Of a stretch of DNA of 33,271 bases, positions 1 to 33,271 are shown one piece after another; the stretch's first letter is position 1, and each line of letters starts with the position of its first letter. The stretch is from a virus. Lineage: Duplodnaviria > Caudoviricetes. The notes below the pieces were generated by a model. The model searched no databases and was not told the DNA's origin. It was given only the letters and a program-made list of their open reading frames with translations. The stretch lies in the IMG/VR virus record IMGVR_UViG_3300017766_001423, positions 1 through 33,271 of that record; one strand, 5' to 3'. The translations under genes were made by a program, and so were the position numbers.

Positions 1-240
1 AATACCTTGAGGACCAGTTTCTCCAGTATTACCCTGAATACCCTGAATACCCTGAATACCTTGGATTCCTTGAATACCTTGAGGACCAGTTTCTCCAGTA
101 TTACCAGTATTACCAGTATTACCCTGAATACCTTGGATTCCCTGAATACCTTGAGGACCAGTTTCTCCAGTATTACCCTGAATACCTTGGATTCCTTGAG
201 AACCAGTTGCACCCGTAGCACCCGTTGAACCTTTTGGTCC
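1..240 (-). repeat. 9-bp-period coding tandem repeat (collagen triplets) with higher-order unit (GIQ)n(GNT)m-GET-GPQ
   Basis: Plus-strand units ccctgaata, accagtatt, gaggaccagtttctccagtatta recur; n = 2,3,5 and m = 1,3,1 in the three visible blocks. Confidence 0.95.
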
Positions 241-516
241 TGGAACAGATGGCCCTAGAGGGGTAGCAACAAGAACAGTTGTTTTTTCTGTTGTTACAAT
301 TATATTTGTTGAATTTACATATGGAGTTACAGTAATATCAGCAGATTGAACTGGATTTACTATAATATTATTTACGCTATTTCCAGCGTATTCTATTTTT
401 GTTGGTTGTATTGATGATGGAATTAAATTATGAACATTTGTACCAGAAGCAGTCACTTCGCTCTGGTTTTTAAATGTTGTAATAATTAATAAAACATTAT
501 CATTTGAGTTTGACAT
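1..516 (-). CDS. Collagen-like (Gly-X-Y) fibre protein, 3'-truncated by window edge
   Basis: Hand-translated from ATG at 516: [25 protein letters not shown]...ATPLGPSVP, then 26 uninterrupted G-X-Y triplets ([30 protein letters not shown]...) to base 1 with no stop. Not in the ORF track because the stop lies outside the window. Confidence 0.92.
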
Positions 517-519
517 CTG

Positions 520-951
520 TTATTTTGTGATTTCTCTTGATACGTCAAATGATCCTTCCACTAATCTATAAGTTTCACCTACCGAGTTTGTAATTTCAAA
601 ATCATAAAAATGTTTTCCAGCTGGAATATTTTTCATAGTAGTTTTATCCACTTTAAACATTATTCCGCCAGTATAACCAGAAGTTCCAGAAGTCGATGTA
701 TTAAAACTAATACCACCAATGCCCGGAACTCCATTAACACCTATAGTAAATTCACCCGTTGTTCCTCCACCAGTAACACCAATATCTGTTAAAAACAATA
801 CAGCTTCTGTATCCTTTTCTGATCTTCTTACTTGGAGTGCTCCGGTAAAGTTTGTTAAATCTATACCAGTTCCACCCTTGTACTTATAATCTAGATGTAA
901 CTTAAAGGTAGAACCTTGTTCTGCGTATATGTCGTATCTTGATGCTGGCAT
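520..951 (-). CDS. Small virion structural protein (beta-sandwich, baseplate/fibre attachment-like)
   Basis: Pattern 'YDIYAEQGSTFKL...YDFEIT...RLVEGSFDV' resembles BppU-N-like phage tail/baseplate proteins; SD AAGGGAG; directly upstream of the collagen gene. Confidence 0.6.
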   Translation of the reverse strand: MPASRYDIYAEQGSTFKLHLDYKYKGGTGIDLTNFTGALQVRRSEKDTEAVLFLTDIGVTGGGTTGEFTIGVNGVPGIGGISFNTSTSGTSGYTGGIMFKVDKTTMKNIPAGKHFYDFEITNSVGETYRLVEGSFDVSREITK

Positions 952-962
952 TATATCTCCCT

Positions 963-2162
963 TTATGCATATTTATGTTTCTTTTTCTTCTTAAAAGTCT
1001 TTTGAACCACAGGAGATTTTTCTATTTTTGGTTGTAAAACACCCTGTTCTACCAACTTATCTACTGCTTTTTTGTATTCTTCAAAATTCTTTTGAACTCT
1101 TGGTAATTCACTAACAGGAATCTTTCCTTCTTTTAGGAGTTTTTCTGTTGCCAAATAACCAACCATCGGATGTCCGGCATAATAAGCAGTAGATGATATT
1201 TCATCTAAAATACCAAAATTGTAGATAATGTCAGGCACAAACAAAATGTCTTGTTTGGGGAAAGGAATATCCATTGCAGCCTTTGCAAACATGTAAGCTA
1301 ATATAGGCATATTAAATTTTTGCCTATAAACTTGAGCAATATGAAATAGCGGTTCTGCGCGAGTTGGTCTATAGTTATAGGCATCTAAAAATGTCTGTTG
1401 AACCTCTGGCCATGGTTTGTTTTGCAAAGCCTTTGCAATTGCTACTCTATAAATTGAGTAATAAACTTCTTCGGCCCATCCGCCCATTTCTGCTCTCTTA
1501 ATGTATGCTGCTTCTGCTTTGTCGTATTGTTGTGAATCAAAATAACTTTGTGCAAGATAAAATTGATATCTTGAATTATTTGGTTCATCAATCATCGCCT
1601 TTTCTAAAACTTCGGCATCTCTCTTATATTTTTCTATTGGATCAATATCTTTGTTTCTTGCCCCCAAAGTACGAGCAACAACACGATAATTACCTTCTAT
1701 TTTTTCTATAATTGGATTTTGTTTTTCACATGCAGCATATTCGTGAAGAATACCAACATAACTCCATTTGGCATCTAATTTAAATATTTGATTTCTCCAC
1801 CAAGAAAATTCTGGTCTTCCCATTCTTACGGCATAAGAATCGGCATTCATATTTTCTGGAAGTTTTAAATTTCCTTCTAAGTAATCATCAGCATCTATAA
1901 CAAATGCATAGTCTGCTTTACCTTCGCATAGTTGAAATGCTTCAGTTCTATTATGACCGAATCCCTTCCATTCGCGTTCATGAAGTTCTCCGGGTATTCC
2001 CTTTTCTTCAAAGAATTTCTTGATTATATCTTGGGTTCCATCAGTAGAACCAGTATCACATATTACCCAATAATCAAGAATATTGTAAATGGAATTTAAA
2101 CATTCCAAAATAATATGTGACTCATTCTTAACGATCATGCATAGTGTAAGTTTTGGTTTCAT
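963..2162 (-). CDS. GT2-family glycosyltransferase with C-terminal TPR-like repeats
   Basis: LTLCMIVKNE, DTGSTD, GFGHNR, IDADD (DxD), 'GILHE'; helical TPR-like 'RYQFYLAQSY', 'RAEPLFHIAQ'. ATG at 2162 after SD AAGGA preferred to TTG at 2168. Confidence 0.9.
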   Translation of the reverse strand: MKPKLTLCMIVKNESHIILECLNSIYNILDYWVICDTGSTDGTQDIIKKFFEEKGIPGELHEREWKGFGHNRTEAFQLCEGKADYAFVIDADDYLEGNLKLPENMNADSYAVRMGRPEFSWWRNQIFKLDAKWSYVGILHEYAACEKQNPIIEKIEGNYRVVARTLGARNKDIDPIEKYKRDAEVLEKAMIDEPNNSRYQFYLAQSYFDSQQYDKAEAAYIKRAEMGGWAEEVYYSIYRVAIAKALQNKPWPEVQQTFLDAYNYRPTRAEPLFHIAQVYRQKFNMPILAYMFAKAAMDIPFPKQDILFVPDIIYNFGILDEISSTAYYAGHPMVGYLATEKLLKEGKIPVSELPRVQKNFEEYKKAVDKLVEQGVLQPKIEKSPVVQKTFKKKKKHKYA

Positions 2163-2181
2163 AATCAATATCCTTTACTTG

Positions 2182-2189
2182 TATTTATA
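2182..2189 (-). promoter_or_regulatory. T4-type late (gp55) promoter TATAAATA
   Basis: Exact T4 late consensus in intergenic DNA about 20 nt upstream of the GT2-TPR start, followed by an SD. Confidence 0.75.
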
Positions 2190-2260
2190 CCAACTTCCAA
2201 CAGGTGTCCCATTCTGCATGTTTATTTAATTCAACAATATTATCTGAATCAATTATAATT

Positions 2261-3313
2261 TTATACAAAACTAGAACCAGTAGGATTTAATTTTTTATCA
2301 TATATCTCAATGATTCTTTCTTTTTTTGCCAACTCAAAGTCATGATCTACCATCATATCAATTAGTTGATATATATCTGTTTTTGGTTCCCATCCTAATT
2401 TCTCTTTTACTTTAGAATAATCACCTAATAATTGATCTACTTCTGACGGACGATAATATTTTGAATCAACTTCAACATAATCTTCATAATTCATATTATA
2501 TCTGGCGAATGCTTTTTGACAGAATTCTCTAACAGTTATCATTTTTCCAGTAGCAACTACATAATCATCAGCATTTTCTTGTTGTAACATCATCCACATT
2601 GCTTCAACATAGTCTCCTGCAAATCCCCAATCACGATATGCATCTAAATTACCAAGATATAATTTCTTTTGTAATCCTTGATAAATTCTACCAACCGCTC
2701 TTGTGATTTTTCTTGTTACAAATGTTTCTCCTCTACGCGGACTTTCGTGATTAAACAAAATTCCACAAGAAGCATGCAAATTATAACTTTCACGATAATT
2801 TACGGTTAACCAATGAGCGTATACCTTTGCACATCCATATGGAGATCTTGGGTAAAATGGAGTTGTTTCTTTCTGTGGAACTTCTTGAACTTTACCATAC
2901 ATTTCAGATGAAGATGCTTGATAAAATTTAATTTTTTTACCCGATTGTTCTTCGAATGTTCGTATTGCTTCTAAAAGGTTTAGTGTTCCTATTCCAGTTG
3001 TTTCTCCAGTAAATACTGGCATATCGAATGAAACTTTAACATGGCTTTGAGCACCAAGATTATAGATTTCATCTGGAGAATATTTTGTTATAATTTTTTG
3101 AAGACTATTGAAGTCTGTCAAATCACCAAAATGTAAAAATAATTTTTTATTATAAATTTCTGGATCATTTATAATATGATCTATTCTTCCTGTATTAAAA
3201 GAAGAAGATCTTCGAATAATACCATGAACCTCATATCCTTTTGACAATAGAAATTCTGTCAAATAAGATCCATCTTGTCCACAAATACCAGTGATTAATG
3301 CTATTTTTTTCAT
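2261..3313 (-). CDS. gmd: GDP-mannose 4,6-dehydratase
   Basis: [44 protein letters not shown] (YxxxK), [21 protein letters not shown]. Confidence 0.98.
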
Positions 3314-3996
3314 ATAATTCTTTTCATTAATTGATCTACATCAGATTGACTATTATAAACATCATGTTCATCAAATACCTGACCTATAAACCACACACCA
3401 TTATTTTCTTTTCCTCGCTTACACTCTGATGGAAATGGTTTATTTTCAAAAAAAGGATCATGAACTTTACAAGTGAATTGTTTATTATAAATCAATGGGT
3501 ATACTACTTTAGATAAAAAATTTTGATCTTCACCTTTTTCTATTTTTGGATTAAAATTTTGAATTGAATTATTCATTTTTTTTAATATACCACCTTTAAC
3601 ACCCCACATACCAGCCATCATATGAGTTGAATGATATGGATGATCTCTCATAATATGAAAATCTTCTCCAGAATTTATCCAAGAATCCACTGCAATTTTT
3701 TCCCTTGGAGATAATCTAGAATCAGTATCCCTACAAATATAATATTCAACATCTTCTTCTTCCGCAGGAATGAAGCGATTAAATGCTCCTCTAGTATCAC
3801 CAAAAGTATTTTCAAATCTAATAATAGTATTATCCATCGTTTTTAATTCATCTACTATATTAGTCGGTACTGAATTAAAACAATAAAATATACATTTCCA
3901 ATCTGGAAATAATTCTTTTGCTAATTTTGCATTTTTAATAGCACCAATAGTATATGTTGGGTCTGTACCCCAAACCGAAAATGATATAATTTTCAT
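3310..3996 (-). CDS. Putative GT-A-like glycosyltransferase
   Basis: IISFSVWG...Y, RDTDSRL (DxD), MRDHPYH, AGMWG, EDQNFL; located inside the glycan cluster with ATGA overlap to gmd. Confidence 0.6.
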
Positions 3997-3998
3997 GT

Positions 3999-4616
3999 TT
4001 ATTTTTTATAAATTATATTTGTATGGTTATTCCAATAGGAGACAAAACCGTAAGAACTCATATGTCTATTTAACATTTCAATTTGATTATCATGTTCTAT
4101 ACAAACAACTTTAGTATTTAATTTATTGTAATCAATATAGGTTGCCAATTTAGCAGAATAACCTTCAACATCTACGTTGATGAAATCTACTACTGGTGGC
4201 AATATAGTTTCTAAACTTTTCATAGTTATCATAGATGTGTAAATTTTCTTAAAAGGATGTCCTCCAGATTTCCATCTATGCATAAAATTAATATCAGAAG
4301 TTGATACCGCATCTTCTAAACTATTATAAAATTCAACAAGTTTATCTTCTTCGCCAATTAATGCTTGAACTATTTTTATATTTTCATTATTTTTGTATTC
4401 ATTTATAAATCTAGAAATAGCATATGAACAACCATCAACATAACATCCACTCCATCCCTTTTCAACTAAAAATCTAGTATTTGAAAAAGTAAATGGAGAA
4501 AACGCACCTATTTCTAAAAAATACCCATTATCGGATAAAATTGCTTTAAGAGGATCACACTCTCCATGTTGTGAATAACCACCGTTGTAACTATTTTTAA
4601 AACCCGAATCTGACAT
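3999..4616 (-). CDS. FkbM-family SAM-dependent methyltransferase
   Basis: YSQHGE, FLEIGA...SNT...GWSG, DFINVDVEG, VVCIEH. Confidence 0.85.
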   Translation of the reverse strand: MSDSGFKNSYNGGYSQHGECDPLKAILSDNGYFLEIGAFSPFTFSNTRFLVEKGWSGCYVDGCSYAISRFINEYKNNENIKIVQALIGEEDKLVEFYNSLEDAVSTSDINFMHRWKSGGHPFKKIYTSMITMKSLETILPPVVDFINVDVEGYSAKLATYIDYNKLNTKVVCIEHDNQIEMLNRHMSSYGFVSYWNNHTNIIYKK

Positions 4617-5209
4617 TATATTTTCCTACTTTCTATATTATTAAAAACTAACCCACTTCTGACAAAGTGACTTTTATGATTTGGACTGTACATTTGCCAA
4701 TCTTTAACTGCTACATCTCTTAATTCATTAGTTAATTCCTGATTATAATATAAATTATATTTTTTAAATATATCTATCCAATAATCTGAATTTTGTAAAT
4801 TTACATGATGATGTCCTGCCTGGCCAGGAAAAGCATGTGTAATTAATATCAACTTACATTTAGTAAAATCTACCATAAAATTATCGATAAACTGGGCATC
4901 TACATGTTCTAAAAATTCACAACACCAAGATAAATCAAATTCTTGATCAATATTTGTTTTCCCTATAGTGTAATCATGCGTGATTATAGAATCTTTAACA
5001 TTTGAGTTTTCTTTACACAGTGGATCACCCTCAATACCAATAACATTGCATCCATTATTTTTAAAAAAAGAACAAGATATTCCCATCCCACAACCAACAT
5101 CTAAAACGCTTTTGACATTATACTTATCGATAACATATTTCCACATATTTGGATAATATGTTGCTGGATCTCCAATTTCTCCTATCATATATCCCCCCAA
5201 ATGATTCAT
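4616..5209 (-). CDS. Class I SAM-dependent methyltransferase (probable sugar O-methyltransferase)
   Basis: SVLDVGCGMG motif I, FDLSWCCEFLEH, PGQAGHHHVN. Confidence 0.88.
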   Translation of the reverse strand: MNHLGGYMIGEIGDPATYYPNMWKYVIDKYNVKSVLDVGCGMGISCSFFKNNGCNVIGIEGDPLCKENSNVKDSIITHDYTIGKTNIDQEFDLSWCCEFLEHVDAQFIDNFMVDFTKCKLILITHAFPGQAGHHHVNLQNSDYWIDIFKKYNLYYNQELTNELRDVAVKDWQMYSPNHKSHFVRSGLVFNNIESRKI

Positions 5210-6195
5210 TGATATTTCCTTTCTATGAAAACATTTTTAAATTCATTCATAACATTTTTTGCGCTAAAAGTTTGACTATATGCATCCCAATTTTTGTGTA
5301 CAATATCAGATTTATTAATATGTAAAAATATATTTTTTATATCATTTCTATCTTTATAATAGATTCCCTTATCTTTCAATGAGAAGATATGACCAGTATC
5401 ATACGTTGAAGGAACAGTATCTGGATTCCATGTAATGATTGGTTTATTTTTTATAGAAAATTCTGCAACAGACAAACTAAAAACTTCACCATCTAATCTT
5501 GCATGTATCATTGCATCACATGTATTTATAAATTTACACTTTAGTGATTCATCTATAGTCATTGGCAAATATATAACCCTTTCATGGGTTATGAAATGAT
5601 TGGTATTTAAAAATACAAACCATAAATCTTTTCTAAAATTTAATACATTTATTATCTCTTCCTTAACAAAAGGAATGCTAAAAGTATCATGTCCTCCATG
5701 ACGACCTAAAACAATAGCATCATTTGGTATACCAAGTTCATTTCTATAATTATCAGAAATATTGGATTTATCTTCTATAATATGATGAACAAATGGAAAA
5801 ATATTTCCATGCTTAGATGACATATATTCACAAATAGATGCATACACATCCCCATGTTTATATTTTAATGTAAACACACAATGCATTAAATTTTTACATT
5901 GAGTTGTAAATATTTCATCATGTTCACCACTTTTTATTGCATAAAATAAATCAATATTTTCTGAAGAAACAATTTTATCAATATTTACATGTTTTTTATT
6001 GTTTTCGTAATAAGGTATAACTTTAAATCTTTTACTAAATTTATCAACAATAGAAAACACATTACATGTGTTACTGGCATTATATGTAATTATTGACTCG
6101 TTATTTAATATTTTTTCATTATAATCTGCATAATCATATAATGCTTTTGCTGTTCCTCTTTCACAGAGATAATTATCATGGAATAAAATTTTCAT
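5206..6195 (-). CDS. GT-B (GT4-like) glycosyltransferase
   Basis: N-terminal RGTAKALYDYA, GRHGG, 'CDAMIHARLDGEVFSLSVAEF' (E-X7-E motif). Confidence 0.8.
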   Translation of the reverse strand: MKILFHDNYLCERGTAKALYDYADYNEKILNNESIITYNASNTCNVFSIVDKFSKRFKVIPYYENNKKHVNIDKIVSSENIDLFYAIKSGEHDEIFTTQCKNLMHCVFTLKYKHGDVYASICEYMSSKHGNIFPFVHHIIEDKSNISDNYRNELGIPNDAIVLGRHGGHDTFSIPFVKEEIINVLNFRKDLWFVFLNTNHFITHERVIYLPMTIDESLKCKFINTCDAMIHARLDGEVFSLSVAEFSIKNKPIITWNPDTVPSTYDTGHIFSLKDKGIYYKDRNDIKNIFLHINKSDIVHKNWDAYSQTFSAKNVMNEFKNVFIERKYQ

Positions 6196-6818
6196 AAAAT
6201 TTGAATATTGTTAATTTCTTCTGTCGTCATTTTTCTTTGTGGAGATTCTGTTTTATTTGTATCAAAATTGTAATAGCACATTATTTTGTTTAATTTAATT
6301 TCTGTAGATACTTTAGATTTTAATGATTTTGTAAAAATAGAATCCTCAATACCATTGCAATCATAAAAATTTGCTATCTTTGCAATATCGTTTCTCCAAC
6401 AACACCAATGCCATGGATATCTATACATGACATTGTTGTCTATAAAGTCATCTGATAATGGGTAAATTATAGATGAATCAACTACCAGTTTTCTACCATC
6501 TATACTACATTCTTGATCGTATGAAATTACTTCTTCTTTTTTATTATTTTCAATAATTGGTATTAAAGTTGAAATAAAATCGTCAACCACATCATCATCA
6601 TCATCAATCTGACAAACATATAAACCATTGGCAATATTAAATAAATTTTTTCTTTTCTTCCCCACACTCATATTTTTATTATCTAACAAAGAAATTATTT
6701 CAACTTTTTTACCATAATTAAAAGATTGATTATTTAATTTTGTATATAATTTTATTAGTTTATCTATCCTAGAAGGAAGTGAAGGAATACAAACGGATAA
6801 AAGTGGTAAATTATTCAT
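6192..6818 (-). CDS. GT2-family glycosyltransferase
   Basis: LSVCIPS, VGKKR, ANGLYVCQIDDDD, IED. Start at ATG 6818 (overlapping upstream stop) preferred to 6854. Confidence 0.85.
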   Translation of the reverse strand: MNNLPLLSVCIPSLPSRIDKLIKLYTKLNNQSFNYGKKVEIISLLDNKNMSVGKKRKNLFNIANGLYVCQIDDDDDVVDDFISTLIPIIENNKKEEVISYDQECSIDGRKLVVDSSIIYPLSDDFIDNNVMYRYPWHWCCWRNDIAKIANFYDCNGIEDSIFTKSLKSKVSTEIKLNKIMCYYNFDTNKTESPQRKMTTEEINNIQIL

Positions 6819-7500
6819 ATTTTTTATTAATCCAAAAACTATTACCTGTTCCATTTTTCATTTCATTATCTAAACCCAAAGAATGTAATCTAAATTTAGA
6901 TGAAAGTAATTTTTCTAAATCTTTAGAAAAACATTGCCCATCATATACCGCCCTATCCATATTTTCTGACATTTGAATTTCTGCAAATATACAAGATACA
7001 TTATCTAAATTAGTTCCCTTAAGAACTTCATGCTCTGCACCCTGTACATCTATTGTCAATAAATCAATATTTTCGTCAAGTATATTACATAGTTTATCAG
7101 TATTGACTTTAATTTTTGCGACAGATTTAAAATCATAACCACTATTGTTGTTTTGAAGAGTTGGATATATTGAATCGGAACCGGGAGATGACGTTCTATA
7201 AAAATCAATAACACCTGTTTGATTTGTTATTGCAATATTATATAATTTACATCTTGGATTATTTCCATACTGCATATTAACCACATTAAAAAACTCAATA
7301 ACTGGTTCAAATATATGAATTATACAATTTTTATATTTTTCTAAATATAATTTTGCTTCCCAACAATGATATCCACCAACAATAACAATTGTTTTTATAT
7401 CATCATTTGTTTTGTTTAAATATTTTGCAAAATTATTTTCAATATCTCTAGAAATAGTGTCATATGCATTCGGTTCTTTATAAATTATAGTCTCAATCAT
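6811..7500 (-). CDS. FkbM-family SAM-dependent methyltransferase
   Basis: IVIVGG, IHIFEP, IDLLTIDVQGAEHEVLKG, IFAE. Start at ATG 7500 (ATGA overlap) preferred to 7530. Confidence 0.85.
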   Translation of the reverse strand: MIETIIYKEPNAYDTISRDIENNFAKYLNKTNDDIKTIVIVGGYHCWEAKLYLEKYKNCIIHIFEPVIEFFNVVNMQYGNNPRCKLYNIAITNQTGVIDFYRTSSPGSDSIYPTLQNNNSGYDFKSVAKIKVNTDKLCNILDENIDLLTIDVQGAEHEVLKGTNLDNVSCIFAEIQMSENMDRAVYDGQCFSKDLEKLLSSKFRLHSLGLDNEMKNGTGNSFWINKKYE

Positions 7501-9053
7501 TTTTGTGTTTCCGTTTCTGTTGGACTCCATAGGTAATGATACATGATTTCCTCAAAAATATACTCATTTGTTACTAAACCAGATTCCATTAAACGATTAC
7601 AATAATCTGAATCCTCTCCATAATTTTTATCAGGAAATCTAATCACTTTTGCAATTTGTGTTTTTATGGGATTTAAATGATTTAAAGGTCTACGTTGTCT
7701 GCCGAGTTTATCTTTATAATGACCTTTATTTTTATTTGCATGATTAAATAGCATTGTTGGTTTGTCATTTACATAATATAAACCCCAAAAACTAATACCA
7801 TCATACAAATCAGAATTTAATTTTCTACAAATTTTAGGAATGTATGTATCTGATATTAAATCATCATCATCAATAAACGAAATATATTTTCCATTTGCTT
7901 GTTCTAGACATTCATTTCTTTTCTGTCCTACTGTTTTTTCTTTGTTATCCGTATTTACAATTATTTGAATTCTGTGTTTATATGAATATGGAATAGTTTC
8001 ATTTATCTTATTTAACAATTTTTCTAATTTTTCTTTTCTGCTTGGAATAGTAAGAATACAAATACTCCAAAGAATATCTTCTTTTTCTTTTTCAAAATTA
8101 TAATTTGTTTTTATTGTTTCTTCTATTCTTTCAAAAAAAGATTTACCATATTCTAATGCTAATTTATAATTTTTTTCGATATATGGTTTCATTGATTCGT
8201 ATGTATTTTCATCAATTTTGTTGATTTTTTCAATAAATTCTTCATATGAATTAAATGTAATTATTCCCCTAATATCAAAAAATTCATCAAGATTTGGACA
8301 TCCCCAATATATCGGAACAGTCTTTGTTAATAGCGGATCTATTAGTTTTTCGGTGAAATAAGATTCTTCCTTACTGCTCTCAACTGCAATATTGAATTGA
8401 TGATCAAAAAGATGTATCTTATCATCATCTTTTATGAAACCATCGTGCAACGTGTTTGAAAATTGCGTTTGGAATCCAAAAGTATCTTGATATGCGTAAT
8501 TAGTAGGCATACGAGAACTTGAATAAAATTTTGTTGGAATATTTATTGCATTTCTAGAATTCCATATTTTTTTCCTAAGTTCATACCCTTCTTTAAATTG
8601 CAAATATGTTGTAAGAAAAGTAGCACCAAATTTTTTATTTGGTATTTTTTCTAAAACTGCTTCATCAAAAGATCCCAAAGAATCTAAATGTGAATTTTCT
8701 TTTTTATTTAACCATGTTCCACCATAAGGAAAAAATACAGCATTATCTACATTTTCTATAACTTCGGATTCCCAAGTAAGAACAAGATCATATTGATGTG
8801 CATTATCAATGATAACATCATTTATTTCTCTACCCTCAGAACTTGACGGTTCATTAGAACACACAAAAACTTTATATGAATCTTTTGTTTCAAAATTTAT
8901 TTTTTCTGGAATACGCTGTTCATTTCTTGCAGGAATTCTCAAAGGAGTTCCGCGTATCCAGTTTTGACCAAATCTACTAATATGAACTTCACATGGAAAG
9001 TCAAAATTCATTTCACTAGAAAAATAATCACCATTATGTACTATTGCTTTCAT
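7497..9053 (-). CDS. Bifunctional glycosyltransferase: N-terminal GT10 (alpha-1,3-fucosyltransferase-like) + C-terminal GT2
   Basis: FNIAVESSKEESYFTEKL...VPIYWG (GT10 motif), then WSICIL...VGQKRN...YISFIDDDD...GEDSD (GT2). Confidence 0.85.
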   Translation of the reverse strand: MKAIVHNGDYFSSEMNFDFPCEVHISRFGQNWIRGTPLRIPARNEQRIPEKINFETKDSYKVFVCSNEPSSSEGREINDVIIDNAHQYDLVLTWESEVIENVDNAVFFPYGGTWLNKKENSHLDSLGSFDEAVLEKIPNKKFGATFLTTYLQFKEGYELRKKIWNSRNAINIPTKFYSSSRMPTNYAYQDTFGFQTQFSNTLHDGFIKDDDKIHLFDHQFNIAVESSKEESYFTEKLIDPLLTKTVPIYWGCPNLDEFFDIRGIITFNSYEEFIEKINKIDENTYESMKPYIEKNYKLALEYGKSFFERIEETIKTNYNFEKEKEDILWSICILTIPSRKEKLEKLLNKINETIPYSYKHRIQIIVNTDNKEKTVGQKRNECLEQANGKYISFIDDDDLISDTYIPKICRKLNSDLYDGISFWGLYYVNDKPTMLFNHANKNKGHYKDKLGRQRRPLNHLNPIKTQIAKVIRFPDKNYGEDSDYCNRLMESGLVTNEYIFEEIMYHYLWSPTETETQK

Positions 9054-9055
9054 AA

Positions 9056-9727
9056 TTATATCCTATTTAAATTTAATAAAATTCCATCTTCACTCATGCC
9101 AATTTTTTCAGCAAGTTCTCGAATGTTTTTTTCTTTCGATTTTCCGTCTGCAATACCCATAGTTATGTATGGATCTATGTCTGGGGGACATCTACCAGGC
9201 CAAACACAATAAGAAAGTGGAAGACAACCTATCGACATTTGGCTTACAAAGAAAGGTAAAACTCTAAACATCAAAATTTCGTGATCAAAAAATCTTTCCT
9301 CTGATTTTAATGTTTTTTCGCATTCTCTCAACCACATTTTTAAAAAATTAATAACTTTTTCATTGTAGTTGCAAAATATTGGTGATGCTTTTGGTTGCAT
9401 TACATTAATCTTTGTTTTATCTGTTTCAAAATAAGAAAAACCAAGATCAACATGAAGATTGACAAATTTATCAAATACATCCAATTGTTTATGAATTTTA
9501 GAATCAATATCTAACCAAACTATTGGTTTCTTTTTTTCTTCTAAGATATTCAATATAAACTTTGGTTTTCTTAAACAATTCAATCTGTAATCACCATGTG
9601 AATTTATTTTTCTAAAATCAAATGGTATTTTTAAATTTTTGCATTCTTCAATAAGACGAGAAGCATTGTCGCTATAGTATGTTGATCCATCTATATCACA
9701 ATAAAATGAAATAATTTCAGTTTGCAT
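9056..9727 (-). CDS. Putative GT-A nucleotide-diphospho-sugar transferase (GT77-like)
   Basis: KPKFIL...IVWLDIDS (DxD), ASPIF, FDHE; cluster context. Confidence 0.65.
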   Translation of the reverse strand: MQTEIISFYCDIDGSTYYSDNASRLIEECKNLKIPFDFRKINSHGDYRLNCLRKPKFILNILEEKKKPIVWLDIDSKIHKQLDVFDKFVNLHVDLGFSYFETDKTKINVMQPKASPIFCNYNEKVINFLKMWLRECEKTLKSEERFFDHEILMFRVLPFFVSQMSIGCLPLSYCVWPGRCPPDIDPYITMGIADGKSKEKNIRELAEKIGMSEDGILLNLNRI

Positions 9728-10556
9728 TTGTTATTAGTTTATATAATACATCATCTGCTAATTCCATATTCTTTACCCGTTCAAGATTATCCTGAATTGC
9801 AGACATTTTACTATTATAAAGTTCCGGTGTCAATGTAGAAAAATCAAAATCTGGTGTTAACTCTATTATCCCATCTTTGTTGAAATAATCACCAATGTCA
9901 GGTGTACCCCAATATACAGGAATTGTTCCTGTTGCAAAACAATCTGTTATCTTTTCAGTAAAATATGTTTCATATTTGTCATTTTCTATTACGACAGAAA
10001 ACATATAATCATTCATTGCTTCTGATTTATCAGGCCAAGTCCCTTCACCAAATCTCTTAGAACCATTTACACCACCATATACATCAACCTTATCTGCGTG
10101 TTTAGATGCAATTGCATGTCTAAGTTTATGACCAAATGTGATAATTTTTGGCGAAGCAATCATAGACAAAAGTTTTGATTTGGGGTAAATTTCTTTATTT
10201 TTTGTCCAAGCTGCATTGCTTCCTGCAAATGCAAATTTTATATTTTCAGAATATTTACACCACCTGCGGTCAGAAACATAAATGGTATCAAATGAATTTA
10301 TAATTCTTTGTATGTTTTTTTCCCAAATGTCCTCGGGAAACATCCAAGCATGAAATATTGCACGGGATTCGCATACCCATGCTATTTTTTTCTCATTTGG
10401 TTTTTTGACATAGTTTAAATTAGGCGCAATTGCGCGATCTATAAAAACTTTGATTTCTGAATCTTCTGTTGTCCATTCAAATAGTTTTGGTTTTAAATCA
10501 GAACAAGATGAATATTCTATCGAAAATGGCGCACCAATCGCTTGCATTTTTTTCAT
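9717..10556 (-). CDS. GT10 (alpha-1,3-fucosyltransferase-like) glycosyltransferase
   Basis: YMFSVVIENDKYETYFTEKITDCFATGTIPVYWG; SD GGAG. Confidence 0.85.
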   Translation of the reverse strand: MKKMQAIGAPFSIEYSSCSDLKPKLFEWTTEDSEIKVFIDRAIAPNLNYVKKPNEKKIAWVCESRAIFHAWMFPEDIWEKNIQRIINSFDTIYVSDRRWCKYSENIKFAFAGSNAAWTKNKEIYPKSKLLSMIASPKIITFGHKLRHAIASKHADKVDVYGGVNGSKRFGEGTWPDKSEAMNDYMFSVVIENDKYETYFTEKITDCFATGTIPVYWGTPDIGDYFNKDGIIELTPDFDFSTLTPELYNSKMSAIQDNLERVKNMELADDVLYKLITNAN

Positions 10557-10578
10557 AATAAAAAGTCTCCACTTTTGT

Positions 10579-10974
10579 TTACTTACCTATATGGTATTTA
10601 GGTACAAGTTCCCAATCTTTCTTTTCTTTATGGGAAAGAATTTTAATTCTAGCTAAACTTAATCGATCTTCATATTTAGACGAATCGATTGGATCCAACA
10701 AACCCCAATCTTTTAATAAATTTACTATTGTGTTTCTTCTTTGTATGTCTTCTAAAGTTATATCACTTTCAAGACCATCAAGTATAAACATTTCTTTAAA
10801 ATGCATTATGGCGTATCTACCGCGTTTATGCAAAATGTGACAAGATTGGTACAGTTTCTTTTCTTTTTTAGAAGAAACTCCCAATCTTGTCAATGTCTCT
10901 TTTACTTTTAGAAAGTCTTCTTTATTTTTTAAATTAACTTCCACACCCAAACCAGAAAAAATATCATCAGTCAT
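10579..10974 (-). CDS. regA: Translational repressor RegA
   Basis: DFLKVKETLTRLGV, LYQSCHILHKRGRYAIMHFKE, RRNTI, WELVPKY; follows gp62. ATG 10974 preferred. Confidence 0.97.
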   Translation of the reverse strand: MTDDIFSGLGVEVNLKNKEDFLKVKETLTRLGVSSKKEKKLYQSCHILHKRGRYAIMHFKEMFILDGLESDITLEDIQRRNTIVNLLKDWGLLDPIDSSKYEDRLSLARIKILSHKEKKDWELVPKYHIGK

Positions 10975-10999
10975 AATATTACCCCATGTTATCTGATAA

Positions 11000-11007
11000 T
11001 ATTTATG
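11000..11007 (-). promoter_or_regulatory. Possible late promoter (CATAAATA) upstream of regA and the glycan cluster
   Basis: ATAAATA core overlapping the gp62 stop, about 25 nt upstream of the regA ATG; chance matches are possible in AT-rich DNA. Confidence 0.45.
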
Positions 11008-11395
11008 ATTTTGCTTTTTTTGCGCCACCTTTATTCAATTTTTGATGCATTTCCTCTAATTGAGAGCGAGTAAGAACACGCAAAGCATCTTTAGCTTTTT
11101 GAGTCGAATAACCATAGTATTCCTTCACCCATTCGATACTTTGGTCTTCTTCCGATTTATGCCATTTACTAAATCTATTTTTCTTTGTTATCTTTGATCG
11201 TAAATAATCATATTGCAATTTTTTATCCAGAAATGACATCTGATTCATTTGATTTGCATAAAAAATAGTATCATTGAAATATGACAAACAACGGTTGGTG
11301 ATATACGGCAAATAATCCTTTTCACAAAGAGGATCTTCTGCTATGAGATCCTTTTTGTTCTGATTTATTGAATTTAAAAAATCTTTTAATTCCAT
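11003..11395 (-). CDS. gp62: Clamp loader small subunit gp62
   Basis: FLNSIN, YLPYITNRCLSYF.D, KKNRFSKW, VKEYYGYS..KA; T4 synteny 45-44-62-regA. Confidence 0.95.
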   Translation of the reverse strand: MELKDFLNSINQNKKDLIAEDPLCEKDYLPYITNRCLSYFNDTIFYANQMNQMSFLDKKLQYDYLRSKITKKNRFSKWHKSEEDQSIEWVKEYYGYSTQKAKDALRVLTRSQLEEMHQKLNKGGAKKAKS

Positions 11396-12342
11396 CACTT
11401 AAACTCACATCTCATCATCAATTCGGTCATACAAGCAACTGTATTGATTTCTTGATCTGCTACAAACCCAGACTTGTATTGATACTCTGCAAGCACTAGA
11501 ACTGCTTCAGGGACGCTAGAGGGTACTAGGGAGTCATATAGACTATCGTAGATCTTCCTGAACAACTCTGTTTGAGAGTTGTCTAGGTTATTTACAACCC
11601 ACTTACGGACTCCCGAAAAGTCCCGGATCTTCATTGAAGATATAAGGGTCTTTATTTCTATATCTTTCAGATTTGCTAGAATTCCGGCATCAATAACACC
11701 GGATGCCGAATATCTTTGGAGTTCATTTATAATTCTCCTAAAATCTGGAAAATGTTTAATGATTAATTGTGAGAGTACTTTCTTATCATATTTTACCTTT
11801 TCATTATTCAGAATATACTCACACCGCTCTAGAAGTTGCTTTGCAATTTCTGGTTTGTCTGATGAGCCAATTGCAAAATCAATACAAGTGCAACGAGAAT
11901 GAATTGGTTGAATAATCCTATTCTTATAATTACATGTTATAATAAATCTGCAATTATTTGAAAACTCCTCAATTGCTCCACGGAGTGCAGGTTGAATACT
12001 CTGTGCATTGCTATAATCGAACTCGTCAAGAATTACTGTTTTCTTTGACTCAGAAAGAGATACCGTGCTTGCAAACTGTCGAATATCGGTTCTTAATGTA
12101 TCAATATTACCATTTTCAGAGCAATTGATAATGATATTATCCACACCAATGTCATTGCATAATGCCCTTGCAACTGTAGTTTTTCCAGTACCGGCAGAAC
12201 CCGCAAGTAAAAGATTTTGTGGTTCTCCTTTAGCAACCATGTCCTCGAAAGATTTCTTCAAGGACACGGGCAGAATGCAATCTTTAATTGTTTGGGGTCG
12301 ATATTTTTCAACCCACAAAAATTCATTCGTTTTGTGTAGCAT
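11395..12342 (-). CDS. gp44: Clamp loader AAA+ subunit gp44
   Basis: LWVEKYRP, Walker A GSAGTGKT, Walker B ILDEFD, SRC motif, FPDFRR. ATG 12342 preferred. Confidence 0.97.
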   Translation of the reverse strand: MLHKTNEFLWVEKYRPQTIKDCILPVSLKKSFEDMVAKGEPQNLLLAGSAGTGKTTVARALCNDIGVDNIIINCSENGNIDTLRTDIRQFASTVSLSESKKTVILDEFDYSNAQSIQPALRGAIEEFSNNCRFIITCNYKNRIIQPIHSRCTCIDFAIGSSDKPEIAKQLLERCEYILNNEKVKYDKKVLSQLIIKHFPDFRRIINELQRYSASGVIDAGILANLKDIEIKTLISSMKIRDFSGVRKWVVNNLDNSQTELFRKIYDSLYDSLVPSSVPEAVLVLAEYQYKSGFVADQEINTVACMTELMMRCEFK

Positions 12343-12343
12343 G

Positions 12344-13033
12344 TTAATTAAACTTAGAGTTAGTCTCCATAGCAAACCAATACTTCAAATCCAAAGTTTC
12401 ATTTGAAAATTGACCAACAATATTCTTAGAAAACTCTACGCGATAATCACCGGGCAAAATTTTGATATTTTCCATCTTAAAGTTCAAACTAAAATCTGAA
12501 CCTGTCTTATTTTCACCAATATCTACCTTGTAATTATTGGTTGTTGGATCTTGTAGATCAGAAACAACAGCAATAACCCTATCGTCTTCGCTAACAAAAG
12601 ACAAGTCAGGTAGTTGCAAAACAGCAGATGCCTTTTGTAACTCCGCAAAGGTCTTTTCGGTAATATCTACCGTAAGAGAAATATTTGGCATATTTACCTT
12701 CTTGGTTGGAGTTGTTAGCAGTCTTGGTTCAGAGTAGAAATAAGTAACGCGAGAACCATTGCCACCATGAATAACAACCGACTTTTCTCCAAATTCGAAT
12801 TTTGGCGTTGAGAAAAGACTGACAACTCCCAAAAACTTACTAAGATCCCAGATACCAAATTCAACATCAAATGTTTCCTCTACTGTTGCTTCTGCCATCC
12901 CATTTTTAGATGGCGTCATAGTTTGAATTGTATTTCCTGGCTTTACCAAGATATTTGAGTTGAGCGTTGCAAAATTCTTAAGAATAGAAAGCGTTGTCTT
13001 GCTAAGTGTAATTTCGTTAGTTGTAGTAGTCAT
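12344..13033 (-). CDS. gp45: Sliding clamp gp45
   Basis: LSKTTLSILKNFATLNSNI, FGIWDLSKFL, KILPGDY, YWFAME. ATG 13033 preferred. Confidence 0.95.
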   Translation of the reverse strand: MTTTTNEITLSKTTLSILKNFATLNSNILVKPGNTIQTMTPSKNGMAEATVEETFDVEFGIWDLSKFLGVVSLFSTPKFEFGEKSVVIHGGNGSRVTYFYSEPRLLTTPTKKVNMPNISLTVDITEKTFAELQKASAVLQLPDLSFVSEDDRVIAVVSDLQDPTTNNYKVDIGENKTGSDFSLNFKMENIKILPGDYRVEFSKNIVGQFSNETLDLKYWFAMETNSKFN

Positions 13034-13037
13034 AATA

Positions 13038-13232
13038 TTAATCTTTCCAGTTGTCATCTTCGTAATCATCAAGATCGTAATCATTATAGTTGGCAGAATT
13101 CATATTGTCAACTATGTTCTTTAAATCATTTTTCATCTGATTCTTTTTTGATTTCTTTTGTCGTTCTACAAAACCCCGATCTTTTCTAGGTGTATGATCC
13201 CTGTGATCTTTTTCGTGAAAGTCTCTTTTCAC
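13038..13232 (-). CDS. Small hypothetical protein (basic N-terminus, acidic C-terminus)
   Basis: GTG start 1 nt after the rnh stop; fills the gap to gp45 exactly. Confidence 0.7.
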   Translation of the reverse strand: MKRDFHEKDHRDHTPRKDRGFVERQKKSKKNQMKNDLKNIVDNMNSANYNDYDLDDYEDDNWKD

Positions 13233-13233
13233 A

Positions 13234-14079
13234 TCAAAACTCCTCTATGTTTTCCATTAGGTTCTTTAGACGATTTGTAATCATATAGGTAAGAACCTTT
13301 GACCTATCTGTTACAACCGATGGTTTAAGAAACTCCTCACAAATCTTTTCTTCAATTTCTGTGGGAATCATTTCAAAATCAATCAAAGTTCTATTTCTAT
13401 CCCAGTTTCTTGCATGTTTTGTCGAAGAAATAATAGAAATATTCTTTTCAATATCCTCAATAGTTTTTTGTGTTAGCCTATTTTGCCGCTTGTCCTCATT
13501 GGTAAAAGCATCATCATCGGAAAGAATATTTGGAACCCCATCACCAGAGTCTCCCCGAAGAATATGCTCAAGCAAAAATGCTTGTGGATTATCACACTTC
13601 AAAAGTTGTTTCTTGAATGTGCTATATTGGTAAATATTTGGGTAACGCTGCAATTGTTGGAAGTCTTTGTCGTTTGAAATAATCAAAATTTTCTCACGAT
13701 CATGATATTTTCTTGCCAAAATAGCAATAATATCATCCGCTTCTGTGCAGTCGATTTTCATGTTTTTATATGGAAATACATCACGAATTTCATCTCTAAT
13801 TTTATTTAGAGTCTGGTAGATAATATCCCAATCAAATTCAGACTTTTCGTGTGCCTTTGCACGATTTGCCTTGTAGAAGGGAAAATACTGCTTTCTCCAA
13901 GAGTTAGAAGAATCGTGACAAATTACAAGTTCACCATATTCGTCTTTAAAGTGCTTTCTCAAAAGACGATACGAATTTAATACCATGTGACGAAGCAAAT
14001 CTTCGCTAATTTCAGTGTTTGTTTTTACTGTATGAAAAAGATTTGCCAAAATTATTTGGTTGTTGTCTAGAAGAATCAT
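13234..14079 (-). CDS. rnh: T4-type RNase H (5'-3' exonuclease, FEN family)
   Basis: WRKQYFPFYKANR, EADDII, IISNDKDFQQLQ, GDSGDGVPNILS, RNRTLIDF. Confidence 0.96.
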   Translation of the reverse strand: MILLDNNQIILANLFHTVKTNTEISEDLLRHMVLNSYRLLRKHFKDEYGELVICHDSSNSWRKQYFPFYKANRAKAHEKSEFDWDIIYQTLNKIRDEIRDVFPYKNMKIDCTEADDIIAILARKYHDREKILIISNDKDFQQLQRYPNIYQYSTFKKQLLKCDNPQAFLLEHILRGDSGDGVPNILSDDDAFTNEDKRQNRLTQKTIEDIEKNISIISSTKHARNWDRNRTLIDFEMIPTEIEEKICEEFLKPSVVTDRSKVLTYMITNRLKNLMENIEEF

Positions 14080-14086
14080 AATTTAA

Positions 14087-14115
14087 ATTATATCAATGCA
14101 TTAAGGGATTGTCAA
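14087..14115 (-). promoter_or_regulatory. Consensus sigma70-type promoter for rnh-gp45-gp44-gp62-regA
   Basis: TTGACA (14115-14110), 17 bp spacer ending TGA, TATAAT (14092-14087); 7 nt to the rnh ATG. Confidence 0.9.
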
Positions 14116-14439
14116 TTACATTTCCACCCAATGGAACCCATTTTGATCTTTTATTAGAGTATATGTTATTCCCGTGTTTGGATTAAACCATCTATCGCCA
14201 ATTTTTTTAGTTATTGGTTCCGTTATTTGAGAAAAGAATCTATTTGGGTCTATGTCTCCAATTTTTTCCCAACCACTGTCTTTTGCTAATGGATTTAATC
14301 CTCTAATAATTTTCGTCGCGGTATAATAAACGCCACCAAAATCAACGGTATCGCCAATAGTATATTCAATAGTCTGGCCATTTGGATCATATTTTTTGTA
14401 TATGCCTCTAAATTTTAGATTATCTGTTTTATTAATCAT
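14116..14439 (-). CDS. Hypothetical protein with CBM5/12-like motif
   Basis: 'YTIGDTVDFGGVYYTA...P...W' resembles chitin-binding modules; C-terminal 'GDRWFNPNTGITY...WVE'. ATGA-coupled. Confidence 0.6.
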   Translation of the reverse strand: MINKTDNLKFRGIYKKYDPNGQTIEYTIGDTVDFGGVYYTATKIIRGLNPLAKDSGWEKIGDIDPNRFFSQITEPITKKIGDRWFNPNTGITYTLIKDQNGFHWVEM

Positions 14440-15551
14440 TTGAATGATCTAAGAATAAGAGTGTGTGCGTTAATTCTACCTTTTGGTTTTGCTTCTTTTG
14501 TTTTTTGAGATTTCCAGTAATTATTTATGCTGCGAATTCCTTCACTTTTTGCTTTTGACATAAATTCTACGGGTTTTCTCATTTTCTTTTCTACTGATTC
14601 ATCAGAAAAACCAATAATAGTGCTACCCTTTACACTTATACCTGAACCATTTGGATCTGATTTAAATAGTGTTGCCTTGTTTGTTTTAACATTGAATACA
14701 ATTAATGTTTCACAACCAATAATTGAATCTGGCAAAATAGATTCAACGCCACTTGAAGTATCCTTGACTAGATATTTTAACTTTTTAACTAGTTGCTCTG
14801 GCTTCTTCTTTTTCTTTTTTCTTGGCTTTCGGTTACTCTTTGCAATTGTGATCCGTACTCGCAAATAATCACAAATTGACTTATAAAAGTCATACATTTT
14901 TTGTGCCTGCTTTTTAGTCAAGAAAGAATATGCTTCTTTTAATTGTTCATCTTTGCCTTCAACAACGAGTTTAAATTCATTTAGACCACGCTCAAAGCAT
15001 TCTAGCAAAAATTCACAATGCATCGAACTCGGTTCGTTGTCGTTAATCCATTTTTCTACATTAAATAACTTATAGTTTGGATTTTTACCAAGAATATATG
15101 ATTCGTATTCATCAATTCGTTGCTCAAGGTAATTGCCAAGTTCATAGGATTGCTGTCGAACTCTCTCACGAACAGGCACTACAGGTCCGCTTACTTGTTC
15201 TATATTTTTTCCAACTGCAATTAACTGTTGAATACCTTCGTTAATTGCCGTTTTAACTTTCAACGGCAAAATACAATGAGATAAATTTGACTGACACTTT
15301 CCACCAATAGATCTAAAAGTAAAATTGTCAACAGCAACCTTGGCAACCATATCGACGCCTGGAATTTTATTTTTTTCCATGTATCCGATGACACTTGCCT
15401 TATAATCCCTATCTGTATATTTTGTATTATACCAATTCAATGCAAATGCAATTGACCAATATACCTTGTCTTCGTCTTTATAATCTTCCGGTTTCCAGTG
15501 CTTCCAATTCGGTTGTTTACCGTAAAAGATCTCTTCTGTTTCCGATTTCAT
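14436..15551 (-). CDS. Hypothetical phage protein (371 aa)
   Basis: Long ORF, ATGA-coupled at both ends; basic RKPRKKKKKK segment; no catalytic motif recognised. Confidence 0.85.
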   Translation of the reverse strand: MKSETEEIFYGKQPNWKHWKPEDYKDEDKVYWSIAFALNWYNTKYTDRDYKASVIGYMEKNKIPGVDMVAKVAVDNFTFRSIGGKCQSNLSHCILPLKVKTAINEGIQQLIAVGKNIEQVSGPVVPVRERVRQQSYELGNYLEQRIDEYESYILGKNPNYKLFNVEKWINDNEPSSMHCEFLLECFERGLNEFKLVVEGKDEQLKEAYSFLTKKQAQKMYDFYKSICDYLRVRITIAKSNRKPRKKKKKKPEQLVKKLKYLVKDTSSGVESILPDSIIGCETLIVFNVKTNKATLFKSDPNGSGISVKGSTIIGFSDESVEKKMRKPVEFMSKAKSEGIRSINNYWKSQKTKEAKPKGRINAHTLILRSFK

Positions 15552-17125
15552 GGTTTATAGTATACAAAAACTGGTTCGTATTTCAAATAATTTCCATTCA
15601 CTTTGCAATAGTTTTTACATTTTGGTTTGCCATTCTCATCAAGACGATTCTGACCCGGCATTCCTTCCATTGCCATTTTTAGTGTTTGGATGTATTCCAT
15701 ACCAAGAGACTCTAAAATATCCTTTGAATCTTTTTCTAAAGTGAGATAAGTTCCAGACACCTGAATATCTGCAATATTCCACAACAAATATCTATTATTT
15801 TTTAGATATTCTACACATGTTTCCAATGTTGGTCGTAAAAAACCATCAACCCACGATTGATAATTATCAAATTTTTTATATGATTGATTTTTATCCTCTG
15901 AATATGCCTCTCTATTAAAGTATGGTGGAGATGTAAAAATCAAATCAATTTTACCTTTATATTTTTTAAATTCTGGATCGTCTTTTATTGTTTCCGAACC
16001 ATGTTTAAAAATTTGGTAAGTATTGGTTGAGGAGAAAAACGAGTTTCCTCTATAAGTTCTTGTATTGTAGAAATCAGCAATACTGCCATAGTTGCCGCCA
16101 TTCCCAAGACTAGAAGGGAAATTATCCAAATTGGGGTCAGTTCCGACATAGTGAATATTTCTATTGTCATTGACAGACATTGCACCAAGAATCCGACCGC
16201 CCCAACCAGAAGAAGGATCGTAAATAATAATTTGATTTTGATTGTAAAAGGGTTCTGTAAATTTTTCATAAAGATATCTTGCTGTTAGAGGTGGAAAATT
16301 AACTGCCGGTTGAATGTAACCTATTCTAAAACTAGGAAAGCATTTTGGGAAAACCCTACGACCTTTTTCATAAACTCTAATTCGGAAAATTTTATCATCC
16401 GGTATATTCTCACAATCAAATGTAGAATAATGTCTATAAGAAAGTTTTGGTTTCCATTTTAAAAATTGTTCTTTGGATAATGATAGTATTTTGGATTGTT
16501 CAATTTGATAATAACCAGTATTGACACCATCTTCATCATCGTGTTGATCTAATATAAAATCATGATCTTTAAATATATTTTGATTTGTAAAATATGCTTC
16601 CAACCATTCTTCTCCAGAAGAAACGGAAATTAAAGCATACTTACTGTCGTTTTTAATAGCAGAGCAAGCGAAAGTATATAATGAATCTCTTCTTATATGT
16701 CTTCTTGCTCCTTTAATCATTCTTGGCAAATACTTATCATTTGCAAACAAATCATAAATGGAATAACCAGTATCATTTTCGCTATAATTGATTCTGGTTT
16801 TGTACATATTAGAAAACCACTGGTCTGCTTCAGCACCAAGACGAGACTTATTTATTAAGACATCTTTATTGCCTGTAAGTTCATCAACAAATTCAAATGT
16901 ATGAATTGGATAACCTGTAAGTTTATTAAACTCTTCAATTATATCTTTTTCATTTTTACCTGTTCTCGGGGGACAATTGTTCTTATCCCATGCCTCAAGA
17001 ACAACTTTACGCATTTCTATGACCCATTTTTCAAATTCAGAATCAGTCATAGCAACAATGTCTTCAAATAAGACATTTATTTCATGATTGAGTAAATAAT
17101 CATTTCTTTCATAAAAAGGTTTCAT
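15548..17125 (-). CDS. Large SAM-dependent amino-methyltransferase-like DNA modification enzyme (SPPY type)
   Basis: Motif I 'IYDPSSGWGGR', 'YVGTDPN', motif IV 'DLIFTSPPYF'; about 300 aa N-terminal region. ATG 17125 overlaps the PLP-enzyme stop (ATGA). Confidence 0.8.
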   Translation of the reverse strand: MKPFYERNDYLLNHEINVLFEDIVAMTDSEFEKWVIEMRKVVLEAWDKNNCPPRTGKNEKDIIEEFNKLTGYPIHTFEFVDELTGNKDVLINKSRLGAEADQWFSNMYKTRINYSENDTGYSIYDLFANDKYLPRMIKGARRHIRRDSLYTFACSAIKNDSKYALISVSSGEEWLEAYFTNQNIFKDHDFILDQHDDEDGVNTGYYQIEQSKILSLSKEQFLKWKPKLSYRHYSTFDCENIPDDKIFRIRVYEKGRRVFPKCFPSFRIGYIQPAVNFPPLTARYLYEKFTEPFYNQNQIIIYDPSSGWGGRILGAMSVNDNRNIHYVGTDPNLDNFPSSLGNGGNYGSIADFYNTRTYRGNSFFSSTNTYQIFKHGSETIKDDPEFKKYKGKIDLIFTSPPYFNREAYSEDKNQSYKKFDNYQSWVDGFLRPTLETCVEYLKNNRYLLWNIADIQVSGTYLTLEKDSKDILESLGMEYIQTLKMAMEGMPGQNRLDENGKPKCKNYCKVNGNYLKYEPVFVYYKP

Positions 17126-17853
17126 GCGCCTACATTCCAAAAAAGAGCACCCGGTGAAGCATATTGTTTCATGAACTTCCATGCCTTGGCATCATAGGTG
17201 GGAGCAGAAGGAAAGGGAGGAGCATCAGCAGGTTCTACTGCATCGAAGAAAGGAATGTCACACTTGTACATTTTTGCTCTTCCCAATTCCTTCTGTCCCA
17301 TTTTATGACCCACGGAAACACAATGAAATTCAGCGTCTGGCCAAGCCAATTGCAACCCTCTTGTTAGGGTTCCACTTGAACCAACTGTCCAAACTTCTTT
17401 TGGATTTATTGGTAAGTCTTTTGCTAACTCACAAATTTCATTTATAACCTCTGGACAATCAAATCCAATTGGAAATAATTTTCTATTTGTAGAATCAAGA
17501 GCAACATAGTCTCTTGCTCTCTTTTGAGTTACTGTAAGCATACCGTTATCCACTCCATGAATTATAGCACCATATTTTATTGCTTTCAACTGGTAAGGAT
17601 GAAGATTCTCTGGTTTTCTTTTTGCCATGAATAGTATGCACTTTTTATTTAAATGCTGACATACTCTTGCTAAAGAAATCTGTGCATATCCAGTTGCAGG
17701 AGATGAACCATATACCATTTCGTTTTGCGGTGTATTTTTAATCAAAGATTGAATAAATCTTGTTTTTGATCCCCCTTCAATTAAATCATCACGCACAACA
17801 TAAAACCCCTCATGTTTTTCTATAATTGGATATGGATTTATTTCATCGCTCAT
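17122..17853 (-). CDS. PLP-dependent enzyme, fold type II (TrpB / ACC deaminase / D-cysteine desulfhydrase-like)
   Basis: VVRDDLIEGGSKTR (Schiff-base Lys), GYAQISLA, phosphate loop VGSSGT, PTYDAKAW. Confidence 0.82.
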   Translation of the reverse strand: MSDEINPYPIIEKHEGFYVVRDDLIEGGSKTRFIQSLIKNTPQNEMVYGSSPATGYAQISLARVCQHLNKKCILFMAKRKPENLHPYQLKAIKYGAIIHGVDNGMLTVTQKRARDYVALDSTNRKLFPIGFDCPEVINEICELAKDLPINPKEVWTVGSSGTLTRGLQLAWPDAEFHCVSVGHKMGQKELGRAKMYKCDIPFFDAVEPADAPPFPSAPTYDAKAWKFMKQYASPGALFWNVGA

Positions 17854-19565
17854 ATTATTTTACTAAAATTGTTTTTCTTTTCAAAACCAATAAGATGTTG
17901 AAATTTATCTACTAATTGATCGGACTTATGACTAATAACAAAAATATTTGATTTATCACTCACGGCATTCAATAGTTTCATCAACTCGTCCATTCCAAGA
18001 GAGTCTAAAGAAGAATCAAAAACTTCGTCTAAAATTAGCAAATTGCAATTTACACTATTTTTCGTTCTTGCAATTTCTCTCCATGCCAGCAGCAAAGCCA
18101 AATCAATTCTCATTTTTTCGCCTTCACTAAAATTCATATAACTAAACTCATCTCTATGTCTGCTTTTAATTTTTTCATTAAAATCTTCGTCTAGTGTAAA
18201 CTGAGCAAAGAAATCCATAGATGATAAAAATTTGTTAATATATTTGTTCATATACGGCAAATAATATTTGATTATCTTTGCCTTCACGCCACTGTCTTTT
18301 AATAGAGTGTGAGCATGTTCGTGGTAAACCAATTCGTCTTTATGTTCGTCCTTTTCATTTTCATGTAAGGCAATTACTTCCTTAAGTTGCTCTAACTTTT
18401 TGGTTTCTTCTTTAATTTGATCCGTAGAAGTACCCATATCATTGAGTTCTTTTAGCAAAGATTGACGATATTTTTCTGCATTTTTTATTGAAGTTCTTTT
18501 TTGAACTATTTGTAGATTTAAATCTTGAATTTTTTTGTTTGTTTCAGTTACTTCTTTTATCTTTTTTGAAGATTCCTCAATATTCAAATCAAGATCATTT
18601 AATGCTTTTTCATATTCTTTTCTTCTTTTATCTTTCTTTTGAATTTCCTCTGTTTTAATAGTTTCATCTATTTTTTGATTACATGAAGGACAAGATGTAT
18701 TTGTTTCAAAAAATTCTATGTCTTTTTCTAAATTCTTAAAATTGATAAAAATTTTGGTTCTAAGTCTTTCTAGATCAGAAAAAGATTTATTAATTTTCTT
18801 TTCTTCTTCTGGGGAAAGTAACATACTCTGTATCTGTGTTTCTACAGAAACAATTTCAGATTGTAAATCTTGTATTTCTATCTGAAGATTATTTGATTTT
18901 TCTTCTAATGCTTTCTTATCCTCATTACTCTTGTTTTCTAGAGTACTAATGAACTGGGATTGTAATAGTGATTTTTGTTTTTCTATTTCAATCTTATTAT
19001 TAATTTCTCTAATTGTTTCCTTTAGTTGCATTATTTTACCCTTAAGTAAAATGTTCATAGTACTAAAAACATTGATATCAAGAATATTTTCAATAACTGC
19101 TCTTCGATCAGCAGCAGAAAGTTGCATAAAAGGAACAAAAGAAGAACTACCAAGAATTACAACTTGAGTAAATGTTTTGTAGTTCATTTTTAATATTTGA
19201 TCTTCTAGTACTTCCTGATAATCAAGACTTTTTGCGTCTTGATTTATCAGATTAGAATTTCTAAAAATTTCAAATATTTTTGGATTTAGACCACGACGAA
19301 TTAAATATTCATCATTTCCTTTGCTAAATTCAATTTCAACAACACAATTTTTATTGTTTACTGAATTTGTAAGTTGAGGAATATTAATTTTTCTAAAAGG
19401 TTTTCCAAACAATGCAAATGTAATGGAATCAAGGAAAGCGAATGATTTTCCGCTTCCATTGTTTCCACATATTAAGGTTGTTGGATTTTTATCAAGAATT
19501 AGTTCAGTAAAATTGTTACCAAAAGAACCAAAATTTTTAAACCGTACCTTCTTGAACTTTATCAT
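17850..19565 (-). CDS. gp46: Recombination endonuclease ATPase subunit gp46 (Rad50/SbcC-like)
   Basis: Walker A GNNGSGKS, zinc hook CPSC, signature FSEGE, Walker B ILDEVFD, ISH. Confidence 0.97.
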   Translation of the reverse strand: MIKFKKVRFKNFGSFGNNFTELILDKNPTTLICGNNGSGKSFAFLDSITFALFGKPFRKINIPQLTNSVNNKNCVVEIEFSKGNDEYLIRRGLNPKIFEIFRNSNLINQDAKSLDYQEVLEDQILKMNYKTFTQVVILGSSSFVPFMQLSAADRRAVIENILDINVFSTMNILLKGKIMQLKETIREINNKIEIEKQKSLLQSQFISTLENKSNEDKKALEEKSNNLQIEIQDLQSEIVSVETQIQSMLLSPEEEKKINKSFSDLERLRTKIFINFKNLEKDIEFFETNTSCPSCNQKIDETIKTEEIQKKDKRRKEYEKALNDLDLNIEESSKKIKEVTETNKKIQDLNLQIVQKRTSIKNAEKYRQSLLKELNDMGTSTDQIKEETKKLEQLKEVIALHENEKDEHKDELVYHEHAHTLLKDSGVKAKIIKYYLPYMNKYINKFLSSMDFFAQFTLDEDFNEKIKSRHRDEFSYMNFSEGEKMRIDLALLLAWREIARTKNSVNCNLLILDEVFDSSLDSLGMDELMKLLNAVSDKSNIFVISHKSDQLVDKFQHLIGFEKKNNFSKII

Positions 19566-19641
19566 TTAAAATTTTCTCCGGGACTACCATTGATCTAAAA
19601 AGTAACTGTTCCGCAGTTTTTTCTTCTTTTACTTCTTCATC

Positions 19642-20325
19642 TTAAACTAATTCAGTTGGTTCTGAATTACTAGAAGTATTTGTAGAATTTCTTAAGTTCT
19701 TTCCACTTGGTGGCCACCCTTCCGGTGTTCCTCTTTCAAATGTCATTGCTGATTCCATTTTAAGTCTCATGGAATATCCAGCTCCATAATACCAAGTAAT
19801 TTCTTCATCTTTGTTTATGTCTGTTAATGCATGTAGACTATAGTATTTGAGGGCAGTGTCTTGATTCCAATATGAATTTGGTTTTTCTGAGTGATTATAA
19901 ATCATTCCGTTGCCAAGGACTAATGCCATTGTATGACCAAACTTTTGACAAATCTGACAACCACATCCCCATGTAAATGCATAACGATTTAAAACCCAAT
20001 CTTTATTTTCTTGAAATGTTGTATCTAACAAAACAACAGGACACTCTTCTATCAAATCACCAGATTTGATGTCTTCTGAAGCAAATACACCAAGTCCACT
20101 TATTTTTGATTTTCCAACATACACCTTCGGTTGAACAAATTTACTCTTTATAGCAAACTTATTTTCCTTTGCAATATATGCCGAAACATAATAACTATGT
20201 GATTTTCTTGCTGGAAATCCATACTCATCGTATACTGCTTCCATGTCATTTGGACCAGGTTGGTATACACTTGGATCAAAAACTTTAGGACGATCATCTT
20301 TAGATGGCATTTCATTTGTGTTCAT
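19642..20325 (-). CDS. SET-domain protein-lysine methyltransferase
   Basis: SKISGLGVFA (GxG), IKSGDLIEECP, IYNHSEKPN (NHS), ALTDINKDEEITWYYG (EEIT..Y). Confidence 0.9.
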   Translation of the reverse strand: MNTNEMPSKDDRPKVFDPSVYQPGPNDMEAVYDEYGFPARKSHSYYVSAYIAKENKFAIKSKFVQPKVYVGKSKISGLGVFASEDIKSGDLIEECPVVLLDTTFQENKDWVLNRYAFTWGCGCQICQKFGHTMALVLGNGMIYNHSEKPNSYWNQDTALKYYSLHALTDINKDEEITWYYGAGYSMRLKMESAMTFERGTPEGWPPSGKNLRNSTNTSSNSEPTELV

Positions 20326-21374
20326 AAGGTTAAACTTTCCATATATAGGTCTTTCACAAGTACTTTTAATTTTGTCTTGTTTTCTATGTTTTCTAAATTA
20401 TCTATCTCTTTATTTATAATACTCAATGTATCTTCTGCAATGTCGATTTCTGTTTCAGTTTGTTTCTCTTGATAATCTTCTATTATAGAAACTTCCTGAA
20501 CAGGAACAGCATACAAAGAATCAACAAATTTGTCAAAATCATATGGTTTTGTTTTACTTGAAACAATTATCTTTATAAAACAATTTTTGTAATTAGATAC
20601 ATCCGATGATAATAATTTTTTTGTTGTTTCTTTTTCATCATCGTATTTGATTGTGTGAAATGTTTCTATTGGATTTTTTACAAATTCTAATTCTCTAGTT
20701 TCAGTATTCAAAACATGAAAACCTTTTGGTGTATTTGCATCACCGAAGTTTAACTGATACTGAGTACCCAAATAATGAATGTTTTTTCCGCTTTGTTTCA
20801 TATGAAAATGACCGGATAAAACCATTTCGAATCTACTAAATTCTTTTTCTGTGATTCCGTGGGGATGAACAACTCCATTGATAACTTGAAATCCTTTTAT
20901 TTCAAAATGTCCGACCACAATAGGACACTTACATTTTTTAATAAAAGATAAACATTCTTGTTCATTATCTCTGGCAATCCAAGGAACCATTCCAATACAC
21001 AATCCATCAAAGTTTAATTCAATTGGATTTTCATGAATATGAATAAATGAACTTTCTTTATAGAAAAGTTCTCGCAACGAATTCAATGAATTTGTATTTT
21101 TGTAGTAGGTATCGTGATTACCTACAGTAATATGAATATTAATTTCATTTTCAATTAATGGTGTAAAGAATCTTTTTTTAACTTGTGCTAATGTATTGAA
21201 ATTAATAAATTTTCTTCTATCAAGAAGATCACCCAAATGAAGAACTGTTTTTATTCCATGTTCCTTCAAATATGGAAAAAATGTTTTTTCAAAAAATTCT
21301 AGAGATTGTTCTAGAAAAAATGGAGAATCGTTTCTAGCTCCAAAATGTGTGTCATTTATGATTGCAATTTTCAT
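20322..21374 (-). CDS. gp47: Recombination endonuclease nuclease subunit gp47 (Mre11/SbcD-like)
   Basis: DTHFG, HLGDLLDRR, VGNHD, GHFE, SGHFH metallophosphoesterase motifs. Confidence 0.97.
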   Translation of the reverse strand: MKIAIINDTHFGARNDSPFFLEQSLEFFEKTFFPYLKEHGIKTVLHLGDLLDRRKFINFNTLAQVKKRFFTPLIENEINIHITVGNHDTYYKNTNSLNSLRELFYKESSFIHIHENPIELNFDGLCIGMVPWIARDNEQECLSFIKKCKCPIVVGHFEIKGFQVINGVVHPHGITEKEFSRFEMVLSGHFHMKQSGKNIHYLGTQYQLNFGDANTPKGFHVLNTETRELEFVKNPIETFHTIKYDDEKETTKKLLSSDVSNYKNCFIKIIVSSKTKPYDFDKFVDSLYAVPVQEVSIIEDYQEKQTETEIDIAEDTLSIINKEIDNLENIENKTKLKVLVKDLYMESLTL

Positions 21375-21376
21375 AA

Positions 21377-21982
21377 TTAATCAAAGTAATTGGATTTCTT
21401 TTTTCTCTTCTTCTTTTTTCTTTTCTTTTCTTTTGGTTCCAGTTTATCGATATCTTGCTCAGATAAGAAAAAAGTCTTTTGTAAGAACTCACTATATGTG
21501 TGGGATCCTTGATTTTCCCTCAACCAATCAGTAAATTTACCATCCATGTCACTCATTTGCAATGCTTTATATTTAACAAATGCTTGCTTTTTTTCTTTTT
21601 CTATTCTACGCAAAAAGGCATAATATATTATTTGAGTAAAATAAGAAAATGGATTGCTTGATTTATTTGGATCGAAATTATGTGCATATAGTAGGCAATT
21701 TTCAATACCGTCACCTACCATATCTTCTCTAAATGGGTAATTTATAAAATTTGGTCTATATGACAAATGTTCTGCTATTTTAAGAAAACACTCCGCGATA
21801 TAGTTTGTAACCGGAGGTCTTGGATCGTCACATGCTTCTGCTGCTCGAACTTCTTTCTTCCATTCAACCATAGCAGAACAAAACTCTTCATTATTAATAT
21901 AATGTTTTAAGTTTTTAATTTCTTTTTCTTCTATCTGTATTACTTCGTCTATATTTTCTTGTTTTTTCTTTTTCTTTTTCAT
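21377..21982 (-). CDS. gp55: Late-transcription sigma factor gp55
   Basis: HYINNEEF, YIAECFLKIAEHLSYRPNF, DGIENC, NPFSYFTQIIYYAFLRRIEKEKKQ. Confidence 0.96.
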   Translation of the reverse strand: MKKKKKKQENIDEVIQIEEKEIKNLKHYINNEEFCSAMVEWKKEVRAAEACDDPRPPVTNYIAECFLKIAEHLSYRPNFINYPFREDMVGDGIENCLLYAHNFDPNKSSNPFSYFTQIIYYAFLRRIEKEKKQAFVKYKALQMSDMDGKFTDWLRENQGSHTYSEFLQKTFFLSEQDIDKLEPKEKKRKKKKRKKKSNYFD

Positions 21983-21999
21983 AAATTACCCATGCACAG

Positions 22000-22027
22000 A
22001 TTATAACAACAACCTTCAATAAATCAA
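22000..22027 (-). promoter_or_regulatory. sigma70-type promoter for gp55-gp47-SET-gp46 operon
   Basis: TTGATT (22027-22022), 16 bp spacer ending TGT, TATAAT (22005-22000): extended -10. Confidence 0.75.
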
Positions 22028-22047
22028 GAAATTTGTAAAAATTTCTC

Positions 22048-22076
22048 TTGACACACTCTAGACACAACATTACAAT
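22048..22076 (+). promoter_or_regulatory. Divergent sigma70-type promoter with no downstream sense gene
   Basis: TTGACA (22048-22053), 17 bp, TACAAT (22071-22076); points into the 3' end of 22134..22871. Confidence 0.7.
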
Positions 22077-22133
22077 TCCTGTGTCTGGTATGAAGAAGAA
22101 GTATAAAGTTTCTTAGAGAAGCTTAGAGGACCT

Positions 22134-22871
22134 TTAAGTACTCTTGGGTGGATCATTATAATCATCTGAATTCGGATCGGGACTCCAATCAGTCCAACGA
22201 TTGCCGTAGTTTGGGTGATTTTTTTCATCACCAGTAAATTTATTATCTTTTTTGACCTTTTTTGCAATTTTAGATAATTGCTTTGGACTTAATATTCCAG
22301 CATTCATAAGGTCCATAATTGCTTCAGGTGGAAGCATCATTGAAATATAAATCATTGGTCGTTCGAATATTTCTGGACCGGTTGGTTCGCCCTGATCTAT
22401 TAAATTATCTGGTGGAGCTTCAGGAAGATCTGACATTTTATCGTACATATCCTGTCCCATATCTTCCATTTCTTTGAAAAGATTTCCAAATATCTCATTT
22501 ATAACTTCTTCATCAGATAGTGTTTTTTTCTTTAAATTTAATTTATTTAAAATGTCCTCGTCTGATAATTGTTTTGTTTCTTGAACTAAATTATCTAAAC
22601 GACCAACTTCTAAATTATAAAGTTTTGTTGTTTCTGGATTTGGATCAATAATTGAAGCAACGTGATTTTTTGGAATCTCTACTTCCTTTGATTGACTATG
22701 TATCAACCAATCCTTTAATATTGTCATATCATATGGACGACCAATTTGATCCATCATGGTTGTTGTTCGAAAAACCATAGGCCTAGTTAAAAGCATTGTT
22801 CTTCTATTTTTATCTGATATTTGAGCAATTAGTTCTTCGCCACTTTTTAATTTAAGAATCTTGTAACTCAT
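22134..22871 (-). CDS. Hypothetical protein with N-terminal Sm-fold-like domain
   Basis: 'YKILKLKSGEELIA...L..P...L..W' is typical of the gene after uvsW in T4-like phages; SD GGAGG. Confidence 0.7.
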   Translation of the reverse strand: MSYKILKLKSGEELIAQISDKNRRTMLLTRPMVFRTTTMMDQIGRPYDMTILKDWLIHSQSKEVEIPKNHVASIIDPNPETTKLYNLEVGRLDNLVQETKQLSDEDILNKLNLKKKTLSDEEVINEIFGNLFKEMEDMGQDMYDKMSDLPEAPPDNLIDQGEPTGPEIFERPMIYISMMLPPEAIMDLMNAGILSPKQLSKIAKKVKKDNKFTGDEKNHPNYGNRWTDWSPDPNSDDYNDPPKST

Positions 22872-24348
22872 TTAATTCCTCCAGGCGTATACTAGTTAAA
22901 CTATATAAGAACTTCTCACTATTATATATGCTGATACGGTCATCCATGTGTCTCAGAGCATGGTTTCTATGTGCTTTGTGATGCAAATCGTCACCTATAT
23001 CATAAACTACCACTTTATCTTTTGCTTCGCTTTTTCTTAATCCTCTACCAATCGATTGTAGGACTCTTACTACTGATTTTGATGGTGATGTGAATACTAT
23101 GTTGTGTATGTTCTTTATATTTATACCCGTAGAACAAGTACCATAAGAAGCAACAAGAACGCTATCTGTTTGTTTATTTACAATCTGACGAATATCTTCT
23201 CTTTCGCTTGCTTCTGTGCCACCATATATCAAAAAACATGGTTTAGTGCAATTATTTTTAATGTCTTCATATAATGGTAATCCGTGTTTTTCAACGTAAT
23301 TAAAAAGAACCAATGTGTTTCCTTTTAGATGACAACATAGATTTACAATAAATTTGTTTCTTTTTTTATTCTGAACCAACCATTGGATTTCATCAATATA
23401 TTTTGCTCTTTTAATTTCTTCTATTTCTGCGTCAGAATATTGCAAAAGTAAACACTTTATTTTAAGATTAGATAGCAAATTTTTATCAATGAGACTTTTT
23501 GTTGATGTTACATTATAGACAGGACCAAATAATCCTTCTATTACAAGTTTATGCACATGAGTACCATCTAATGTTCCAGTTGTTCCAATTCTATATGGAC
23601 TATTTTTCATTTTTGACATTAGGGTAGTTAAAGATTTTGCTTTGAATAAATGACATTCATCACCAAATACACAATATACATTTTTAAAGAAATCTTCTTT
23701 TTGTTTGTATATGCTTTGCCAAGTCGAAATTATGACTTTTTTACTTGTTTGTTTTTCTTGACCAGAATAAACAATGTGACATTTTTTGATAAATCCATCT
23801 TTATTTGCATAGTCTTTGAAATCGTTAAACATTTGTGTAACTAAACCAGTTGTTGGTACTACTACAAGTATTTGTTTATCTTCTGGTATTTGTGTTTCCA
23901 AAAAACGAATAAGCAAATAAATTATTAAAGATTTTCCACTTCCTGTTGGAGATATTAGTAATGATCTTGATTTGTTTATTGCGTGTTTTACTGCTTCTAA
24001 TTGGTGTTCGTGTGGTTTTATTTCTTCCCCATTAGAATAACATTTAAAAGAATTTAAAAATTCATTCAAAGATTCGAGAGTTATTGATTGTTTTGGTTTT
24101 GGATTATATTCTATTTTATAATTACGTTCTTGTGCAAATTTGAAAACATAATCCAATAATCCCGCATATAAAGTATGCGAAAGAGTATTAAATAATCTTA
24201 TTTTACCGTCCCATATTTTATTTCGATATGCAGGAGTAAATTTAAAATTTGGAACAGTAAATGTAAAAAATGAACTAATTTCTTTTGCGATTGATTTTTC
24301 GCAATCAATTTTTATATTCACAGAATCTAGTTCATTTATGGTAATCAT
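22852..24348 (-). CDS. uvsW: UvsW RNA-DNA / DNA-DNA helicase
   Basis: WDGKIRLF, SPTGSGKS, DECH, GTTGT, QSIGRGLR. Confidence 0.97.
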   Translation of the reverse strand: MITINELDSVNIKIDCEKSIAKEISSFFTFTVPNFKFTPAYRNKIWDGKIRLFNTLSHTLYAGLLDYVFKFAQERNYKIEYNPKPKQSITLESLNEFLNSFKCYSNGEEIKPHEHQLEAVKHAINKSRSLLISPTGSGKSLIIYLLIRFLETQIPEDKQILVVVPTTGLVTQMFNDFKDYANKDGFIKKCHIVYSGQEKQTSKKVIISTWQSIYKQKEDFFKNVYCVFGDECHLFKAKSLTTLMSKMKNSPYRIGTTGTLDGTHVHKLVIEGLFGPVYNVTSTKSLIDKNLLSNLKIKCLLLQYSDAEIEEIKRAKYIDEIQWLVQNKKRNKFIVNLCCHLKGNTLVLFNYVEKHGLPLYEDIKNNCTKPCFLIYGGTEASEREDIRQIVNKQTDSVLVASYGTCSTGINIKNIHNIVFTSPSKSVVRVLQSIGRGLRKSEAKDKVVVYDIGDDLHHKAHRNHALRHMDDRISIYNSEKFLYSLTSIRLEELNELQDS

Positions 24349-24782
24349 TGACCTTGAGTAAATTTATGCCAATCTATTGCTGCACGAATATTCCATATTC
24401 TATTACTGATTGACTTTATGATATTTTCTAGATAATTAATTTTTTCTTTTTGAAGTTCTACTTTGTTCGATAAAGTGATGTAATCAGAATCAGATTCCAT
24501 AAACCTATCAATATCTTGTCGTGTTATTGCCAATTCGAATGCTTCCCATCCGAGTTCATTCAATTGCTCTTCTGACATTTTTCCTAGGTAATATAACCAC
24601 TTATTTTTTCTCAATATTGCCAAATCTGATTCTTGTTTTTTAAGAATTAATTTTTCATCAATCATTATGCACAAATATTTGTTGTGTAGTTGTGGTATAT
24701 TTAGACTCTCACGATCCAATGTAGTTGGATCTATCTTCATATCGGTTTCTACCATTTGTTTAATATCTGAAAGTTTTAGCAT
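24345..24782 (-). CDS. uvsY: Recombination mediator UvsY
   Basis: D..ID...LDRESLNIPQLHNKY, KWLYYLGK, IRAAIDW; between gp3 and uvsW. Confidence 0.92.
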   Translation of the reverse strand: MLKLSDIKQMVETDMKIDPTTLDRESLNIPQLHNKYLCIMIDEKLILKKQESDLAILRKNKWLYYLGKMSEEQLNELGWEAFELAITRQDIDRFMESDSDYITLSNKVELQKEKINYLENIIKSISNRIWNIRAAIDWHKFTQGQ

Positions 24783-24789
24783 ATTGAAA

Positions 24790-24798
24790 AGTATATCA
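24790..24798 (-). promoter_or_regulatory. Extended -10 promoter (TGA-TATACT) for uvsY
   Basis: TGn-TATACT 7 nt upstream of the uvsY ATG; no good -35 and no SD. Confidence 0.6.
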
Positions 24799-24811
24799 CA
24801 AAATTCATAAA

Positions 24812-25387
24812 TTAAAAGTTTGTTGCCGGAATTATTTCATAATGAGTATAAACAAATGATGCAGATGCTTGCATTATGTCAATATCTGGTGTTGAAACAT
24901 CAAAATCTAGACCAGATAAAGATGAAGGAAATACATTATGAAATTTTACAGATATGATTGGTTTGTATGCACTCGAAAGAACATAAATTGCTGCCATAGA
25001 TGTCTTTTGACTTTCTGGTAGTCTTTCGTATTGGCCATCATATGTGCTTAAATTTATTATCCAGTTGTGGAGTTCAGTCCAATTTTTCATATCCTCATCG
25101 ACCGAAAAACCAACCTGTAAATCTTCATATGCCAATTGTGTTCCCGGTCTTATAATATTAATAGATCTAGGATTTGATTGTGGAGATAATCCAAAACTAA
25201 TAGTTGGTATATTTACTCTTTGACAGAAAAAAGATACTGTTGGTATTCTATTTAAGACAAATATAAATTTATTTCCGGTGAGAAAATTACGGTTATTTGG
25301 TTGTGGAGGATTTTCCACTAACAAATCTCCTGGCAATTTATCTCGAACGGAATCTGGTAATTGGTTTAAGTAATCTACGAAACTCAT
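24812..25387 (-). CDS. gp3: Tail tube terminator / tail completion protein gp3
   Basis: NFL...F.F...RIP.VSFFCQ.VNIP, FSVDEDMKNW, VFPSSLSGLDF; follows gp23. Confidence 0.88.
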   Translation of the reverse strand: MSFVDYLNQLPDSVRDKLPGDLLVENPPQPNNRNFLTGNKFIFVLNRIPTVSFFCQRVNIPTISFGLSPQSNPRSINIIRPGTQLAYEDLQVGFSVDEDMKNWTELHNWIINLSTYDGQYERLPESQKTSMAAIYVLSSAYKPIISVKFHNVFPSSLSGLDFDVSTPDIDIMQASASFVYTHYEIIPATNF

Positions 25388-25392
25388 ATAGT

Positions 25393-25400
25393 TATTTATA
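25393..25400 (-). promoter_or_regulatory. T4-type late promoter TATAAATA for gp3
   Basis: Exact consensus right after the gp23 terminator, 5 nt before the gp3 ATG. Confidence 0.8.
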
Positions 25401-25433
25401 AAAGAAAACCGGGAGCATTTCTGCTCCCGGTTT
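25400..25433 (-). terminator. Rho-independent terminator after gp23
   Basis: Minus strand AAACCGGGAGCA-GAAA-TGCTCCCGGTTT (12-bp stem, GNRA loop) followed by TCTTTT. Confidence 0.93.
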
Positions 25434-25457
25434 CGGGTTACTGAATTACTCAGTCAC

Positions 25458-26870
25458 TCAGATGACGATTCCACCAGTTTGACCGTGGAGGTTCTTGACA
25501 GCAAAGAGTCTATAGTAGACGTTGCTGTTTGCATCTAATCCATCAGTGTTTGTGCTGATTGGGGTTCTTCCCTTTGCGAATGGGTTTGCAACCATTCCGT
25601 AACGGGTCTTGAATCCAATCTTTGGTTGGAAGGTATCTTGAGATACTGCACGAACCATTTGGAGAGGAACATATGGGCAGTAGAACATACCTGCGTCATA
25701 TGGGGAAACTCCCTTATAACCAACTAGGCAGAAGTCAACGCCTTCCTTAACGAATGGGTCGATGAAGACCTTAAACTTACCGTTAAGAACACCGGCGAAG
25801 ACGTTTCCTGTATCGTCAACATTCATATTGACGTTGAGTGCTGGAGAGAGATTGAGGAATCCACCCATTGCGAGAGCAGAAGCAACGTCTGCGCTGCAAA
25901 GAATGAAGTTACCCTTTCCTCTACGAGTTTGCTTGGCAATGAGGTTTGCTTCGCGTTCGATTTGGAACATCAAACCACGGTAGCGTTCTGCGCTCCAACG
26001 ACCGTCAGAGTCAGCAACTACGTCGTAGATACCTGTTGTTGCAGAGTTTGCCAAGTCGGAGTTTGTAGCACCTGTCTTGGAGATGTGGTAAACTGCACGA
26101 ATGATCTCGCGGTTGATTTCGTTGAGAATTTCTGTGCTGAGAATGTTAGCCAACTCAGATTCGGCGTCTAACCCGTGAACTGCCTTGAGGTCTTGAGCCA
26201 ATTCTGTGGTGTATTCTGCCTTGAGAGCGCGTGTTTTTGCTTCGACAGCAACACGTTCAATGCTGAATGCCATTTCACGGAATTGGTATGTGTCGTTCGA
26301 ACCACCAAGTGTTTCTGCATTCTGAGTCAAAATTCCGCGGAATTGACTAAATGTATCTGTTCTTGAACCAGCAGCAGTAATTGGTTCAATACCGAGTGTG
26401 TGACCACTCAACAATGCATCGTAGAATGCACCAGAGGCACCAGAAGCACCAGAGTACTTGGCCCATGGCTCATCGAACATTGCTTCTTGACCACCTTGTG
26501 TGTTATACTTGGAGCGCATTGCAAAGATCAATCCAGTTGGGGCAGTCATTGGTTGAACACCAGCGATGTCGTAAGCAACGACGTTTGGCATGGCGCGACG
26601 AACCAACGAAATTAGGATTGGGTCGTAACCAGCCAATGTGCCTGTGGCGTTACCACCGCTCATTGCGATTTGACCTGTTGCAAAGTTACCGCCCATTGAT
26701 TGTGCTTCGTGAAGCATTCCTTCAGAAAGGGCCTTCTTTTGGTTCTCTAAGAGAACAGCAGTAACTCTGCGCTTGTGTACATCTGAAATGTTTGGGAGTT
26801 CCGAGTGATTGATAACTGGATCCCATTTTTCTACTAGTGTGTCATACGGTGTTGTTGAATTAAAGTCCAT
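25458..26870 (-). CDS. gp23: Major capsid protein gp23
   Basis: LVEKWDP, YDPILISLVRRAMP, GVQPMTAPTGLIFAMR, RALKAEYTTELAQDLKAVHGLDAE, FQPKIGFKTRYG; SD AAGGAG. Confidence 0.99.
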   Translation of the reverse strand: MDFNSTTPYDTLVEKWDPVINHSELPNISDVHKRRVTAVLLENQKKALSEGMLHEAQSMGGNFATGQIAMSGGNATGTLAGYDPILISLVRRAMPNVVAYDIAGVQPMTAPTGLIFAMRSKYNTQGGQEAMFDEPWAKYSGASGASGAFYDALLSGHTLGIEPITAAGSRTDTFSQFRGILTQNAETLGGSNDTYQFREMAFSIERVAVEAKTRALKAEYTTELAQDLKAVHGLDAESELANILSTEILNEINREIIRAVYHISKTGATNSDLANSATTGIYDVVADSDGRWSAERYRGLMFQIEREANLIAKQTRRGKGNFILCSADVASALAMGGFLNLSPALNVNMNVDDTGNVFAGVLNGKFKVFIDPFVKEGVDFCLVGYKGVSPYDAGMFYCPYVPLQMVRAVSQDTFQPKIGFKTRYGMVANPFAKGRTPISTNTDGLDANSNVYYRLFAVKNLHGQTGGIVI

Positions 26871-26914
26871 CTTTTTCTCCTTGTTAAATATGTATTAGAT
26901 TTGGTATTTTCAAC

Positions 26915-27928
26915 TTACTTTTTTGGTGTGTTTGTTAACTTTAGTTGGTTACTGATGCTGCGAACATATTGTTCCATTAAAGGATCAGAACCAGCTGGTT
27001 TTTGATTTGTATTTGTTGTTTCTTCTGTGATTGAACCATAATTTGGTGCAATTGAACCATAATTTGGTGCAATTGTTTGTTGCTTTGCTTTAGAACCAAA
27101 ATATGATTCCTTTAGAATTTGAACCTTTTCTGCGTACTGTTCTACGCTATCGAATTCTAATGATTCGGAAAGTTTCGCAAGTTTTTCTACTTCAGTATCT
27201 GCTAAACCGTCGCTAATTTCGATAAAAGATTCGGCGCATTTGTGAGCAAGAATTTCATTTTTGAGTTGCATATTTTCAGAAATTGCAGTATTTGCTGCCT
27301 TTTCTAAATCTGCATTTGCAGAGAAAAGATCATCAAGGATGTCATACTTTTCTTGTGGAACATCAATGAAACTATTTTCAAAGAGTTCTTTGAGTCCAAG
27401 AATAAAATTTTCAGCGATTTCTGTACGGAAACCGTTCTCAATTGCTAATTGATTTTCTTTTGCCCACTCTTCGACAACATAAGAAAGATATTGATCAACG
27501 TGTTCAACTACTTGACCAACACTTTCTTGGAGTTTTTCTTCTATAATTTCTTTTGATGCTTCTAGAATTGATTGTTCGATTAATGAAACTTTTTCATTTA
27601 AAGCAGCAGTAAATACTGTTTTAATTTTCTCGACAAATTCTGGTGTGGCATTTGAACCCTCGAATAGAGCATTTAATGTATCAGAAATGTCTACCTGAAG
27701 TTGTTCGTTTGCTGCCATTGCTTCTTCATCATCTACTTCGCCCATTTGTGGTTGTGCTTGCATAGGAACTCCTGCAGCCATTCCACCGGGTCTTAGAGAT
27801 GCTTTATTTTGCATTGAAGCATCGTTTGTTTGCAGTGTACCGAGTACTGCTCCTCTTCCGTTTGCATCACTGTATAGGTCTGGTGACGAGTATCCCATGT
27901 CTATTGCTTGTTGTTTTTTATCTTGCAC
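26915..27928 (-). CDS. gp22: Prohead core scaffold protein gp22
   Basis: VDQYLSYVVEEW..EN.LAIE.G.R.EIAE.F..GLK.LF, LKESYF; GTG start with SD GGAGG. Confidence 0.93.
   Translation of the reverse strand: MQDKKQQAIDMGYSSPDLYSDANGRGAVLGTLQTNDASMQNKASLRPGGMAAGVPMQAQPQMGEVDDEEAMAANEQLQVDISDTLNALFEGSNATPEFVEKIKTVFTAALNEKVSLIEQSILEASKEIIEEKLQESVGQVVEHVDQYLSYVVEEWAKENQLAIENGFRTEIAENFILGLKELFENSFIDVPQEKYDILDDLFSANADLEKAANTAISENMQLKNEILAHKCAESFIEISDGLADTEVEKLAKLSESLEFDSVEQYAEKVQILKESYFGSKAKQQTIAPNYGSIAPNYGSITEETTNTNQKPAGSDPLMEQYVRSISNQLKLTNTPKK
27030..27075. repeat. Perfect 21-bp tandem duplication in gp22 (APNYGSI x2)
   Basis: attgaaccataatttggtgca at 27030-27050 and 27051-27071, plus attg. Confidence 0.95.
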
Positions 27929-27957
27929 GTTATATTTCCTCCACTTTTTGGCATTTA

Positions 27958-27965
27958 TATTTAGA
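27958..27965 (-). promoter_or_regulatory. Probable late promoter (TCTAAATA) for gp22-gp23
   Basis: One mismatch to TATAAATA, intergenic, upstream of the SD; an overlapping TATAAATG lies at 27959-27952. Confidence 0.55.
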
Positions 27966-28005
27966 ATAATTTAAATTTTCACAATACGATTGTGTACTAT
28001 AGTTT

Positions 28006-28605
28006 TCAGAATCTTTTAAGGAATTGAGCACCAAAGGTTGTTGATGTGCTCATATTTTGTTTTCTATTTTGTGCTGAACTCATTAAAGGATTATAATTTT
28101 TTATTTTATTTGCTAAAGTGTCCAATGCAGCACCAACAACTGGTCTTAATGGATTAGCCGATATTGCAACTCTAGCAATTGGATTTTGTACCATTCTATT
28201 TGCCGCACTCATTACAGACTGTGCTCTTGTTATTCCACCGGAAAGAGAATTTTGTATGTTTCGAGCAGCATTTAATCCAGTTTGTACTACTTTATTAGCT
28301 TGTGCATTTGCATTAATTTTAAAACCAGCATCATCTACTGTTGCAAATTGTCCACTTTGTTGTCTAGGACGTAGCCTTCCTGCCTGAACATCTCTTATAT
28401 TTCTTCGAGCTTGATCTGTTTGGGATAAAATATTTTCTGCACCCCTAAAAACTCCAGTTTTTCCAAAAGTTGTTCCTAGTAAACCTTTTCCTAATCTCCC
28501 AATAGCTCTTCCAGCAGCTGCAATAAATGCTTCATTTATAGCCTGATTCCTTTTCCAAGAATTAAACTTTTCAATTTCTTGTAAATTTTTTAGTTTCTTA
28601 TTCAT
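28006..28605 (-). CDS. Basic hypothetical protein, candidate internal head protein
   Basis: TAATG-coupled to gp21; Arg/Lys/Ala/Gln/Asn-rich; 'AINE-AF' resembles a gp21 cleavage site. Confidence 0.7.
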   Translation of the reverse strand: MNKKLKNLQEIEKFNSWKRNQAINEAFIAAAGRAIGRLGKGLLGTTFGKTGVFRGAENILSQTDQARRNIRDVQAGRLRPRQQSGQFATVDDAGFKINANAQANKVVQTGLNAARNIQNSLSGGITRAQSVMSAANRMVQNPIARVAISANPLRPVVGAALDTLANKIKNYNPLMSSAQNRKQNMSTSTTFGAQFLKRF

Positions 28606-29252
28606 TAAATTCTCTTTAAGAAATCTTCAAATAATTGAATTGCTTTTTTCTCTAAATTTCTTCTGGATGTTTTTGTTAATTGAGTTTTATATCCATCAAT
28701 AACTTTTTCTTTTAATATTCCATTGTCCCAGATCCATTCCTTTCCTTCCATTATGCCATTTACGAAAGCATTTGGAGCAGATGGATCAGCAACAATGTCT
28801 ATTGCAGAAAGAGAAAAATCCGGTTGTACTTCATTTACTTCATTTACCTTTTTAAGAGAACCCATTCCTCGTGAAGAAACACCCAATAAAGCACCCTCAT
28901 CGATAAGATTTTTTACTATGTTGCCCATTGGTGTTTCTGCTAAAATTTTAGCACGACCAATGAAATCATTTCCATTTCTTCGAAGTTCTGTAATCATGTG
29001 TGATACACGATCAAGATTTACAGTAGGACCTTGGGGGTGGTTTAGTTCTCCAAGTGCTCTCTTCTTAGCAACAAAGTTTTGGTTATATCTTCCTATTTCA
29101 TTTTCTAAAATAGCAAGAGGATATTTTCTTCCATTGCGATTTACTGTCTCGGCCTGAAGCATAATACCTTCAAGAAAATAATTCTTTTTGCCGTCTTCAC
29201 GGGCTTCGACTATTGGTTTTACTGTTTCAATTGTCTCGGTTATTAGCTTCAT
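28605..29252 (-). CDS. gp21: Prohead protease gp21
   Basis: MKLITE, NRNGRKYP, ALGELNHP, TPMG.IVK.L, GVSSRGMGS, DIVADPSAP.AFV. Confidence 0.98.
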   Translation of the reverse strand: MKLITETIETVKPIVEAREDGKKNYFLEGIMLQAETVNRNGRKYPLAILENEIGRYNQNFVAKKRALGELNHPQGPTVNLDRVSHMITELRRNGNDFIGRAKILAETPMGNIVKNLIDEGALLGVSSRGMGSLKKVNEVNEVQPDFSLSAIDIVADPSAPNAFVNGIMEGKEWIWDNGILKEKVIDGYKTQLTKTSRRNLEKKAIQLFEDFLKRI

Positions 29253-29263
29253 TGTTTTTCCTA

Positions 29264-29752
29264 TCAGGTGTTTTCGTTAAGAAAGGTTTCAACTACTTGT
29301 TGAATTTCTTCTTCTGTGAGTTCGTACCCAGATTCTCTTTCAATTTGTTCTATAATTTCTGAAAGAACTTGTTGAAGTTGTTCTTCTGATAAAGATTCTT
29401 TCATTTCGTCTTCGTCTTCGTCCTCATCCTCGTCTTCGCCTTCATCTTCTTCCTCCTCTTCCTCCTCTTCCTCGTCCTCTTCCTCTTTTTCTTCTTTCAT
29501 ATTTGCAGCAATTTTTTCTCTACGATTCTTTAAATAATCATCAGAATCGTCAGAATCGCCATCATTGTCAACATCTTCATCTTCATCTCCAACTGGATCT
29601 GTTTTTTCATTGAAAACGGTAGGAGCAAATTCCATAAGTCTTTGCTCTAAATGTTGACCCATCTTTTCGTAAAGGCTGGATTCAATTAATTTTTTTCCTT
29701 CGATCAAATTGTTATTAAGTATGCTAACTACTGCTTTTTGTAGGTCTGTCAT
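29264..29752 (-). CDS. Acidic prohead core protein (gp67-like)
   Basis: Lies between portal and protease; very Glu/Asp-rich; DPVGDEDEDVDNDGDSDDSDDYLKNRR motif. Confidence 0.65.
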   Translation of the reverse strand: MTDLQKAVVSILNNNLIEGKKLIESSLYEKMGQHLEQRLMEFAPTVFNEKTDPVGDEDEDVDNDGDSDDSDDYLKNRREKIAANMKEEKEEEDEEEEEEEEEDEGEDEDEDEDEDEMKESLSEEQLQQVLSEIIEQIERESGYELTEEEIQQVVETFLNENT

Positions 29753-29781
29753 TGTTATATCTCCTATTTCTATATATTATT

Positions 29782-31365
29782 TTATATTTGTTCTGATCCT
29801 TGATCGCCTTCGGGATTCATTTGTTGCTGAAGCATCTGTTGTTGCATAATTTTTGCCTGTTCTTCTTCGATTTCGGCATTCATTTCTGCAATTTCTTCAT
29901 CGGTTTGTTTTAGTATATTTTTACGAACCCATTTAGCAGAGAAGAATTGATTTGTATAGTTTGCCATAATATTTAACATATCAACCTTTTCTCTCATTAT
30001 TTCATTTTCTTTAAGTTCAGTGAAATATGAATCTTTATTCCAATCAAATCTGATGTCCTGAACCATATTATTCCAATCTTCTTCAGTCATAATGCCTTTT
30101 AATAGACATTGTTTCTTTAAAAGATCTAAGAATAGGAAAGAAAATTTCTTTCGAAGTTTTTCTATAAATTTAAAGAATTGAACTTCATCTCTAGTAATTT
30201 CAGCAGATCTTCCCATATTGAAACCAGTTGTAGTTTCAAGTCTGCTAATTGGAACATTTAGTGCTCTATAGACTTTCTTTAAAAGATAATCTACGTCATC
30301 CATTTGACCAAGATTTTGACCACCATCAAGTACTGAGATTTCTGTACCTCTGTTTCCCTCTCTACGAGGAATCCAGAAATCCTCAAGCATAGACATGTGG
30401 TTTCTTTCGTCTTTAATTTCTCCTGATTTTGTATCGTATGTAATTTTATTACGATACTTATTCATTAAACTAGAAATATATTGTTCTGCTTTTTGCTTTG
30501 GTAGGTTTCCAACGTCAATATAGAAAACTCTTCTTTCTGGTGCTCTTGAAATTCTATAAATTACAACTGCATCTTCTATTTGACGAAGCATGTTTACTGG
30601 TCTAATTGCTTTTTGCAAATAACCAACAACACGCTTAGATGCACTATCGACCACCCCAGAATGAACATATGAAACAGAATCCACCGATATTCTAAGACCA
30701 GTAGTAGTGGTAGGTGTTAAAGAATCTTTATCCAAATCAGTATAGACATAAAACTCTTCTACCTTTTTCACAACAGAAAGATTCATTCCATTGATATTTT
30801 TATTTTCTTTTTCTACTTTTCTTACTTTTTGTATTTTAGTTGGATCAATAGAACGGAGTTGTTGAATTCCTTTTTCTGGATGTTCGACATCTATTATAAG
30901 ATGATAAAATAGTTTTGAATCAATGTACCATCTCCTAAAAATATCATCTGCTTTATTTGAAAAATCTAATAGTTTTTTAACTGCTTTAAATTCTTGGTGA
31001 ATTTTGTTTTTGATGTTATCAGAAATAGAAGTGACATTATCTAAATCTAATTTTACACACTCATATTCACCATCAAAAACTATGGAATCATTTACAATAT
31101 CCTGAATTGCTCTATCGACTTCTGGATACATTGCCATCGAACGATATTGTTGAATTTGTGTGTTCTCTTGAACAAGAGCACCACCGAAATCAAAATAACT
31201 ACTGAAAAAACCGCCACCTTCGATGACATAAGTTCCATCGTAATCTTCTTGAGCAACAAAGGAGGGCTGGGACTTTGGTTGTTCCAGCCCTCCTAAGTCG
31301 TTCTCTCTTGTCGGAATATCGTTTTTCTTAAAAGAAAAACCAAACACTCTATCTATTAAACCCAT
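29782..31365 (-). CDS. gp20: Portal protein gp20
   Basis: YRSMAMYPEVD.AI, FRRWYID, IEDAVVIYRISRAPERRVFYIDVGNLPKQKAEQY, EDFWIPRREG..GTEI. Confidence 0.99.
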   Translation of the reverse strand: MGLIDRVFGFSFKKNDIPTRENDLGGLEQPKSQPSFVAQEDYDGTYVIEGGGFFSSYFDFGGALVQENTQIQQYRSMAMYPEVDRAIQDIVNDSIVFDGEYECVKLDLDNVTSISDNIKNKIHQEFKAVKKLLDFSNKADDIFRRWYIDSKLFYHLIIDVEHPEKGIQQLRSIDPTKIQKVRKVEKENKNINGMNLSVVKKVEEFYVYTDLDKDSLTPTTTTGLRISVDSVSYVHSGVVDSASKRVVGYLQKAIRPVNMLRQIEDAVVIYRISRAPERRVFYIDVGNLPKQKAEQYISSLMNKYRNKITYDTKSGEIKDERNHMSMLEDFWIPRREGNRGTEISVLDGGQNLGQMDDVDYLLKKVYRALNVPISRLETTTGFNMGRSAEITRDEVQFFKFIEKLRKKFSFLFLDLLKKQCLLKGIMTEEDWNNMVQDIRFDWNKDSYFTELKENEIMREKVDMLNIMANYTNQFFSAKWVRKNILKQTDEEIAEMNAEIEEEQAKIMQQQMLQQQMNPEGDQGSEQI

Positions 31366-31391
31366 AATATAAAATTCTCCTTAATTACTTT

Positions 31392-31982
31392 TTATTGACT
31401 ACTTTCGGGGTTTGCTGCACCATCTGGAGCCCAATAATCATATGCCAATGTTACTGTTATTTCTGCAAAAGAATCTGCCATGTCATATGAAAGATCTATT
31501 GGAGAAATATCTATCGGGAAACAGTTATACAATGTATATGTTTCTTGATGACTTGATTGGGAAGTGTTAGAAATAGATTTTGCTACATCATTAAATGATA
31601 CTTGCCAATTTGATGTCAAACTATAATCTAATGTGTGATCGGTTCTATGATTCATCAAATTCATCCAATTCTCAAACATTTGTCTAAGATTTTGAGATTG
31701 CAAACTTGAATCATAAATTTGAATTGTCCAGTCGGCGTATGTTCTTTCGCTTGAAAATTTAACTGTTCTTCCTTGCCAAGCGATTGGTATAACGCCTATG
31801 CTAGAACCAGGCACTTGTGTTGCTTTGCAGTATATGTCATAATGCAACTGACCACTTGCCGGCGACACTCCGGTATCTTCATTTACTTCCGATACTGCTG
31901 TTGGAAACCCACCAGTAATTAAAAATCTATTTGGTCTATGACCATAAAACCTACTTCTGAAATCTGTTATTCCTGTTGCCAT
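31392..31982 (-). CDS. gp19: Tail tube protein gp19
   Basis: RPNRF, CKATQVPGS, GRTVK...ERTYADW, LRQMFENW, FPIDISPIDLSYD, VTLAYDYW. Confidence 0.93.
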   Translation of the reverse strand: MATGITDFRSRFYGHRPNRFLITGGFPTAVSEVNEDTGVSPASGQLHYDIYCKATQVPGSSIGVIPIAWQGRTVKFSSERTYADWTIQIYDSSLQSQNLRQMFENWMNLMNHRTDHTLDYSLTSNWQVSFNDVAKSISNTSQSSHQETYTLYNCFPIDISPIDLSYDMADSFAEITVTLAYDYWAPDGAANPESSQ

Positions 31983-32022
31983 TTATTTTCTCCCTTTTCT
32001 TTCCTTTTAATATTTATTCAAA

Positions 32023-33231
32023 TTATAAGGGATCACTTAGATTCTTATTTGTAAATGTCAATCTTACATAATTGATTGCAGTTACTGGTTTGACTAAAAT
32101 ATCTGCAACAAATATTCTTTGTTGAATGAGGTCTGGAGTGTTATTTGTGCTATCGCATATAATTCTATAGTCAGAAATACCTCGTTGACCTTTGATTGTA
32201 TTCAATGCGCTATCTGCTGCAAGACGGAATCTTGCTCTTGTTGTTTCATCGTTTTGCTCGAACAAAATTGCTCTTGCAACAGGAGACAACAATCTTCTTA
32301 GATATATGAACAATCTAGAAACATTTATTCTCGAAAGAGTAGATGTTTCTGCTGCACCAGTTTTATCTCCGAAGAGTATAGTTCCTTCGCCTGGGAATGT
32401 AACTACTGGATTGATTCCATTGTCAAACATAGTATCTTGCTCTGCTGCTGTTGGATTTGTTTCCAAACGAACAACATTTAAAATTCTTCCACGAACTCTT
32501 CCAGCAGGAGAGAACCAAGGATAAAAATCTCTGTCGGTTCTCGCCAAGCATCCTGCAACATCTGGAGATACATTTGTTCTGATTAAATCTCCGGCGGTAT
32601 CGAAATGAAGTTTATGACCCCATGTGTGAATGTAATTTTCATTTAGATTTGATGTCGGAGCAGTTGATGGAACAGTAACAGATGTGCTGCATTGAACACC
32701 CATAACTGCAAAATCTGTTCCTAATTTTGCGTCAACGACCGCGGCCATATTTGTAACATCAGTGGCCGCAGTTCCACCCATAAATACAACATCAAAGTCC
32801 AACTCCGATGGTTGGAGTGCTGTGTAAACCTCTACTGTGTTTGCTGATGCACCAGTTCCGCTAACATAACATCCTGCGCCATATTGTAAGAAATTATGAA
32901 CTGCCCACCACTCCGATGCCCAGTTTGATCCATTATTTGCATTTGTAGCACTAATAAATGCCGCAGCAGATGGACCAATCGACGCACTCAATGTTCCACC
33001 AGTAAAATTAGCAGCCAAGTTTGTTCTATATGTGTAATCTCTTAAGCGAGAAAACCAATCATTTACGTTTTCAGTAAAGAGATAACCTTGTTGTCTTTCG
33101 GCGGTAACACCCATTCTTAATAAAAGACCGTCGGCAGATACTAATGCTCCTCTTGCTGGTCCTAAAACTTCGCCAAATGGAGGCGAAAGCGATTCATCCA
33201 CTATTCTTATTGTAACATTTGGTCTTGCCAT
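32023..33231 (-). CDS. gp18: Tail sheath protein gp18 (compact, 402 aa)
   Basis: M..P.V....VDES start, PWFSPAG..RG, INPVVTFPGEGTILFGDKT, RINVSRLF, FEQNDETTR, ICDSTNNTP; SD AAGGA. Confidence 0.95.
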   Translation of the reverse strand: MARPNVTIRIVDESLSPPFGEVLGPARGALVSADGLLLRMGVTAERQQGYLFTENVNDWFSRLRDYTYRTNLAANFTGGTLSASIGPSAAAFISATNANNGSNWASEWWAVHNFLQYGAGCYVSGTGASANTVEVYTALQPSELDFDVVFMGGTAATDVTNMAAVVDAKLGTDFAVMGVQCSTSVTVPSTAPTSNLNENYIHTWGHKLHFDTAGDLIRTNVSPDVAGCLARTDRDFYPWFSPAGRVRGRILNVVRLETNPTAAEQDTMFDNGINPVVTFPGEGTILFGDKTGAAETSTLSRINVSRLFIYLRRLLSPVARAILFEQNDETTRARFRLAADSALNTIKGQRGISDYRIICDSTNNTPDLIQQRIFVADILVKPVTAINYVRLTFTNKNLSDPL

Positions 33232-33271
33232 TTTTTCTTCTCCTTGATCGTATTAGAATATGTCTTAAATT

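Follow-up and report, generated by a model that had tools for sequence, protein, structure and literature searches.

Which reaction is catalysed by a fold-II PLP enzyme and a SAM-dependent enzyme that are encoded side by side in the replication and recombination block of a T4-like phage contig? The question was addressed using the window, that is, the whole stretch of 33,271 nucleotides that was analysed, and, because the phage's own genome is represented by this window only (33 kb), gene-content tests were run on its relatives.

Gene order and the two enzymes

The genes described below by position all lie on the minus strand, in a block flanked by gp47/SET/gp46 and RNase H/gp45/gp44/gp62/RegA. 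The upstream anchor, which serves as context only and keeps its synteny in relatives, is gp46, an SbcC-like recombination subunit of 571 aa (positions 17850–19565; phrog_77, E 3e-163). It is followed by a fold-II PLP enzyme of 243 aa (17122–17853), a putative decarboxylase of a base-bound amino acid, and by a protein of 525 aa with a SAM-dependent amino-methyltransferase fold (15548–17125), which we call the SPPY enzyme and propose to be an aminocarboxypropyl transferase; its length is counted from the ATG at 17125, and the listed ORF permits a start 19 codons earlier. A 371-aa protein (14436–15551; phrog_11903, function unknown) comes next. Its gene lies 3′ of the SPPY gene in most relatives, yet diverges faster and is replaced in some of them by an ORF of roughly 120 aa or a GlnA-like gene, and the protein was left outside the proposed pathway.

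The genes are joined by ATGA stop/start overlaps at 17850–17853, 17122–17125 and 15548–15551, and the coordinates confirmed the linkage of gp46, the PLP enzyme and the SPPY enzyme given in the preliminary description. As a sign of a shared pathway the overlaps were rejected, because such junctions are common here: 4-nt overlaps occur at 10 of 37 window junctions, and 23 of 37 show an overlap or a gap of ≤3 nt. The evidence for a pathway therefore rests on relatives. The earlier statements that the block has no restriction nuclease nearby and that the window lacks a 5hmU DNA kinase and an amino acid:DNA transferase also held up, none of the three being found among 38 scanned window proteins, several of which, including the 371-aa protein and a 107-aa neighbour, are unannotated.

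The PLP enzyme matched phrog_7093 (E 4.9e-42) and, short of Pfam's cut-off, PALP (E 5.7e-5), and a PDB sequence search returned weak TrpB matches only. Its AlphaFold model (pLDDT 92) was assigned by Foldseek to the D-cysteine desulfhydrase/ACC deaminase fold (TM 0.70–0.80). The tryptophan-synthase-beta fold, the lysine and the glycine-rich phosphate loop of fold-II (PALP) enzymes are all present, with K30 and GSSG invariant. Lys30 (17764–17766), the predicted Schiff-base lysine, was conserved in all 96 aligned rows and aligned with K36 of the gene in the gp52 position of the M6-like phage LKO4 (25% identity, E 5e-11); according to PMC8989533, K36 is the number of the predicted aldimine lysine of M6 gp52, and the PLP enzymes of M6 and ViI are proven to decarboxylate DNA-bound amino acids. 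In addition, the window gene falls into the same PHROG family as the genes called 'threonine dehydratase' in M6-like phages. Judged by sequence, the relation to M6 gp52 that the preliminary description had in view is thus a distant one, with the window enzyme predicted to form a distant subfamily of the M6 gp52/ViI gp226 family.

The SPPY enzyme matched Pfam PF01555 (N6_N4_Mtase) over about 100 aa (residues 393–494, E 4.8e-7), while its N-terminal ~270 aa had no match in Pfam. Motif I, the SAM-binding loop DPSSGWGGR (residues 303–311, including Arg311; 16193–16219), precedes motif IV, the SPPY motif that activates the amine in amino-methyltransferases (residues 399–402; 15920–15931), so that the order is non-permuted. 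Homologs were numerous (1771 recruited), and the SPPY profile matched 4546 clusters (50% identity) at E ≤ 0.001 and 192 at E ≤ 1e-30. Across 107 aligned rows, both TSPPYFNREAYS at motif IV and Arg311 were invariant, and an Arg at motif I was found in 81/81 pattern-matching representatives (150 representatives examined). The same Arg is also present in partnerless and GNAT-linked SPPY enzymes and is therefore no marker of PLP partnership. From its position in the motif, Arg311 could hold SAM's carboxylate.

The AlphaFold model of the SPPY enzyme (pLDDT 88) adopts the class I Rossmann fold of SAM enzymes and carries motif I as well as a (D/N/S)PP(Y/F) motif IV. Its best structural matches were the tRNA guanine-N2 methyltransferases Trm11, TrmN and Trm14 (Z 14.6–15.3, rmsd 2.7–3.0 and about 180 aligned residues; for the best, Trm11/TrmN, Z 15.3, rmsd 3.0 and 177 aligned), although identity was 10–18%, whole-model TM was about 0.25, the scores lay only 1–2 Z above unrelated methyltransferases, and Pfam detected no THUMP domain. 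METTL5 was also among the top matches, and no DNA amino-methyltransferase was prominent in the fold lists. A PDB sequence search returned zero matches, and the ESM Atlas search led back to the uncharacterised viral clusters of the protein itself and to nothing else.

Exchange of the partner gene in relatives

The slot between gp46 and the SPPY gene was surveyed in 106 SPPY-recruited viral loci, 20 of which were cut off. In the 86 visible loci it held a PLP enzyme of the window type (PLP-A, 45), a GNAT acetyltransferase (30), a ViI-gp226-like PLP enzyme (PLP-B, 2) or none of these (9); clustering at 90% identity reduced the loci to 34 clusters (17, 10, 2 and 5, respectively), none of them mixed. 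PLP-A and the small GNAT were mutually exclusive across the 86 loci. The reciprocal survey of 81 PLP-recruited loci placed the SPPY gene adjacent in 63 and behind intervening genes in 5, with 11 cut off and 2 having no SPPY gene downstream. One of these 2, L127, carries a distant SPPY enzyme directly upstream, within a cluster of Nmad1, SAM decarboxylase, Mom, GNAT and two methylases. These counts bore out the conserved pairing on which the preliminary description had staked its idea.

The linkage is not universal. A PLP homolog was not found in G002 (157 kb, 87% complete), and the staphylococcal relatives mostly have a solitary SPPY gene, the PLP cassette being present in Alsa_1 only and absent from Alsa_2 and PMS3. 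Replacement of the partner by a SAM decarboxylase in partnerless T4-like genomes was considered and rejected, since only 2 of 45 viral contigs carry one and neither is partnerless. The partner tree, in which one tip is mislabelled (L065 is a GNAT locus) and backbone support is weak, does no more than suggest that partners were switched repeatedly.

Coupling of the two activities was also seen as fusion. PF01555 was present in 36 of 41 longer PLP homologs. A GWGGR/SPPY domain (30–33% identical to that of the window) is joined to a window-type PLP domain (49%) in P0242 and P0244, and a full-length window-type SPPY enzyme is fused to PLP-B in P0320 and P0352 and to an M6-like PLP enzyme in P0414 (E 4e-39), so that several PLP subfamilies are involved. 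Moreover, partial-length SPPY profile matches carry a GNAT in P0342 and P0363. Five further proteins whose length had suggested PLP fusions (P0304, P0306, P0308, P0310 and P0317) instead have an unknown C-terminal domain. Among cultured phages, R6L, ZS04 and Pam4 have the PLP domain inserted between motifs I and IV, and in Mae-JY30 and AlanGrant the PLP gene lies next to that of an SPPY-type enzyme. R6L and ZS04 are Erythrobacter phages.

In a ParB-linked sister clade, for which a member of the clade served as the query, a SAM decarboxylase was adjacent in 74/80 loci, a count that includes many near-duplicates, and several ParB-type enzymes had no partner among annotated neighbours. Its enzymes are only remotely similar to that of the window (E about 1e-4 to 1e-5). 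The distinct cores of the clade show GDxxF in 54/55 where PLP-linked enzymes have GGxxR, placing Asp/Phe where the window family keeps the motif-I Arg. In the Croceibacter phage P2559S, gp66 overlaps gp67, and the AdoMetDC is proven functional, as stated in PMC9992855. The PLP enzyme and SAM decarboxylase are not strict alternatives, because both occur in L126 and L127.

A candidate pathway and its alternatives

The reading that we put forward, at a little under an even chance and by guilt of association, is that an aminocarboxypropyl group is transferred from SAM to a DNA base and then decarboxylated by the PLP enzyme to aminopropyl. The SPPY enzyme would move SAM's 3-amino-3-carboxypropyl arm, rather than methyl, onto an exocyclic base amine (candidates being A-N6, C-N4 or G-N2), and the PLP enzyme would convert the base-bound group into a positively charged 3-aminopropyl. 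The phage's own DNA would be modified after replication by this conserved, sometimes fused pair, and the mark would be site-limited and no blanket shield. In GNAT versions the amine may be acetylated, or a separate mark added, and partnerless versions would end at aminocarboxypropyl. A product with a primary amine is suggested because the PLP enzyme and GNAT both require one, which m6A and m4C do not offer. The amine would be derived from SAM, since the sister clade pairs with a SAM decarboxylase. Transfer would precede decarboxylation, since the motif-I Arg, a possible holder of the carboxylate of SAM, is retained in enzymes with a PLP link and replaced in those linked to a SAM decarboxylase. 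Transfer of a SAM-derived group followed by decarboxylation had been raised earlier as a speculation, and the GNAT and SAM-decarboxylase swaps, together with the motif-I Arg/Asp switch, lend it partial and independent support. The other option offered then, methylation of an amine made by the PLP enzyme, is disfavoured because it is the PLP enzyme that is exchanged, while the SPPY enzyme stays.

Alternatively, the SPPY enzyme could simply methylate DNA, as an orphan m4C/m6A methylase of the usual kind whose target-recognition region is large; the PLP enzyme and the GNAT would then act elsewhere and only share a DNA-modification hot spot with it. Its canonical amino-methyltransferase motifs, its default naming in databases and the copies without a partner are consistent with this, as is the entry of unrelated genes (HNH, GlnA-like, glycosyltransferase and nucleases) into the same gp46–SPPY slot. 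The strong avoidance of restriction sites is compatible with site-specific protection: the 157-kb relative G001 contains no ACGT (381 expected, and 228 after synonymous shuffling) and no ATCGAT (44 expected). As restriction sites are still avoided in these genomes, their DNA is not broadly shielded, which counts against the reading that we put forward, as do the partnerless copies and the RNA methylases among the best folds. The k-mer analysis found no target motif common to relatives, and CACC/CACCA was mildly enriched (1.1–1.3x) in four long relatives, a comparison confined to SPPY-carrying genomes. However, we consider an ordinary methylase unlikely, given that fusion to a GNAT and to different PLP subfamilies arose repeatedly and independently, even inside the SAM fold, that PLP-A and the small GNAT exclude each other in the 86 loci, that the sister clade is coupled to a SAM decarboxylase and shows a corresponding change in motif I, and that the relatives and complete phages searched yielded no other amino-acid-installing enzyme that could feed the PLP enzyme.

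The order might also be reversed, with the PLP enzyme decarboxylating free SAM and the SPPY enzyme transferring aminopropyl from decarboxylated SAM to give an identical end product. The SAM decarboxylase in the partner position of the sister clade fits this order, and a PLP domain inserted into the SPPY enzyme could pass the cofactor on by channelling; we nevertheless regard it as quite unlikely, because the motif-I Arg/Lys persists in PLP-linked enzymes, from which the Asp/Phe that goes with a SAM-decarboxylase link is missing, because the characterised PLP relatives work on DNA-bound amino acids (PMC8989533), and because L127 has both a SAM decarboxylase and a PLP enzyme.

It is very unlikely that the pair works on RNA, a protein or a small molecule instead of DNA, whether by aminocarboxypropyl/aminopropyl or by methyl transfer. 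The top folds (Trm11, TrmN, Trm14 and METTL5) are tRNA/rRNA enzymes, neither the PLP nor the SPPY protein is notably basic, and known aminocarboxypropyl transferases have RNA, protein or metabolites as substrates. Against a non-DNA target stand the position in the replication block, the ParB/terminase surroundings in which the sister clade is found, the presence of Mom, Nmad1, ASCH and DNA methylases as neighbours, and the action of characterised PLP relatives on DNA (PMC8989533).

Genes of the 5hmU pathway were sought in 34 partial relatives (23–87% complete, none ≥90%), and ADDT (PF18724), HMUDK_hel (PF18723) and the ThyA family (PF00303, dUMP hydroxymethylase) were each found in 0/34, with LKO4 as a positive control matching all three; ThyX was present in 12/34, and G001 has ThyX and dUTPase. 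Furthermore, the three families were not found in the complete phages R6L, ZS04 and Mae-JY30, which have the PLP–methylase link, and the P-loop kinase of LKO4, used as a single-sequence query, gave nothing at E ≤ 0.05 in the ORFs of four long relatives. A third enzyme might install an amino acid on a base, to be decarboxylated by the PLP enzyme and then methylated at its amine by the SPPY enzyme. The incompleteness of the relatives and the many unannotated ORFs of G001 speak for this reading, which is nevertheless the least probable, since SPPY is also present where PLP is missing and beside a GNAT, with which it would have to share that amine, and since the known transferases were not found in any of the three complete phages.

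Relation to known systems and significance

Aminoalkyl transfer by the SPPY enzyme followed by PLP decarboxylation resembles the system of Pseudomonas phage M6 and Salmonella phage ViI in that the enzymes tailoring the amine are exchanged within phage gene clusters and in a fold-II PLP enzyme with an aligned Schiff-base lysine; the thymidine-hypermodification clusters have a PLP enzyme in M6 and an acetyltransferase in PaMx11 (PMC8989533). It differs in that the PLP enzymes are only 25% identical, the window's partner is an enzyme of SAM amino-methyltransferase fold, and ThyX occurs instead of dUMP hydroxymethylase, with 5hmU kinase and amino acid:DNA transferase not found. Orphan PF01555 phage methyltransferases, including those of the ParB–terminase locus (PMC4738411), share the class I SAM fold, both motifs (I and SPPY) and the lack of a cognate nuclease. 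In contrast, the window enzyme matches PF01555 weakly (E 5e-7), has a non-permuted I-to-IV order, a Pfam-blank N-terminus of 270 aa and the motif-I Arg, and its family is recurrently coupled or fused to PLP, GNAT and hydroxylase, with SAM decarboxylase in the sister clade. P2559S gp66–gp67 and the ParB-methylase with AdoMet decarboxylase of Pseudomonas phage ZRG1 belong to the same broad xPPY subfamily, keep the order I–IV and are decarboxylase-coupled; however, they are distant, use a pyruvoyl rather than a PLP decarboxylase and have GDxxF instead of GxGGR, and their methylase-like partner is itself uncharacterised.

The literature searched gave no description of this module or of aminopropyl DNA chemistry, although Iyer et al. 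2013 or its supplements may note the methylase–PLP link. That work reportedly predicted many phage base-modification systems. TYW2 (wybutosine) and the nocardicin enzyme NAT are SAM aminocarboxypropyl transferases, and spermidine synthase and BpsA are aminopropyl transferases; they share the Rossmann SAM fold with the SPPY enzyme and donate the amino-acid arm, but we know of none that acts on DNA or has an SPPY motif. NAT (8zhv) and BpsA (5xnc) ranked low in the SPPY fold lists, at background level relative to other methyltransferases.

More broadly, we judge the chances about even that a widespread branch of 'phage DNA methylases' consists of DNA aminoalkyl-transferases, which would attach the aminocarboxypropyl or aminopropyl arm of SAM straight to canonical bases; exchangeable partners (a PLP decarboxylase, an acetyltransferase, a hydroxylase or a SAM decarboxylase) would then vary the mark. 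The fused or adjacent versions in cultured R6L, ZS04, Pam4, Mae-JY30, AlanGrant, P2559S and ZRG1 make the idea directly testable. If it is true, thousands of 'DNA methylase' genes of abundant aquatic phages would have another function, and orphan phage PLP and SAM-decarboxylase genes, now often counted as auxiliary metabolic genes, would be explained. Labelling could also profit from such a natural enzyme, which would write primary amines on DNA from ordinary SAM. The list of DNA bases would grow by amino-acid and aminopropyl adducts that come from SAM in a single step, and T4-like aquatic phages, siphoviruses and prophages would have a way into DNA hypermodification that needs no kinase.

Gene pair in the window and its two proteins

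The window is a T4-like contig of 33 kb. The preliminary description had placed gp46, a fold-II PLP enzyme and an SPPY enzyme in one series linked by ATGA overlaps, and the minus-strand coordinates of gp46, the first gene (17850-19565), the 243-aa PLP ORF (17122-17853) and the 525-aa SPPY ORF (15548-17125) bear this out. A further ATGA overlap follows the SPPY gene and leads into a 371-aa protein (14436-15551, minus strand; phrog_11903, function not assigned). Such overlaps are uninformative here, as adjoining genes overlap by 4 nt at 10 of the window's 37 junctions. The 371-aa protein contains a Lys/Arg-rich linker, lies mostly straight behind the SPPY gene, and is highly variable in its N-terminal half among relatives. 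A SET-domain protein gene between gp47 and gp46 (19642-20325) is present in many relatives, missing from others, and relocated beside the SPPY gene in locus L035. Glycosyltransferases (GT2, GT10-like), FkbM-type methyltransferases and a GDP-mannose 4,6-dehydratase occupy 963-10556, from RegA to a collagen-repeat fibre gene; this cassette looks like virion or surface glycosylation rather than DNA modification.

Both the phrog_7093 match of the 243-aa protein (E 5e-42) and its structural model (pLDDT 92; TM scores of 0.70-0.80 to D-cysteine desulfhydrase/ACC deaminase) identify it as a fold-II PLP enzyme. The SPPY enzyme displays a class I SAM fold with motif I DPSSGWGGR and motif IV SPPY, and its residues 1-270 matched no Pfam family. 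Its fold and motifs are those of amino-methyltransferases, an activity that is putative here. DNA, and any particular base in it, is a candidate and unproven target, since the best fold matches are tRNA guanine-N2 methylases, barely over background. Metagenomes yielded 1771 SPPY and 1254 PLP homologs, and cultured-phage records are rare (24 and 37, respectively). Five full-length SPPY homologs (P0304, P0306, P0308, P0310 and P0317) share a ~200-aa C-terminal domain with no Pfam match.

Linkage, replacement and fusion among relatives

Viral loci were fetched using each protein as query and using alignments; because this recruitment favours close relatives, the locus counts are not population frequencies. 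The co-occurrence expected of the pair was recovered in 68 of 81 PLP-recruited loci, where the SPPY gene lies downstream; 11 loci were cut off and 2 had no SPPY gene downstream. In one of these 2 (L127), a distant SPPY enzyme lies immediately upstream of the PLP gene. Among 106 SPPY-recruited loci, the slot between gp46 and the SPPY gene was missing in 20; the other 86 held a window-type PLP enzyme (45), a 150-aa GNAT acetyltransferase in place of the PLP gene (30), another PLP enzyme (2) or none of these (9), corresponding to 17, 10, 2 and 5 clusters at 90% identity. The two other PLP enzymes are ~31% identical to ViI-family genes of Ackermannviridae. A GNAT-like/Asp-Arg-hydroxylase fusion precedes the PLP gene in some loci (L131:7330-8487, L167:8799-9947 and L171:8445-9620) and is joined to the PLP enzyme in P0243 and P0244; it is likely a third tailoring step.

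Of 41 longer PLP homologs, 36 include a methylase domain. Most of these are ParB-type proteins in which the PLP domain interrupts the stretch from motif I to motif IV; the cultured phages R6L, ZS04 and Pam4 encode this form. P0242 and P0244 combine a window-like GWGGR/SPPY domain with a window-type PLP domain, one of the two also with a hydroxylase. Among the best 150 of 4546 SPPY profile hits, full-length window-type SPPY enzymes were fused to a ViI-like PLP domain (P0320, P0352) or an M6-like one (P0414, E 4e-39), and partial-length hits carried GNAT (P0342, P0363). Nothing points to a shared pathway more clearly than the way in which one family has repeatedly acquired different amine-handling enzymes.

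Relation to thymidine hypermodification

The suggested kinship to M6 gp52 was supported by the M6-like phage LKO4, where the gene at the gp52 position encodes a protein 25% identical to the PLP enzyme (E 5e-11); the invariant Lys30 of the PLP enzyme aligns with LKO4 Lys36. According to Lee et al. (PMC8989533), the substrates that M6 gp52 and ViI gp226 decarboxylate are amino acids carried by thymidine in DNA, K36 is the proposed aldimine lysine of M6 gp52, and in the related phage PaMx11 a flavin lyase and an acetyltransferase replace the PLP and radical-SAM genes. The absence of the 5hmU-route genes noted for the window extended to its relatives: no ADDT, HMUDK_hel or ThyA match was detected in 34 long relatives (23-87% complete) or in complete phages R6L, ZS04 and Mae-JY30, and LKO4, the positive control, matched all three families. 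Therefore, the PLP substrate is probably not produced by the known transferases. ThyX occurs in 12 of the 34 relatives. The 157-kb relative G001, whose SPPY enzyme is 86% identical to that of the window, encodes both ThyX and dUTPase; a scan of 128 of its ORFs, which omitted window homologs and 7 ORFs >900 aa, found none for hypermodification. Its family B DNA polymerase is apparently split into ORFs ~4.5 kb apart (L182:17517-19028 and L183:4509-5621); the intervening genes include a SpoU methylase and a 2OG-Fe(II) oxygenase. Like thymidine hypermodification clusters, the module would install an amino acid that is then tailored by swappable enzymes; in contrast to them, no transferase or hydroxymethylase of their kind was found in the genomes scanned.

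Palindromic restriction sites are strongly avoided in four long relatives (G001-G004), with CTGCAG and GTGCAC near-totally avoided in all four, ACGT in G001 (0 vs. 381 expected), and AGCT and CCWGG in G002. Any mark is thus limited in density, unlike a T4-style shield. CACC/CACCA is mildly enriched in the same four genomes.

Motif I and the proposed chemistry

Aminopropyl transferases rely on an acidic motif-I loop residue for accepting decarboxylated SAM. In a distant ParB-linked sister clade, motif I is GDxxF in 54 of 55 distinct cores, and a SAM decarboxylase gene lies next in ZRG1 and P2559S. Recruitment with the ZRG1 protein gave 80 loci, many of them near-duplicates, and 74 show the same arrangement. 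ParB enzymes linked to PLP carry GGxxR, two with Lys, and the window family has Arg at this position in all 107 alignment rows. The P2559S decarboxylase rescued spermidine synthesis in E. coli (PMC9992855). This result is important, given that ornithine or arginine, not SAM, is the reported substrate of other phage homologs (PMC10407285).

In the simplest reading, Arg-type SPPY enzymes would transfer the aminocarboxypropyl arm of intact SAM, the PLP enzyme would then decarboxylate it on DNA, Asp-type enzymes would reach the same aminopropyl base in a single step from decarboxylated SAM, and GNAT would acetylate the amine. Judged from gene content and motifs, the balance is somewhat in favour of DNA carrying a side chain that derives from SAM and is not methyl; transfer first and decarboxylation second is tentative, with a little under an even chance. 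Several observations count against this reading, among them the tRNA-methylase fold matches and the restriction-site avoidance described above. The slot is also entered by unrelated genes, and 9 of 86 loci hold none of the listed partners there; no PLP homolog was found in G002, several ParB-type genes are partnerless, and partnerless enzymes retain the motif-I Arg. In L126 and L127, a PLP enzyme and a SAM decarboxylase occur together. A plain methylase, for which the amino-methyltransferase fold and motifs speak and the recurrent amine-handling partners do not, is unlikely. The reverse order of the two steps, which the motif-I Arg speaks against, is less likely still. The L127 locus (L127:310-6305; also L126 and genome record G022) is a dense cluster of DNA-modification genes: a 422-aa SPPY enzyme, a PLP enzyme 71% identical to that of the window, Nmad1, SAM decarboxylase, a Mom-family protein, GNAT and two N6/N4 methylases. 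In Clostridium phage phiCTP1, the 171-aa gp52 (L228:3674-4189) resembles, by eye, a shortened PLP-fold protein and overlaps an SPPY enzyme with Lys for the motif-I Arg.

No paper describing the module was found in the literature searches, although Iyer et al. (2013), which was not covered, may anticipate the gene link. The available parts of PMC13458397, PMC13444090 and bioRxiv 10.64898/2026.05.19.726188 held no relevant content on it, and those of PMC4738411 mention ParB-terminase methylases but not PLP. Among Staphylococcus phages, Alsa_1 carries a PLP cassette (L211:5660-7401; a four-gene insert, PLP enzyme last, right behind the SPPY gene) that is missing in Alsa_2, but the SPPY enzymes of Alsa_2 and PMS3 are partnerless; for base analysis, Alsa_1 and Alsa_2 are a ready-made comparison with and without the cassette. 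The enzyme module is real, widespread and uncharacterised.
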